From an uncultured candidatus Porisulfidus sp. (GTDB lineage: Bacteria > Pseudomonadota > Gammaproteobacteria > Poriferisulfidales > Poriferisulfidaceae), in assembly GCA_965116025.1 (NCBI GenBank), contig OZ220480.1:1824001-1888000 (forward strand): a stretch of 64,000 bases of DNA, in the 5' to 3' direction. The position numbers and the translations under genes are program-made. The notes below the pieces were generated by a model. It ran no database searches. It worked only from the letters and a program-made list of their open reading frames with translations, and was not told the DNA's origin. Shown in pieces: positions 1 through 64,000 of the stretch. Position 1 is the first letter of the stretch; each line of letters opens with the position of its first letter.

Positions 1-1
1 T

Positions 2-1831
2 CTTCCTTTCCGGGAAATCGCTCCCAATTATTTCAGGACCCCATCCGCGTCCACCATTCGCGAGGCCGTTCGCAATGGCCAAGAGTTGATCGTCCAAGTC
101 TCCCAAGATGAGCGTGGCAACAAGGGAGCCGCGCTGACGACCTATCCAAGCCTACCGGGTCGCTACCTGGTGCTGACCCCAAACAAACCCCGAGCCAGCG
201 GCATCTCGCGGCAGATTGAGGGCGGAGACCGGGACGAGCTGCAAAAACTCGTTTCCCAGCTAACCCCAGCCAAAGGGGCGGGAGTCATCGTGCGAACCGC
301 GGGAATCGGGCACAGCGTCGAGGAGTTGCAATGGGATCTCGATAATCAGACCCAACTCTGGGAGGCTATTCTTGAGGCGGCGAAAAAGCCCGCTCCATTT
401 CTGATCTACAGTGACAACGACGCGGTCGTCCGCGCCCTTCGAGACAACCTCCGCGACGACATCAGCGAGGTTCTGATCGACAATGAGGAAATTTACGAGC
501 AAGCCCGCAAATTCGTTGGCCGGATGGCCCCGAAATACTTGAGCAACGTCAAACTCTATCAAGAGTCCATCCCCCTGTTCAGCCACTACCAGATCGAGAG
601 CCAAATCGAATCCGCGCACAACCGGATGATCAACCTGCCTTCTGGAGGCACGATCGCGATCGACCACACCGAGGCGCTCGTCTCTATAGATATCAATTCA
701 GCTCGGGCGACCAAAAGCGGCGATATCGAGACGACCGCGCTGAACACGAATCTCGAGGCAGCCAGGGAAATCGCCCGACAGTTACGCCTCCGCGACTTGG
801 GGGGCCTCATCGTGATCGATTTCATCGATATGGTCAGCGGCTCGAACCAGAGGAAAGTGGAAAACGAGTTTCGGGAATGCACCCGCCTGGACCGGGCGCG
901 CGTGCAGACTGGAAAAATCTCCCGCTTCGGACTTCTGGAACTGTCCCGGCAACGGCTTCGCCCCGCGCTTGGGGAGTTCACCCAAGTCACCTGCCCTCGA
1001 TGCGGCGGACACGGCACGATCCGAACCATTCAATCCCTGTCTCTCGCCATCCTTCGCCTGATTGAAGAAGAGGCGATGAAGCAGGACACGGGAATGGTAG
1101 TCACCGAGCTCCCCATTGACCTCACCGCGTACCTGCTCAACGAGAAGCGCGACCACATATCGAGAATCACCCAGCGGCACGGCTCGCATGTCCGCTTGCT
1201 GCCCGTGCAAGGGCTGGAAACGCCGCACTATCGGGTGCGTCGCTACCGGGAGGGCGACGAGGAAATCGAGCGCGGTTTCGATTATCAGTCATCGCTCAGC
1301 CATGAGCTCGAAGCTAAGGATTTTCGCTCGAGGAGACCCAAACCGGTCTCCGCACGTAAAGAAAGCCAGGACCGACCTGTCGTCGACGTGGCGCAACATG
1401 TCACGGAATCCCCGAAATCCATGAAAAAGAAGAGCGCGTCGGGAAGGTTTCAGTGGCTCATCAATCTATTCTCCAAGAATGACCAACAGCTCGCGGAGAA
1501 AGCCAAATCTGAGGCCCCCCCTTCCGAGAAAAAGCCTGATCGAGCCAGACCAAGCCGTCGGCGGCGGCGTTCCGGTTCTCGTCCCCGTGGCCCGGCCTCC
1601 CAAACTCAAAATGAGAAGCGCGCCAGCAATGGTCAGGGCGAGCAAAACGGCACGCCGCGCCGCCGCCGGCGAGGACGAAGAGGCGGCCGCAATCGTCGGC
1701 GCGGTGGCGCGACAGGCGGCGAATCCCCCAACTCCCAATCCAACGGCGGAATGCCTGACCAAGATTCTCCCAAGATCGAGACCAAACCTCCCGCCAAACC
1801 CTCATCCCCTCCGCCCCCTACGGAATCATAG
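2..1831 (+). CDS. rne: Ribonuclease E (5'-partial; begins before window)
   Basis: Frame is open from position 2 (LPFREIAPNYF...QELIVQV). Motifs ERGNKGAALTT, IDINSARAT, DLGGLIVIDFIDM, Zn-link CPRCGGHG, amphipathic membrane helix GRFQWLINLF and an Arg-rich disordered tail. Confidence 0.97.
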   Translation, partial: LPFREIAPNYFRTPSASTIREAVRNGQELIVQVSQDERGNKGAALTTYPSLPGRYLVLTPNKPRASGISRQIEGGDRDELQKLVSQLTPAKGAGVIVRTAGIGHSVEELQWDLDNQTQLWEAILEAAKKPAPFLIYSDNDAVVRALRDNLRDDISEVLIDNEEIYEQARKFVGRMAPKYLSNVKLYQESIPLFSHYQIESQIESAHNRMINLPSGGTIAIDHTEALVSIDINSARATKSGDIETTALNTNLEAAREIARQLRLRDLGGLIVIDFIDMVSGSNQRKVENEFRECTRLDRARVQTGKISRFGLLELSRQRLRPALGEFTQVTCPRCGGHGTIRTIQSLSLAILRLIEEEAMKQDTGMVVTELPIDLTAYLLNEKRDHISRITQRHGSHVRLLPVQGLETPHYRVRRYREGDEEIERGFDYQSSLSHELEAKDFRSRRPKPVSARKESQDRPVVDVAQHVTESPKSMKKKSASGRFQWLINLFSKNDQQLAEKAKSEAPPSEKKPDRARPSRRRRRSGSRPRGPASQTQNEKRASNGQGEQNGTPRRRRRGRRGGRNRRRGGATGGESPNSQSNGGMPDQDSPKIETKPPAKPSSPPPPTES

Positions 1832-1836
1832 GGTCG

Positions 1837-4800
1837 CTATTTCGATTCCTGCTTGGCGGGCGTGATTTCCTGAATGATCGGGTTCGACCAGGACCCGGTC
1901 ACCTGGTACGTGACGGCGGTCGCCTGATTGATCCCGAATCCGAGCCAGTCCAGTACCTTGGTGCCAATATACGCTCCGGCGATTCCCACCGGTCCACCAA
2001 GCGCCCCGAAAGCCGGAAGCAACGCGCTGGTTTCCGGCGTCGCCACGACGGTCAGATCATAATCCTCGTTCTCCACTCCGATGTGACCACCGATCAGAAA
2101 CTGCGCCGACGGCCCGATAATGCGAAATTCGCTGGTGCTCAGATTGCCCTGCAGGAAATCGAATTTCCCATCCACGGTTTGATAAGTGAACCCACCCCGC
2201 ACCACATCATCGAACTCAAGCGACAGGCGCTCGAAGATCATCTCGAGGTTCAGCAGAGCCAGGATGCGCGCGAATTCCGGCGCCACGTTGCGAATGCGCC
2301 CATCCTTTCCCTTTATGTCAATATAGCCCTGAAGCTTCTTGAACTCGTATTCATGCGGAGCTCCGGCCCACTGCAGAGCTAAATCCACGTCGATCACCCC
2401 CTCCCTCAAGGGATTGTCGACCGACCAATGCTTCAGCGTCTCATGCAGATCGTCCGTATGGACCGCCCCCCGCAACAGGGTAAGGTGCCTGCCATTCTCC
2501 AATGACCAGTGCCCACTCAGATCCATGTGGAATTTATGCGATTTCGCCTGGAGTCCGTCGATATTGACTCGCCGCTCTCCTGGCGATGTCACGAGTCGAG
2601 CGTCACGGAACTCGTACGGTCCGACATGCAGCAATCTGAATTCCATATCCAAAGGCGGAAGGTCCTGAGGAGCCAAATCCGTTTCTCCCGCATCTTCCAT
2701 CGTCTCCAGCTGTCTCGTGGAAAGGCGTAACCAATCGAAAGCCCCTCTTATCGGCTTCCCGTCTTCTTTGGGAAGGTCGAGGATGCCTCGAATGGCCGGC
2801 GCGTTGATCGCGAATTGATCTTTCTCTTCCGTGAAACGCACCGACAGTTCCGCGTCTTCCACATCCAGACCGAACGCCTCCAGTCGGTCCGCTCGCAAAC
2901 CAGAAATTTCCGGCCAGACTCCTTCTTGACCCGCGTACCGCTTTTTCCAGTCAATCCAATCTCGCGCGTTGACCTTCGACATGCTTCCCGTCAGCACCAG
3001 TTTGGAATCCGAATGAGCCGGCGCCTCATCCAGACCTAAACCGATCGCGCCGCTCACCGCGCTTTCCGGATTTACCCGCAAGCGCGCGCGCGCTAGATCC
3101 GCGTATTCGAGCGAGAGATCCGCTCTACCGTCAAGATCGATATCCGCCCTCACTTCCAATCGTCGCGCCTCTTTCTTCGTCTTACCCAAAGGGTCTGGTA
3201 AATCAACCTCAGTCCCCCGGAAATCGCTTTTCCCGAATACGGTCAGGTAGTCCCGAGTCGATCTCTCGGTCGCTCCGGGAAGCAGCAACGTAAGGTCCCA
3301 AGCCGAGCGGCCCCTGAGCCAAGAAAACGTGGGGCGCGCCTCCCGCGGCAAGTAATCCTGCAAGGACGCGAGCGCCTGGATCTTGACTTGGAAATCTCCC
3401 GAGCGAGTCGTAGCCAAATCCACGCGGGCGGGATGGCCAGAAAATCGGGCCTCCAGCGAGCCCGCCAGCCTTTCGTCTTGGTATCTGAGCTCCCCATTAA
3501 TCTCGTCCAAATGGGAATTGATGGCCAAGATATCCATCCGGTCGTCATGCAACCTCATGACGCCCTTCACTTTGGCTTCATGGTCCAGACGTTGATCCAG
3601 AGGAAGGTTTAGCTGCAGGTCCAGCGTCGATCTCCCCTTAAGCAGCAAAGCCTGATTGAAGGCCGGGGACATCCATTCGATAGATTCGAGAAACTCCGGC
3701 ACATCGCTCACCGGCCCTTCCAGCACGCTGCTCATATGCATATCCATCAAACCCAGATCATCCATTCGAAGCGCCGCATGACGCACGCTCGAGTTTTGGA
3801 TGCTGGCTTGGTGGATGATGGCATGCAGCGACTGTTTGTCGAGAAGGACCGTTCCCTCAATCTCCCGAAACATCGGCAACCCCGGCTCATAATCGAGATC
3901 AACCTCGCGCAGAGCGCCCTCTAGCGTAAACTCGGGACCAGGCGAGGCGGGCGTCTCGTCCGACAACGGCGCATCCAGACGCAAGCGGGCATCAATCAGG
4001 CTTCCCGCTTTGAAGGCCGACCTCACCCAGCGGTCATCCGCGTCGGACAAAAACCCGGAAGGGAACCATCGCGAAACGACGGGCAGATCCGCGCGCTCGA
4101 TTTTCATGTCCGCGCGCAACCTAGGCGACTTGCCCGAGCCCATCCACACTGCGCCATGAAGGCGAAACGCGGGATTCGACACTTGGATATCCTTCGCTCT
4201 GAAAGCGCAGCAATCTTCTCCTGTCCACACGTCCAACCGAAGCCTGGATCGTCCAGGCCGAACCGCGTCCAGATTCCACGGCGCATAGGAGATTTCCACA
4301 TTTTCAGAGTCCAGGTCGAGGCGGAAGCCTCGCTCGGAGACGCTCACCGCGCCGTCAAGTCCACTCAGAGAACCCCCTTTCTCTGGGATGGAAAGCCCGA
4401 GTCCCGTCACCTCCGCATGAGCCCAATAGGTCGGCTGGTCCTGCAGGTGGACTTCCCCGCTCAATCGGTAGACCTTCCCAGACGTGATGCCACCAAAAGG
4501 AAGGCTTTCCAGTCCATGTCCAGCGATCGCGGCGAGCCGCTTCGCCAACGCGATATCCAAGGAAACCAAGCCACCGCGCATGGCTTCTCCTTGATGCTCC
4601 AGACGCGCTCCCTCCGCGACCACGCGCTGATCGAGCTCCAGCCTGCTCAACGAGATCATGTGCCCTTCTCGCAAGGCTCGCCAGTTGAGCGCGCCCGACA
4701 ACTTTTCCCACTCCGCGCCCTCGGATTTCGGGCGTTCCAGCTCCATACGTACTCCAGCGAATCGCGGCGCCAAATCGTCCCATTCCAGCCTCGCTTCCGC

Positions 4801-5535
4801 GCGCGCGCGGATATCCTCCGGCAAGAATTCCACCCATCGGCGCGCATCGTTCGGTAGCCAGGCCATCAATTGAACCCAGCGCATGCGGTCCACCCGCAAA
4901 ACTCCCTTCCCCGCTCCCGCGGTATCGAACTCCACCTGCAACTCGAAGTCGAGGTCGCCCGAACTCGGCACCCGGTTTCGCGCCCGCGCCACGACCCCCA
5001 GCAAGCCTACCGACACGTCCATATCTACCGCGCCCAGATCCACTCGATCACCGGTTTTCCGATCAAGGAGATCAATCCGCACATCCCGCAACCATATATC
5101 GTCAACAGGCAGGCTCCAAGCTGACTCGGCCGTCTTCTCGGGCATGCCTTCCAAGGCCCAGTTTCCGTCTTCCAGGCGTTGCAGGCGAATCGCTCCACCC
5201 ACCACGGAAATCCGTTCCGGGATCAGAGACAAGGAGAAAAGACTCTCGAGCAGATCAAGGTTAAAAGACATCCGGTCGAAGCGGTGCGCCACTTCCGTGC
5301 CATCGAACCGCAACGTCACGCCATGCAGAATGACGGATGGATAAACGCCCCGCCATTCGCTCACGGCATGATCGACATCAATTCGCACATCGAGAGACTC
5401 GGAGAGCCAGCGGCTCAGATACGGATGGACATCGTCCAACGTCAGCAGCACGACGCGCGCAGCGGTCGAGGTGAGCGCCAGAGCGCCCAAGATCAGCGCT
5501 AGCGTCAGGCCCAGATAACTGCCAAGCCTTTTCAT
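1837..5535 (-). CDS. yhdP: YhdP / AsmA-like phospholipid transport protein
   Basis: 1232 aa with an N-terminal TM anchor, W-x-G-x-x-P near the N-terminus, AsmA2-like C-terminus (YQVTGSWSNP), and the usual position downstream of maf. Confidence 0.88.
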   Translation of the reverse strand: MKRLGSYLGLTLALILGALALTSTAARVVLLTLDDVHPYLSRWLSESLDVRIDVDHAVSEWRGVYPSVILHGVTLRFDGTEVAHRFDRMSFNLDLLESLFSLSLIPERISVVGGAIRLQRLEDGNWALEGMPEKTAESAWSLPVDDIWLRDVRIDLLDRKTGDRVDLGAVDMDVSVGLLGVVARARNRVPSSGDLDFELQVEFDTAGAGKGVLRVDRMRWVQLMAWLPNDARRWVEFLPEDIRARAEARLEWDDLAPRFAGVRMELERPKSEGAEWEKLSGALNWRALREGHMISLSRLELDQRVVAEGARLEHQGEAMRGGLVSLDIALAKRLAAIAGHGLESLPFGGITSGKVYRLSGEVHLQDQPTYWAHAEVTGLGLSIPEKGGSLSGLDGAVSVSERGFRLDLDSENVEISYAPWNLDAVRPGRSRLRLDVWTGEDCCAFRAKDIQVSNPAFRLHGAVWMGSGKSPRLRADMKIERADLPVVSRWFPSGFLSDADDRWVRSAFKAGSLIDARLRLDAPLSDETPASPGPEFTLEGALREVDLDYEPGLPMFREIEGTVLLDKQSLHAIIHQASIQNSSVRHAALRMDDLGLMDMHMSSVLEGPVSDVPEFLESIEWMSPAFNQALLLKGRSTLDLQLNLPLDQRLDHEAKVKGVMRLHDDRMDILAINSHLDEINGELRYQDERLAGSLEARFSGHPARVDLATTRSGDFQVKIQALASLQDYLPREARPTFSWLRGRSAWDLTLLLPGATERSTRDYLTVFGKSDFRGTEVDLPDPLGKTKKEARRLEVRADIDLDGRADLSLEYADLARARLRVNPESAVSGAIGLGLDEAPAHSDSKLVLTGSMSKVNARDWIDWKKRYAGQEGVWPEISGLRADRLEAFGLDVEDAELSVRFTEEKDQFAINAPAIRGILDLPKEDGKPIRGAFDWLRLSTRQLETMEDAGETDLAPQDLPPLDMEFRLLHVGPYEFRDARLVTSPGERRVNIDGLQAKSHKFHMDLSGHWSLENGRHLTLLRGAVHTDDLHETLKHWSVDNPLREGVIDVDLALQWAGAPHEYEFKKLQGYIDIKGKDGRIRNVAPEFARILALLNLEMIFERLSLEFDDVVRGGFTYQTVDGKFDFLQGNLSTSEFRIIGPSAQFLIGGHIGVENEDYDLTVVATPETSALLPAFGALGGPVGIAGAYIGTKVLDWLGFGINQATAVTYQVTGSWSNPIIQEITPAKQESK

Positions 5536-5660
5536 CGCTGGGAAAGAGAAGAAACGGGCGACCCGCCGCGCGAGGTTGTTCTATGGAGCACGCGCACACG
5601 CGGTGGCCAATGAGGCCGGTATTTTAAACGCGGATTTGACGCAAGGAGATCAAGCAAAGG

Positions 5661-6251
5661 CTATCGCCTCGACGCGCTCATGAAATCCGGAAGAATCCCA
5701 AACTCCGACAAGACCGCGCAAGATTCGCACAAGGGCAACCCGACCACGTTGGTGTAGCTACCGCGAATCTCGCGCACTCGGCTTCCCGCCATCCCTTGGA
5801 TCGCGTAGCCTCCCGCCTTGTCCTTTGGCTCGCCGCTCGCCCAGTACGCTTGGATCCAAGCAGGCGGCAAAACGTCGAACACTACCTCCGTGACGCTCTG
5901 GAAAGCGGTCCGCCGATCACGTGACATCACGCAAACGCCGCTGATCACATTGTGGGACGCGCCGCTGATTTCCCTCATCATCGCCACGAAATCCTCATAA
6001 TTCCGCGGCTTGCCTTGAGGCTCTCCTCCGCACGACACCACAGTGTCCGCCGCCAGAACGACAGATTCCGAATCGTCTTCCAGACCGGCTTCGGCCTTGT
6101 CTCGCGCCAGCCGCGACGCTATGGCGAGACCATCTTCTCCTGGACGAGGAGATTCGTCGATCTGGACCGGACGGGCCTCGAAATCGATTCCAGCCATACG
6201 CAACAAATCGCCTCGCCTAGGCGAGGCCGAAGCCAGAATCAGACGTCTCAT
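5661..6251 (-). CDS. maf: Maf family nucleoside-triphosphate pyrophosphatase
   Basis: LILASASPRR, AADTVV, DKAGGYAIQG, GSYTNVVGLPL. Confidence 0.95.
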   Translation of the reverse strand: MRRLILASASPRRGDLLRMAGIDFEARPVQIDESPRPGEDGLAIASRLARDKAEAGLEDDSESVVLAADTVVSCGGEPQGKPRNYEDFVAMMREISGASHNVISGVCVMSRDRRTAFQSVTEVVFDVLPPAWIQAYWASGEPKDKAGGYAIQGMAGSRVREIRGSYTNVVGLPLCESCAVLSEFGILPDFMSASRR

Positions 6252-6613
6252 TGGCTGACGCGCGCGTCATCCAGAGAGACGGACCAAAGCTTTTCCAGCG
6301 CGTACAGATCGCGGGTCTCCGGTAGCATGACATGCACCACCACGTCCCCCGCATCCAGCAATATCCAATCGCGGCCGCGTTCCGCGGACACCCGCCCCAC
6401 GCGCGCGGCGCGCGCCTTCTCGACCACTCGATCCGCGATGCTACGCACATGCCGGTCCGAGCGGCCGCTCGCGATGATCATGTATACCGTGATCGTCGTT
6501 TTATCCCGAACGTCAAGCACGACCGTATCCTCGGCCTTCATATCGTCCAGAGCCTCGACCACCAGCCGCTTGAGAGCGTCGACCTCCATGCTGGAATCAG
6601 CCTTCGACAGCAT
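6248..6613 (-). CDS. rsfS: Ribosome silencing factor RsfS (start may be ATG at 6589)
   Basis: ALDDMKAED, IASGRSDRHV, WILLDAGDVVVHVM, YALEKLW. Confidence 0.95.
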   Translation of the reverse strand: MLSKADSSMEVDALKRLVVEALDDMKAEDTVVLDVRDKTTITVYMIIASGRSDRHVRSIADRVVEKARAARVGRVSAERGRDWILLDAGDVVVHVMLPETRDLYALEKLWSVSLDDARVSQ

Positions 6614-6618
6614 TCCGC

Positions 6619-7236
6619 TCAGTCAAGGTACAAGCGATGACGGCGGATATACGCCCACACGGAACCCGGAACGCAGTAGCGCGGTGACGCGCCGGAGCGA
6701 ATACGGTCGCGAATTTGGCTAGAAGAGAAATTTCGCGGAGTCCCTTGATGCAGATAAATCCTACCACAAGGCGAGCGCCGCAACGCCTCGGGCTCGCGAA
6801 CGCAACGCGCTTTCCACGAATCCGGCAACGACGCTTCCATTTCGCTCCCAGGCCGCGCGAGGGCCGCCACATGGCACAACTGGATCAGGTCTTCCGCCCG
6901 GCGCCAGGATGGCAATCCCCCCAGCGCGTCCGCCCCAACCAGCAAACACAAAGGATTCGAGTCCTCGTCCTTGAGGGATCTCAGCGTGTCGTAGGTATAG
7001 GATGGTCCCGGCCTCCTCAGCTCCCGGTCGTCCGCCACCAATTTCGCGCCATCCGCGACCAGCCGCACCATGTTCCAGCGATGCTCCGCAGAAGCGCGCG
7101 GCGGAGCGCGATGCGCCGGATGCCCGCATGGAACGAGGCGCACCTCCGTCAAGCTGAGAATCGACAGGAATTCCAGCGCGAGTCTGCAATGCCCGAAATG
7201 AATAGGATCGAACAACCCGCCAAGAACGCCGCGCAT
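6619..7236 (-). CDS. nadD: Nicotinate-nucleotide adenylyltransferase
   Basis: GGLFDPIHFGH (HxGH), SYTYDTL, GADA, SSSQIR, YIRRHRLY. Confidence 0.95.
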   Translation of the reverse strand: MRGVLGGLFDPIHFGHCRLALEFLSILSLTEVRLVPCGHPAHRAPPRASAEHRWNMVRLVADGAKLVADDRELRRPGPSYTYDTLRSLKDEDSNPLCLLVGADALGGLPSWRRAEDLIQLCHVAALARPGSEMEASLPDSWKARCVREPEALRRSPCGRIYLHQGTPRNFSSSQIRDRIRSGASPRYCVPGSVWAYIRRHRLYLD

Positions 7237-7240
7237 CGAA

Positions 7241-9007
7241 TCAGAGCGACGCGATATGCTGGATATTCAGCATGCATGAGCGGTGTCCCTGAAACTCGTC
7301 CACGCCCAGTTCGTACACCAGCCGAAATCTGGATTTTTCCTTATCCCAGTCGAAACGGTCGTGAGAGAACGCCATCGCCTTGATACGGATCTCTGGATGG
7401 CCGACCGGGTTGAGGTGAAAGCGGGTATGCGCGCCCTTGAAGGTCTTTCTCTCCTGTATCTCGAATTCGCCCTCGAACAGCGGGGGCAGGAAATCCCGAC
7501 CCCAAGGATGTCCGCGCGCGGCGAATTCCGCGTTCTCCAGGGTCCACTCCTCTTTCGCCAATTCGCCATCCGTCTCGATAGTTTGAACCGGACAACAGCC
7601 ACCGAGCGCCTTCGAAACCGCTTTCTCGAGCAGAGACTGGAATCGCTCCAACCCATCTTCCCGGAGCGTGAGCCCGACCGCCATCGCGTGTCCTCCATAG
7701 CGTCGCATGAGGCCGGGCTCCGCCTGATCGACATCGACCAGAGCGTCTCGAAGATTCAGTCCCTGAATCGAACGCCCCGATCCTTTCAGGAGGTTGTCCT
7801 GAGATCGCGCGAAAACGATGGCTGGCAGCCCATACTTCTCCTTGATCCTCGACGCGATGATTCCAACCACGCCTTCGTGCCAATTCGGTCGGTAGAGGCA
7901 CAGGCTCGCGGCCCTCCCAGTCTCCAGCGGCAACCGATCCACTTCGTTGAGCGCCTCGATATGCATCGATCCTTCTTCGGCGCGCCGCTTGACGTTGATC
8001 CGATCCAATTGCCTGGCTAGTTCGTGAGCCTCGACGCGACCTTCCGCGAGCAAGCAACGGATTCCGACCGCGATGTCCTCCATCCGTCCGGCCGCGTTGA
8101 CGCGCGGGCCCACGGCGAAAGCCAAATCCGCGCTACCCACTTGACGAGGGTCTCGATTGCCTTGACGCAAGAGCGAGACGATGCCAGGGACCCCCCGGCC
8201 GTTTCGAATGCACCGCAACCCATGCTCCACAAGAATTCGGTTGTTCAGGTCCAGCGGCACCACGTCGGCGATTGTGCCCAGAGCCACCAGATCCAGAAAC
8301 CGCGCCATGTTCGGCTTCTCGACTCCACGTTCGGAGAACCACCTCTCCTCGTCCAAACGCTGACGCAAGGCCAGCATAACGTAGAACACCACTCCGACGC
8401 CAGCGAGAGCCGAACTGGCGAAACTGTCAGGCGGACTGTTCGGATTGACGATGCAATCGGCATCAGGCAACTCGTCTCCTGGCAGATGGTGATCGGTGAT
8501 CAATACTCGAATTCCGCGCGCGCGAGCCTTCGCGACCGCGTCTTGGCTCGACATCCCGTTATCGATCGTCACGATCAGGGAAGGATCGCGTCGCTCGACC
8601 TCCTCCATCAATTCTGGGCAAAACCCATAACCATGCCGAAAACGATCCGGAACCAGGTAATCCACGTTCTCGTAGCCCATCGCGCGCAAACTGCGCATCG
8701 CGACGGCCACGCCCGTCGCGCCATCCGCGTCGTAATCCCCGACCAGCAGAATTCGCCCGCCCTCGACCATCACGGAATGCAGTAACTCCGCCGCCCGCGA
8801 ACATGCCGAAAACTCGCTGACCGGATGCAACCGCCGCAACGATAATTCAAGCTCGCCCGGGTCGGTAATCCCCCGATGAGCGAAAACCCTGCGCTGCAGC
8901 GAAGGCAATACCTGAAGCGCCGCCAAGGCATCGGGAGACGCGCTCCGGCGAAGAATTTTCGGTCGAGACTTGACGTTCAAGAACTTGTGAAGTCCAGATG
9001 TGGGCAC
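7241..9007 (-). CDS. recJ: ssDNA-specific exonuclease RecJ (start uncertain)
   Basis: GDYDADG, TIDNG, ITDHH, LGTIADVVPL, PRVNAAGR, GGHAMAVG. Confidence 0.97.
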   Translation of the reverse strand: MPTSGLHKFLNVKSRPKILRRSASPDALAALQVLPSLQRRVFAHRGITDPGELELSLRRLHPVSEFSACSRAAELLHSVMVEGGRILLVGDYDADGATGVAVAMRSLRAMGYENVDYLVPDRFRHGYGFCPELMEEVERRDPSLIVTIDNGMSSQDAVAKARARGIRVLITDHHLPGDELPDADCIVNPNSPPDSFASSALAGVGVVFYVMLALRQRLDEERWFSERGVEKPNMARFLDLVALGTIADVVPLDLNNRILVEHGLRCIRNGRGVPGIVSLLRQGNRDPRQVGSADLAFAVGPRVNAAGRMEDIAVGIRCLLAEGRVEAHELARQLDRINVKRRAEEGSMHIEALNEVDRLPLETGRAASLCLYRPNWHEGVVGIIASRIKEKYGLPAIVFARSQDNLLKGSGRSIQGLNLRDALVDVDQAEPGLMRRYGGHAMAVGLTLREDGLERFQSLLEKAVSKALGGCCPVQTIETDGELAKEEWTLENAEFAARGHPWGRDFLPPLFEGEFEIQERKTFKGAHTRFHLNPVGHPEIRIKAMAFSHDRFDWDKEKSRFRLVYELGVDEFQGHRSCMLNIQHIASL

Positions 9008-9243
9008 GGCCCGGAACGGTTCCCGCGAGGCGGATCGATAGGTCGGATTTTACAGGACCGCGCGGAAGCGAGATCCCAGTTTCAACTTTCAAGTGCAACA
9101 GCATTGTAACCCGGTGGAGAGCGGCGAGAGCGGCAGGATGACGAAGAGGATCGGGGGAAGGCGGCGAGGGTCGGTCGCCGGACGGGAAGAACGGCAGGAT
9201 GGGGGAGAGGGTCGGGGGAAGCCGGCGACAGTCGGCCGCGTTC

Positions 9244-9273
9244 CGTCCGGGGAAGGCCGGCCTTCCCCGGACG
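9244..9273. repeat. Perfect 30-bp palindrome in the IS30 3' non-coding region (strong hairpin)
   Basis: cgtccggggaaggccggccttccccggacg is its own reverse complement; it lies 32 bp past the transposase stop. Confidence 0.9.
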
Positions 9274-9305
9274 AATCATCGCCGCGCCAACCTGCCCCCT
9301 CGAAT

Positions 9306-10304
9306 TTACAAAAGCCGGGACATCTCCTCTCGCCAGGCCCGAACCACCTCCGAATCCGCTCCGAAAAACGCCTCGTTCGGCGTGCGCCATCCCAAGCGGC
9401 GCCGAGGCCGGTTGTTCAGGCGGTCCTCCACCGCCCGCGCCTCCTCCTCCGAGATCGTGTCGAACCGCCGCGACTTCGGGAAATACTGCCGGATCAGCCC
9501 ATTCGCGTTCTCGTTGCTCCCGCGCTGCCAAGAGGAATACGGATCCGCGAAGTAAAACTCCGCGCCCAGGAGGCGCGCCACCCGCCGGTGATCCGCGAAC
9601 TCGGTTCCATTGTCCGAGGTCAAGGTCAGAACCCGGTCCTTCAACGGCGCCAGCATGCCGATGATCGCGTCCGCCACCGCGCGCGCCGAGCGCCGGGGCA
9701 ACCGCTTGAAACGCACCAGCCGCGACTTGCGCTCGAGCAGCGACGCCAGAACCCCGCTGCCCCGCCGTCCGATCACCGTGTCCGCTTCCCAGTCTCCCAG
9801 CCGCGAGCGCGTCTCCACCACCTCCGGACGCTCCTGGATCGGCACCCGCCCCGGAATGCGCGACCGGCCCTTCCCGCGCCCATACCGCCGGCGCCGACGG
9901 TGGCCTTGCCGCAAATACAGATACAGGTCGCCGCCCCGCCGCCGATCCGCCCATACCCAGCGGTAGATGAGCTCGTGGCTCACCTTCGCCAAGCCCTCCT
10001 TGTCCAGCCACGCGCTGATCTGCTGCGGGCTCCAGCCCTGCTTCAGCAGCTTCTTGACCCGCCTCCACACCGCCGGCGAGACCCGCCGCCGAGCCCGCTT
10101 CTGGCGGCGCTCTTTCGCCTTTCGGCACGCCAGCTCGGCCCGGTATCGTCCGCTCCGAGCGTCGGCGTTCCGCTTCAGCTCGCGGCACACCGTGCCGCGG
10201 TCGACGCCGATCCTTCGCGCCACCTCCGCCTGGCTCATGTCGAGGCCCCGCAGCGCCTCGATCTGGTAACGTTGGGTCTCGGTGAGTTGCGTGTAACTTC
10301 TCAT
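9306..10304 (-). CDS. IS30-family DDE transposase
   Basis: N-terminal HTH (YTQLTETQRYQIE), GDWEADTV, TSDNGTEF, PYSSWQRGSNENANGLIRQYFPK, LNNRPRRRLGWRTP. Confidence 0.97.
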   Translation of the reverse strand: MRSYTQLTETQRYQIEALRGLDMSQAEVARRIGVDRGTVCRELKRNADARSGRYRAELACRKAKERRQKRARRRVSPAVWRRVKKLLKQGWSPQQISAWLDKEGLAKVSHELIYRWVWADRRRGGDLYLYLRQGHRRRRRYGRGKGRSRIPGRVPIQERPEVVETRSRLGDWEADTVIGRRGSGVLASLLERKSRLVRFKRLPRRSARAVADAIIGMLAPLKDRVLTLTSDNGTEFADHRRVARLLGAEFYFADPYSSWQRGSNENANGLIRQYFPKSRRFDTISEEEARAVEDRLNNRPRRRLGWRTPNEAFFGADSEVVRAWREEMSRLL

Positions 10305-10561
10305 AAGCGCCTCTCTCGGGGGCGGTTTTTGACAATGAGACCTTACCGCGACTCATCGCCTCCACCGCCATTCTTCGGAGTGTTGCACTTGAAAGTTGAA
10401 ACTGGGGATGTTATATTTTTCCAGAATGAGGCGAATCGGATCTGGATCAATGACGTTTCTCTCTCGCCAACGTCAATCGCTTTTTCCTTCGGAGCTCCAG
10501 CAATCTGGAAATCGCCATAACGGACAGGATAACCCATGAAACGAAGAGTTTCCGATCTTCC

Positions 10562-10735
10562 TCACTCATCCTCTTCCTCAATCATGTCTTGATAATCCAG
10601 GTATCCGGCGACGATCCACGCGAGAACCGTAGACGCATAGAGAGTCAAGACGACCATGGCCGCCTCCGGGTAATATTCCAGAAGCAACAGGGGTGGCAAG
10701 GCGAAAGCGCATGCGAGCAATATCAGATAGCGCAT
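10562..10735 (-). CDS. Small 57-aa membrane protein (below the ORF-track cutoff)
   Basis: Hand translation MRYLILLACAFALPPLLLLEYYPEAAMVVLTLYASTVLAWIVAGYLDYQDMIEEEDE*; GGAGG (10744-10748) 8 nt before the ATG; two hydrophobic segments and an acidic tail. Confidence 0.7.
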   Translation of the reverse strand: MRYLILLACAFALPPLLLLEYYPEAAMVVLTLYASTVLAWIVAGYLDYQDMIEEEDE

Positions 10736-11071
10736 AGTTCATACCTCCATGCGGTGGTTATTCAAGGATTGAGGACCAAGAAGCCGTTCTTCGAAGTGAA
10801 AAGCTTGAAATGCGCGCCTGCCGGAGGCGGAAACGATGCCACGATAAGCCCTTCCAGCCATGCAGGCGATATCAACTGATCGGTGGTTTTGAATAATGGT
10901 TCAGACTTCGTGAGCTGGAAACCTCCCGGCTGATTTCCTCGCTCATGCCTCGGGAGGATTCTCAAGGCGCGCCAGCCCGGAATTCCAGATTAGCGAAGCG
11001 TTCAAGGATTCGTAATTTCACTGGTATATGCGACGTTCTTCCATAAAGCAATCTTTTTTGAGTGCACAAGC

Positions 11072-11100
11072 ATTTTACCAAATGCGCTTTCATTTGTCAA
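11072..11100 (-). promoter_or_regulatory. Near-consensus sigma70 promoter with an overlapping palindrome
   Basis: Minus strand TTGACA-17 bp-TAAAAT with TG extension; CAAATG-N6-CATTTG inverted repeat across the spacer. Confidence 0.75.
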
Positions 11101-11593
11101 GTCCTCTTACGCGTCGGAAATCTCTTTTGCTCGGCCCGAATCCCTTGGAGCATGAAAGATCGGATGACGCAAGCGGGCACTTCTGGAGTGGCTAATTAAA
11201 GCCTGACGAAACGGCGCTCTGGCATCGTGCTTCTTGGGTTCGCCACGCATGTCCACCCATGCTCTTGATTTGGGCGTTTGGACATGAGAGATGGTCTTGA
11301 CTGATCTCCCATAACCCCCGACGGCTGTTCTCGGACACCGCCTCCGTGTTGGCTTGACAGTGGACGTTGGCCTATTTCAACCAAAGCGAACTGAATATTG
11401 TGGAGATACATGCAAGGAAGCGCTGGTAACGCGTTTCCGAAGCGAATCCCGCGACTGGTCAAGACGAGAGAGCGTCCTCTTGATCCGAGCGTGACCAGCG
11501 AACCCCCGCGCGAGCACGAGCTTTCAGCAGGAAAAACCTTCGAAAGGCTTGATTTCGGATGGAACGATCATGTCGCATCTTCGCATCTCGCGC

Positions 11594-14500
11594 TCACCAT
11601 TGGAAGGAGGCGCGCAGGGCGATCCGGCTCTCGTCGCCGGTCTCCGCCTCCAGCGCCAGCGCCAGCGTCTCGCCACGGCGGTAGCGCGTCCCCAATCGCA
11701 GCAGCGCCAACCCGGACTCCTCCACCGACAGCCCCGCGTACGGCGTCGCCAGCCCCGCCCACGGCCCCGACAGCCCCTGACCCACCTCCGCCTCCAGCCG
11801 CGTCCGCGCCTCCGCCTCCCCCAGCCTCGCCGACGACCCCTCCCGCGCGAACAGCCGCGCCAGCCCGCTCCCCGCGTCGCCCCGACCCAGCGACAGCCGC
11901 AGCGACGGACCCCGACCGCTCGCCTCCGGCGTCACCGACATCCGCGCGCTCGCGCTCCACTCGTCGCGATCCGCCTCGTGCGCCACCAGCGCCCGCGTCC
12001 GAAACTCCACCGACATCCGGCCCGTCCCATCCAAGTACGACACGCTCGCCCCCAGCTCCGCCCCCGCCCCGTCCGTCGCGTCGCCCCCGTCGTAGCGCGC
12101 CCCCGCCTCCAGCGCCGGCGTCAGCCTGCCCCCGTCCTCCAACATCCGCTCCCGCGACCCCTCCAGCGCCAGCCGAACGCGGCTCGCGTCCACCGACAGC
12201 CCCTCCAGCCCGTCCTCCGCGTCCGTCCGCGCCCGCGCCAGCGAGCTCTCCCCCCGCAGCGCCAATCGCAGAACGTCTCCTCCCGCGCCCGAGCGCTCCG
12301 ACAGCGTCCGCCAGCCCCCCGCCGACGCGCTCCGCGTCCGCAAGTCCGCCTCCCGCGTCGCCTGACCGTCCTCCCGCACCCGAACCTTCCCGCGCCCGTA
12401 GCTCGCGCTCGCCCACAAGCTCGACCCGTCCTCCAAAAGCCACGCCACATACGGGCGCACCGACGCCAGCCGCGTCTCGTGCCGCCCCCGAACCCCGTCC
12501 GCCTCCGTGTCCAGATCGCCCTCCGCGTAGGACGCCGCCACCCCCGCCAGAACGTCCGGGCGCGCCCGGAAGTCCACCCCGGCGTGCGCCGACCACACCT
12601 CCCCGTCCCAGGACACCCCGTCCTCCGACCCGTCCAGCGACGACAGCGCCCCGCGAACCCAGACCGACGCCACCCGGCTCCCGTCCGCCCCGGTCAATCC
12701 CGTCGCCAGCGCCGTCCCGGACAACGCCGCCCGCCAGTCCAGCCCGTCCGCGCCCGCCCCCGACGCCAGCGCCGCGCCCAGGTCCAGCGCCTCCGGCTCC
12801 ACCCCCGACGCCGCGAGCTCGATCCGCCGCGCGATCACCCCGGTCGCCTGCGCCACCGCCGCCGCCAGCGCCTGCGGCAGCGCCGCCGCGTTCACCCGGC
12901 TCGCCCGCTCCGCCGCCCCCAGCCGGTCGCTCACTATCCCGTCCGCCAGAGCGTCCGCCCCCACCGCGTAGCCCGTCCCCGCCAGCAGCTCGACCCGGTA
13001 CGCCTCCTCCCCCTCCGACCCCTGATCCCCTGCCGTCGGGATCAGCACGATCCCCGCCATCCCCGCCTCCGCCCCGAAGTCCGCCTGGAAGTCCCGCGGG
13101 CCCAGCCCGCCCTCGATGTCCTCCGCGTCGAAGCCGCTCTCCTCCCGCGCCGATAAATTCAGGCGAACCGTCAGCATGCCCGTCACCGCCTTGTCCGACG
13201 CCACCGTCAGCCGGATCGCCTCCCCCTCCGCCGTCACCGACGGGTCCGCCGATAATTGCAGGATCGGCGTCGTCTCCGACACCGACACCGACACGTCCGA
13301 CAGCGTCGCGTCGTCGTAGCCCCCGCCCGCGGTCGCGTGCGTCAGCGTCACCGCCGCCTCCGCCTCCGCGTCCTCGTCCGCCGCCGCCGACACCGTCACC
13401 GTCACCGGAACGTTCCAAGTCGCCGTCGTGAACGTCAGGCTCGATGGCGCCGCCGACACGTCCCCCGACGCCCCGCCCACCGTCACCGTCACGCTCGCCG
13501 ACGGCTTCGTGTGCAGAACCACCGTGTACGAGCCGCTCCCGCCCTCCACGACCGTCAGCTCCGTCGGCGCCACCGTCCCCCCCGGATCGTCCTCCTTCAC
13601 CGACACCTCCACCGTCCCGACCGACACCGAGCCGTAGCCCCTGCTCGTCGCCACATGCGTCAGCCGCGTCGGCGGGTCCGTCATCGTGTCGTCGTTCTCC
13701 TCCACCGCCTCCACCGTCACCGTCTGGGCCGTCGACCAGTCCGCCGTCGTGAACGTCAGACTCGACGGCGTCGCCGTCACCTCCGCCGTCGTCCCGCCCA
13801 CCGACACCGTCACCGCCGCCAACGGCTTCGAGCTCAGAACCACCGTGTACGAGCCGCTATCCCCCTCCTCCAGCTCCAGCTCCATCGGCTTGAGGGTCAC
13901 TCCCGGCAGCGGCATCGGCGTCGCCTTCACCTGGTCCGACCACGACGACTGCACCCCGGGACGGACCGCGGCGAACAGGCGAAACGTGTATTTCGTGCCG
14001 TTCGTCAAACCCGTCACCTTGACGCTCGTCCGGCTCCCGCCCGTGAGCGTCGTGGTCGTGCTCCAGCCGCCCGAACTCTTGTACTGGTAACCCCAGCTCG
14101 TTATCGGAATGCCCGACAAGGCGTTCCAGCTCAGGGTGGCCGAGGCGTCGCTCCCCGCCGCCGTCAGAACCGGCTTGGGAACAGTATTCGTCGGCGTCGC
14201 CTTCACCTGGTCCGACCACACCGACTGCGCGCCGCTGCCGGTGCGGGCGAACAGGCGGAACGTGTATTTCGTGCCGACCGTCAGACCCGACACCCTGACG
14301 CTCGTCACGCTCCCGCCCGTGATCGTCGTGGTCCTGCTCCAGGAGCCGCCATCCGGCTTGTACTGGTAGCCCCAGATCGCGACCGTCACGCCCGACAAGG
14401 CGCTCCAGCTCAGGGTGACCGAGGCGTAACCCGCTTCGGCGCTCAGCTCCGGCTTGGGAACCGCCGCCGACGCCGACGGCGTCGCCTCCACCACCGCCGA

Positions 14501-15377
14501 CTGCCGCCCGTTGCCGCCACTGTTCCGCGCCCGAATGCGGAAGCGGTACTCCACATCGTTGTCCAGACCCGTCACCGTGTGCCGCACGGTGGCCGCGCCC
14601 GAACCGGAAATGGCGGTCCAGCCGCCCCAGGCGGCGCCGCCCTTCTTCTGCCGCAGCTGATACCGCGTGATCGAATCGTCGTCTGGATCGGTCCACGACA
14701 GCGTCACCCGCGCGTCGCCCGCCTCCGCCAACAACCCCGTCGGCGCCGCGGGTTTGGCGGCGCTGTCGTCGTCGTCCACGATGGTCAGGGTGAGCCTGCC
14801 GGAGGTCCAGCCGGTCTCGTAACCAAGCAGCTTGATGGTCTCGTTCGGCTCGTCCCGCGCGTCGCCGAGGATACGCACTTTCATCGTGCCCTGGGTCTCG
14901 CCTTCGGCGATCGAGACCGTGACGCTGGCCGGATAGCACCAGTCGGTATCCGCCGGGATCAGCGGCGCCGCGCAGGGGTCGCGCCCCTTGCTGGAGCCCT
15001 TGGCCGTGCCAGAGGGGAAGTCAGAAGTAACGGTAATCGAAAAGCCCGCCGGCGCCGCCTCGCCGAGCGTGACGGTGACCGTCACGTCCGTCGAGCCGGT
15101 ATCCCCCTCGGTGATCGAGGTCGACGACGCCGAAAGGGTGATGGTTTTGGCGGCGCGGGCGTTTTCGGGCGCGGCGAGCGCCACCAGCGCGAAGAAGACG
15201 CAGGCGAGTCCCGCCGTCAGGCGGCGGGCGACTCTCCCGAGGCCACCCACAGCCTCAGCCCCGCCCCCATATGAGGGGGGGGGGGGGGGGGGGGGCGATA
15301 AGCGAAGCCGGCGCGCTAACGGCGCTTCCCCGCGACGAGGTTCCGGCGGCGCGCCATCCATTCGTCATCATGCTCAT
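11594..15377 (-). CDS. Modular autotransporter adhesin (Calx-beta, 3x FN3, 2x Ig-like, Calx-beta-like, beta-barrel) with a poly-C tract in the leader
   Basis: The 1255-aa ORF is 11594..15361; SD-led ATGs at 15377/15371/15368 are in another frame. Signal-peptide-like LACVFFALVALAAPENARA, DARDEPNETI Calx-beta motif, FN3 motifs (VTLSW, GLTNGTKYTFRL), barrel ending RASFQW. Confidence 0.9.
13280..13900 (-). repeat. Two tandem Ig-like module repeats, 321-bp period
   Basis: cagaaccaccgtgtacgagccgct at 13514 and 13835; cgccgtcgtgaacgtcag at 13421 and 13742. Confidence 0.85.
13915..14460 (-). repeat. Two closely related tandem FN3 modules, ~276-bp period
   Basis: tcggcgtcgccttcacctggtccgaccac at 13915 and 14191; similarity continues through KYTFRLFA and WGYQYK. 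Confidence 0.9.
15275..15295. repeat. G21/C21 homopolymer (candidate slipped-strand phase-variation tract)
   Basis: 21 consecutive G on the + strand; the only long homopolymer seen in the window. Confidence 0.9.
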
Positions 15378-15435
15378 GGCTCCCTGTTCGTCATTGACTT
15401 CCGGCGCCAAACGCCAGCGGCGGTCTCGCCGGCGA

Positions 15436-15444
15436 ATTGTAGCA
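15436..15444 (-). promoter_or_regulatory. Extended -10 element for the autotransporter
   Basis: TGcTACAAT on the minus strand about 60 nt upstream of the SD-led ATG. Confidence 0.5.
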
Positions 15445-15541
15445 GAATAAGCATACTCACCATCTACTAGCGATCTCGCGCCCAGCCAGCTCCTAGAAAA
15501 AACAGATAGACGAATGGCCTCTCCGGGGCTGGACGAAATCC

Positions 15542-15568
15542 TTGAAACTGGCCCCTCCTTGCTAAAAT
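15542..15568 (+). promoter_or_regulatory. Putative promoter of the orf20-orf19-orf22 cluster
   Basis: TTGAAA-15 bp-TAAAAT with TG extension (TGcTAAAAT), 19 nt upstream of ATG 15588. Confidence 0.45.
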
Positions 15569-15587
15569 TTTGATCGGACTCTCGTTC

Positions 15588-17000
15588 ATGACCGAAAAAA
15601 TCCTGTTTCTGACCGGGCGGCTCGCCGAGCGTAGCCTGAATCGCGTGTTGGAAACCATGCAACCAACGGATTTCGCGTATGAGGTTCGCCAACTCGGCGC
15701 GAGCGTAGCCGCGCTGATGACTCCCAAGCTGATCGAGAAGCGCCTTGATCTACCGCCAGACATCGACCGCGTCATGCTTCCCGGACGGATGCGGGGGGAT
15801 CTGGAAGCGCTGGAAGCCAAGTTTGGAGTTCCATTCGAACGTGGACCTGACGAGCTCAAGGATCTGCCGACTCACTTCGGCCGGGTCACGACGGAGGAAG
15901 ACCTGTCTCGATACGACGTCCAGATCTTCGCTGAAATCACCGAGGCGCCCAACCTCAGCATGGACGCCATCCTGGCCCAAGCCCGCCACTATCAGGAGGA
16001 GGGCGCCGACATCATCGATATCGGTTGCTTGCCAGGAATCGAATTTCCGCACTTGGCCGATACCGTGAAAACGTTGAAGCGGGAAGACTTTTTGGTTAGC
16101 GTGGATTCGCTGGAGACGGAAAACCTGATTCTTGGTGGACAAGCCGGAGCGGATTTCCTTCTCAGTCTGCAGTCGGACAGTCTATGGGTCGCTGACGAGG
16201 TCGATTCCATTCCCGTGCTCATCGGAAACAGCAATACGGATCTCGAGTCGCTCTGCGCGTGCGTCGATCATTTCCTAGAGAAGGACCGACCTTTCATCGC
16301 CGATCCGATCCTAGACCCCATTCACTTCGGATGCGCCGATTCGATCGCTCGTTATGTCGAGCTTCGCCGCCGCTATCCGGACATTGAGATCCTGATGGGA
16401 GTCGGCAACCTGACCGAGCTGACTCACGCGGACACGGCCGGCATGAACGCTTTGCTGTTCGGACTGATTTCCGAGCTGAGCATCCGATACACCCTGACCA
16501 CGCAGGTCAGCGAGCATTGCCGCACGTCATTGCGCGAAGCGGACCGCGCCCGAAGAATCATGCGGGTGGCGGCCAAGCACGGAATCCCCCCAAAAGGCAT
16601 AGACGACCAGTTGATGATGCTGCACGAGCGACACCCTTATCCGTACAACCCGGAGGAGATCGCCGAGTTCGCCGCTCAGGTCAAAGACCGGAATTTCCGG
16701 ATCCGAGTCGCCGAGGACGGCGTTCACTTGTACAATCGGGATGGGGAGATCGTTCATACGGACCCGCTCGATTTTTACGAGGACTTGGACTTGGACGACG
16801 ACCCCGGCCACCTGTACTATTTGGGCATCGAGCTGACGCGAGCCCAAATCGCGTGGCAACTCGGGAAACGCTACGAGCAAGACGAAGAGTTCCTCTGGGG
16901 GTGCGCCGTGCGGGCGTCTTCCAAAGATTTGTCAGAATTTCGGGGAGTCGGCCCGACTCGCCAAAAGCGCAAGGAAAAAATGAAACACCGGAAATCCTGA
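15588..17000 (+). CDS. Dihydropteroate-synthase-like pterin-binding protein of H4MPT biosynthesis (Orf20-type, DUF6513 N-terminus)
   Basis: ILFLTGRLAE, GADIIDIGC, SVDS, DPILDPIHFG, MGVGNLTELT, HLYYLGIEL...YEQDE. Confidence 0.85.
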   Translation: MTEKILFLTGRLAERSLNRVLETMQPTDFAYEVRQLGASVAALMTPKLIEKRLDLPPDIDRVMLPGRMRGDLEALEAKFGVPFERGPDELKDLPTHFGRVTTEEDLSRYDVQIFAEITEAPNLSMDAILAQARHYQEEGADIIDIGCLPGIEFPHLADTVKTLKREDFLVSVDSLETENLILGGQAGADFLLSLQSDSLWVADEVDSIPVLIGNSNTDLESLCACVDHFLEKDRPFIADPILDPIHFGCADSIARYVELRRRYPDIEILMGVGNLTELTHADTAGMNALLFGLISELSIRYTLTTQVSEHCRTSLREADRARRIMRVAAKHGIPPKGIDDQLMMLHERHPYPYNPEEIAEFAAQVKDRNFRIRVAEDGVHLYNRDGEIVHTDPLDFYEDLDLDDDPGHLYYLGIELTRAQIAWQLGKRYEQDEEFLWGCAVRASSKDLSEFRGVGPTRQKRKEKMKHRKS

Positions 17001-17575
17001 TGCCGAAAATCCTGGAAAGCGTCGTGACGACGCGCGACGCCAGCGACCGGACGCATATCGCGCCAATGGGCGTGCGCGTCCTTGACCGAAGGCTTTTGCT
17101 CAAGCCATTTCGCCCTTCGCGCACTCTGGAAAATCTCCAGCGAGAAGGTTGCGCGGTGGTGAATCGCCCGGATGACATCCGCGTGTATGCCGGGTGCCTG
17201 ACGGACCGCCGCGAGTGGCCCGTCACCAGTGCCGAGATCGTTCCCTGCCAGCGACTGGCGAGCTGCCTGTCTCACGCGGAAGTGGAAGTGGAGCGTTTTG
17301 ACGACGACCCGACGCGCCCCACCTTCACCTGCAAGGTCGTGCACGAGGTCGCTCACGCCCCATTTCAGGGCTACAACCGGGCGCAGGCGGCCGTTATCGA
17401 GCTAGCGATCCTGGTCAGCCGCCTGGACCGGCTGCCAAGCGAGAAAATCCATAACGAAATCGAGTACCTTGAGATCGCGATCCAGAAAACAGCCGGAGAA
17501 ACGGAACTGGAAGCGTGGCGTTGGCTGATGGAGAAAGTCCGCGAGCACGCCGCCCGCGAGGAGGCCAAATCATGA
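17000..17575 (+). CDS. DUF447 family protein (H4MPT-linked Orf19-type)
   Basis: TGATG coupling to the upstream stop; ESVVTT, HIAPMG, PFRPSRTLENL, GYNRAQAAVIELAILVSRL. Confidence 0.85.
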   Translation: MPKILESVVTTRDASDRTHIAPMGVRVLDRRLLLKPFRPSRTLENLQREGCAVVNRPDDIRVYAGCLTDRREWPVTSAEIVPCQRLASCLSHAEVEVERFDDDPTRPTFTCKVVHEVAHAPFQGYNRAQAAVIELAILVSRLDRLPSEKIHNEIEYLEIAIQKTAGETELEAWRWLMEKVREHAAREEAKS

Positions 17576-18312
17576 CTTATATTCTAGGAAGCGTCCGCGA
17601 CCCGAGAGAAGCGGAGCTGCTCCTCCAAACCTCCATCAGGATTTTGGATCTTAAAGATCCGGACCGAGGGGCGCTGGGCGCGGCGGACCCCGCGATAGCG
17701 CGTCAGATCGTGACGCGGGTCCGTGGGCGAAGAAGAGTCAGCGCGGCCGCCGGTTCGGCGGAAGACGACGACGCGCTGGGGCAGGCGCGCCGATTGTCCA
17801 CGGAAGGCGTCGACTTCGTCAAGATAGGATTCTCTCTCCAGTCCCAGCAAGCCCTGCTCCCTGAGTTTCGAGCCGCGATCAAGGCTCCAGTTCAAGCGGT
17901 CGCGGTGCTGTTCGCGGATCGCCCGGATATCGCCCCCATGCGGTGGATCGAGCCCGCCCGCGCGGCGGGTTTTTCCGGGTTGATGCTGGACACCGCTGAC
18001 AAGCGTTCCGGCTCGCTGGGCCGGCATCTGGATCTAGCCCGAGCGACGGACTGGGTACAAGCCACCCGGAAGGCGGGATTGCTGTGCGGGCTCGCGGGCC
18101 AGTTGGATTCCCGGACTGCCCGGCATTTCCTCCCCGCCCGTCCGGACTATTTGGGTTTTCGAGGAGCCTTGTGCGACCGCGCCGTCAGAACTGGACCGAT
18201 TTGCCTACGAACGACTCTCGCGTTGCTGGAGGATCTGCGCAAGTCCGGCGTGGAGATACCTTCTCCCACGCCCGGCGCGCGCCAGGACCCGATTTTCGAG
18301 CGCGCGTCGTGA
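17572..18312 (+). CDS. mfnB: (5-formylfuran-3-yl)methyl phosphate synthase-like protein (DUF556 / Orf22-type)
   Basis: ATGA coupling; LGSVRDPREA, DLKDPDRGALGA, VKIG, MLDTADK, GLAGQL, PDYLGFRGALC. Confidence 0.85.
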   Translation: MTYILGSVRDPREAELLLQTSIRILDLKDPDRGALGAADPAIARQIVTRVRGRRRVSAAAGSAEDDDALGQARRLSTEGVDFVKIGFSLQSQQALLPEFRAAIKAPVQAVAVLFADRPDIAPMRWIEPARAAGFSGLMLDTADKRSGSLGRHLDLARATDWVQATRKAGLLCGLAGQLDSRTARHFLPARPDYLGFRGALCDRAVRTGPICLRTTLALLEDLRKSGVEIPSPTPGARQDPIFERAS

Positions 18313-18340
18313 GCGTCACCGACAACGAATTCGATTTCGA

Positions 18341-19867
18341 TCATGACCTCGTCCAAAAACTTCGACCTCGCCGCTTTTTCCCATCGCGAAGGCACAGCGT
18401 GAGGATCAGCAAGGACAAAGCCGCATAGGGCCACTCGCCGAATCGCGCGTACGGAGCGCTTCCTTCTCGGGGTTGCGCCTCTCCCTCCAAAATGGCGGAG
18501 ACGAACTGCGGAGCCGTGGCCCGAAGGCTTCCGTCCGCGCCAATGATCGCGGTCACCCCGGTGCTCGCCACGCGAAGAAGATCCCGCGCGGTCTCCGCGG
18601 CGCGTGTCCGATTCGCTTCCAGATGCTGCCAGGGAGCTCGAGTTCTTCCGAACCACGCGTCGTTGCTCACGTTCACCAAGTAGACCGCCTCCGGGAAGGA
18701 TTGGCGAGTGATCGCCGGATACACCGATTCGTAGCAAATGGTCACCCCCACCGGGAGTCCCCGCACCTGAATCAGAGAGCGAGCGCGACCGGGAACGAGA
18801 GCGCGCATCCGGAAATGGATCCGCTGATACAACGGACCCAGCCATTCTCTCAGGGGAGAATATTCTCCAAAAGGCACCAAGCGGCGTTTCCCATAGGAGT
18901 GACCCGTATCGAGGTTCATTAGCCCATTGTGGGGCCCGGATCGGTTTTCAGCGCGATAGAAGACGCCCGCGAGCAAAGTGGCGCCGCCCTTCAGAGTCTC
19001 GTTTTTAATAGTTTCATAAAACTCTTCCACATCGCTGTAATATTTCGGGATCGCGGCTTCTGGCCAAATCACGAGCGCAGCGCCCTCCACCTGTTCCGTC
19101 ATGCTTCGGTACGCGTCCTGGATGCGGTCCAGATTCCTAGCCCTCCACCGCGCGTCTTGATCCAGATTCGGCTGGATCAGAGCCACCTTGATCGGCTCCC
19201 CGACAGGCTCGCTCCACGCGATGGAGCGCAACGCCTCCCCGCTCGCGACCATCACCGCCACGGCTCCCAACCACGCCACCCGCGCGGAAAACGGTCGAAG
19301 CGCCCATGCCGTCGTCCATGCGGCTGACAGCAAAAGCGCCAGCCCGGCTCCGTGGACTCCCAGCAAAGGCAGATAACCCGCCCAAGGGCTGTCGAGGCTT
19401 CCCTGCCCAACCAGAACCCACGGGAATCCGGTGAGCAAGGTTCCGCGCAACCATTCCGCCGCCGCCAGCAACACGGCCGCTCCCGTCAAACGCTTCACGC
19501 CTTCGGGCAGGAAGCGAGCGGCCAGCCAGGCCGCCAACATCGGATACAGGGACAGATAAAGCGCTAGCGTCGTGGCTAGCGCGACAGCGATCCACAACGG
19601 CGCGCTGGCATAGGTGTAGAGACTGTAATAAACCCAATAGATTCCGAAACCGAAATATCCCAGCCCGAACAGGCCGCCCCGCCTCGCGGCCGCCGCGGGC
19701 GATGCCGAATGCAACGCGCAAAAGAACAGGATCAGTCCGCCCCAGAGAGCGGGGCGAAAAGCGTATGGAGCGAAACCGAACGAGGCTACGGCACCACCCG
19801 CCAAACTGCCGAGGCTCGCCCACGGCCACCTGCCCAGCCCGCGCCAAAACCCCAGCGGACCGGACAT
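18341..19867 (-). CDS. lnt: Apolipoprotein N-acyltransferase
   Basis: EWLRG..TGFPW, WPEAA, KRRLVPFGEY, ICYE, SNDAWFG. Confidence 0.96.
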   Translation of the reverse strand: MSGPLGFWRGLGRWPWASLGSLAGGAVASFGFAPYAFRPALWGGLILFFCALHSASPAAAARRGGLFGLGYFGFGIYWVYYSLYTYASAPLWIAVALATTLALYLSLYPMLAAWLAARFLPEGVKRLTGAAVLLAAAEWLRGTLLTGFPWVLVGQGSLDSPWAGYLPLLGVHGAGLALLLSAAWTTAWALRPFSARVAWLGAVAVMVASGEALRSIAWSEPVGEPIKVALIQPNLDQDARWRARNLDRIQDAYRSMTEQVEGAALVIWPEAAIPKYYSDVEEFYETIKNETLKGGATLLAGVFYRAENRSGPHNGLMNLDTGHSYGKRRLVPFGEYSPLREWLGPLYQRIHFRMRALVPGRARSLIQVRGLPVGVTICYESVYPAITRQSFPEAVYLVNVSNDAWFGRTRAPWQHLEANRTRAAETARDLLRVASTGVTAIIGADGSLRATAPQFVSAILEGEAQPREGSAPYARFGEWPYAALSLLILTLCLRDGKKRRGRSFWTRS

Positions 19868-19874
19868 GCGCGCG

Positions 19875-20723
19875 CTACTTTCCGTAGGGCGTCCGCGACA
19901 CGTCCAGCAAGCGTATCCTCCGGTCCTTGACCTTGATCACCGTGAACACGAGTCGCCCGACCTCGACTTTTTCCTCGATGGCGGGCAGATGACCCATCTT
20001 TTTCAGCACCATCCCCCCGACGGTCTCCTGACCGTCGGGATCCAGCGAGGACTTGAAGCGCTCGTTGAAGTCCGTGATCGGCATAGCGGCATTCACCTCA
20101 TAGTGCCCTTCCCCGACGGCGCGGACCAACGGCGATTCCATCTCCCGATCATGCTCGTCCTCAATCTCTCCGACGATCTCCTCCAACACGTCCTCGATCG
20201 TCACCAAGCCCGCGGCTTCCCCGTATTCGTTGATCACGATGCCCATATGAATCCGTTTGCGCTGGAAATCCCGTAACAACGCGCTGAGCCTTTTGCTTTC
20301 CGGAAACAAGTTCGGCGGCAGCATCATGTCCTTGATGGAGAATTCGGAACGCTCCGAATTCTCCACCCGAGTCAGCACGTCCTTGGCCAGCAAGATGCCC
20401 TCGACCATGCCCCGATCATCTCCCATTACCGGATAGCGGGAATGTCCATACCGTTTCACGTTCTCAATCACGTCCTCGCGGGAAGCGTCGGCCTGGATCA
20501 TCTTCATTTCGGAACGCGGAATCATGATGTCGGACGCCCGCAACCGCGAGATATTGAAAGCCCCCTCGAACATATTGCGCAAGCTTTCGCTGAGCGCGCC
20601 TCTTCCATAGAGTTCCCGAATCAAGGTCCGCGCCTCATCTTGGTTCTTCGGTAACAACCAAGGCCTTCTCCACATCCACCGCCGAATCCGAGAGCGAAAG
20701 CCTCTCCAAGGTCGCATGTTCAT
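19875..20723 (-). CDS. corC: CBS-domain Mg/Co homeostasis protein CorC (YbeX)
   Basis: IMIPRSEM, HSRYPV, GLVTIEDVLEEIVGEIEDEHD; sits between ybeY and lnt. Confidence 0.93.
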   Translation of the reverse strand: MNMRPWRGFRSRIRRWMWRRPWLLPKNQDEARTLIRELYGRGALSESLRNMFEGAFNISRLRASDIMIPRSEMKMIQADASREDVIENVKRYGHSRYPVMGDDRGMVEGILLAKDVLTRVENSERSEFSIKDMMLPPNLFPESKRLSALLRDFQRKRIHMGIVINEYGEAAGLVTIEDVLEEIVGEIEDEHDREMESPLVRAVGEGHYEVNAAMPITDFNERFKSSLDPDGQETVGGMVLKKMGHLPAIEEKVEVGRLVFTVIKVKDRRIRLLDVSRTPYGK

Positions 20724-21166
20724 TCGAGCTCGTAAGGATCCGGATACCCCAGACGCTCCATCACGGCGCGCTCCACGCTCTCCATGCTCGCGGCCGCGCG
20801 CGCCTCGCCATGGTCATGCCCCAGCAAATGCAGCAATCCGTGAATGGTCATGTGAGCGAACCTCGCCTCGGATTCCTGCCCGAACCGGCACGCCTCCCGA
20901 AACACCTCGGGCGCGCAGATCGCTATATCGCCCAAAAAGCCGAGATCGCGCTCACGCCAGTCCGCCGCGAAAGCCAAGACATTGGTCACGCCCAATTCGC
21001 CACGATAGCGCTCGTTGAGCGTCCCCATCTCCGTCTCGTCCACCACCCGAATGCATGCCGAAGATTCTCTCTGATGATCCACCGCTCCAGCCCAACGCCG
21101 GAACTGTTCTGTCGAAGGCACTCCGGAATGGCTAACCGCGCGCTGGACCTCCGCTCGAATAGCCAT
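20720..21166 (-). CDS. ybeY: rRNA maturation RNase YbeY
   Basis: LNERYRG, TNVLAF, HGLLHLLGHDH. Confidence 0.96.
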   Translation of the reverse strand: MAIRAEVQRAVSHSGVPSTEQFRRWAGAVDHQRESSACIRVVDETEMGTLNERYRGELGVTNVLAFAADWRERDLGFLGDIAICAPEVFREACRFGQESEARFAHMTIHGLLHLLGHDHGEARAAASMESVERAVMERLGYPDPYELE

Positions 21167-21167
21167 C

Positions 21168-22142
21168 TCACGTCCCGCGCGAATACGCCTTGATCACCTG
21201 CCGCACCAACGGGTGCCGGACGATGTCGCGCTCCGTGAAACGCACGCGCGCGATGCCCGGCAGATCGCCAAGGAGATTAAGCGCTTCCTCCAGCCCGGAG
21301 GGACCGTTCGCCGGCAAGTCGGACTGCGTCAGGTCACCGGTGATCACGGCGCGCGAGCCGAAGCCGAGCCGAGTCAGAAACATCTTCATCTGTCCGCGAG
21401 ACGCGTTCTGCGCCTCGTCCAGAATCACGAACGCATGTTTCAGGGTCCTCCCGCGCATGTACGCCAAAGGCGCGATCTCTATAAGATTGCTCTCCATCTT
21501 TCGCATCGCCCGTCCATGCCCCATCAACTCGTCCAGCGCGTCGTACATCGGGCGCAAATAAGGATCGATCTTCTGCGCCAGATCGCCAGGAAGGAATCCG
21601 AGCCGCTCGCCGGATTCCAGTACCGGGCGCACCAGAACGATCTTCTGCGCCAGATCCTGCTCCAACGCGTAGATCGCCTGCGCGATGGCCAGATGAGTCT
21701 TCCCGGTCCCGGCCGGGCCCACGCCGAACACCAAGTCGTGGTCCCGCAAAGCCGTGAGATAGCGCTTCTGTCCCTCGCCATAGGCGCGCAAGCGAGAATT
21801 GCGCAGCACCAGCTCCTCCGCCTTTCCCGACTCGGACCCCTCGCCATTCTCGGAGGTTGTTAGCAAAAACCGGCTGACGCTATCTTCCGAAAGATCCGCA
21901 TGCTCGGTTTGGCGGTAAAGCGCTCGCAAGGTGTCCGCCGCGCCCGTCATGGCCGCCTCCTCGCCCAGCAGCTGAAAGTCATGACCTCGATGCCGGACCT
22001 CAATGCCGAACCGCGCCTCCAGCTGGCGCAGGTGCACGTCCAATGGCCCGCAAAGACTGGCCAAGCGAGAGTTGTCCGCAGGCCGCAGAAGCAACTTCAG
22101 GATGCCGGCTTGGACGCTCAATGCGGTTGGCGCGCCGCCCAT
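21168..22142 (-). CDS. phoH: PhoH-like ATPase (YbeZ)
   Basis: [37 protein letters not shown]. Confidence 0.96.
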
Positions 22143-23458
22143 TCTCCGCGCAGCGAGTGAGCGCGCGTCTCGGTGACGCGAACCGGTTGAAACGTGCCGA
22201 TCAGCTCTCGGCCGCCTTGGAAGTTGACAATCCGGTTGTCCGAGGCGCGCCCCGCCAGCTCCTCCGGGTCGCGTTTCGAAGGGCCTTCCACCAGAACCTG
22301 TTGAACGGTGTTGACGCGAGTTTTCGCTATCGCGCGCCCTTGCTCTTCTAACTGCTTCTGGAGTCGGGCCAAGCGGGATCTCTTATTCTGGACCGGCGTG
22401 TCGTCCGGAAGGCTCGAGGCGGGCGTGCCGGGGCGCGGGCTGTAGAGGAAACTGAAACTCTGATCGAGACCAACCTCTTCCGCCAAACGGCAGGTGCGCT
22501 CGAAGTCCTCGTCGGTCTCGCCAGGGAATCCAACGATGAAATCCGAAGAAATGGAAACGTCGGGCCGCGCGACCCTGAGCTCGCGGATGATGGACTTGTA
22601 CTCCAGCGCCGTATAGCCGCGTTTCATCGCGGCCAGAACACGGTCCGACCCGCTTTGGACCGGCAAATGCACATGCGCCGCCAACTCCTCGACTTCCGCA
22701 TGGACCCGAATCAGCGAAGCGGTGAATTCTCGCGGATGCGATGTCGTGTACCGCACTCGCTTGATACCGTCGACGGCCGAGACGTAGCGCAGCAGCAAGG
22801 CGAAATCGGCAGGCCGCCCGTCGTGCAGATCACCCCGCCAGGCATTGACGTTCTGTCCAAGCAGCGTGACTTCTCGCACGCCACGCTCCGCCAGCCCGGC
22901 GACCTCCCGGATGACGCTGTCGAGCGGCCGGCTGACTTCCTTCCCGCGAGTATAGGGCACCACGCAGAACGAGCAGTATTTGCCGCATCCCTCCATGATC
23001 GATACGAACGCCGAAGCGCCCTTCACCGAGGGTTCTGGAAGGTTGTCGAATTTCTCGACTTCCGGAAAGCTGACATCCAGCGCCCCGTCGCCCTCCTGAC
23101 GCGCCCGCGCGATCAGATCCGGCAAACGATGCAGGGTCTGAGGGCCGAAAACGATATCGACTTGCGGCGCACGCTCGCGCAGAGCTTCTCCCTCTTGACT
23201 CGCCACGCACCCCCCAACGCCGATCAGAACGTCGGGCCTCGACTTCTTATGCCGGGCGAGCCGGCCTAAACGGCTGAAGACTTTCTCCTGGGCCTTCTCG
23301 CGAACCGAGCAGGTGTTGAGCAACAACAAATCGGCCTCGGACTCGTCCGAAGTTTGGGTCATGCCCAACCGGTCCCGTAGCACGTCCCGCATTCTAGCGG
23401 AATCGTACTCGTTCATCTGGCACCCGTGGGTCTCGATGTAGACCTTGCCAGTCATCAC
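22118..23458 (-). CDS. miaB: tRNA-2-methylthio-N6-dimethylallyladenosine synthase
   Basis: [18 protein letters not shown], radical-SAM [12 protein letters not shown] domain. Confidence 0.97.
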
Positions 23459-23497
23459 CCCTTCCGCCAGCGCGGCGCGGGCTCTTCCCGCGGCGGC

Positions 23498-23977
23498 CTA
23501 GAACGGGATATCGTCATCGAAATCCGCGTCATCGCCCGCTGGGGCTCCTCCCGGTTTTGGAGCCTCGTTGCCAAATCGGGAACTTTCCGGCGCGTAGTTC
23601 CCTTGGTTGTCCGAGGCGTAGTTTCCACCGCCGCCACCGCCGCGCGACCCCAGCAACTGCATATCATTGGCGATGACCTCCGTGTTGTAGCGATTGTTCC
23701 CTTCTCGGTCCTGCCACTTCCGGGTTCGCAGTCTCCCTTCGATGTATACCTGCGACCCTTTCTTTAGGTATCGCTCGGCCACTTCCGCCATGCGCTTGAA
23801 CAGCACGATATTGTGCCATTCCGTCGTTTCCACCCGTTCATTGGTCGCGTTGTCTCGTCGCCAGTCATTGGTCGCGATTCGCATGTTGCAGACGCTGGAT
23901 CCGCTATTGGTCTGGCGGAGCTCGGGATCGGCCCCCAAGGTTCCCACCAGGATGACTTTATTGACTCCTCTCGACAT
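23498..23977 (-). CDS. ssb: Single-stranded DNA-binding protein
   Basis: [25 protein letters not shown]-terminal DFDDDIPF. Confidence 0.98.
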
Positions 23978-24098
23978 CTTTCATTCTCCAACTGTGATGC
24001 TTCCGTCTCGCTTCCGTGCGACTAAACTTGGCATTCTCCTGTTATTATTCAACGCACTACCGCATATTTCAAGAATGAACAAAAGTTCTGCAGTCGTC

Positions 24099-25280
24099 TT
24101 AGATGCGCCGTTCCTCCGACAATTCTAGCCCATTCAGAAGCAGAAGCCAAAACGCGCCGAAACCAGCCAAGACCAAATATAGCGACTCCGCGTCTCTCCA
24201 CTCCAAAAACGCCCCCGCGAGAATCCCTCCAAGAAAAGCTCCAAAAAACTGAGCCGTGGAAAACACGCCCAGCGCCATTCCCTTGAGATCCACCGGGCAC
24301 AGACGCGAAACCTGGGTCGGCAATTGCGCCTCCAAAAAATTGAACGCGATAAAAAATAGCAACGATACGCTACCCAAAAGAACGATATCATGCCGCGTGA
24401 AAATCAGCAAGACCTCGCAACCGAGCAAAACCAACGCGAAGGCGCGCATCCACCTCGAGACGCGACGTTGCGCCAAGCGAAGTACCGGAAAAAGAAACAG
24501 CGCGGAGGCTCCCAGAACGACCAAGTAAAACATGCTGTGACGCTCGACAGGAAAGCTCGCCATGTCCCGCATCGCCAGCGGCAACGACATGAAATTCGCG
24601 GTCAGCAACATGTGGATTACGGTCGCCCCCAAACTCAAGCGCAACAACCGAGAATCTCGCAACGTTTTTCCCACGTCGTTCCAGGCTCCCGTCGCCCGGC
24701 GAGGCAGATTCCGGCTCACCGGTATCAACGTCGCCACCAAGATCATAGCTAGCGCGGCCAGGCCCGCCACCATGACGAAAATTCCATCGACTCCAATTTT
24801 TCTGGCCAGCAACGGCCCGGCGACCAAGGACGCGATGAACGTCGTGCCGATCAACATTCCGACCATTCCCATCATGCGCGCGCGCACCCGCTCTCGACTC
24901 AGGTCGGCCACCCACGCGGTCAGGGCGGCGGAAATCGCGCCCGCGCCCTGCAACGCTCGACCGACGATCATCTGCTCGACGCTCGTCGCGGCGGCCGCCA
25001 CCAGACTCCCCGCCATGAACACGGCTAGCCCCAACAGCACGACGGCACGACGCCCGAATCGGTCCGACAACCATCCCATCGGCACCTGCAGCACCGCCTG
25101 CGTCAATCCATACACTCCTACCGCGATGCCAGCCAGCATCGGAGTCGAGTTTCGCAAGGTCTCCGCGTAGATGGCGAAAACAGGCAAGATTATGAACAGC
25201 CCCAGCATGCGCAAGGCATACACTCCGCCAAGAGTGCCCACCACCCTGCGCTCAAGCGCGTTCAACGAGGAATCGGTCAC
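24099..25280 (-). CDS. yajR: MFS transporter (YajR-like); start uncertain (GTG 25280 or ATG 25343)
   Basis: LRMLGLF, GWLSDRFGRR, RALQGAGAIS, FNFLEA; usual position upstream of ssb. Confidence 0.88.
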   Translation of the reverse strand: MTDSSLNALERRVVGTLGGVYALRMLGLFIILPVFAIYAETLRNSTPMLAGIAVGVYGLTQAVLQVPMGWLSDRFGRRAVVLLGLAVFMAGSLVAAAATSVEQMIVGRALQGAGAISAALTAWVADLSRERVRARMMGMVGMLIGTTFIASLVAGPLLARKIGVDGIFVMVAGLAALAMILVATLIPVSRNLPRRATGAWNDVGKTLRDSRLLRLSLGATVIHMLLTANFMSLPLAMRDMASFPVERHSMFYLVVLGASALFLFPVLRLAQRRVSRWMRAFALVLLGCEVLLIFTRHDIVLLGSVSLLFFIAFNFLEAQLPTQVSRLCPVDLKGMALGVFSTAQFFGAFLGGILAGAFLEWRDAESLYLVLAGFGAFWLLLLNGLELSEERRI

Positions 25281-25540
25281 GGAAAAGTCAAGCCCATCAA
25301 GAATTTCGTGCGCGTGGGCCTGACGCGGCAAAAGCGCGGCCATCCGTTATTTTATCCCGCCCTCCCTTATCCGCTTGACCTTATCCCTCCGCGCACGCCG
25401 GTGGATCTTGAACACGGCCCGAGCCCAGACGTAAGCTTCATCGGGAGAGAGATTTTGAATCTTGTCCGGCGATGGCCTGATTCGCTCAGGAGATCAACAA
25501 CACGCCGGATTACGGATAGTCGCCAATAATATCGTCTCTT

Positions 25541-28462
25541 TCATCGTAATGCCACAGCCTCATCAGGCCGCGTTTTTTTACCGCCATGCACGGACGGCTC
25601 GCGGCACCACTGCAACCTTAGTATTTCCAGCGATTCAAGAGTGCTTTCCGGCATACCGAGAATCCCGCACAGGAATCGGGCGTCAAGATCCTGACGAGCC
25701 TCATCCCGATAACATTCGTTCGCGGGAAGCAACGGCCTATCCTTGAAGTCCAAGAATAAACTCTTAACCTGATCGAACTGTTTCTTCGATAACGCCCCAC
25801 AATCCAGCGCGGGAATGTTTCCTATGGTCGTGACCGACAAGATGGCTCTTCCCGACTGTTGCCTCGTCGATATCCACCAGCGCCCTATCAAGCCAAGCGT
25901 CGTGTTCAGCCACAAACAAATCGCTTTTTCTCCTTTCTTCCCATAGAAAGACGCGAACGATGGCCAAGCCCTGCCACCAATCGCCTTCACCGACGTCATG
26001 CAAGCTCCCAGCGATTGCGCGTTGACCCCAAAGTCCCGATTGATATGAAGAAACGTCGCGCCGCTCACCTCGTTGTTTCCGCTCCAAAGATCCAGCGCGT
26101 CATCGCGATATTTTGGATCGAGAAGCTTTCCTTCCGAACATGGGTCGACGATCATGGCTCTCTCAAAATCTTTTTTATGCCGCCACAGTATTGGCCAACT
26201 AACAGATCTACACCGCTTCCGGTCTGGCAAACGCTCAACAGTGAAGCAACCTTGATAGTCAGCATCGATTTTCATATGGTACGGGCCTCGCGTTCCTTGC
26301 GTCGATAGACGGGAAAGTGGAATTTTCCACTCTTTCATTTGCGGAAGCACCAACCCCTGCCCATTGGTCAGCGAGGCCGCGCTATAGGCCACATCCGTAT
26401 TGGCGATTCCCTCTGGAGTTCCCGCACCACTAATGGGGAAAGGAGCCCGCGAGACCCATCCTACGGGCTGGTCACCAACCTTGATAATACCGTTGGTTTT
26501 CCGACTTAGGGAGCGAACGCACTCAATCGCCTCTACCGAATTTTCTGGACGTGAGCCCAAGGTCGCGAACGTCGCTTCATGCTCGTGGTCAGCGGAAACT
26601 GGCTCCTCGCGCTTCGTCGCCACGAACATCACCTCCGCCATGTTCGTAGAATCGGAAAATGACTGGTCTCGCGGTTTCGTGCCCGCCAAGGACACCACCA
26701 TGATGTTCGAATACAATAGGTGCAGGCATTCTCGAAACTTCTTCCAAGCCGAGCCAGAAACCGCCGTGGCAGGCAAAATCAGCGCGAGAACACCACCGGG
26801 CTTGAGCTTCAGGTTCGCCAAATCAAAGAAATTCGATCCTAGTCCCGCATGAGCGGAATTCGCGGAAGGGACTCTGGCCTTCTTGAATTGTTTGTAGAAT
26901 TTTTTCAGGACATCGCTCATATCCTTCTGGTCTCGCTCATCGTTGCCCATCCCAGCGAACGCCGGATTCGGGATTCCGCGTTTCTCCGCCTCTTGTCCAA
27001 CGGAACGGGTATATGGCGGATTCATGATTATCAAATCCATGGAAGACATTCCCACCTGAGCTTGTCGGATACCCTTCTCTTCGGTCGAGGACACCGCTCG
27101 CGAGCCATCTCCAAACAGCGTCGGAGTGAAATCGCTTACCAGCAATTCCAGCGACCCGACTCTGATGGCCTCCTTGCCATGCTCTTTCATTCGCCCATAC
27201 GGCATTAGCCATGTCCGCGCGCTCGTGTAGTCAACGTCTGGATGCTCGCCAGCCAATATGGCAGCGGTTAAATGGACAGCGGTGGGAACGATATCGCAAC
27301 CGAGAAGAACGCTCTCGATCATCCGCGAATGCAATTTCGCATCGTCTTTCCCGTAAGCTCGATAGCGCTCCGCCATCCGGCGATAAACGGAGACCAGCAA
27401 AGCTCCCGTACCGCATGCGAGATCTCCGATTCGCAGTTCGGAAATCGCGCTCGATTCGGACCAATCGACATCCAGCCTAGATACAGCCAGCTCCGAAAGT
27501 AGAGAAGCGGATGAGGGCAAAGTATAGTAGGTGGCCAGCAATTTTCTATCGCTAATCAACTGCCCGAACAACTTCCCAACCATCCCCTGCGCGTCAAAAG
27601 ATTTCGCGAACACGCGCGCGGCCGTCCTGTAAAGCCCAGCCAAAACTCTCGATATCATGCGCTGATCGCTGAACGACCTCAGCAACTCTTTCGCGATCCC
27701 GAAAATCGGATAATAGTTGATATCCAATATTCTCTTCCATTCCTCCAAGACATCGACTTGCGTCACGTCATCGTCATCAATCATCTGCCCCGGGTTGCGA
27801 ATGATTTCGTGATGTCGCGCCACATGTCCCTGAAAAACGATAGCGTTGAAAATAACGACCATCGCCATCAAGTTCGTTTGGTACCCTGCCGGCTGGTACA
27901 GAATCCCGCCTAGCATCTTCTCGTCCATCTCTCCCACTTGCTCCGCGGCCAAGCGGACGCAAGCTTGAATGCTATCCACCAAATCATCCGTGTCCATATA
28001 CTCCATACCCGCTCGATCCACGAAGGCCGAAAAATTCGCGAGCGAGCCAGAAATCCAACCTGCTTCGGGATAGCGCTGGCGACCTTTTTTATCACCTTTC
28101 CACGCCGCCCACTGAAAGTCTTGGGCGGTGCTAATCTCTTCATCCAACGCCGCGTCAGCGCATGTATCGAACCGGTCAGGAGTTTTCAGCCCCAGCACCA
28201 CTCTCACTAGCTCGCCGCTTTCCCATTTGTCTTCCAGCCCTCTCTTGCAGTCGCGCTCAAGCGTCGTTGATTTTTCGGCGTATTTGTTCTCAACGACAAT
28301 ACGTTCTCGGCCCGGCATTTCTACTATCAGATCGGGCTGCTTCCCACCATTTTCCAGCATGCCCGTGCGCTCGACCAAGACTGTTGATCGAGGGTGAAGC
28401 TTTCCAAGCGCCCTGCCAAGCGAGGCGTTAATCGCTTTCTCGTCACGATGACCTATAACCAC
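25541..28462 (-). CDS. Fused restriction endonuclease / N6-adenine methyltransferase (Type IIG/IIL-like)
   Basis: N-terminal PD-(D/E)xK (QPDLIV...VENKY), motif I GDLACGTG, motif IV NPPY, LKPGGVLALILP, C-terminal TRD-like region; lower GC than the flanks. Confidence 0.85.
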   Translation of the reverse strand: MVIGHRDEKAINASLGRALGKLHPRSTVLVERTGMLENGGKQPDLIVEMPGRERIVVENKYAEKSTTLERDCKRGLEDKWESGELVRVVLGLKTPDRFDTCADAALDEEISTAQDFQWAAWKGDKKGRQRYPEAGWISGSLANFSAFVDRAGMEYMDTDDLVDSIQACVRLAAEQVGEMDEKMLGGILYQPAGYQTNLMAMVVIFNAIVFQGHVARHHEIIRNPGQMIDDDDVTQVDVLEEWKRILDINYYPIFGIAKELLRSFSDQRMISRVLAGLYRTAARVFAKSFDAQGMVGKLFGQLISDRKLLATYYTLPSSASLLSELAVSRLDVDWSESSAISELRIGDLACGTGALLVSVYRRMAERYRAYGKDDAKLHSRMIESVLLGCDIVPTAVHLTAAILAGEHPDVDYTSARTWLMPYGRMKEHGKEAIRVGSLELLVSDFTPTLFGDGSRAVSSTEEKGIRQAQVGMSSMDLIIMNPPYTRSVGQEAEKRGIPNPAFAGMGNDERDQKDMSDVLKKFYKQFKKARVPSANSAHAGLGSNFFDLANLKLKPGGVLALILPATAVSGSAWKKFRECLHLLYSNIMVVSLAGTKPRDQSFSDSTNMAEVMFVATKREEPVSADHEHEATFATLGSRPENSVEAIECVRSLSRKTNGIIKVGDQPVGWVSRAPFPISGAGTPEGIANTDVAYSAASLTNGQGLVLPQMKEWKIPLSRLSTQGTRGPYHMKIDADYQGCFTVERLPDRKRCRSVSWPILWRHKKDFERAMIVDPCSEGKLLDPKYRDDALDLWSGNNEVSGATFLHINRDFGVNAQSLGACMTSVKAIGGRAWPSFASFYGKKGEKAICLWLNTTLGLIGRWWISTRQQSGRAILSVTTIGNIPALDCGALSKKQFDQVKSLFLDFKDRPLLPANECYRDEARQDLDARFLCGILGMPESTLESLEILRLQWCREPSVHGGKKTRPDEAVALR

Positions 28463-28657
28463 TTCGCTAACTCCTCACGGATGGTGTTGAATCGCCCCAA
28501 AATCATCGGGAGGCTAGCGCGCCACTTCGTTCGACATGGCTACCTTCCCCTCCATGACTATGGTATCACTTGCCCAACAAGCGCGCGTCAGCACCGGCCA
28601 ATTCAGTCCAATTTCCGGCTTTCGTCCGACTGAATTCGGTAGAAAACGAGCCGCGCG

Positions 28658-29338
28658 CTATCGGTAACGGGTAACGTCCGGTATTCCCGCCGCTTCGAAG
28701 CCCTCTCGGCGCAACCGGCAGGCCTCGCAATTCCCGCAAGCGCGTCCTTCCGAATCCGCCCGATAACACGAGACCGTCAACGAATAGTCGATACCCAAAC
28801 GCGTCCCGGCGCGAATGATCTCGGCTTTGCTGTGATCAATCAGTGGCGTTCGAATTCGGAATGGACGGCCTTCCACTCCGTCCCGAGTCGCCAGATTGGC
28901 CATTTTCTCGAACGCCGCGACGAACTCGCCTCTGCAGTCCGGATAGCCCGAGTAATCGATAGCGTTGACGCCGATGCAAATGTCATGGATGCCTCGCGCC
29001 TCGGCCAGAGCCAAGGCGACCGACAGAAGCACGGCGTTGCGAGCCGGCACGTACGTGGCCGGTATTCCTTCGTCCGCGCCTTCCGGCACGGCGATGTCCA
29101 AGTCGGTCAGCGCCGACGCTCCGAAGCGCGCCAAATCCAGCTCCATCTCCACCAGTTCGCTCTCCGTCTCTTGAGCCAGCCGCCGGGCCGCCCGCAGCTC
29201 CACCTCATGCCGCTGGCCGTACCATACGCTCAGGGCGACCACGCCAAAGCCATGAGCGCGGGCCCAGTAAAGGACCGTCGCCGAATCCATTCCGCCCGAG
29301 AGCAGCACGACGGCTGGCTTAGCGTCCTCGGACATCAC
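28658..29338 (-). CDS. queC: 7-cyano-7-deazaguanine synthase
   Basis: SGGMDS, YGQRH, TYVPARN, YPDCR, SCY...CGNCEAC. Confidence 0.97.
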
Positions 29339-29975
29339 CCCACAAAGCCTTATGCAACTGAATCTGCAACCGCACCGGCAACGCGTCCGCCACGATCCAT
29401 TCTCCCAGCTCTCCAGCGTCTTGCCGTTGCCAAGAAGGCGAGAAATACACGTCGCAATCCCATTGGCGGTCCCGCACTTGGTCGCGGGCCCATTCGTAGT
29501 CCTCGCGCGAGCAAATCACGAACTTCACGAAATCTCCAGACTTGAGCCACCTCAGGTTGCTCCAGTCATTTCGTCGCTCCTCGCCGCTACCCGGGGTCTT
29601 GATATCCAGCGCCTTGGCCACCCGAGGGTCCACATCCACCACAGGCAGCGCCCCGCTGGTTTCCAAGATCACGCGATACCCGGCATCGCATAGCGCGCGA
29701 AGCAGTCCACCGCACGCGGGCTGCGCCAGCGGCTCGCCGCCGGTCACGCAAACGTCCTGAATCGGCCGTGCGGCGACGGCCCGCAGGATCTCTTCCAGGC
29801 TCATCCACTCGCCTCCACGAAACGCGTAGGCGGTGTCGCAGTATTCGCATCGCAACGGGCAACCCGTCAGACGAACGAACGCGCTCGGCCGTCCGCTAGC
29901 CGCCCCCTCGCCCTGAATGGAATGGAAGATTTCGGTCACGCGCAGCCGGGTCTCGCGCGCGTCCTTCTGGATCAT
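29319..29975 (-). CDS. queE: 7-carboxy-7-deazaguanine synthase
   Basis: [29 protein letters not shown]; start trimmed to MIQKD. Confidence 0.96.
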
Positions 29976-29979
29976 CGCC

Positions 29980-30876
29980 TCAATTCTCTTGGCGCCGCAT
30001 CCGCTCCAGCCGCGCTCGCGCCAACCGAGCCAGATCGCTACCCGCGTTTTGGTCGCGCACATCGACCAAAATGGCTTCCGCCCGCTCGAAGTCGCCCAAC
30101 TCGAACCATGCGTAGCCGGTTTTCAGGCGCGCCACCTCCCGGCGCGGGCTGGCATCGTCCGAGATCACCTCACCAAAAACGGCGATCGCGTCTTGGAACC
30201 GTCCCTCCACGTACAACGCCTCGGCCAGCCAGTAGCGAGCTTCTCCCGCATCCTCGTGGGCTGGATATTTGGTCAGGAACTCCCGGAACACCTGGATTGC
30301 ATCGTAGAAATTCAGATTCCGAAACGCCTCTCGGCCCCGTTCATACAATTTCGCCGAGGGGTCGGAAAGGCTTGGCGTGAACGAAGCGCCGCCCACTTCG
30401 GATCGAGGCGGATCGTTCGGGAACGCGCTGGCCCGTTCGTTCTCGGATTCGAGGGATTCCTCACCCACAAGCGCGGAAGCGTCCACCTCCATATCCGCGG
30501 ACGAGCCTTCTCCGTCCAAGAGGTCCTCGAGTTCCGCGCGCAACGCTTGTTGCTCCGCTTCCAGGCGGGCCAAAGAATCGAGCAAGCGCATGGCTTCCGA
30601 GTCGTTTTCCACCGAGGGCTCTCTTTCCGTCTCCGTGAAATCGCTTCCTTGAGTCAGCGCGGAATTTCGCTGTACCCGAAACGTCTCGATTTCTTGTCGC
30701 AACGCCCTCTGGTCCTCTTCCACGCGCTCCAGAGTCTGGAGAATTCGGCCCAACCAAGGCGGTTCGGGGTCTGGCCCCGGGGACGTCTCTTGGGCGAAGG
30801 ATCCAGAGCCGCAAACGAGACCGGCCGCCAGAGCGAGCGCGCGCCCTTTTCCGCTCCGGCGGACGAAACCGCTCAC
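29980..30876 (-). CDS. cpoB: Cell division coordinator CpoB (YbgF)
   Basis: Signal peptide, coiled-coil segments, TPR domain (FLTKYP...ARYWLAE); directly after pal. Confidence 0.88.
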   Translation of the reverse strand: MSGFVRRSGKGRALALAAGLVCGSGSFAQETSPGPDPEPPWLGRILQTLERVEEDQRALRQEIETFRVQRNSALTQGSDFTETEREPSVENDSEAMRLLDSLARLEAEQQALRAELEDLLDGEGSSADMEVDASALVGEESLESENERASAFPNDPPRSEVGGASFTPSLSDPSAKLYERGREAFRNLNFYDAIQVFREFLTKYPAHEDAGEARYWLAEALYVEGRFQDAIAVFGEVISDDASPRREVARLKTGYAWFELGDFERAEAILVDVRDQNAGSDLARLARARLERMRRQEN

Positions 30877-31478
30877 TCTTCCAGGATGATCTCGACCCTG
30901 CGATTCTGGCTCCAGACATCCTCTCCCTGCCCCGTCATCGCGGGGAGCTCCTCGCCGTAGCTGACCCAGTCCACCTGCTCCTGCAAAACTCCCAATTCCA
31001 AGATCATATCCCGAACGCTCTGCGCCCGGCGCTCGCCCAAGGCTAGGTTGTAGGCCCTGGTGCCTCGCTCGTCCGTATGTCCTTCCAAGCGCGACCGGGC
31101 CGAGGAGTTGTTTCGCAACGTCGCCGCCACGCGTTGGATAATTTCCGCGAAACGCGGCTTCACGTCCGCGCTGTCATACTCGAAGTAGATCGTCATCTCC
31201 CGCGGCGCGACACCCGCGCCGTCCGCCACGCCCGCGCCATCCGCATCCGAGGATCCTTCCCGCGAGACGATTTCCAGATCGTCCTCAACGATGTTGCCGT
31301 CATCGTCCAGAGCCACACCCTGCACCACATCCGCCTCCGGCTCTTCCTCCGCCAGCAGGATTCTGGATTCCTCGACGGCGGTGGGAAGCTCCTCTTCTGG
31401 CGCGCTGCAGGAAGTGAGCGAAACACCCATCCCCAGTGAGGACAGGAGGAAAAAAGTATTGGAAAACAGTCGTTTCAT
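30873..31478 (-). CDS. pal: Peptidoglycan-associated lipoprotein Pal
   Basis: Lipobox LTSC, IYFEYDS, EGHTDERGT..YNLALGERRA, NRRVE. Confidence 0.95.
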   Translation of the reverse strand: MKRLFSNTFFLLSSLGMGVSLTSCSAPEEELPTAVEESRILLAEEEPEADVVQGVALDDDGNIVEDDLEIVSREGSSDADGAGVADGAGVAPREMTIYFEYDSADVKPRFAEIIQRVAATLRNNSSARSRLEGHTDERGTRAYNLALGERRAQSVRDMILELGVLQEQVDWVSYGEELPAMTGQGEDVWSQNRRVEIILEE

Positions 31479-31489
31479 ATCCGGACCTT

Positions 31490-32782
31490 TCAGCGATTTC
31501 GGTAGGGCGACCACGCGGGCTCGCGGACGTTGGCGTGGACAAGCTTCAGGCGTTGCCGGATTTTACCATTATGGCTGGCCAGCATCAGGACTCGCTCCCC
31601 GCGCCGGGTGGTGCTGGCGTAGATCAAGCTGAATCCGTTTGGCGCGAACGACGGCGCCTCGTCCAAAGTCCCGGAAGACAGCGGGAACAGCCCATTGGTC
31701 TCCGGCTCGAAAAGCGCCACCCCATATCCCCCTCTCTCGGTCGACCGGACGAACGCCAAGTAGTGTCCATCGGAGGACGTCGTGGCGTCCGTGGCGTAAT
31801 TTCCCGGGATCGGCAATGGCTCGGCATCTGAATCGCGCAAGCCTTGACGATAGAGTTTCGGTCTTCCTCCTCGGTCGGACGTGAAGATCAACCCGTTCCC
31901 ATCGGCCTCCCAGGTCGGCTCCGTATCGATCCCCGAACTGTGCGTGAAGCGAGACAGGTGACCCGTGTCCAGAGAATAGATGAATATCTCCATATTCCCG
32001 TTTCGCGTCATGGCCAAGGCCAATTTCCGTCCATCTGGAGAGAAGGCGGGCGCGCTGGAAGCGCGCCCGTCGCCTGGCAGGGCTCTGCGTCTCGCGTCGC
32101 GCAAGCTCTGCAGGAACACCTGGGGCCGGCGCGTCTCGAACGACACGTAAGCCAGATGCCTACCGTCCGGCGACCATGTCGGGGATAGCAACGGACGCGG
32201 CGAGGTTAGAATCGTGACCGGCGCGTGACCATCCGCGTCAGCCACGTGCAGACGGTAGCGCTTCCGCCCGTTCGCCTGAGTCTCGCTGACGTAGGCGATC
32301 CGAGTATCAAACGCTCCGGGGATGCCCGTGATCGTCTCATGCAGCGCGTCCGCGGCCTGGTGCGCCAAGCGACGCGACTGCCGCGCCTTCGCCGCCAAGC
32401 GGCGCGCCAGAATCTCTTTGCCCTCGCGCATATCGAACAGCCGGACATCCAACTGAATTCGGTCCAGCTCGATGGGACGCGCCAGAAGCGTCACCGCGTA
32501 TTCCGCCATGCCGTTTTTCCAAGCGTCCCATTTCAGGGTCTCGCCAACTATAGCGTCTCTCAGCGCGTCAGACGTCTCCAGCACTTTGAAAAACCCGCTT
32601 CTCGTCAGATCCGCGCCCACCACTTCCGTCAGTTCCGCGGTCATGGCCGACCGGGTCACCAGCGCGACCGAGATGCCTCGCTCCACGCCTTGGCTTATGT
32701 CGACGCGAAATTCCGCGTGAGCCGAGCCCATGGCGCACGACAGCAGCAACAACGCGCAGGCGCGAGGCGAGACCACTCCCAT
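31490..32782 (-). CDS. tolB: Tol-Pal beta-propeller protein TolB
   Basis: DTRIAYV, ADADG, SPTWSPDG, PAFSPDG, PSFAPNG, EPAWSP. Confidence 0.95.
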   Translation of the reverse strand: MGVVSPRACALLLLSCAMGSAHAEFRVDISQGVERGISVALVTRSAMTAELTEVVGADLTRSGFFKVLETSDALRDAIVGETLKWDAWKNGMAEYAVTLLARPIELDRIQLDVRLFDMREGKEILARRLAAKARQSRRLAHQAADALHETITGIPGAFDTRIAYVSETQANGRKRYRLHVADADGHAPVTILTSPRPLLSPTWSPDGRHLAYVSFETRRPQVFLQSLRDARRRALPGDGRASSAPAFSPDGRKLALAMTRNGNMEIFIYSLDTGHLSRFTHSSGIDTEPTWEADGNGLIFTSDRGGRPKLYRQGLRDSDAEPLPIPGNYATDATTSSDGHYLAFVRSTERGGYGVALFEPETNGLFPLSSGTLDEAPSFAPNGFSLIYASTTRRGERVLMLASHNGKIRQRLKLVHANVREPAWSPYRNR

Positions 32783-32783
32783 G

Positions 32784-33587
32784 TCAGCGCGCGCTCTCTG
32801 GACGGAACGTGATCACCAGCTGGCGGTCAAACAACTCCGGTGCGGGAGGGAGAGGAAGCGGGCTAGCCCTCCGCACCGCGGAACGCAGGGATTCTTGCCA
32901 GGCGCGCGAAGCTCGACACCTCCGCACCTGGACCGACAGCACCTCGCCCTTCTCGTTTTGCTCGACTTGCGCCTCGCACGGCTCAATGCGCCCCGCGGGA
33001 GGCTGAAGCCAGCGATCCTGGATCCTTTGCTTGATCGCGATGCGCCAGGCCTCCGCCTGCCGCGCCCGCCGCTCCGCCTCTCGCTGTCGTCGTCGCGCGC
33101 TCTCTTCCCGACGCGTCCGCGCGCGCGCTTCGACCTCTTTCAGCGCCCGCTCCTTTTCTTGAGCCTCGCGCTCGGCCTTAGCGCGCGCCGCCGCTCTCTT
33201 TTTCGCCTCGGCCTTCCGGCGCGCTTCCCGCTCGCGCTCGGCTTTCTTAGCCGCTTCTCTCTCGGCCTCCACCTTCTGCCGCGCCTCCCGTTCCGCCCTG
33301 CGCCTTTCCGCGCGCGCGCGCTCGGCCGCCTCGCGTTCCCGTCGCTCACGCGCCTCCTTCTCGCGCAACGCCTGCCGATAGGCTTCGCGCTTCTGTCGCA
33401 ACGAACGCTCGTCGGTCGCCTGCACTCGCACCGCCTCCGCTTCCGGGCGTGGTGGAACGTTGGATTGGGCCGACCGGAATCCGAACTGGAACAGCAAAGC
33501 CATGATCGCCACGTGAATGGCGGCCGCCCCAATCCAAGAACTCGGGCTGATTCCCCCGAGGGGTCCTTTCCGTCTTCGCCGACTCAC
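32784..33587 (-). CDS. tolA: Cell envelope integrity protein TolA
   Basis: TM helix with conserved His, Ala/Arg/Glu-rich helical stalk, TonB_C-like end (AVRRASPLPLP). Confidence 0.88.
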   Translation of the reverse strand: MSRRRRKGPLGGISPSSWIGAAAIHVAIMALLFQFGFRSAQSNVPPRPEAEAVRVQATDERSLRQKREAYRQALREKEARERREREAAERARAERRRAEREARQKVEAEREAAKKAEREREARRKAEAKKRAAARAKAEREAQEKERALKEVEARARTRREESARRRQREAERRARQAEAWRIAIKQRIQDRWLQPPAGRIEPCEAQVEQNEKGEVLSVQVRRCRASRAWQESLRSAVRRASPLPLPPAPELFDRQLVITFRPESAR

Positions 33588-34018
33588 GAGCCTTCCCGCG
33601 CGGGTTGCGTCAGCAAACTCAAGGCCGGGACTCCTGCTTGGTCCAGCCGGGCGATGGCCGCGACCACCGCGCCATAAGGCAGCCGAGAGTCGGCGCGGAC
33701 GTACAGCGCATCATCCGCTCCCTCCTTCATCATGCCCTTGACCAACCCCGGCAAGTCCGACTCCTCGACCGCATAGGCGAACACTCCTTCCCGCACTAGC
33801 CGGAACTCTCCCTCGCGGTTGATCTCCAGAACCAGCGGCTCTCGATAGGGCTCTGGCTCGACCGATTCGGAAGCCGCTTCCGGCAATTCGATCAGCAGGC
33901 CCTGTTGCATGAGTGGCGTGGCGATCATGAAGATCAACAGCAGCACCAGCATGACGTCCACGTACGGCACGATATTGATTTCCGCCATATGCCGGCGCGA
34001 GCTTCTCGGCACCATCAT
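33584..34018 (-). CDS. tolR: TolR
   Basis: EINIVPYVDVMLVLLLIFMIATP, RAD..LPYG. Confidence 0.95.
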   Translation of the reverse strand: MMVPRSSRRHMAEINIVPYVDVMLVLLLIFMIATPLMQQGLLIELPEAASESVEPEPYREPLVLEINREGEFRLVREGVFAYAVEESDLPGLVKGMMKEGADDALYVRADSRLPYGAVVAAIARLDQAGVPALSLLTQPAREGS

Positions 34019-34701
34019 GATGAGGGACTCGCGTCCAATGCCTCGCGCTGCAGGAGCGCGGTGAATTCCTCGATGAAGTTTCCGTATCGCGTCAGCAGCT
34101 TATCGACCCGGTCCGTGAACCGGTTATAGGCGATCACCGCCGGGATGGCGGCGAACAGGCCTAGAGCGGTCGCTACCAGGGCCTCGGAGATCCCCGGCGC
34201 GATCATGGTCAGCATGGAAGCGCCCTGGGTCGGATCCAGGGAGTGGAACGCGTTGATGATGCCCCAGACCGTCCCGAACAATCCGATATATGGGCTGGTC
34301 GAGCCGATCGTCGCCAACGTTGGCAGGTGCACCTCCAGACGCTCCGCCTCCCGAGCCAGCGCCACCCGCATGCCGCGCACCGCGGTATGGCTGACCGTGT
34401 CTGGTGACAATCGCTTGCTCCGAGCCAGTTGCGCGTATTCCCGAAAGCCGGCGCAGAACACGTCACCAAGCGGCGGACGCGAGCGCCGCTGGCGCATCTG
34501 GTCGTAGAACTTCATCAGCTCGATTCCCTGCCAAAACATGTCCTCGAACTCGACCGCGTCCCGATGCTGCTGGCGCAGGACGCGCGACTTGTTGAAGATG
34601 ATCACCCATGAGACGAACGAGGCCAGCAACAAGACCAGCATCACCGCCTGCACGACCAGGGACGCTTGGGTCAGCATCTCCCAAACGGAAAACTCAGGCA
34701 T
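34015..34701 (-). CDS. tolQ: TolQ
   Basis: LATIGSTSPYIGLFGTVWGI, APGISEALVATALGLFAAIPAV. Confidence 0.96.
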   Translation of the reverse strand: MPEFSVWEMLTQASLVVQAVMLVLLLASFVSWVIIFNKSRVLRQQHRDAVEFEDMFWQGIELMKFYDQMRQRRSRPPLGDVFCAGFREYAQLARSKRLSPDTVSHTAVRGMRVALAREAERLEVHLPTLATIGSTSPYIGLFGTVWGIINAFHSLDPTQGASMLTMIAPGISEALVATALGLFAAIPAVIAYNRFTDRVDKLLTRYGNFIEEFTALLQREALDASPSS

Positions 34702-35092
34702 CGGATTCGGGCCTCCCGCGGAGGTCAGGCGGCAACGACGCGGGCGCCCAGGTCTCCACGCTCAGGCATGCGACCTGGACGAACGCCTCGACCAGGCATT
34801 CGTCTTCCCGACTCAGCGTCTGCTCGAAATCAAGCGAGAGGCGGGTTCGCCCCAACAATCTGGTGCGCACCGTCAGCTCGTCGTCCAGCCGCCCCGGAAG
34901 CCGGTAACGCGCCGACAGGGTTCGCACGGCGAACACGCGCCGATGCTCTCGCGCCAGCGATTCCAAGGTATGCCCACGGCCGCGAAGCCACTCGGTTCGA
35001 CCGCGGTCCAAGTAGCGGATGGCAGCCGCGTGGTACAGCACGCCGCCCGCGTCGGTGTCCTCGTAATACACCCGCGCCACGAGCTCGTCCAC
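34694..35092 (-). CDS. ybgC: Tol-pal-associated acyl-CoA thioesterase
   Basis: RVYYEDTDAGGVLYHA. Confidence 0.94.
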   Translation of the reverse strand: MDELVARVYYEDTDAGGVLYHAAAIRYLDRGRTEWLRGRGHTLESLAREHRRVFAVRTLSARYRLPGRLDDELTVRTRLLGRTRLSLDFEQTLSREDECLVEAFVQVACLSVETWAPASLPPDLRGRPESDA

Positions 35093-35094
35093 GG

Positions 35095-36132
35095 CTAGCT
35101 CTCCGGCCGCGACAGCGGCAACTCGTCCGGTCCCGGCGCGGGCTTCAATCCTAGATGCTTCCGCGCGCGCGGCGTCGCGACCCTGCCCCGAGGAGTGCGC
35201 ATCAGGAACCCCAGCTGGATCAGATACGGCTCGACCACGTCCTCTAGCGTCCCGCGCTCCTCATTGACGGCCACGGATAGACTGTCGATCCCGACCGGCC
35301 CGCCATCGAACTTCTCGAAGATGACGCGCAGGTATTCGCGGTCCAGCCGATCAATGCCGCACCGATCGACTCGCATGAATTCCAGCGCCTCCGACGCCAC
35401 GGAGGCGGTCACCTGCCCATCCGCCCGAACTTCCGCGTAATCGCGCACGCGCCGCAACAGGCGGTTCGCTATGCGCGGCGTGCCGCGCGAGCGGCGCCCC
35501 ACCTCCAACGCGCCCGCCTCATCGATCGGAATCTCAAGAATGCTGGCGGAACGCCGCGCGATGCGGGCCAGATCCTCCTTGGGGTAGAAATCCAACCGCC
35601 CGGTGATGCCAAACCGAGACATCAGCGGCGGGGTCAGCAATCCCGCCCGAGTGGTCGCGCCGACCAGCGTGAACGGCGGCAGGTCCAGCTGAATCGAGCG
35701 CGCCGCCGCGCCCTCCCCGATCATCAGATCGATCCGGCAGTCCTCCAGCGCCGGATACAGGATCTCCTCCACGGCCGGCTGCAGGCGGTGAATCTCGTCG
35801 ATGAACAGGACGTCGCCCTCCTGCAGGCTGGTCAGGATCGCGGCCAAATCCCCGCCACGCTCCAGCACTGGTCCCGCCGACTGGCGCAACTGCCCGCCCA
35901 TCTCATGCGCGACGATGTGCGACACGGTCGTCTTGCCCAGCCCGGGAGGGCCGAACACCAAAACGTGATCCAGGGGACGTCCGCGCCGCCGCGCGGCCTC
36001 GATGAACACCCCAAACTGCTCGCGCAGCTCCGCCTGGCCAATGAAGTCCTTCAGCGTCCGAGGACGGATGCTGTTCTCCAGCGACGCCTCGCCCGGCGCG
36101 GCTCCGCGCCGCAGCAACGGCTCCCCACTCAT
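35095..36132 (-). CDS. ruvB: Holliday junction helicase RuvB
   Basis: [39 protein letters not shown]; start trimmed to MSGEP (ATGA overlap with ruvA). Confidence 0.98.
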
Positions 36133-36704
36133 CGCGCGCACCCCCGCAAGGCTTGCCGGATGATCTCCTCGGTCCCCATCTCCCGCGTGTCGAAGGCATC
36201 GATCATGCGCTGGGCTTCCGCCGGCTTCCACCCCAAGCGCGCCAGCGCCTGCTGCGCCTCGCGTTGCGGCGTGACCGCCTCGGCAGCCTCGCCATCCTCC
36301 ACCTTCGGCATCATGCCCCGCAACTCCACCAGCAATCGCTGAGCCGTCTTCTTGCCGATGCCCGGGACCTGGACCAATCCCTCCAGGTTCCCCGACTCGA
36401 CATGCTGTCGAAGCGTCGCTCCCGGCAACGCCGACAGTATCGCCAGCGCGGTCTTGGCCCCGACCCCGTTGACTCGCGTCAACTGGCCGAACCACCCGCG
36501 TTCCGCATCGTCGGAAAACCCGTACAGGACATGCGCGTTCTCGCGTACCACCAGCAAGGTCGGGAGCGTCACTTCCGAATCGTCCTCCGGCAAATTGTCG
36601 AACGCGGACATCGTCGCCAGCACCAGATAGCCTACGCCGCCCGCCTCCACGATCAGCTCTGGAGGTTGGCGGTAGGTTACGGAACCGCGGAGATAGGCGA
36701 TCAC
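36129..36704 (-). CDS. ruvA: Holliday junction binding protein RuvA
   Basis: [38 protein letters not shown]. Confidence 0.97.
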
Positions 36705-37192
36705 GTCACGCGCTCCCGCGGCGTCAGCGCGCGGCTATGCGCGTGGCACAAGGCCAGACCCAAAGCGTCGGCCTCGTCCGCCTGCGGTGTGACGGAAAGT
36801 CCAAGCAAACGCCGCACCATGAACTGGACCTGCTCCTTGGTGGCGGCACCCTGGCCCGTGATCGCCTGCTTCATGCTGCGCGGAGAGTACTCGAACACCT
36901 CAAGCTCGCGCGCCACGCAAGCGCTGATCAGCGCCCCGCGCGCCTGGCCAAGTTTCAGGGCGGTCCCCATGTTGATGGATACGAAAGAGGATTCGATCAC
37001 GGCGCAGTCCGGCGCGTGAATCCCGAGCACCTCGTCCAAGCGCAGAAACAACTCTCCCAACCGCCGGGGGATCGGGCCCTGATCGGGACTGATGCGCCCG
37101 CTGCAGTGATAATGATGGCGATACCCGTCGGTGTCGATCACGCCATAGCCGGTGTGCCGCAAGCCTGGATCCAGCCCGATCACCCGAACCAT
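36701..37192 (-). CDS. ruvC: Crossover junction endodeoxyribonuclease RuvC
   Basis: [27 protein letters not shown]. Confidence 0.97.
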
Positions 37193-37195
37193 GGA

Positions 37196-37936
37196 TTAAG
37201 CCTCATACACGGAATCCGGGACGCTCGCGTTGGTATAGACGTTCTGCACGTCGTCCAGCTCCTCCAGCGCCTCCACGAGATTCATGAGCTTTCGGGCGTC
37301 CTCGCCCTCCAGTTCGACCAGAGTCTGGGCCCGCATCGTCACCTCGGCATGGTCCGGCGACTGCCCCGCCTCGGTCAGGCTCTGCCGAACCGCCATGAAA
37401 TCTTGAGGTTGCGTTAGCACCTCCACCGAATCGTCATCCAGAACCGCCAGATCCTCGGCCCCCGCGTCCGCGGCTCGCTCCATCAGGCGGTCCGCGTCCG
37501 CGCCCGGCGCGTAGCTCAACACCCCCACCGTCGAGAACAAATAGGTTACCGATCCGGTGTTGCCAAGACTACCTCCATGCTTGCCGAGCGCATGGCGGAC
37601 CTCGGAGACCGTGCGGTTCCGATTGTCGCTGAGACAGTCGATCAGCACCGCCACCCCGCCCGGGCCGTAGCCCTCATAACGGATCTCCTCGTACGCGGCG
37701 CCGTCCGCGTCCCCACAACCGCGCTTGATCGCGCGCTCGACCGTGTCCTTCGGCATGTTCGCCGACATCGCCTTGTCCACTGCCAAACGAAGGCGGGAAT
37801 TATCGGCGGGATCCGGTCCGCCGATCTTCGCCGCCACCATGACCTCGCGGATCAGCTTGGAAAACAGCTTGCCCCGCTTATCGTCCTGCCGCTTCTTGCG
37901 GTGCTGAATATTCGCCCATTTGCTATGCCCCGCCAT
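37196..37936 (-). CDS. yebC: YebC/PmpR family protein
   Basis: MAGHSKWANI, YEGYGPGG, DNRNRT, DDVQNVY. Confidence 0.97.
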   Translation of the reverse strand: MAGHSKWANIQHRKKRQDDKRGKLFSKLIREVMVAAKIGGPDPADNSRLRLAVDKAMSANMPKDTVERAIKRGCGDADGAAYEEIRYEGYGPGGVAVLIDCLSDNRNRTVSEVRHALGKHGGSLGNTGSVTYLFSTVGVLSYAPGADADRLMERAADAGAEDLAVLDDDSVEVLTQPQDFMAVRQSLTEAGQSPDHAEVTMRAQTLVELEGEDARKLMNLVEALEELDDVQNVYTNASVPDSVYEA

Positions 37937-37978
37937 GATGATGCGCTCACTGAATTTCGACGATCCCGAAATCCTATC

Positions 37979-38458
37979 TTAATGCCTAGTGGAAATCGGG
38001 CGCTCTCCGGGATGCGGGCGGACTGGAACCCAGTCGAGAATCGCCTGCCTGTTCGTCGGGGAGGACGCGCGCCGCGCCGCTTGCTGGCGCGGTAGCCATT
38101 CGTACTCCGCGTGCTCCATGACGTCCAGGATCACGGGGCAAGCGCCGGGTACCTCCAAACGGAAGACGTGCTCGCGGTTCTCCCGAACCCCCTTGGCGTA
38201 TCGATGGAGCCATATCTCGTAAATCTCGAACAGATGGCTGTCGTGGCAATCCTCCAGCGCGGCGGCGTCCAGCCCCGTCTCCTCGGCCAGCTCCCGCCGA
38301 GCCGCCTGCTCCGGCTCCTCACCCCATTCCAGGCTTCCGGTCACGGATTGCCAAAACGTCGGGGGCTCATGCCGCCGCAACATCAGCACCAGGGCATCAG
38401 CGCTGTAGACCACCACCAGCACCGATTCCGGGCGCTTGCGCGCGGGCTCTCCCACCAT
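37979..38458 (-). CDS. nudB: Dihydroneopterin triphosphate diphosphatase (Nudix)
   Basis: KRPESVLVVVY, FWQSVTGSLE, Nudix box AARRELAEETG, NREHVF; follows aspS with TGATG coupling. Confidence 0.93.
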   Translation of the reverse strand: MVGEPARKRPESVLVVVYSADALVLMLRRHEPPTFWQSVTGSLEWGEEPEQAARRELAEETGLDAAALEDCHDSHLFEIYEIWLHRYAKGVRENREHVFRLEVPGACPVILDVMEHAEYEWLPRQQAARRASSPTNRQAILDWVPVRPHPGERPISTRH

Positions 38459-40257
38459 CACGAGCGATTCCGAATCCATCTGAGTCCCAGCTCGCGCATC
38501 TGGTCCATCTCCACCTTCTCAGGCGCTCCGGTCAGCAGGCAGTTAGCGGTTTGGGTCTTGGGAAACGCGATCACGTCCCGGATCGCGCTGGCTCCGGTCA
38601 GCAGCATGACCAAGCGGTCGAAGCCGAACGCGATACCGCCATGCGGCGGGCATCCATAGCGCAGGGCATCCAGCAGAAATCCGAATTTGGCCCGCGCCTC
38701 CTCGGCGCCAATGCCAAGCAACGCGAACACCGCGCGCTGGATTTCCAGACGATGGATGCGAATCGAGCCACCCCCAACCTCCACGCCGTTGATCACCATA
38801 TCGTAAGCGCGCGCGCGCGCCGCGCCCGGGTCAGCCTCCAGCCGTTCCACGTCCTCCACCGCCGGCGCCGTGAACGGATGGTGCATGGCCAGCCAGCGAC
38901 CCGCGTCGGGATCTCGCTCGAAGAGCGGAAAATCCACCACCCAAAGAGAGCGCCATCCATCCTCAATCAGGCCCAAGTCCTCCGCCAAACGCTCGCGCAG
39001 GAAAGACAAAGACGCGTTGACGACGCTCGCTCGGTCCGCCCCGAACAGAATCAAGTCCCCGTCTCGCGCCCCGGTCCGTTCCAGGATGCCCGCCACCGCC
39101 TCGTCATGCAGGAACTTCAGAAAGCCCGCCTGCAGACCCTCGCGGCCCTGCTCGACCCGGTTACATTTTATGTACGCGAGACCCTTCGCTCCGTACGGCC
39201 GGATCGCCTCGGCGTACGCCTCGATCTGCCCGAGACTCATGCCGGAGGCTCCCGGAACGCGCATCGCGCTCACCCGCGCGCCCGCGCGACGGGCCGGCTC
39301 GCGAAAGACCTTGAACTCCACGTCCTCAAGCAGGTCGGCCACGTCCACGAGCTCCATTTCCGGAATTCTCAGATCCGGACGGTCCGTGCCAAACCTGCGC
39401 ATGGCCTCGGCATACGGCAGGCGCGGAAACGAATCCGGCGCGGCCTCTCCCACGACCTCGAAAAGCGCGCGCGCCAACCCCTCCATCATCTCCAGAATCC
39501 GCGCTTCCTCAAGAAACGACGTCTCGATATCGATCTGAGTGAACTCCGGCTGGCGGTCCTGCCGCGGGTCCTCGTCCCGAAAGCAACGGACGATCTGGTA
39601 GTAGCGGTCCACGCCACCCATCATCAGCATCTGCTTGAACAGCTGCGGAGACTGCGGAAGCGCGAAACACTTTCCGGGATGAGTCCGGCTTGGCGCCAGA
39701 TACTCGCGCGCTCCCTCCGGGGTGGCGCGGGTCAAAAACGGAGTCTCGACCTCGAGGAATCCGCGCGCGCTCAAATATTCGCGCGTGGCGGCCGCCAGCC
39801 GGGCGCGAACGCGCAGACGCTCCTGCATCGCCGGTCGGCGCAACTCGATGTACCGATAGCGCAAGCGATGATCCTCATGCACTTGCTCGTCATCCAGTTG
39901 GTACGGTGGGGGATCGGCCGGATTCAGGATCTCCAGCTTTGCGCAAGCCACCTCGAGCTCGCCCGTCGGCAGTTCCGGATTGGCCGTGCCCTCGGGGCGA
40001 GCGCGCGCTTCCCCCACGACGGCCAGCACGAACTCCGCGCGGACCTGCTCGGCCTTGGCGAACAGCTCGGCCTGATCAGGATTCACCACGACCTGGACCA
40101 GTCCACTGTGGTCACGCAAATCGATAAAAATGATACCGCCATGATCGCGGCGACGGTTCACCCAACCGAACAGCCGAACTTCCCGCCCAAGGTGGTCTTC
40201 CCGAACATCCCCGCAATAGCAACGGTCCTCGACTGTCGCGGTATCTCGTTCAGCCAT
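38458..40257 (-). CDS. aspS: Aspartate--tRNA ligase, probably non-discriminating (Asp/Asn)
   Basis: [48 protein letters not shown]. Confidence 0.97.
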
Positions 40258-40564
40258 CGGAAGCCCCGGCTGGCGAAGCGTCTCCTCCGGACGCTTTCGC
40301 TCCGCTCCCACTTTTCGAGGTTGGGCTCCCGCCAGCTTCCGGCTTCGCCTTGGCCTTGTCGGGGGATGGTTCCTTTTTTGGCTTCTTCTTGAAATCGGTC
40401 TCGTACCAGCCGTTGCCCTTGAGCCGGAATCCGGCCGCCGTCAACTGCTTGCGCAAGCGTTCCGCTCCGCATTTCGGGCATCGGGTCAGAGGGACTTCGC
40501 CGACTTTCTGCAACGCCTCCAATTCATGCCCGCAGGCTTCGCATCGATACTGGTAGATGGGCAT
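40250..40564 (-). CDS. FmdB-family zinc-ribbon protein
   Basis: [13 protein letters not shown]...CPKCG...[13 protein letters not shown]; usual position upstream of aspS. Confidence 0.93.
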
Positions 40565-40566
40565 GG

Positions 40567-41071
40567 TCAGATCACGTTTGGGGCGGCGGCGCGCTGATTA
40601 TAAAGGCCGACCGAATCGCCCACTCGAATCCAGCCGTCCGCCACCACGCGGGCCGTCACGCCTCCCATTCCCGTCATCGCGTCGCGCCCGCCAGCCCCCA
40701 GCGCCGCGTCCATAGCGCGGCATGGCGGGCAATCGCCCGTTCCCTCGAGCAACGCCGCGCCGACCCGAAACCGCCGTCCAACCAGAGTCTGAAGATCGAT
40801 CCCGGACACCACGAGGTTGCGGCGCAACAAGGCGGGTTTCGGCGCGCGCCGCGCTCGGACGCCAATAATGGGAAGATGTTCCGACTGCAATAGGGTCAAC
40901 CTGCCGCCGCCCTCCAGACCTCCGGATCGCGTGGTCTCCAGCCAGTCCGCGCCCCGAAACCGCCCGCGCCTCGCCAAGGGCCTCGACGGGCCGGTCCCGC
41001 CCGGGGCGAATGCCGATCCATTCGACGCGGCCCGCGCCGGAAAAGCGAGGGCTAGGAACGTCCGGCCTCAT
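40567..41071 (-). pseudogene. MOSC-domain protein with a 1-nt frameshift near 40898
   Basis: N-half (GRVEWIGIRP...GLAGDH...RQV) and C-half (TLLQSEHL...RRNLVVSG...CPPC...GGVTARV) are in different frames; removing one T from GTTG restores RQVTL. Confidence 0.8.
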
Positions 41072-42348
41072 GCGGCCAAACCCAGTCGGGTCACGCCGTT
41101 CATCCATGGCTCCAAACACTCTGGAATCCGCACGGTTCCATCCTCGCGCTGGTAATTTTCCAAAACGGCGACCAGCGCGCGGCCAACCGCTAAGCCAGAG
41201 CCATTCAGGGTATGCAGCAACCGTGGCGAGTCCCCAGGGGCGGGGCGGAAGCGGGCCTGGATTCTGCGCGCCTGGAAATCCCGGAAATTGCTGCAGGAAG
41301 AGATCTCCCGATAGGTGTTCTGACTCGGGATCCAGACTTCCAGATCATAGGTGCGCGCGGCAGCGAAACCCATGTCGCCACCGCACAGGGAAACCACCCG
41401 ATATGGCAGGCCCAGTTCCCGCAGGACGGCCTCCGCGTCCCTCGTCAGCATCTCCAAAGCCTCGTCCGAATCCCCCGGACGCGTGGCCATCACCAACTCC
41501 ACCTTCTCGAACTGGTGCTGCCGAATCATGCCTCGGGCGTCCATGCCGTACGAGCCCGCCTCGGCTCGAAAACATGGGGTGTGCGCGACCTTCTTCCAAG
41601 GCAACTCCGAAGCCTCCAGAATCGCGTCTCGCAATAGATTCGTCACCGGCACCTCGGCGGTAGGAATCAGAAAAAGCCGCTCGCCTTCCAGCGCGAACAG
41701 ATCCTCGCGAAACTTGGGTAGCTGGCCGGTTCCCTCCAGGCTGGCCGCGTTCACCAAATAAGGGACATAGCATTCCTGATAACCATGCCGGCGCGTATGC
41801 ATGTCCAGCATGAACTGGGTCAGCGCCCGGTGCAGAAGCGCCAGCTCGCCATGCAGCGTCGAGAAGCGCGCTCCAGACATGACCGCGGCGCGACGCGCGT
41901 CCAACAACCCCGCGCGCTCCCCCAGCCGCGCGTGGTCAAGCGGCTCGAATCCGAACTCCACGGGCTCGCCCCAACGGCGCGCTTCCACATTGCCCTCCGC
42001 GCCTTCGCCATCCGGGACTTCCGGATCCAGCAGATTCGGCACGCCGATCAGCCAGGCGTCTAGCCGCTCTCGAATCGATGCCAGCTCCGCCTGACGGCTT
42101 TTCATCTGGTCACCCAGATCCGACACCCGCTCCATCAGCTCGCTCGCGTCTTCGCCACGCCGCCGAACCTCGCCAATGCGCCGCGACAAATCGTTTCGCC
42201 GCGCTTGAAGGGACTCCGCGGCGCTCTGCGCGGACTTGCGCTCGGCCTCCAGTTCCGCGTAAACCGTCGCGTCGAAGGCGAATCCACGCCGGGACAGATT
42301 CTCCGCGACCGCGCGCGGGTTGGCGCGCAAGGCTTTCGGATCCAGCAT
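41068..42348 (-). CDS. serS: Serine--tRNA ligase
   Basis: LIPTAEVP, CFRAEAG, RQHQFEKVE, EISSCSN, LNGSGLAVGR. Confidence 0.98.
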   Translation of the reverse strand: MLDPKALRANPRAVAENLSRRGFAFDATVYAELEAERKSAQSAAESLQARRNDLSRRIGEVRRRGEDASELMERVSDLGDQMKSRQAELASIRERLDAWLIGVPNLLDPEVPDGEGAEGNVEARRWGEPVEFGFEPLDHARLGERAGLLDARRAAVMSGARFSTLHGELALLHRALTQFMLDMHTRRHGYQECYVPYLVNAASLEGTGQLPKFREDLFALEGERLFLIPTAEVPVTNLLRDAILEASELPWKKVAHTPCFRAEAGSYGMDARGMIRQHQFEKVELVMATRPGDSDEALEMLTRDAEAVLRELGLPYRVVSLCGGDMGFAAARTYDLEVWIPSQNTYREISSCSNFRDFQARRIQARFRPAPGDSPRLLHTLNGSGLAVGRALVAVLENYQREDGTVRIPECLEPWMNGVTRLGLAA

Positions 42349-42360
42349 GCGCGTGGCCGC

Positions 42361-42660
42361 CTACGCGCTCGGCGGTTTCCAAATTCCAAACGCCTTGGCA
42401 GGATCCGCGGGCCGCGGCGGGGTCCGGGGACGCGACTTATCGCTCACATCCTTCAGAACATGCTCGCTGAACTCGTTGATTTGCTTGAGCAATTCTTTCC
42501 TCTCCGAGGCGGGTTGATCGACGTTCGCGATCAACAGCCCGATGACCGCGGCGAAATACTGGGCGGCGATCACCGTGTCTTGACACTGATCATCATGCTC
42601 GCACAAGGAGCTCAGCAACTCCTTCACAAGTTCTCGACTCAGATTGATTTGTTTCTGCAT
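42361..42660 (-). CDS. Hypothetical 99-aa protein
   Basis: ATG at 42660 with GGAGG upstream; fills the gap between tRNA-Arg and serS; ends AFGIWKP. Confidence 0.7.
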   Translation of the reverse strand: MQKQINLSRELVKELLSSLCEHDDQCQDTVIAAQYFAAVIGLLIANVDQPASERKELLKQINEFSEHVLKDVSDKSRPRTPPRPADPAKAFGIWKPPSA

Positions 42661-42693
42661 CGGCTCGTCGCCTCCAAATTTTCGGTGAATGAG

Positions 42694-42770
42694 TGGCGCG
42701 CCCGGAGGGATTCGAACCCCCGACCTTGTGGTTCGTAGCCACACACTCTATCCAACTGAGCTACGGGCGC
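42694..42770 (-). tRNA. tRNA-Arg (anticodon ACG)
   Basis: GCGCCCGTAGCTCAGTTGGATAGAG...GGCTACGAACC...GGTTCGAATCC...GGGCGCGCCA; 77 nt with encoded CCA; TATAAT upstream at 42803-42808. Confidence 0.97.
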
Positions 42771-43223
42771 GCGTGAGATTAATGCCTAAATCAGGCGACG
42801 GAATTATAGCCGATGAGACATCCAACCGCCGACGCCAAGCGCGTTCCAGCGACGAGAAATCATCTCTCACGTCCTCTATTCGAGGAACAGCGAGCATTCA
42901 AACATACCGCTTCGAAGTCTATCTGGAGACCCGCGCCAATTGTGGCTGAAAACGAACGTCTCGCTGGAAAAGAACCGCTACCTCGCCAGAGCGTAAGCGA
43001 TGGGTCATCTCAAAATCCGCGATTTCAGGGCCTCGGGCCTCGGCGGTAGCGCTCCAAGGTGGCACTCGGGCATAATAGGGTCAACCTGCGAGCCAAAGCG
43101 GCTTTGAAGTTGCTCTCCAACCACTCTCCATCCGTCTATAGTCGCGAATCGAAGTCAGGTTTCAAAACAACCCATCGCTAATCGTTATTCGCCACGCCAA
43201 AGTCGAAATCCACGGATTCGATA

Positions 43224-45695
43224 GTGACCAAAGGAAGAAAAAGCCAGCGAATTCCACGCGGTGAACAGCCAAACGGTCGTAAGCCCGATACAGAACCGGG
43301 CATGACTGGCAGAGGAGCGACGTGGCCCGCCGACTGGTCCTTCCTGCGTCATAGCACCCTCATCCCGCTAGCGCTCGTGGCGCTGGTGGTGGCGAGCTAC
43401 TTTCCAGCGTTTTTCGCCGCGCTGGTCTGGGATGACGCGACGTTCACCGAGGCGCGACCGGTGCGGGAATGGTCCGGTCTCTGGCGTATCTGGTTCTCGC
43501 CAAGCCATCTCGAATCGGAAGGACACTACTGGCCGATCACATATACGACTTTCTGGCTGGAGCACAAAATCTGGGGCTTCGCCCCGGTCGGCTATCACGT
43601 GGTCAACCTCGCGCTGCATTTCGCCAACACCCTATTGCTACTCGCGCTATTGCGCCGGCTCACCGTGCCCGGCGCGCTCTTCGCGGCCGCGCTGTTCGCC
43701 GCGCATCCGGCGCACGTCGAGGCCGTCGTCTGGGTGATCGCGCGCAAAGACTTGCTGGCGACGTTATTCTTCCTCTCGTCCTGTTACGTCTGGATTCGAT
43801 TCGTGGTGCCCGCGCCCGGCGAGTCCAAGAGCGGGCGCGCCAAATTCTGGTTCTTGGCGTTCGCTCTCTATGTCGCGGGATTACTCAGCAAAACCGTAGC
43901 CGTCACCTTGCCGGCGACGCTGTTGATCTGGCACTGGTGGAAGCAAGATCGCGTGTCCATGCGCGACGCGCTTCGGCTATTGCCTTTCTTCGCGACCGGT
44001 CTGGCCATCGCCATCGTGGACACGACCTACTATTCCTCAAGGGAAGTCCTCTCCTTTGACTACTCGCTGATTGAGCGGCTGTTGCTCGCCGCCCAAGCGC
44101 TGGGATTCTATCTCGGCAAACTCGTTTGGCCGACGGACCTAGTCGTCATCTATCCGCATTGGGAGGTCAGCGTCGAGAGCGGGCTGGCGTGGCTATGCGC
44201 GGCGGGCATCGCCGCGGGGATTGGCGCCTTGTGGTTTCTGAGGCATCGCATAGGCAAGGGCCCGCTGGCGGCGACGCTTTTCTTCGTGGTCACGCTGACG
44301 CCGGTGCTTGGCCTCATCGACTATGGCTACATGAAGTTCTCCTTCGTCGCGGATCGTTACCAATATCTCGCGAGCGCCGGCATCCTGACGCTCTTCGCGG
44401 CTTTCGCGGCGGGCGCGCTGACGCGGCTACCGGCGACGGCGCCGCGCCAATTTATGCCGGTCGCGGCAATCGCGCTAGTCGCCACCCTGGGAACGCTGAC
44501 CTGGCGACAGGCGGAACTCTATCGGGATGCGGTAACCCTGTTCAGCCACATCACTGAAAACAACCCACAAGCGCGCAGCGGCTGGCACAACCTCGCTACC
44601 GCGCTCCTTGCGGAGCGACGCTACGAGGAAGCGCTTGACGCGGCCCGTCGCGCGGTCGCGACGCAACCGGACATCACCGCCGTATATGCCGTCGCCGGCA
44701 GCGCGCTGATCAAACTGGATCGCTTAGAAGAGGCGGAGGAGCTTCTGCGCGAAGGTCTGCGGCTCCAGCCAGGAGAACGCAACACCTTGCTGAATCTCGC
44801 CGAAGCGCTGAGACACCAAGATCGCCATGCGGAAGCCCTTCCGTATTATCAGACCGTGATCGAGAAGGATCCGAATCTGGTCAACGCCTATGTTGGTCTG
44901 GGCTCTTCGCTGAACGCGCTCAAAAGGCACGAGGAAGCCCGCGACTGGCTGACGCGGGGACTTTCCATAGATCCAAAAGCGGCGTCCGCGAACCACCTTC
45001 GCACGCTTTTGGGAGAATCCCTCGCGGGATTGGGCCGGAACGAGGAAGCGGAGCGTTATCTCCAGCGCGCGTTGCGGATGGCGCCGGAAAGGCCAGATAC
45101 GCTCGCGTCCTTGGCGAACATGAAACTTTCGCGAGGACGTTTCGAGGAAGCGCTGGATTTGCTGACCCGGCTACTCGCCCTTGAGCCCGACAATCCGTCC
45201 ATTCATCTCGGGGTTGGCCGCGCCCTGTCCGGCCTCGCTCGTCACGATGAGGCGCGAGCCCAGCTGGAGCGAGCGCTGGATCTGAAGCCGGCGGGAACGC
45301 TCGCGGCCGATATCCAAGCCCTGCTCGGGCGGACCCTGCGCGCGCTAGGCGAGCCGGACGCGGCGGAACGTCATTTCGAGCGCGCGTTGCGAACTGATCC
45401 ACGGCATGCGGAAACGCTCGTCGAGGTCGGAAATTTGCGACTCGCGCAGGGACGTTTCGAGGAAGCGCTAACCTTGTTGCGAACGCTCGCCGAAATCCAC
45501 CCCGACACCGCCTCAGTGCACGGCGGGATCGGCATTGCGCTGGTCGGTCTGGAAAGAAAAGTGGAAGCGCTCGCCGCGTTCAACCGAGCATTGTCGCTTG
45601 ATCCATCACAGGAAGTGCTACGCGTCGAGCACGAGAGAGTTCGCCTCGCGATTGAGCGGGAGAGACAGGAAACAAGCATGGGTATCAAAGACTGA
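43224..45695 (+). CDS. TMTC-like GT-C membrane glycosyltransferase with C-terminal TPR array (start may be 43302)
   Basis: Multi-TM N-terminus with WDD, YWPI, YHVVNLALH, HPAHVEAV..ARKDLL, LSK and ADRYQYL motifs, followed by roughly 10 TPR repeats. Confidence 0.82.
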   Translation: MTKGRKSQRIPRGEQPNGRKPDTEPGMTGRGATWPADWSFLRHSTLIPLALVALVVASYFPAFFAALVWDDATFTEARPVREWSGLWRIWFSPSHLESEGHYWPITYTTFWLEHKIWGFAPVGYHVVNLALHFANTLLLLALLRRLTVPGALFAAALFAAHPAHVEAVVWVIARKDLLATLFFLSSCYVWIRFVVPAPGESKSGRAKFWFLAFALYVAGLLSKTVAVTLPATLLIWHWWKQDRVSMRDALRLLPFFATGLAIAIVDTTYYSSREVLSFDYSLIERLLLAAQALGFYLGKLVWPTDLVVIYPHWEVSVESGLAWLCAAGIAAGIGALWFLRHRIGKGPLAATLFFVVTLTPVLGLIDYGYMKFSFVADRYQYLASAGILTLFAAFAAGALTRLPATAPRQFMPVAAIALVATLGTLTWRQAELYRDAVTLFSHITENNPQARSGWHNLATALLAERRYEEALDAARRAVATQPDITAVYAVAGSALIKLDRLEEAEELLREGLRLQPGERNTLLNLAEALRHQDRHAEALPYYQTVIEKDPNLVNAYVGLGSSLNALKRHEEARDWLTRGLSIDPKAASANHLRTLLGESLAGLGRNEEAERYLQRALRMAPERPDTLASLANMKLSRGRFEEALDLLTRLLALEPDNPSIHLGVGRALSGLARHDEARAQLERALDLKPAGTLAADIQALLGRTLRALGEPDAAERHFERALRTDPRHAETLVEVGNLRLAQGRFEEALTLLRTLAEIHPDTASVHGGIGIALVGLERKVEALAAFNRALSLDPSQEVLRVEHERVRLAIERERQETSMGIKD

Positions 45696-45790
45696 CGTGC
45701 CGAGAATTGGACGCGATAATCCGCGAATTCGAAATCGTCTTGGGCCCGAAGGCCGGGGAGTAAACCTGCCGTGAAAAGCCCGCTCGCGTG

Positions 45791-46237
45791 TCAATGACAT
45801 GCCTGTCCGAGCGCCTTGAGTCGCCAGTAGTTATACGGCCAAGGAGTCAGGAATCCCACTGCCAAAGCCGGTGGCACCGACCACCAGCGCAGCTGCAGGC
45901 TACCGACCAGCAGCCAATCCGTGAAGTTCATCGCGATCTCCATCGACACCATGCTGATCAGGCTCATGCCCGTCGCCGTGCGCAAGGCGACCGCGAACGG
46001 CATCCTTCGCATCAACAGAATAGTCTCCAGAAAGATGCTCGTCAGAATGCCATTGAGCATGGCCAGCGCCAGCACCAGCCAAGGCGAAACATCGATTTGA
46101 TAGTGCTGAAAATAGTAAATCGTGCCGAAATCGCCGATCGCGCAACCGAACAGGCACCACATCGTGTTGTAGGCGGACTGCCCCCAAGTATGGCGACATC
46201 GCCAGTCAATGGCGTGCCAAGGCTCGGCCTGTTCCAC
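45791..46237 (-). CDS. DUF4396 family membrane protein
   Basis: TMWCLFGCAIGDFG, MSLISMVSMEIAMN, GFLTPWPYNYWRL. Confidence 0.8.
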   Translation of the reverse strand: MEQAEPWHAIDWRCRHTWGQSAYNTMWCLFGCAIGDFGTIYYFQHYQIDVSPWLVLALAMLNGILTSIFLETILLMRRMPFAVALRTATGMSLISMVSMEIAMNFTDWLLVGSLQLRWWSVPPALAVGFLTPWPYNYWRLKALGQACH

Positions 46238-46240
46238 GAA

Positions 46241-46585
46241 TCAGCCGGGCGGCCAACCGAACGGTCGACCCGCCAGTAGATGCACGTGCAAATGGAAGAC
46301 CGACTGTCCGGCCTCGGCGCCGTTGTTGATCACGGTACGAAAAGCGTTCCGACAACCCAGTTGTTCCGCCACTTTCCCGGCCACCAGCAACAAATGGCCC
46401 AACATCTCCTGATTCTCATCCTTCGCGCTCGCCAATCGATCCAGAGGCTCTCGCGGCACGATCAGCACGTGCGTGGGCGCCTGCGGATTAACGTCGCGGA
46501 AAGCGACGCAGATCTCGTCCTCATAGACGAAATCCGCGGGAATCTCGCGCGCGATGATCCTCTGGAACAGGGTCGGCTCGGTCAT
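46241..46585 (-). CDS. hinT: Histidine triad nucleotide-binding protein
   Basis: LFQRIIAREIPA, AFRDVNPQAPTHVL, GQSVFHLHVHLLAGR. Confidence 0.95.
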   Translation of the reverse strand: MTEPTLFQRIIAREIPADFVYEDEICVAFRDVNPQAPTHVLIVPREPLDRLASAKDENQEMLGHLLLVAGKVAEQLGCRNAFRTVINNGAEAGQSVFHLHVHLLAGRPFGWPPG

Positions 46586-46605
46586 GCTCGCGTGGCCACG
46601 CGCCC

Positions 46606-47100
46606 TCACTGCTCGGCATGCGCGCGAACGCGCCACAGCAACGCCTCGATCAACTCTCCGCGAAGCTCCTTCTTCAGCATCGCCCTCTCCTCGTCGGCCG
46701 CGAGGTATTTGTCTGAATCGAACACCCAATGCCGATAGCGCGACAGCGTAGACGGAGGCGATGCCTTTTCGCCTGGACGCTGGAAGCGCACGGTCAAGTG
46801 CAGGCCAACCTCGTATTCCCGAGCGTCCATGTCAGGAGTCACGGCGATCACCTGATGACGCTCCCGCGGACCGTCCAGATGGACGATCAAGTCAGCACCC
46901 GCTTCGCTCGAAAGTATTTTCACGCCACCACCGCGCAATCGACCCATGAGCGCATGCCGAAACTCTGGCGAGCCTCCAATCAGTTGAAGCGAAGACTGCG
47001 GGATCTGGGTGGCGCCACCCTTGGAATCCGCCAACTGGAATCCGCAACCACCCAGAGCAAGGCAGAAAACCGCCACCAGCGGGAGGACGCGATCACGCAT
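46606..47100 (-). CDS. lptE: LPS assembly lipoprotein LptE
   Basis: Lipobox LGGCGFQL; immediately downstream of leuS. Confidence 0.88.
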   Translation of the reverse strand: MRDRVLPLVAVFCLALGGCGFQLADSKGGATQIPQSSLQLIGGSPEFRHALMGRLRGGGVKILSSEAGADLIVHLDGPRERHQVIAVTPDMDAREYEVGLHLTVRFQRPGEKASPPSTLSRYRHWVFDSDKYLAADEERAMLKKELRGELIEALLWRVRAHAEQ

Positions 47101-49525
47101 CGCGCACCACCACGTTAACGAGTTTGCGCGGAACATGAATAGTGCGGATCACGGTTTTTCCCTCAGTGAAACGTCGCACTTTATCATCATCCAAGGCCGC
47201 GCGACGTATTTCGTCCTCGCCAGCGTCCACGGCCAGATCCAGTCTCGCGCGGACTTTTCCATTCACTTGCACCACGATCCGCTCGACCGAGCGCTCCAAT
47301 GCGGTCTCGTCGGCCTTGGGCCAAGGTTGATCCAGAATCGCTTCGCCGAGCCCGAGCGCGCGCCAAAGCGCGTGAGACAAATGCGGAGTGATTGGTGCCA
47401 GCATGCGCAGCATCGCGTCCAGAGCTTCGCGCGTCAGGGCCGGTTCCGCCTCGCCCTCGTCGGAGAGACGCATCAGGTCGTTGAGCAGTTCCATATTAGC
47501 GGCGATCACCGTATTGAACGTATGCCGCCGATCAATCACGCGGCCGGATTTCTGGATCGCTTCATGCAGCTTGCGCCGGAAATCTTTCTGCCGCGGGACC
47601 AACCCATCGGCATCGACGCTTCCCGCGGACGCGCAATCGAGATTCTCGTGGACGAATCGCCAAAGCCTGTTGAGAAACCTGGAGCATCCCTCAACCCCGC
47701 TGTCGGACCATTCCAGAGTGTGCTCGGGCGGCGAGGCGAACAGCACGAACAAACGCACCGTGTCCGCGCCGTAGCGCTTGATCAATGGCTCCGGGTCCAC
47801 CACATTGCCTCGCGACTTCGACATCTTGTGCCCGTCCTTGAGCACCATGCCTTGGGTCAGAAGGCGCGCGAATGGCTCGTCGCCCTCCACCAGTCCCTCG
47901 TCGCGCATCAATTTATGAAAGAACCTCGCGTACAAAAGATGCAGGATGGCATGCTCGATTCCCCCTATGTACTGATCGACCGGAAGCCAGTAGCGAGCGC
48001 GGTCATCCAGCATCGCGTCGGCGTCATAGGAGCAGAATCTCGCTTGATACCAGCTGGACTCCACGAACGTATCGAACGTGTCCATGTCGTGACGCGCCAT
48101 CCGCCCGCACTTAGGGCAAGGCGCCATTTTCCATTCCTCGGGCCGCTCCGCCTCCGGTGACAGAGTCTCGTCGAGCATGACCGGAAGGTCTTCTTCCGCA
48201 ACCGGCACCACGCCGCACTCGTCGCAATGGAGCATGGGCACCGGGCACCCCCAGCGTCTTTGCCGAGAGACGCCCCAGTCATGCAAGCGATAGCGCGTGA
48301 CGGCCTCCCCACAACCGCGTTCGGACAGGCGGCGCGTGATCGCCACGCCCCCCTCCTCGGAGCTCATGCCATCGAATTCTCCAGAATTGACCAACGCGCC
48401 TTGGTCCGTGAACGCTTCGGAGTCGAGACTGACCTCCGCGCCCTCCGACGGAACGACGACCTGCCGAACTGGCAAACCGTGGCGCCGCGCGAATTCCCAA
48501 TCGCGCTGATCATGGGCCGGCACCGACATCACCGCTCCAGAGCCATACTCCATCAACACGAAATTCGCGGTCCACACCGGCAACTTCTCTCCAGTCAGCG
48601 GATGCAGCGCGTTCAACCCCAGCGGATGGCCATTCCTGTCCTTACTCGATTCCTCTCGCGGCCGCGCGGCGTGGTTCAGGAACTCACGCAATGACTCGTT
48701 CGTGCGCGAGATATCCTGAACGATCTGGTGCCCTGGGGCCAACGCCATGTAGGTCACCCCCATCAGAGTGTCCGGGCGCGTTGTGAAGACCGTCAGTGGA
48801 TCTTTCCGTCCTTCTAGGGAAAATCGTATTTCCACCCCCTCTGAGCGGCCGATCCAGTTTCTTTGCATCTGCAGAACCTGATGAGGCCACTGGCCTTCCA
48901 GCCGATCCAGATCTTCCAGCAATTCCTCCGCATAATCGGTGATTCTCAAAAACCACTGCGCCACCTCTCGTTGCTCGACGAGGGCACCGGAGCGCCAGCC
49001 CCTGCCCTCGATCACTTGCTCGTTCGCGAGAACCGTTTGGTCGACCGGGTCCCAGTTGACCAAGGCTTTTTTTCGGTACGCTAGCCCCTTCTTGAACAGT
49101 CGAATGAAAAACCACTGCTCCCACCGATAGTATTCTGGATCGCAGGTCGCCAATTCGCGACGCCAGTCGTAGCCGAATCCCAAGCGCCGCAGCTGCCCAC
49201 GCATGGCCTGGATGTTTTCCCGGGTCCACGCGCCGGGAAGCACCCCGCGGTCCAGCGCGGCGTTTTCCGCTGGCAACCCGAAAGCGTCCCATCCCATCGG
49301 TTGCAAAACGTTATCGCCCCGCATCCGACGGTAGCGCGCGATGGAGTCCCCGATCGTGTAGTTACGGACGTGCCCCATGTGTAGCCGGCCACTGGGGTAC
49401 GGAAACATGGACAGGCAGTAAAATTTCCGCTCGCCTGGCCTCTCGCGCGCGGAGAAGCACTCGTTATTCCGCCAGTATTCTTGGGCTTCCTGCTCTACGG
49501 ATTCAGGATCGTAGCGTTCCTGCAT
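47093..49525 (-). CDS. leuS: Leucine--tRNA ligase
   Basis: True start MQERYDP at 49525; MFPYPSGRLHMGH, editing domain FTTRPDT, KMSKS, VQVNGKVR. Confidence 0.98.
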   Translation of the reverse strand: MQERYDPESVEQEAQEYWRNNECFSARERPGERKFYCLSMFPYPSGRLHMGHVRNYTIGDSIARYRRMRGDNVLQPMGWDAFGLPAENAALDRGVLPGAWTRENIQAMRGQLRRLGFGYDWRRELATCDPEYYRWEQWFFIRLFKKGLAYRKKALVNWDPVDQTVLANEQVIEGRGWRSGALVEQREVAQWFLRITDYAEELLEDLDRLEGQWPHQVLQMQRNWIGRSEGVEIRFSLEGRKDPLTVFTTRPDTLMGVTYMALAPGHQIVQDISRTNESLREFLNHAARPREESSKDRNGHPLGLNALHPLTGEKLPVWTANFVLMEYGSGAVMSVPAHDQRDWEFARRHGLPVRQVVVPSEGAEVSLDSEAFTDQGALVNSGEFDGMSSEEGGVAITRRLSERGCGEAVTRYRLHDWGVSRQRRWGCPVPMLHCDECGVVPVAEEDLPVMLDETLSPEAERPEEWKMAPCPKCGRMARHDMDTFDTFVESSWYQARFCSYDADAMLDDRARYWLPVDQYIGGIEHAILHLLYARFFHKLMRDEGLVEGDEPFARLLTQGMVLKDGHKMSKSRGNVVDPEPLIKRYGADTVRLFVLFASPPEHTLEWSDSGVEGCSRFLNRLWRFVHENLDCASAGSVDADGLVPRQKDFRRKLHEAIQKSGRVIDRRHTFNTVIAANMELLNDLMRLSDEGEAEPALTREALDAMLRMLAPITPHLSHALWRALGLGEAILDQPWPKADETALERSVERIVVQVNGKVRARLDLAVDAGEDEIRRAALDDDKVRRFTEGKTVIRTIHVPRKLVNVVVRDA

Positions 49526-49602
49526 GCGAAATAACGCGAGATATCTGGATGATCTGCTGGCGCATATTACCATCCGCGCCCTTTTTCGCGCATGCGGGAA
49601 GT

Positions 49603-51466
49603 CCTCGATATCCGAGCTATAGGAGTGGAGGTCCCGGCTGATGCCGATTCCACCGAGGGAATCCGGTAGAATGGAGATAGAAAAGCGTTCACCCATTGGG
49701 TGAACGAAACGACAACCAACCGGGAGCCTCATTATATGTCGAAATTCACCTCTCCGGTCGTCGTCACCGGCGACGACAAGATGAGCCGCGTCAGCCCCGA
49801 CGGCGGCGCCATCATGCTGCTGGAGCTGCTGGGCAAGGCCCAGATCCTGCGCGACCTTCCGCGGTCCCTGCCAGAGCCGTCGCGAGGCTGGACCAGCGGG
49901 CAGATGCTGCTGACCCTGCTGCTGCTCAACGGGCTGGATCACGAATGCGTCTCGGACGTGGACGAGCTGGAGGACAACGAGGGTCTGCGCGAGCTGGTTC
50001 GCCTGCATGAGCCGGGCCTGCTGGGGGTCGAGGAGGAGGAGCTGGCGGCGCGCTTTCGAGGCGGGCGCGGGCGCGTCTTCCCGTCGGCGAGCTCGCTGCA
50101 TGACTGGCTGCGGCGCTTCCACGACATGGACGCCGACCCGGAGAGCGCGGACCCGCGCCCGTCCCAAGCGTTGGGGCTGATCCACGAGGCGCGGTGGCGG
50201 CTGGCGAAGTTCCTGATCCGGGCGCGCGGCCTGAAGGAGCTGACGCTGGACATGGACGCGACCATCGTCCGGTCGGGCAAGCGGGAGGCGCGCCCGACCT
50301 ACCGCGCCGCGACCGGGGCGGTTCCGGGGGAGCGGGGCTACCAGCCGCTGGTGGTGTACTGCCAGGAGCTGGAGATGGTGCTGGAGACGGAGTTCCGCCC
50401 GGGCAGCGTTCCGGCGTCGAAGCGGAACCTGGAGCTGCTGAAGAAGACGCTGGCGAAGCTGCCGCCGCAGATCACTCAGGTGAACTACCGCTCCGACGGC
50501 GCGGGCTATCAGCGCAAGCTGACGCGCTTCCTGAACGATCCGAAATCGAGGCCGAAGCGGTTCCGCCGCTTCGGGCCGATCCCGTTCGTGATCTCGGCGC
50601 CGCGGGACGCGCGCTCGCGCGCGAGCGTGGAGCGGGCGACCGACTGGAAGCCGGTCCCGGGGAAGCCGGGAATGGAATGCGCGGAGCTGGACTTCCTGCC
50701 GGAGTGGACCTGGCAGGATCGGTCGCCATTGCTTCGCTACGTCGCGACCCGAACCGCGCTGGAGGGCGAGCTGGGGGTGGGCCACGACGAGATCCCGGCG
50801 GGAGGCGGGCGCGCGGCCTCCCGCTTCCGCGTCTACGTCACCAACTTCCCGCATCGGAACGCCCCGCGGGAGGGGGCCGGGAAGTGCGTGATGGACGCGG
50901 CGACCGTGGCGCGCTTCGCGCATGAGCGATGCGGGCGCGGGGAGCGGATCCACTCCGTGCTCAAGCGCGACATGGCGGGCGGGCGGATGCCGTCGGGCAA
51001 GTTCGCGGTGAACGCGGCGTGGTGGCATCTGGCGGCGCTGGCGGCCAACCTGTGCTCGGCGGTGCGGTACTGCGCGCTGGGGCGGAACTGGCTGCGGGCG
51101 CGGATGAAGCGAGTGCGGCGGCGCTGCCTGCGGCTGGCGGCGCGGATCGTTCGCCACGCGCGCAACGTGGAGCTGCGGTTCTCGACGAAGGACGCGGAGT
51201 TCATCAAGCGGGCGCTGCTGCGGATCCACTGCGCCTGTCCGCCGGGCGACACGTCCTGACCCTGCGGGTCGGCGCTCTTCCACCCCGATCTGACCTCGCC
51301 GCCTCGCGCGGCTAGCGGAGCCCTGCGCGGGGGCGAGTTTTTCGTCAGAAAACGCCCCGAGAGCGCTCGCTTTCGACCCGAAATCGCGCCGAATCCTCGC
51401 CGCCGAGCCCGCGCGAAATCCCGGACCGCCCAAAATCGTCAGAATCGATTAGCTCGGAGATCGAGG
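49603..51466 (+). mobile_element. Complete IS1380-family insertion sequence (1864 bp)
   Basis: 17-bp IRs with one mismatch (cctcgatatccgagcta 49603-49619 / tagctcggagatcgagg 51450-51466); 5-bp target duplication GAAGT (49598-49602, 51467-51471). Confidence 0.93.
49736..51259 (+). CDS. IS1380-family transposase (start 49700 or 49736)
   Basis: LTLDMDAT, GYQPL, RSDGAG, RGERIHSVLK, PSGKFAVNAAW. Confidence 0.88.
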   Translation: MSKFTSPVVVTGDDKMSRVSPDGGAIMLLELLGKAQILRDLPRSLPEPSRGWTSGQMLLTLLLLNGLDHECVSDVDELEDNEGLRELVRLHEPGLLGVEEEELAARFRGGRGRVFPSASSLHDWLRRFHDMDADPESADPRPSQALGLIHEARWRLAKFLIRARGLKELTLDMDATIVRSGKREARPTYRAATGAVPGERGYQPLVVYCQELEMVLETEFRPGSVPASKRNLELLKKTLAKLPPQITQVNYRSDGAGYQRKLTRFLNDPKSRPKRFRRFGPIPFVISAPRDARSRASVERATDWKPVPGKPGMECAELDFLPEWTWQDRSPLLRYVATRTALEGELGVGHDEIPAGGGRAASRFRVYVTNFPHRNAPREGAGKCVMDAATVARFAHERCGRGERIHSVLKRDMAGGRMPSGKFAVNAAWWHLAALAANLCSAVRYCALGRNWLRARMKRVRRRCLRLAARIVRHARNVELRFSTKDAEFIKRALLRIHCACPPGDTS

Positions 51467-51513
51467 GAAGTTACAATACCGGCCATTCACGAACGATTCC
51501 CTAGAGGGCCGTC

Positions 51514-52734
51514 ATGCGGATTCTGGCCTTGGTCGCCGAGTACGTCTGGAACACTCTTCATCATTTCCGGCAAACCGAGGCTTTCAGCAGCATCGTGCTG
51601 GTGCTCTCCGCCGCCGCGGCCATCGCCCTGACCAATTCTGGGGCCTACGAATGGTACGACAGCTTCGTCAACACGCCCCTCTCCTTGGTGCTCGGCCCTA
51701 TCGCCCTGCACAAAACCTTGTTGCTATGGGTCAACGACCTGCTGATGGCGATATTCTTTTTCGTCATCGGATTGGAGCTCAAGCGAGAATTCGTGGAAGG
51801 GCACCTGTCCACGCCCAGCCGCGTGGTCCTTCCGGCATTCGCGGCCGTTGGCGGCATGCTCGTTCCCGCCTTGCTATTCGCGGCCATCAACCACTCCGAC
51901 GAAGCGGCCATGCGTGGCTGGGCCATTCCCACGGCGACCGACATCGCCTTCTCGCTTGGTGTCCTCATGCTATTGGGCACGCGCGTTCCATATGGGCTCA
52001 AAGTATTCCTGCTGGCTATCGCGATCCTGGACGACCTCGGGGCCGTGCTGATCATCGCCCTGTATTACACCGAAGACCTATCGATGGATGCCTTGCGCTA
52101 CGCGGCATTGTGCCTGGCGACGCTGATCGCGCTCAACCGCTTCCGGGTCAGCGCGGCCGCCCCCTATCTGCTGGTGGGAATGGTTCTGTGGTATTTTGTC
52201 CTGAAATCCGGAATCCACGCGACCATGGCCGGCGTCCTTCTCGCCTTCACGATTCCGACCCGCGTCCCGCGCGGTCATGAGCATTCGACGCTAACCCGGC
52301 TAGAAGACCGCTTCCACGGATGGGTCGCCTTCGCCATTCTGCCCACCTTCGCGTTCTGCAACGCCGGGGTCTACCTGCTGAATACGACTTTCTCCGATCT
52401 GGGGCACCCGCTCACGCTCGGCATCATGCTGGGGCTGTTCATCGGGAAGCCCGTGGGCATCTGCCTGTTCGCCGCGCTCGCGGTTATGCTCAAGCTTGGC
52501 TCCATGCCGAAAGACGTGAGTTGGCCTTCTTTTCTCGGAATGTCCTATCTGTGCGGAATTGGCTTCACCATGAGCCTGTTCGTCGCCATGCTGGCGCACG
52601 GAAACACGCCCGACTTGATCATGGAAGGCAAGATCGGCGTCGTGCTGGGATCCTTGCTGTCGGCCCTGCTCGGATTCTTCATCCTGAGAGTGACTCTCAG
52701 CGAACCCAAGCGCGAGCCCGTCAGCTCCCCATAG
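51514..52734 (+). CDS. nhaA: Na+/H+ antiporter NhaA
   Basis: WVNDLLMAIFFF, GWAIPTATDIAF, AILDDLG, GKPVGI, CGIGFTMSLF. Confidence 0.97.
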   Translation: MRILALVAEYVWNTLHHFRQTEAFSSIVLVLSAAAAIALTNSGAYEWYDSFVNTPLSLVLGPIALHKTLLLWVNDLLMAIFFFVIGLELKREFVEGHLSTPSRVVLPAFAAVGGMLVPALLFAAINHSDEAAMRGWAIPTATDIAFSLGVLMLLGTRVPYGLKVFLLAIAILDDLGAVLIIALYYTEDLSMDALRYAALCLATLIALNRFRVSAAAPYLLVGMVLWYFVLKSGIHATMAGVLLAFTIPTRVPRGHEHSTLTRLEDRFHGWVAFAILPTFAFCNAGVYLLNTTFSDLGHPLTLGIMLGLFIGKPVGICLFAALAVMLKLGSMPKDVSWPSFLGMSYLCGIGFTMSLFVAMLAHGNTPDLIMEGKIGVVLGSLLSALLGFFILRVTLSEPKREPVSSP

Positions 52735-52739
52735 GGCTC

Positions 52740-53765
52740 GTGACCACGCCTCTCAAGACTCTGCTGGCCACCACGTGCCTGGTCATCTTGGCCGCGGCCC
52801 TGCAGCAGGCGCGCGAGATCGTCGTCCCTTTCCTGCTCGCGATTTTCATCGCCATCGCATGCGAGCCTCCCATGAGGTGGTTGCGGGAGCGCGGCTTCCC
52901 GAACGCTCTGGCCTTGGCGGGCGTCGTCGCGGGCCTGATTTTGGCCGGAGCCGGGGTCGCCGCCTTGGTCGGGGCCTCCGTCACCGGTTTCCATCAAACC
53001 ATGCCAGCCTACTACGAGCAACTCCGCGACCAGGTGGAGCATGGCGGGACGTGGCTCGCTGAGCGAGGCTGGATCGACCTTGATGCCGAACTGGCCTCGT
53101 ATCTGGATCCAGCGTTTTTCCTTGATCTCGTGACGGAGCTCCTCAGTGGATTTGGGGCGCTCCTGACCAACGCGCTATTGATCCTTCTAACCGTCATGTT
53201 CCTCCTTCTGGAGGCGCTCGAACTGCCGCGAAAAATTCAGCGCGCCTTCGGGAGCCCGGATTCCGCTTTCGAATTGAGTCGATTCAGCGATAGCGTTAAT
53301 CGCTATCTCGCCACAAAAACGCTGACCAGCTTGCTGACCGGAGCGCTGGTGGCTGGGTGGCTCGCGGCGCTCGGTCTCGACCATGCCATTCTGTGGGGCC
53401 TCGTCGCCTTTCTACTGAACTATATCCCTAATGTCGGCTCCGTCTTGGCCGCGATTCCCGCGGTTTTGCTGGCGTGGCTGCAACTTGGGCCGGTCATGAC
53501 GATTCCCGTGATCCTTGGCTACGCGGTCATCAATACAGCCATCGGCCAAATTCTGGAAGCGCGCCTGATGGGGCGACATCTCGGTCTGTCGGCGCTGGTG
53601 GTGTTTTTATCCCTGGTGTTCTGGGGGTGGTTGCTCGGGCCCGTCGGCATGTTGCTGTCGATCCCGCTGACCGTCATCATCAAGCTCGGGCTCGAAGCCA
53701 GCCCGAGAACTCTGGGCGCGGCGGTCCTGCTGGGCCCAGCGAAGGAGCCAGACGGCCCCTCTTGA
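52740..53765 (+). CDS. AI-2E (TqsA/PerM) family transporter
   Basis: PFLLAIFIA, LNYIPNVGS, FWGWLLGPVGMLLSIPLT; GTG start 5 nt after the nhaA stop. Confidence 0.9.
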   Translation: MTTPLKTLLATTCLVILAAALQQAREIVVPFLLAIFIAIACEPPMRWLRERGFPNALALAGVVAGLILAGAGVAALVGASVTGFHQTMPAYYEQLRDQVEHGGTWLAERGWIDLDAELASYLDPAFFLDLVTELLSGFGALLTNALLILLTVMFLLLEALELPRKIQRAFGSPDSAFELSRFSDSVNRYLATKTLTSLLTGALVAGWLAALGLDHAILWGLVAFLLNYIPNVGSVLAAIPAVLLAWLQLGPVMTIPVILGYAVINTAIGQILEARLMGRHLGLSALVVFLSLVFWGWLLGPVGMLLSIPLTVIIKLGLEASPRTLGAAVLLGPAKEPDGPS

Positions 53766-53801
53766 ATCCGCTTCTCAACCCTCCCCCCAGTTGAACCCCC
53801 T

Positions 53802-56540
53802 CTAAAAGCTCGCCACGGCCTTCAAGTAGTAAAACCCTCCGTTGGAATCGAACGGAACCGAATCCGGGTATTCATTGCCCAAAATGCTGGAGTACTTGCT
53901 TTTCCTCGCTTCTTCATCCAGCAAGTTCTCGGCACCAGCCACCAACTCGATATTGTCGTTCAGGCTATAACCAACCTCAAGATCCATCAGAAAACGAGGG
54001 CTCTGCTCCTGGAAGAGCGATTCCTCGAAAGATTGATAATCGATGTGGTCCCCATAGTATCGAACTCGGCCCAAGACACGCCAAGGGCCTTTCTGGCGAT
54101 CAGCGGTCACTGACCAGCGAACCCTCGGACGGCCTTCCTCAATCTGATGCTTGGTCAAATTGTTGATGGTGTCGGGATTGGCATTCTTGACCTTGGTATG
54201 GGTGTAGTTCCCCGCGAAGGTGAACTGGGTCGCCCCTCCGAGAATCTCCATCGGATAGGTCGCCACGATGTCGACGCCTTCCGTCGTCGTGTCGAAATCA
54301 TTGGCGAAGTAACGCACCTGGGCTACGGAATCGATAGCCGGAACCGCCGGGCGCAATTCGTTCCTCATCTCGGTGATACGGTCGCTGATAGTGGAATCCA
54401 GATTATCGAGATTGTAGTCGTAGGTCACTTGGCCATCAGCGGAATTCTTTCCGCACGTGCCAGTCTTCCCATCTTTTCTCAACAACAGGCAATCCAGAAA
54501 CTCCGTGGAGGTCAACGCAATCCTGTCATCAACCTCAATGTGGTAGTAGTCGACGGTCACGTCCAAGGCCCCGACATTGAACACCACGCCAAACCCGGCG
54601 TTCACGGATTCCTCCGCTTCCAAAGGCTCGGCGATACCCGCCAAAAGCGGATCCGTCGGTGGAACCGTCAGTTCGTCAGTCAGCTTTCCATCCACCAAGG
54701 TCGTGGTCACATTAAGGATATTCGCCTGCCCTACCGTGGGAACCCGAAAGCCCGTGCCAACCGAGCCGCGAACGGCGAAGGCGTCGGTCGCCTGATAGCG
54801 AGCGGTAAACTTCGCATCAAGGGTCGAGTCGAAGTCCTCTGGATCTTCGTGGCGCGCCGCGTATCCCAAAAGCAGTCTCTCCGACACATCGGCCTCAAAA
54901 TCTACGTAGGCCGCGACGCTCGACCGATCGTGCTTGGCGGACCTGCAGGGATCTGGCCGGAAGCCCGGGAAACCGTTGGAGCCAATCCCCAGCTTCGGAT
55001 ACTTGGCGATGATCGACCCATCACCGATCTTGCCCACGAACTCCTTGTACGCATCGCAACCGATCTCCGCCAAATTCGGCTCGTCATATTCCGACTTGTC
55101 CGAGTTGATGTAGTCGATGAACCAAGAGTTTTCCTCACCCGGCTTGATCTCGTACTCCTCTTCCCGATATTCCATGCCAAAACCCACGCTCAGCGGCGAA
55201 TGAAACGCCGCGACATCGATCTGCGTGGTGAAGTCCAGATTGAACGTCCAGTCATCCTCGACAAACCCTCCGGGCTTGTACTCGGTAGGGATATCCAGTT
55301 GCATCGCGGCCAACTGCGGGTTGATCGTGTTCTTCATGAAGAAGTCCACCTCATGGCGGCCGGTCACGTAACTGATGTCGTACGTGAAGTCCTCGAAAAT
55401 CTCGCCCCGCAAGCCGAACGCGAAGCTCTCATCCTCGACTTCTCCTCCAAATTGCGGGGTGAAACCACCGGGAAAACGCTGATTGAAGGCGAAGCAGTTC
55501 GGGTCATCGCGCACCGCCATGAGCTCAGTCTGATTAATCACCCCATCTTGAATGGAAATCTCCGGGCACGTCCCGTCTGGATCACTCAGATGGGTCACCA
55601 TGACCTTCTTCCCCGAAGCGTCGGGATGCTCGAAAATCCCCCCGCGCTTATGCGGATGGCGATAGTAAAACCCGCCCTCGACGGTCCGCTCGGCATAGCC
55701 GCCAAACGCGTAGGCCTCATGCGCGTCGCTGAGCGAGAAGCCGGCGTTCGCGAAAAGCTTGTAGTTGTCGTCGATGTCCGGCGCGCCCCAAACCTGGGTG
55801 ACCGGCATGCGCACATGCGAGTTTCCCGCGTCGAACAGCGCTTGCGCGTCACCTCTCTGCACGCTCCGGCTGGTCGGGTTAGCGGTGTTGTATTCGCCAC
55901 TAATATTGAGAAAGCCGTCTTCCGTCAGCGGCAATCCCAGATTTCCAGACACGGTGACGTTCTCTCCGTCACCTTGGTAATACTGACCCCAACGGGCTTC
56001 CAAGCGCCCGCCTTCGGCATCTTCCTTCAGCGCGAAGTTCAAAATTCCCGCCACCGCGTCGGAACCGTACTGGGCCGCCGCGCCGTCGCGCAGAACCTCT
56101 ACCCGGTCAAGAGCGATCGCGGGGATTGAGGAGAGGTCCACGGCATGAGAGCCTTGCGACCCTCCCGCCGGGAGGAAAGTGACAATGGAAGAGCGATGGC
56201 GGCGCTTTCCGTTCAACAATACTAGGGTCGAATCCGGGGAAAGGCCACGCATCTGCACTGGGCGCACCAGCGTCGCCGCATCGCTGATCGCTTCCTGGCT
56301 GACGTTCAGGGACGGCACGACTCGAGACAGCATGGAATCCATTCGGGAGTCGCCCTGCCGGGTCAGCTCGCTGGAATCCAGAACGTCCACTGGAACGGCC
56401 AGATCAGAGGCTGACCGCTCGTGTCCACGCGAACCAATCACGGAAATCTCCTCGACCTCCTCCTCGGCGTGCACCAGCGCGCCTACGGGAGCCAAGGCCA
56501 AAAAGCCGCAAAAAGCTAGGAGAAATTTTTTGGCTTTCAT
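53802..56540 (-). CDS. TonB-dependent receptor
   Basis: Signal peptide MKAKKFLL, TonB box EEISVIGSR, plug LVLLNGKRRH / EVLRDGAAAQYGSDAVAG, GAENLLD, C-terminal F. Confidence 0.95.
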   Translation of the reverse strand: MKAKKFLLAFCGFLALAPVGALVHAEEEVEEISVIGSRGHERSASDLAVPVDVLDSSELTRQGDSRMDSMLSRVVPSLNVSQEAISDAATLVRPVQMRGLSPDSTLVLLNGKRRHRSSIVTFLPAGGSQGSHAVDLSSIPAIALDRVEVLRDGAAAQYGSDAVAGILNFALKEDAEGGRLEARWGQYYQGDGENVTVSGNLGLPLTEDGFLNISGEYNTANPTSRSVQRGDAQALFDAGNSHVRMPVTQVWGAPDIDDNYKLFANAGFSLSDAHEAYAFGGYAERTVEGGFYYRHPHKRGGIFEHPDASGKKVMVTHLSDPDGTCPEISIQDGVINQTELMAVRDDPNCFAFNQRFPGGFTPQFGGEVEDESFAFGLRGEIFEDFTYDISYVTGRHEVDFFMKNTINPQLAAMQLDIPTEYKPGGFVEDDWTFNLDFTTQIDVAAFHSPLSVGFGMEYREEEYEIKPGEENSWFIDYINSDKSEYDEPNLAEIGCDAYKEFVGKIGDGSIIAKYPKLGIGSNGFPGFRPDPCRSAKHDRSSVAAYVDFEADVSERLLLGYAARHEDPEDFDSTLDAKFTARYQATDAFAVRGSVGTGFRVPTVGQANILNVTTTLVDGKLTDELTVPPTDPLLAGIAEPLEAEESVNAGFGVVFNVGALDVTVDYYHIEVDDRIALTSTEFLDCLLLRKDGKTGTCGKNSADGQVTYDYNLDNLDSTISDRITEMRNELRPAVPAIDSVAQVRYFANDFDTTTEGVDIVATYPMEILGGATQFTFAGNYTHTKVKNANPDTINNLTKHQIEEGRPRVRWSVTADRQKGPWRVLGRVRYYGDHIDYQSFEESLFQEQSPRFLMDLEVGYSLNDNIELVAGAENLLDEEARKSKYSSILGNEYPDSVPFDSNGGFYYLKAVASF

Positions 56541-56709
56541 ATCAATCCCTCGCGAAGAATGCTTTCGGATGATAGCACATAGGTGCTGTTCCCTACTACC
56601 CATTCGCACATCAGATCGTCCAGCGATCATCGGAGCCATTCGCATTCTCGCCACCTTCGCCGCGCGCGCGGACTTCGGGCCTTCCCGAGAGAAACGCGCT
56701 GAAGAATCT

Positions 56710-58068
56710 TCACGAACGGCACCTCTCCAACGTCTCTCGCATGGCCGCGGCCTTGTCCAGGCATTCCTGATATTCCGCTTCCTCCTCCGATCCATGCGTC
56801 AATCCTCCTCCGGCGTACAAGCTGGTTTCTCCGGCCGCTTGCGCCATCGTGCGAATCGCTATGTTGCTATCCATATTCCCATCAAAGCCAATATAGACGA
56901 GACTGCCGCAATACGCGCCTCTCGGTCTCGGCTCCAGTTCCTCAATGATCTCCATCGCGCGCCGTTTCGGGGCCCCAGTGATCGATCCGCCTGGAAAGCA
57001 CCCGTCCAGGAGATCCAGCGTGGTCCGCCCTTCCCTCAAGGTTCCCGTTACCGTGCTGACCATGTGATGCACCGTGGCGAAACTCTCGATCTTGAACAGC
57101 TCTGGCGCCCGAACCGTTCCCGGAGCGCAGTTTTTGCTTAAGTCGTTGCGCAGCAGATCCACGATCATGAGGTTCTCGGCCCGATCTTTCTCGCTCTCTC
57201 GCAGCCGGGCTCGCTGCCGGCGCTCTTGCCCAATGACGCGTCGCGCCGTCCCCTTGACGGGACGAGTCGATACCTGTCCATCCACGACTTTCAGAAACCG
57301 CTCCGGGGACGCGCTCGCGATCTCGACCTGTGGGTGGTGGAAATACGCGGAGAAAGGAGCGGGATTAATCGTCCGGCCGTGTTGGTACGCCGTCCACAAC
57401 CGTCCCTCGCTGGGAGTGGAAAATCGTTGCGTCAGGTTGACTTGGTAACAATCGCCCGCCGCGATGTAGCTTTGGATCACCCGAAACGCTTTCGCGTACT
57501 CTTGTCGCGTGATGTCCGGATGCAGCGGCGCCAAGACTCGGTACGGACGTTCCCGAGCGGAAGACTCGCCTAGCAACCGATCATGCAGGCTCTCCCAGAC
57601 AAGCCGGGTCGCGGAAATTCGATCATGGGTCGCCAAATAGCAACGCTGTTCCAGATGGTCGTAGACGACCGACCAGTCGTACAGTCCGAAGGCCAACTCC
57701 GGGTATTCCGGCATGCTGTCCCGGCGGGACGCCAGCCCAACGCGCTCTCGGCCAAACTCATAGGACAAGTAGCCGATCGCGCCCCCACCGAAGGGAATTC
57801 GATCATCTCCCCGTGCTGGAGTCCCCAGCAGGTCGACGAGCAGGCGGAAAGGATCACCACGAAACGCCCGTCTCTCGCTCCTCCGCGTCAAGACCGTTCG
57901 GTGATCAGCATATTCAAGAGTCGCGTACGGGTCGGCCGTGAAAATATCGAAACGGCCCTGTCCAGTCTGGTCATGGCAACTGTCGAGCAAAATAGCCCAA
58001 GGCTGGTCCACGAACTCGCTGAAGCGGCATGTCGGATCCGCTTGCCACGGTAATTCAATGACGCGCAT
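56710..58068 (-). CDS. pabB: Aminodeoxychorismate synthase component I
   Basis: GAIGYLSYE, GDCYQVNL, SPERFL, PVKGT, AENLMIVDLLRNDL, PGGSITGAPK. Confidence 0.93.
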   Translation of the reverse strand: MRVIELPWQADPTCRFSEFVDQPWAILLDSCHDQTGQGRFDIFTADPYATLEYADHRTVLTRRSERRAFRGDPFRLLVDLLGTPARGDDRIPFGGGAIGYLSYEFGRERVGLASRRDSMPEYPELAFGLYDWSVVYDHLEQRCYLATHDRISATRLVWESLHDRLLGESSARERPYRVLAPLHPDITRQEYAKAFRVIQSYIAAGDCYQVNLTQRFSTPSEGRLWTAYQHGRTINPAPFSAYFHHPQVEIASASPERFLKVVDGQVSTRPVKGTARRVIGQERRQRARLRESEKDRAENLMIVDLLRNDLSKNCAPGTVRAPELFKIESFATVHHMVSTVTGTLREGRTTLDLLDGCFPGGSITGAPKRRAMEIIEELEPRPRGAYCGSLVYIGFDGNMDSNIAIRTMAQAAGETSLYAGGGLTHGSEEEAEYQECLDKAAAMRETLERCRS

Positions 58069-59095
58069 GCTCAAGCCGGTGCAGTTCGGCGACGGAATAA
58101 GCTGGCAAACAATCCGCCAGACTGAGCGCGCCACGCGCGGCGACGCGCGGTCGAAGCAGGGAATCGATGCCCCGGTACGCCAAACCGCAACGGGCGGCGA
58201 GCGACGGCAGCAAAAATTTCCCGGTGCCCGCGCCGATCAACACCCCTGAAAAGGCATCGCCCACGCGCGCGCGCAGGCATTCCAGAACGCGGTCCCGCTG
58301 CGCGTCGGCGAAGACTCGCGCTAAACGGATCCACTCGCTTACATCCGCTCCCTCCTCGCAATCCCGTCCGACCATTCGCGCTACTCTTCTCGCCGACTCG
58401 AATTCGGAACATCCGGTACCGTCCGCCGTCTCGAACGGACGCAGGCTGTCCGGAAGCTCTCCCAGCAAGTTGTAGACATCCGCGGTCGTCGCGAAGCGTT
58501 CCGCCATCAGGTTGACGAGCGTCCCATCGACTTCAACCCGGGTCGCCAGACTCATCAGCGGCGTCCGCGCCGCGCCAGTGTATAAAAGCTCTTGACTAGC
58601 CAAACGCTCCGCATCGCTGAACCCGACCGCCATCGCCCGATGGTTCCGAATCTCGACCAGATCCGTCGTGGTGCTGCCAATATCCACGAACACGCCCCAC
58701 TTGATGAGACGCGCTACCAATCGCGCCGAAGCGTACCAGTTCATAGAGCCAACCAGTCCAGTCGCCCGCTCCACGTCCTCGACGAACGTTGAATCCGAAG
58801 AAAAATAGAATAAAGAATCTCCAGATAAAACTCGTGCGAGACTCCGGGCGATCCGTCGCGCCCCCTCGGCGCGCGTTGGAAAGATGTCAACCAGTTCCCC
58901 CGTCATCGTGATGGCATGCCGCAGACCTAGTCTTTTTTTCTCCCCACGAATTTCTCTTATCGCGTTCTCCAAACATTCCAAACCCTTCCACAAAGGGGCC
59001 TTCCGATGCCACGTCCCCAAAACGCGCCCAGCCTCGTCCACCCGCACTGCCTTTACATGCGCGCCTCCGATATCCCATCCGATCACGTCGCTCAC
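58055..59095 (-). CDS. Hydantoinase/oxoprolinase-family H4MPT-linked C1 protein (MfnF-like, Orf9-type)
   Basis: GWDIGGAHVK, TMTGELVD, NWYASA, DIGSTTTD, RVARMVGRD. Confidence 0.88.
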   Translation of the reverse strand: MSDVIGWDIGGAHVKAVRVDEAGRVLGTWHRKAPLWKGLECLENAIREIRGEKKRLGLRHAITMTGELVDIFPTRAEGARRIARSLARVLSGDSLFYFSSDSTFVEDVERATGLVGSMNWYASARLVARLIKWGVFVDIGSTTTDLVEIRNHRAMAVGFSDAERLASQELLYTGAARTPLMSLATRVEVDGTLVNLMAERFATTADVYNLLGELPDSLRPFETADGTGCSEFESARRVARMVGRDCEEGADVSEWIRLARVFADAQRDRVLECLRARVGDAFSGVLIGAGTGKFLLPSLAARCGLAYRGIDSLLRPRVAARGALSLADCLPAYSVAELHRLEHARH

Positions 59096-60018
59096 GCCAA
59101 ATCCTCCGTCCAGCCAAATTCCCGAATGGTCCGTTCGGCGAGCGACATGGACCGCCTCGCGTACGCCAAGGTCAAGCGCGGATTAATCTCCAATACGGTC
59201 AACGAGCTCCCCAACCATACCCCATCCACGCCGACGTATCCTCGCAAGCCCGGCACCGCGGCCATGATCTGGAGAGACATGGCGCGTGCCGCCTCCCGGA
59301 ATCGAGAATCCCCGTCAAGTCCGCCAACTTCCATTCTATGCGCATGCAATTTTCCCTCTCGATTCTCGCAATGAATTCTATTGCAGGACAAGACGTCCAC
59401 GCCCTCTTTGCCGACCCACAGGCTCAGGCTGACCGCCTCGCCCTCGACCCAAGGTTGCCACACCCATGATCTTTCCGAATCCAGCGTGGGCGCGAGAGAC
59501 TCCGCGCCCAACGCGAAGGTATCCTCGCAACCGGCACCGTGGCGTGGCTTGATCACTCCACTCATCGGCAGCGTCTCCGAAGGGTCCCACGCGCGCGTCT
59601 CCACCGCCTCGATACCGGCCGCCCGGAGATGTCGATTGAGTGCCCATTTGTCCGACGCCAAGCGAATCGCCTCCAACGAGCCATTCAGGCTGAGCCGACC
59701 TTCCCTCGAGACTTCCTCGCGCAAACGCCCAAGCCAGCCCTCGCTTTCCGGGGCGATCACCAAAACCGCGTCGCAATGCCGCGCGAGATCCAGCCAGGCA
59801 TCGCGCCATGGTCCCCGGAGAGTTTGGCATCTCACCTTCTCCGGCAAGTCAAACGAGAATCTCTCCTCAATCAAGGTGTACACTTGCACGGAATCGAGAC
59901 TCGAGAAATCGACGAGCGCGGCCCGCAACATCTCGTGCCCCTGCCGGAGCAATTCGGGAGGCGGCGAATCTCCCTGAAAGCCCCCACCGCATACGTATTC
60001 GAAAATGAATATCCTCAT
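59092..60018 (-). CDS. ATP-grasp ligase (MfnD tyramine-glutamate ligase-like, Orf1-type)
   Basis: MRIFIFEYVCGGG, IAPESEG, ASDK, IKPRHGAG, GYVGVD, EINPRLT. Confidence 0.85.
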   Translation of the reverse strand: MRIFIFEYVCGGGFQGDSPPPELLRQGHEMLRAALVDFSSLDSVQVYTLIEERFSFDLPEKVRCQTLRGPWRDAWLDLARHCDAVLVIAPESEGWLGRLREEVSREGRLSLNGSLEAIRLASDKWALNRHLRAAGIEAVETRAWDPSETLPMSGVIKPRHGAGCEDTFALGAESLAPTLDSERSWVWQPWVEGEAVSLSLWVGKEGVDVLSCNRIHCENREGKLHAHRMEVGGLDGDSRFREAARAMSLQIMAAVPGLRGYVGVDGVWLGSSLTVLEINPRLTLAYARRSMSLAERTIREFGWTEDLA

Positions 60019-60024
60019 CGCCTC

Positions 60025-60792
60025 ATGAATCGCGTCATCCCCGCGCTGGACATTCGGCAGGGACAGGTGGCGCGCGCCAAGGGTGGCGAGCGCGCTCGCT
60101 ACAAGCCAATCCGCTCCGTGCTGACGCGCGGCGCGAACCCCGTCCAAGTGATCGACGACCTGCTCCAGTTCGCTCCTTTCCCTGTTTTCTATCTGGCCGA
60201 CCTCGACTCCATCATGGGCGAAGCGGCTCAGCATGAACTCATTGTAGAACTATGCGTCCGCAACCCTGCTCTGGAATTCTGGGTGGATGCCGGGCCCCCG
60301 CCAGATCCACGCGATGAGCTTCCCGCCAATTTTCGCCCGGTTATTGGAACAGAATTCATCGATAGCTGGGATGACCAAAGCGACCGAGCGATCCTGTCTC
60401 TGGATTTTCACCTGAATGGATTGCGGGGCGGTTCCGGAATTTGGACGCGACCCAAGTCCTGGCCTTCCCGAGTCATCGCCATGTGCCTGCATAAGGTAGG
60501 TTCTATGGAAGGCCCAGATCTCGACCTTCTGGGCCGGATTCGGGATATCCGCCCTGATTGCGATCTTGTGGCCGCCGGCGGTATCCGAGACGCGAACGAC
60601 ATCCACCGTCTTCTGAATGCTGGTGTGGATGTTCTGGTCGCTAGCGCGTTGCATCAGGGAAAGATTTCCGCCGAGGAAATTCCTGAAGTCGAGCGCGCCT
60701 CTCGATCTTCCCTTCCACCTATAAAGGAAAGCCCACGAAAAGGAGGGCTGGCGAGGCGATCACGGGAAAGACGATTCGTAGTTCGAGGCTGA
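60025..60792 (+). CDS. HisA/HisF-related TIM-barrel protein (Orf17-type)
   Basis: VIPALDIRQGQVARAKGGER..YKPI, YLADLDSI, WVDAG, IGTE, LSLDF, VGSMEGPD, AAGGIR, VASALH. Confidence 0.85.
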   Translation: MNRVIPALDIRQGQVARAKGGERARYKPIRSVLTRGANPVQVIDDLLQFAPFPVFYLADLDSIMGEAAQHELIVELCVRNPALEFWVDAGPPPDPRDELPANFRPVIGTEFIDSWDDQSDRAILSLDFHLNGLRGGSGIWTRPKSWPSRVIAMCLHKVGSMEGPDLDLLGRIRDIRPDCDLVAAGGIRDANDIHRLLNAGVDVLVASALHQGKISAEEIPEVERASRSSLPPIKESPRKGGLARRSRERRFVVRG

Positions 60793-60956
60793 TCGGCCGA
60801 GTTCCGACGAACCAAAATCGGCTTGAGTGGCGTGCGCTTTCCAGGCCGACCACCGTTCATTACGCCAACTCGTCTCAATCTTCGAACCAAGGAACTTTTT
60901 ACCAAACTCTCAGTCTTCGAAAACAAGTCGCGCGGTAGAGAGCCTGAGCGGAAATT

Positions 60957-60993
60957 CCAAGAAAGCACGGCCCCAACCCTTAAGGTCGGGGCC
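60957..60993 (-). terminator. Rho-independent terminator after autotransporter 2
   Basis: Minus-strand hairpin GGCCCCGACC-TTAAG-GGTTGGGGCC followed by GTGCTTTCTT, 16 nt past the stop. Confidence 0.7.
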
Positions 60994-61009
60994 TATGACT
61001 AGAAGCCGC

Positions 61010-64000
61010 TCAGAAGCGAACTTTCAGCAGGACGCTCGCGCCGTAATCATGATTGTCGCCGTCCGACGCCACGTAGTGAGCGTCCCCCGAGAGCGTCGAC
61101 TCTCCCTTCTCATTCAACACCATCACACCCCCGACGCCCAAACGCGCCCACGTGGACTCCGCCTCCGAGCGCAAGCGCGACCCCGACGCCATCGCCTCCC
61201 GGCTCTCCGAGAGCTCGCGCTCCACGTCCAATGAGGCGTACGTCTGACCGTTCTCCAATAACGCCCCGATCCGCGCCCTCACGCTGTCCTCCGAGCGGAA
61301 CGACACTCTTCCGCTTCCAGTAACGCCCGACACGTCGGCGAAGCCGTCGACGTCCACCCAGGTCCACGTCAATCCCCCGCGCGGAACCAGCGCGAAGCCG
61401 TCCATCTCCATGCGCCTGCCGACCTCCACGCCGATCGCGTGGCCCTCGCCGTCCAGACCGGACGCCACCATCCCACGCGCCTCTGAACTCAAATCAATGT
61501 CCTCGAAACGCGTGTACGAGAGCTCCCCGTCCGCGTACCAGCCATCCTCACCCCGCCAGGTCGCCGAAGCCCCGACGCCCACGCCCGAGACCTCGATCTT
61601 CCCGCCGCGCGCGACGTCCGCCTCGCCGTCACGGTAGTGCGCGCTCGCGCCCAGCGTCAGCCCTGGCGCGTCCGTGGGAACGACCAAGCCCGTCTCCACG
61701 CCCCAGCGCTCGAAGTCCCAAGACAAATCATGCCCGGCCGTGTCCATCGCGGTCGTGGACATATCCGCCTCGCGCTCGCCGTCGCTCGCCATGACCCGCG
61801 CCCAAACGCCCCCGCCGTCCCGCGTCGCTGACAACCGCGCCTGACGACCGCCCGGCGCGCTCATCTCCAGCAGCACCGACGGCAGCGCCTCGTACACCCT
61901 AGCTCGGGCGTGATACGCCCGACCCGACTCCTCGAACTGATGCCCGCCCTCGATCATCTTCAGGGTGACTCTGGAGACGTCGTACACGCCGCGCGTCTCG
62001 AGACCCGGACTGAGCGTGTATTCCCCGCCCACCTTCACCCCATCGAAGGTCGTCGTTCCGCTGTTGAGCATCTTCCCCTTGACGTAGCCAATGCGTCCGA
62101 CCGCGTCCTTCTTCATGGTGATGGTCAGCCCCCCGTCCGACTTCACCGCGGTTCCAGACGCAGCCTCGACTTTCGCCTTCGGCCCGATCACCAGCGTTCC
62201 GCCATTCACCATCCGAACGCCGGCGCGCTCGCCGGCGCCGCCCATCACCTTGCCGTTGATGGTGACCGTCTGGTCGTATTGCCCCGCCCGGGCGTGGCTG
62301 GCGACGAACGTCCGCTTGCCCTTGACGTGAACGCCGTCCTTCTTGGCCCGGATCGTCGCCATCTCTCCCACCGTGACCTCAATCTTCCCGGCTTTCGGCG
62401 CGTCCTCGTCCTCGTAGACGGTGGCGGTCTCCGCGTGCACGCCATGCCCGTCCGCCATGATCGTCCCGCCAGCCACGTCGATCATGATCGGGATGATCGT
62501 CTCAATGTCCCGTATCCCCGCCGTGTCCTCCAGATCCTTGACATAAGCGAGAATTCCGTCGCCCTTCGACGTGATGTCCGCTTTCGACGTGATCTCGATC
62601 TTCCCGATCTTGGCCTCGTAGGTGGAGGGGGCTTGAGAGTCGACCGCCGTCTCGTCGGAAGCCGCCTGGGGCTCCGAGCCCCCATGAATGGCGAGAATGC
62701 CGGCGGTCCGGGGCTTCAGGCCCGCCAACTCCGTCTGGTGATCCTCCGTGAGCGCGGAGAAGGCGTTGGGCTGGTCGCCCGCGACTATCTCTCCCGCTAG
62801 ATGCTTCGCGACCACGTCGCCCTGGCTGATATGCAAAGCGACCACCCCCGACCCCTTCGCGTGGATGAGACCCTCGTTGGTGACCATGAGATCAATCTCG
62901 TTATCCGCGTCTTCGGTCTCGACGAACACGCCGCTCTCGCCGACCGGCGTCTCCGCGGTCCCGATCCGCGCGCCGGACACCACGGCCACCCGGGTCGTTC
63001 CCTCAGTGACTTGGTTGCGAACGTACACGCCATGGCCGCCAGCCTGAGCGATCACGCCCGCCAGGTCGATTTCGATATCGCCGCCCGCATGATTGGAATA
63101 AACATCGATCCCGTGAAGATCCTCCGCCTTGATCGTCCCCCCGGTCACCTTGACCGCGACCGGAACCACCGAATCGTCGTCCCCTCGCGTGTCGATGTGA
63201 ATGCCACTCCTGCGGGCGTCGATGTCGCCGCTTGAGGTGATCATGATCGTGCTGCTGGGATTATCGGCGGCGCCCTCGGTCGTATCCGTGTGGTTGACGA
63301 TTATGCCGTCTGAGTTGAAGAGACTGAGATCATCGTTATACAGCGTGGCCTTTCCGCCCGAGAGCGTTTTCGCGTACAGCGGCCGTTGCCTCAGGCTCCG
63401 GATCGTCCCGTGGTTCGTGACGGTGATATCGCCCCCCTTGGAGAGATGGACCACCACGCCCTTGCTGGTCACGCTCCCCTTCGCCGTTTCGACGGCGATG
63501 TCTCCAGAACCTTGATTAAGTACCTGAATTCCCCGGTAATACCCGTAGATCTCGCCCCGGTTCACGATCGAGACAGCGCCCTCGGCGGAAGAACTGCTGT
63601 AATACGCGAAGACGCCGGTCCGGCCCACCGGAACGTCCTCGGTTCCGATCCTCGTCTCGGCCCCAATCACGACCTCGATCTTGTCCTCCCTGTTGACATT
63701 GCCGGCTCTGTCGTTCTGGACGAAGACCCCGAAGTTCTGACTGCCCCGCCGATACTGGGGAGCGATGAAAGTCGCGGTTTCCTCCGTTCCACCGTTATCG
63801 AATGTGGCTTCGGTGGGCGAAGTCCAGTCACCGGCCTCGTTCACGATCCTCACCTTGCCTTCCAGCTTGACCGCCAGCGTTCCGCGGCCGACCACTTTGA
63901 TCCCGTTATACCGAGTGTTAGCGTCAGGGGGAAGGAACGACTTGATGGTCGTCATCTCCCCGGAAGGCTTCACGGTCAGCGTCAAGCCCCTCGTCTGACC
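61010..64000 (-). CDS. Autotransporter outer-membrane protein (5'-partial; begins beyond the window)
   Basis: Frame is open to the window end. Gly/Ile/Thr-rich beta-helix-like passenger repeats, linker ARVYEALP, barrel with VWARV and WYADG, C-terminal LKVRF. Confidence 0.9.
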   Translation of the reverse strand, partial: GQTRGLTLTVKPSGEMTTIKSFLPPDANTRYNGIKVVGRGTLAVKLEGKVRIVNEAGDWTSPTEATFDNGGTEETATFIAPQYRRGSQNFGVFVQNDRAGNVNREDKIEVVIGAETRIGTEDVPVGRTGVFAYYSSSSAEGAVSIVNRGEIYGYYRGIQVLNQGSGDIAVETAKGSVTSKGVVVHLSKGGDITVTNHGTIRSLRQRPLYAKTLSGGKATLYNDDLSLFNSDGIIVNHTDTTEGAADNPSSTIMITSSGDIDARRSGIHIDTRGDDDSVVPVAVKVTGGTIKAEDLHGIDVYSNHAGGDIEIDLAGVIAQAGGHGVYVRNQVTEGTTRVAVVSGARIGTAETPVGESGVFVETEDADNEIDLMVTNEGLIHAKGSGVVALHISQGDVVAKHLAGEIVAGDQPNAFSALTEDHQTELAGLKPRTAGILAIHGGSEPQAASDETAVDSQAPSTYEAKIGKIEITSKADITSKGDGILAYVKDLEDTAGIRDIETIIPIMIDVAGGTIMADGHGVHAETATVYEDEDAPKAGKIEVTVGEMATIRAKKDGVHVKGKRTFVASHARAGQYDQTVTINGKVMGGAGERAGVRMVNGGTLVIGPKAKVEAASGTAVKSDGGLTITMKKDAVGRIGYVKGKMLNSGTTTFDGVKVGGEYTLSPGLETRGVYDVSRVTLKMIEGGHQFEESGRAYHARARVYEALPSVLLEMSAPGGRQARLSATRDGGGVWARVMASDGEREADMSTTAMDTAGHDLSWDFERWGVETGLVVPTDAPGLTLGASAHYRDGEADVARGGKIEVSGVGVGASATWRGEDGWYADGELSYTRFEDIDLSSEARGMVASGLDGEGHAIGVEVGRRMEMDGFALVPRGGLTWTWVDVDGFADVSGVTGSGRVSFRSEDSVRARIGALLENGQTYASLDVERELSESREAMASGSRLRSEAESTWARLGVGGVMVLNEKGESTLSGDAHYVASDGDNHDYGASVLLKVRF

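Follow-up and report, generated by a model that had tools for sequence, protein, structure and literature searches.

A 21-nucleotide poly-C tract as a probable phase-variation switch in the leader of an autotransporter gene of an uncultured Porisulfidus bacterium

In the genome of an uncultured candidatus Porisulfidus species, a type Va autotransporter gene is probably subject to slipped-strand translational phase variation and seems to have been assembled in the OFF state. The gene lies in the window analysed here, a stretch of 64,000 nucleotides (assembly GCA_965116025.1, contig OZ220480.1, positions 1,824,001 to 1,888,000), to which coordinates refer unless a genome position is given. Its 5' coding region carries 21 cytosines, a homopolymer that would be prone to slippage, between a cluster of ATGs served by a Shine-Dalgarno site and a putative Sec-type signal peptide. 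Slippage during replication would add or remove cytosines and thereby decide whether the start codon shares its frame with the signal peptide and the protein, so that each cell lineage would either make the surface protein or not. Since the start frame ends at the TGA at 15257-15255 with 21 cytosines, the gene would be OFF, while lengths of 20 or 23 would be ON.

Within a genome-wide set of 45 long G/C runs, this locus is one unit; the set would gate 30 autotransporter genes, several restriction-modification and defence genes, glycosyltransferases and secretion genes. Taken together, the runs resemble a system that turns genes for the cell surface and for DNA defence on and off at random. The initial annotation, made from the sequence alone, had proposed a contingency locus; a paralog, homologous leaders, the gene context and intact gene bodies all support this and suggest that the locus switches. 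We infer that tract length changes at a high rate within the population, that translation initiates at the upstream ATGs, judging from the leader sequence, and that the protein is missing in the OFF state.

The leader and its reading frames

The leader contains the following elements, in the order in which they are read.

15436..15444, minus strand: extended -10-like motif TGCTACAAT; the block of homology common with the paralog at genome position 1154002 begins here
15380..15385, minus strand: Shine-Dalgarno site AGGGAG, 8 nt ahead of the ATG at 15371
15296..15377, minus strand: pre-tract leader frame MSMMTNGWRAAGTSSRGSAVSAPASLIA with ATGs at 15377, 15371 and 15368, open up to the tract
15359..15361, minus strand: in-frame ATG without a usable Shine-Dalgarno site, the start of the longest ORF reported by the ORF caller
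15275..15295, minus strand: C21 homopolymer, from the letters read, the genome run scan and one Logan contig of run X1
15255..15257, minus strand: TGA terminating the upstream frame at C21, 17 nt past the tract
15248..15250, minus strand: in-frame GTG heading the signal peptide, an alternative start with GAGG only 2 nt before it
15152..15250, minus strand: signal-peptide-like segment GGLGRVARRLTAGLACVFFALVALAAPENARA, judged by eye from the translation

The homopolymer is pure and uninterrupted, running from 15295 to 15275 on the minus strand and appearing as G21 on the plus strand. The tract, the AGGGAG site, the ATGs and the stop at 15255 had all been described in the initial annotation, and each element was confirmed. 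The extended -10 described there is present as a motif; a full -35/-10 promoter was not found by a consensus promoter scan, and thus the extended -10-like motif stands alone. A search of 15000-15700 against Rfam gave no match at E<=1.

The 3' end of the 16S rRNA is CACCTCCTTT. The AGGGAG site is spaced 2, 8 and 11 nt from the ATGs at 15377, 15371 and 15368, which share one frame reading ...IAPPPPPPLIWGRG through the tract, and the most likely start would be the ATG at 15371. The ATG at 15361, reported as having no Shine-Dalgarno site at normal spacing, indeed lies 18 nt from AGGGAG. It opens an ORF of 1255 amino acids (11594..15361) in which the tract is read as seven prolines. The frame of the upstream ATGs and the main frame are offset by one base (15371-15361 = 10), so one cytosine fewer or two more would join them; the predicted fusion to the adhesin at C20 or C23 thus follows from the letters. 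Both off frames meet early stops just past the tract.

Calling the gene OFF depends on an assembled length of exactly 21 and on the upstream ATGs serving as the start. Homopolymers of this length are error-prone in any assembly and are miscalled by all sequencing platforms. There is a slim chance that the assembled length is wrong or irrelevant, because the true length is 20 or 23 or because the ATG at 15361 is used, in which case the gene would encode a constitutive autotransporter with a polyproline stretch; the longest ORF, from 15361, does stay intact through the tract. However, this ATG lies 10 nt inside the footprint of the ATG served by the Shine-Dalgarno site and, in a comparison of leaders, is absent from the paralogs. 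Furthermore, a gap-free 27.5-kb Logan contig of run X1 crosses the tract with exactly 21 cytosines, which gives the dominant length rather than the variation and is perhaps not independent of the assembly, as this run may be the assembly's own source. No Logan contig of run X2 bridges the tract: one stops at 15257 and another starts at the tract with four loose letters, a gap in cover that says nothing about tract length. Finally, one miscalled tract cannot account for 45 tracts in contingency-type genes.

The autotransporter and its genomic surroundings

Downstream of the leader, the gene and its neighbourhood contain the features below.

11594..15151, minus strand: mature autotransporter coding region (passenger, barrel, stop), from the ORF translation
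13931..14746, minus strand: three fibronectin type III domains of the passenger (Pfam fn3, 94.1 bits, three stretches, residues about 206-477)
12056..12664, minus strand: Autotransporter beta-domain (Pfam PF03797, 33.3 bits against a cut-off of 26, residues 900-1102)
9066..10408, no strand assigned: multi-copy 1.34-kb element, a probable insertion sequence

By eye, the signal-peptide-like segment has a basic stretch, then a hydrophobic stretch, then ARA|A. The beta-domain was recovered at the same place in a genome-wide beta-domain search. The gene had been described as an FN3/Calx-beta adhesin, and the fibronectin part of this description stands; Calx-beta had no Pfam match at E<=0.01 in the whole protein, nor at E<=1 on residues 70-205 and 490-900. 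An ESPR motif was likewise not found at E<=1 in the first 200 residues of the in-frame paralog, nor at E<=0.01 in the 1255-aa protein.

In relatives, recJ abuts a pterin-binding gene; here, an insert of 6.5 kb that includes the studied gene separates the two. The same insert contains the 1.34-kb element, which has five near-full copies elsewhere in the genome (96-99% identity) and a 429-aa ORF without a Pfam match. The GC content of the mature coding region is 72.7%, compared to 62.7% for the genome, and segments of the passenger are up to 82-83% identical to genes of distant genomes. Given the insertion between otherwise abutting genes, the GC content 10 points above that of the genome and the similarity to distant passengers, the adhesin genes bearing such switches appear, on these sequence grounds, to be mobile and to move between lineages.

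Related leaders in the same genome

The paralog at genome position 1154002 matches the studied locus from the extended -10 motif up to the tract, with 82.6% identity over 149 nt (15301-15448 of the window). This paralog has the same ATGAGCATGATGACG start, preceded by AGGAAG at the Shine-Dalgarno position, and also C21, and its MSMMT frame continues via prolines into the signal peptide and an autotransporter frame of 1541 codons. In the studied gene, the tract is followed by one additional base, and the gene is out of frame. Paralog 385736 (C18) is in frame from its own Shine-Dalgarno site and ATG, while its near-twin 1747365 (C19) is out of frame.

A second family consists of 24 autotransporter genes with tracts of G16-G27 located 60-78 nt past a Shine-Dalgarno site and ATG, between the basic and the hydrophobic parts of the signal peptide. 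No alternative start is available downstream of these tracts. Past the tract, 23 of the 24 genes have 1036-1166 open codons and one has 889, and only four are in frame. The frame classes are distributed 4:9:11 (chi-square p=0.20), and the probability of four or fewer in-frame genes out of 24 is 0.059; the shortage of ON genes does not reach significance and was not accepted as evidence of selection. One member of this family runs off the right edge of the window:

61010..64000, minus strand: second-family autotransporter gene with a beta-domain hit, out of frame

The similar tract suspected at this gene is indeed present as G23, 175 bases past the window (genome 1888175-1888197).

Tract lengths differ between otherwise similar genes. 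When flanks of 80/120 nt were compared, three pairs of paralogs had leader flanks at least 90% identical, and all three differ in tract length (17/20, 18/19 and 23/27); with flanks of 200 nt, no pair reached 90%.

The comparison of leaders also bears on where translation starts. If it began at the GTG at 15250, the pre-tract frame would be a short upstream ORF, and the tract would tune expression by coupling or occlusion and not turn it fully OFF. Tract length would then set the upstream stop: the upstream frame would be fused to the protein, end at the TGA 4 nt before the GTG, or end at a TGA about 40 nt further; at C21, it ends at the TGA adjoining the GTG. A complete, ordinary signal peptide begins at this GTG, and the arrangement of an off-frame TGA, four nucleotides and the main-frame GTG is kept in 28 of 31 homologous leaders, a count that is descriptive, as the sequences are related. 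In the pre-tract peptide, variable sites fall 13, 10 and 6 times on the three codon positions (32 columns each, 12 distinct sequences), so that neither constraint at the protein level nor a codon-position coding signature was seen among these sequences; the case for this segment being coding thus comes from the Shine-Dalgarno site and ATG, its openness and in-frame indels. The giant paralog 137569 even has its own AGGAA and ATG downstream of the tract. Nevertheless, initiation at the GTG is unlikely to be the main mode of expression. Its GAGG is poorly spaced, paralog 1154002 has GCG in its place and is still intact and in frame from the upstream ATG, and pre-tract indels preserve the frame. 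Because the 24-gene family lacks a post-tract start altogether, a translational switch is the simpler common mechanism. Even so, since the in-frame GTG lies only 4 nt past the off-frame TGA, some translation in the "OFF" state is possible.

It is extremely unlikely that the gene is a decaying pseudogene and the tract a functionless mutational scar. Its insertion next to a multi-copy element and its being out of frame from the Shine-Dalgarno-served start are what decay would predict, yet 1226 codons remain open downstream of the tract, and out-of-frame genes of both families likewise have open frames of about 1000-2300 codons. In addition, the runs are pure and occupy the same leader position in 30 autotransporter genes.

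G/C runs across the genome

The genome of 2.02 Mb contains 45 G/C runs of 15-39 nt. Run lengths are bimodal: runs of up to 8 nt are followed by none of 9-14 nt, and then by these 45. A base-composition model expects 0.078 runs of at least 15 nt and 7e-5 runs of at least 21 nt. The survey of other autotransporter leaders that had been suggested for this genome found that 30 of 32 beta-domain hits lie behind a run of at least 15 nt, and these 30 runs, homopolymers of 16-29 nt in the 5' leaders of genes of 3-29 kb, make up two thirds of the set.

The gene classes that hold most of the 15 non-autotransporter runs are ones for which phase variation occurs in known pathogens. These 15 runs include the following.

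Runs splitting genes: Type ISP restriction-modification, Eco57I-like and N6_Mtase
Runs in or beside genes: N6_N4 methylase, DUF499 protein and BglII-type endonuclease
Two runs near the 3' ends of GT2 glycosyltransferase genes
One run at an ABC/HlyD junction (type I secretion)

Two runs occupy promoter spacers.

TTGACA-a-G20-TATAAT, preceding a GmrSD gene
TTGACA-G15-TATACT, preceding an RTX protein

Loss of mismatch repair was considered as a cause of slippage and rejected, given that MutS (871-aa frame) and MutL (583-aa frame) are both intact; slippage would thus have to proceed without help from such a loss. This differs from Campylobacter, which to our knowledge has neither MutS nor MutL.

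The length of the runs raises the question of whether slippage occurs instead during gene expression. RNA polymerase slippage or ribosomal frameshifting on the run would give products in mixed frames and reduce expression whatever the length of the DNA tract. Polymerase slippage on long homopolymers is established, the runs of 15-39 nt are longer than the RNA-DNA hybrid and far exceed the 6-15 nt of proven DNA-level switches, and all three frames occur among intact genes. However, early stops in both off frames would be pointless if the frame were corrected anyway, and slippage of this kind is compatible with switching at the DNA level. As a replacement for a DNA-level switch, it is very unlikely.

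Comparison with known phase-variable systems

Most documented cases of homopolymer phase variation come from pathogens and commensals of vertebrates, and we found no description in the literature of its occurrence in sponge or marine symbionts. In Neisseria, pilC has a poly-G tract in the part coding for the signal peptide, and opa has CTCTT repeats in the part coding for the leader; the opa genes form a whole paralog family of 11-12 small genes in which each copy is switched independently. The repeat described here similarly lies within the leader or signal-peptide coding part of its gene. It differs from the opa pentamer in that homopolymers of 16-29 nt are found in 30 genes of 3-29 kb. In Bordetella fim and meningococcal porA and opc, homopolymers lie in promoter spacers. 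The two runs between TTGACA and TATAAT or TATACT resemble these, whereas the studied tract lies downstream of a Shine-Dalgarno site and ATG.

The mechanism proposed for this locus is already known from two autotransporters of Neisseria meningitidis, NalP (AspA) and MspA (AusI), and it is the organism, the tract lengths and the scale that are new. In the portion of the report drawn on here, both proteins are switched by intragenic poly-C tracts of 6-15 bp, and immunoblots show NalP to be ON at 7, 10 and 13 cytosines, every third length only (PMC3723659). As far as that portion describes them, they share with the studied gene the type Va architecture and a poly-C tract inside the coding sequence. 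The differences are a tract of 21 nt here and of 15-39 nt genome-wide, the 30 genes as opposed to two per meningococcus, the position of the tract in an N-terminal extension ahead of the signal peptide, and an uncultured bacterium in place of one with a human host.

Bartonella badE, according to the part of the study consulted, has mononucleotide repeats in the first part of its reading frame, the length of which changed repeatedly during host passage (PMC11466379). To that extent, it resembles the present gene in having a mononucleotide repeat early in an adhesin reading frame; badE is, however, trimeric (type Vc), its repeats are short and its switching was shown experimentally, while here switching is deduced.

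The Campylobacter phasome, in the sections of the survey used, comprises numerous G/C homopolymers, intragenic as well as intergenic, in genes for surface structures, autotransporters and methyltransferases, with a median of 20 tracts per C. jejuni genome and listed tract lengths of 7-13 (PMC6321876). The Porisulfidus genome is similar in having many G/C homopolymers in a small genome, and dissimilar in having 45 of 15-39 nt. By these figures, the number of tracts is about twice the C. jejuni median, the tracts are far longer, and nearly every autotransporter as well as restriction-modification genes are gated. This suggests that the cell surface is under strong selection that fluctuates, whether imposed by phages or by recognition or uptake in a host.

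Leaders and tracts in other genomes

Distant genomes contain 23 homologous leaders with C9-C33 at the same site, 5 of which are in frame, 17 out of frame and 1 without a recognisable ATG. These leaders preserve the Shine-Dalgarno site, the ATG, the open pre-tract frame, the poly-C tract and the signal peptide, and in-frame indels account for their different pre-tract lengths (84, 90 and 96 nt). Among them, a single pair reaches 90% similarity in the flanks; it is an exact duplication inside one genome, with equal tracts (C13 and C13).

A more speculative and rather unlikely extension is that the long runs belong to portable "switchable leader" modules that recombine among lineages and that the poly-C family is perhaps a three-position dial. 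Each module would consist of the promoter -10, Shine-Dalgarno site, ATG, short peptide, tract and signal peptide, with breakpoints near the tract, and would be exchanged among co-resident bacteria with 16S rRNAs only 78-83% identical. In the first frame of the dial, the leader would be fused to the protein; in the second, its ribosomes would halt at the conserved TGA, 4 nt ahead of the in-frame GTG, and could resume translation; and in the third, the GTG would be read across. Were this so, the 30 autotransporters of a 2-Mb genome would be displayed in random combinations and at random levels, and restriction-modification genes would be switched at random as well.

Within the genus, a 1.4-kb query from the locus found no orthologue; its matches, in 14 of the 15 other genomes, were confined to the neighbouring gene upstream. 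Beside this neighbour, 13 of the 14 loci have no autotransporter and no run of at least 8 nt; the remaining one (L072) has two G12 runs. Leader DNA of the 24-gene family is absent from all 15 genomes at E<=1e-5 and is therefore unusable for comparing tract lengths across species. A scan of metagenomes with a flank-gap-flank pattern gave no hits for either the studied locus or the 24-gene family.

Runs of at least 15 G are nevertheless present in 11 of the 15 other genomes of the genus and in 9 of 12 genomes of a sister family, often at contig ends, where short-read MAGs break at long runs. ORF calling by the longest frame would place the start of the studied gene at an unlikely ATG and split other tract-bearing genes. 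Both effects make such a system easily missed. In one complete genome of the genus, 12 runs of 16-30 nt lie ahead of genes for signal-peptide proteins and a methylase.

A poly-C tract in an autotransporter leader

The minus-strand autotransporter gene carries a run of 21 cytosines in its leader, which has the following features in the window:

15444-15436, minus strand: -10-like motif TGCTACAAT, read from the sequence
15385-15380, minus strand: Shine-Dalgarno (SD) sequence AGGGAG, read from the sequence
15377, 15371 and 15368, minus strand: ATGs in a single shared frame, read from the sequence
15295-15275, minus strand: pure C21 run, read from the sequence
15257-15255, minus strand: TGA in the frame of the upstream ATGs, read from the sequence
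11594..15361, minus strand: 1255-aa ORF from the ATG at 15361, from the ORF list

The ORF, in which the run is translated as seven prolines, is offset by one base from the frame of the upstream ATGs, so a run of C20 or C23 would link these ATGs to the protein. The sequence and ORF list thus confirm the initial annotation in its account of the run, the SD, the ATG cluster, the TGA and the two joining lengths. The SD is spaced 2, 8 and 11 nt from the ATGs at 15377, 15371 and 15368, and the 3' end of the organism's 16S rRNA is CACCTCCTTT. The ATG at 15361 is in the protein frame and, as had been claimed, lacks normal SD spacing, being 18 nt from AGGGAG. A contig spanning the tract in X1, a sequencing run available as Logan contigs, gives a length of exactly 21. 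Despite the -10-like motif, a consensus promoter scan found no full promoter, and there is no Rfam match within window 15000-15700.

The protein had been described as an FN3/Calx-beta adhesin. Its fn3 part is borne out by three stretches (94.1 bits), alongside an Autotransporter beta-domain (33.3 bits, cut-off 26), while Pfam searches returned no Calx-beta match in the protein and no ESPR in it or in the leader of an in-frame paralog.

Long C/G runs across the genome

The genome is a single contig of 2,018,984 bp with 62.7% GC. Its C/G runs are either 8 bases or shorter or, at 45 loci, 15-39 bases long, with none of 9-14; base composition predicts 81 runs of at least 9 and 0.078 of at least 15. 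This distribution indicates that middle lengths have been purged and very long ones kept. The shortest pure G run able to form a three-layer G-quadruplex is 15, which is also the length of the shortest long run here.

When the open frames downstream of each run were clustered, 24 formed one family, six (the C21 gene among them) formed another, and 15 were singletons. A long run precedes 30 of the 32 Autotransporter beta-domain matches in the genome; the exceptions are 508180 and a weak match at 1557986. The former (genome 508180-508875; 107.9 bits, in an 880-aa frame) is the only strong match lacking a run, and may represent a copy that is truncated or has no run.

Slipped-strand poly-C switching itself is already known. 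What is new is the organism, the tract lengths of 15-39, the scale (45 loci and 30 of 32 autotransporters) and the sharing of switch-bearing leaders with distant genomes. By comparison, PMC6321876 gives a median of 20 tracts per Campylobacter jejuni genome, with lengths of 7-13 nt. For sponge or marine symbionts, no description of such switching was found in a literature represented largely by titles and abstract openings.

Two families of tract-bearing autotransporters

Members of the family of 24 have an SD and ATG, a coding stretch of 60-78 nt (MTKNLSVFEIRAALRGASSSSRI or a variant of it), a run of G16-G27 and, directly 3' of it, the hydrophobic part of the signal peptide (HSLRFLTVLAGLTAV...), with no alternative start downstream of the run. 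The frame stays open after the run for 1036-1166 codons in 23 members and 889 in one. An in-frame member encodes 1186 aa, and its sole Pfam match is the Autotransporter beta-domain (88.6 bits). Four members are in frame and 20 out; the unevenness of the frame states (4:9:11, n=24) is not significant (chi-square p=0.20; probability of four or fewer, 0.059). The initial annotation had proposed surveying other leaders, including that of the gene that extends past the window's right edge; this gene belongs to the family and has a G23 run, 175 bases beyond the window, that leaves it out of frame.

In all six members of the smaller family the sense strand is poly-C. Two are clearly in frame with an upstream start (ON), two clearly out of frame (OFF) and two ambiguous. 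Paralog 1154002 (paralogs are named by genome position), with C21, reads MSMMTDEF...SLAPPPPPPLY... continuously into the signal peptide over 1541 open codons; our C21 gene, with one additional base 3' of the run, is out of frame. Paralog 385736 (C18) has its own SD and ATG, with which the protein is in frame (MTTVLATW...); its near-twin 1747365 (C19) is not in frame. In 1986077 (C18), which is in frame, the upstream frame is open and the start ambiguous, and the giant gene 137569 (C29; open frame of 9644 aa) has its own AGGAA and ATG downstream of the run.

Length change as a putative switch

The simplest account of all 30 leaders is that slipped-strand length change would set the frame between the start and the signal peptide. 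This mechanism has been demonstrated for NalP and MspA, where, according to PMC3723659, poly-C tracts of 6-15 bp give ON at each third length; the tracts across this genome are longer, at 15-39. Bartonella badE, according to PMC11466379, has such length change in the first part of the gene.

Leader flanks are at least 90% identical in three paralog pairs, and each of these pairs differs in tract length (17/20, 18/19 and 23/27), which supports length changing faster than the flanks. An exact duplicate leader pair in another genome has equal tracts. By codon position, the pre-tract peptide has 13/10/6 variable sites, with no sign of constraint, and MutS and MutL are intact. The C21 tract itself has a single length in the assembled contigs, and its switching is inferred.

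The off-frame TGA (window 15257-15255) is followed after 4 nt by a main-frame GTG (15248-15250), an arrangement kept in 28 of 31 related leaders. It may reflect descent only, or be a termination-restart site. Of the two OFF frames, the one that the C21 gene occupies could possibly allow translation to restart at the GTG. The TGA-N4-GTG arrangement is kept even in leaders whose encoded residues have changed. Polymerase slippage, plausible on very long homopolymers, is also a plausible process on runs such as these.

Homologous leaders in other genomes

Of the 15 other genomes in the genus, 11 contain runs of at least 15 G, as do 9 of 12 from a sister family; none of 12 from a family with genomes of about 1 Mb does. 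Many of these runs lie at contig ends. In one complete genome of the genus, 12 runs of 16-30 nt lie ahead of a DPPF methylase or of signal-peptide-like proteins; one is located inside an fn3 protein. The leader DNA of the family of 24, present in 24 copies here, is absent from all 15 other genomes of the genus.

Relatives of the C21 protein are found in MAGs labelled Alphaproteobacteria, Binatia, Vicinamibacteria and others, with best segments up to 82-83% identical; the 16S rRNAs of four homolog-bearing genomes are 78.4-83.3% identical to that of our organism. The layout of 23 external leaders is nearly fixed: SD, ATGACGCGG..., an open frame of 84, 90 or 96 nt, C9-C33, TCAAGAGTCAGGGCGCGGGGCTGAGCCGGTGGGC... 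and a signal peptide. Of these leaders, five are in frame and 17 out of frame, and one has no recognisable ATG. Unlike in our genome, with its gap at 9-14, C9-C13 do occur in these leaders. A second conserved tract class, GTGTTGACTTCA-[C11-C15]-GGTATTG(T/G)CAAGG, lies 3' of the autotransporter match at five of the loci compared (L021, L032, L038, L043 and L054); it resembles a promoter whose spacer contains the run.

Origin of the C21 gene

The recJ gene and a divergent pterin-binding (DUF6513) gene are immediate neighbours at no fewer than 10 of the 14 loci compared within the genus. In our genome, a 6.5-kb insert (window about 9010-15560) separates the two and contains the autotransporter, a spacer of low GC and a multi-copy element:

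9066-10408: 1.34-kb multi-copy element, with five near-full copies elsewhere (96-99% identity) and fragments

Several copies adjoin other tract-bearing genes, for example just 5' of the in-frame autotransporter 1471950. The element, whose 429-aa ORF has no Pfam match, probably represents an insertion sequence from an unrecognised family.

GC content within the insert ranges from a low of 51% (window 10400-11400) to 77% over the barrel, and at 72.7% the C21 gene is richer in GC than the genome as a whole (62.7%). The barrel of the C21 gene shares 97-98% identity with three paralog barrels and 90%, over a partial alignment, with that of 1747365; with external homologs the figure is only about 50% in most cases and about 30% in three. 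Together, these values suggest a mosaic gene of foreign origin, since homogenised inside this genome. In the mosaic region (window 15058-15448), the stretch between the -10-like motif and the run is similar to that of 1154002 (82.6% over 149 nt). From the run onward the resemblance is to 1986077 (DNA 88%; leader 91% and passenger 90% as protein), whose upstream part is unrelated. From these alignments, recombination breakpoints seem to lie near the run.

Singleton runs

Three singleton runs split restriction-modification or methylase genes: a Type ISP gene (244 and 843 aa pieces), an Eco57I-like gene (864 and 304 aa) and an N6_Mtase gene (567 and 212 aa). Others lie inside an N6_N4 methylase frame, upstream of a DUF499 protein, between a BglII-type endonuclease and a PAPS-reductase-like gene, and at an ABC-transporter/HlyD junction; four adjoin genes without clear assignment. 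Two occupy promoter spacers: TTGACA-a-G20-TATAAT (genome 772596-772615), 5' of a GmrSD-type restriction gene, and TTGACA-G15-TATACT (789208-789222), 5' of an RTX-repeat protein. The surface-structure and methylase gene classes among the singletons are repeat-bearing in the Neisseria phasome. They also carry repeats in the Campylobacter phasome, as described in PMC6321876.

C30 (genome 90005-90034) and C39 (97045-97083) fall close to residue 296 in a pair of GT2 glycosyltransferase paralogs, where length change would exchange the C-terminal tail rather than turn the gene off. These are the two longest runs, and after each there is a TATA-like hexamer on the opposite strand.
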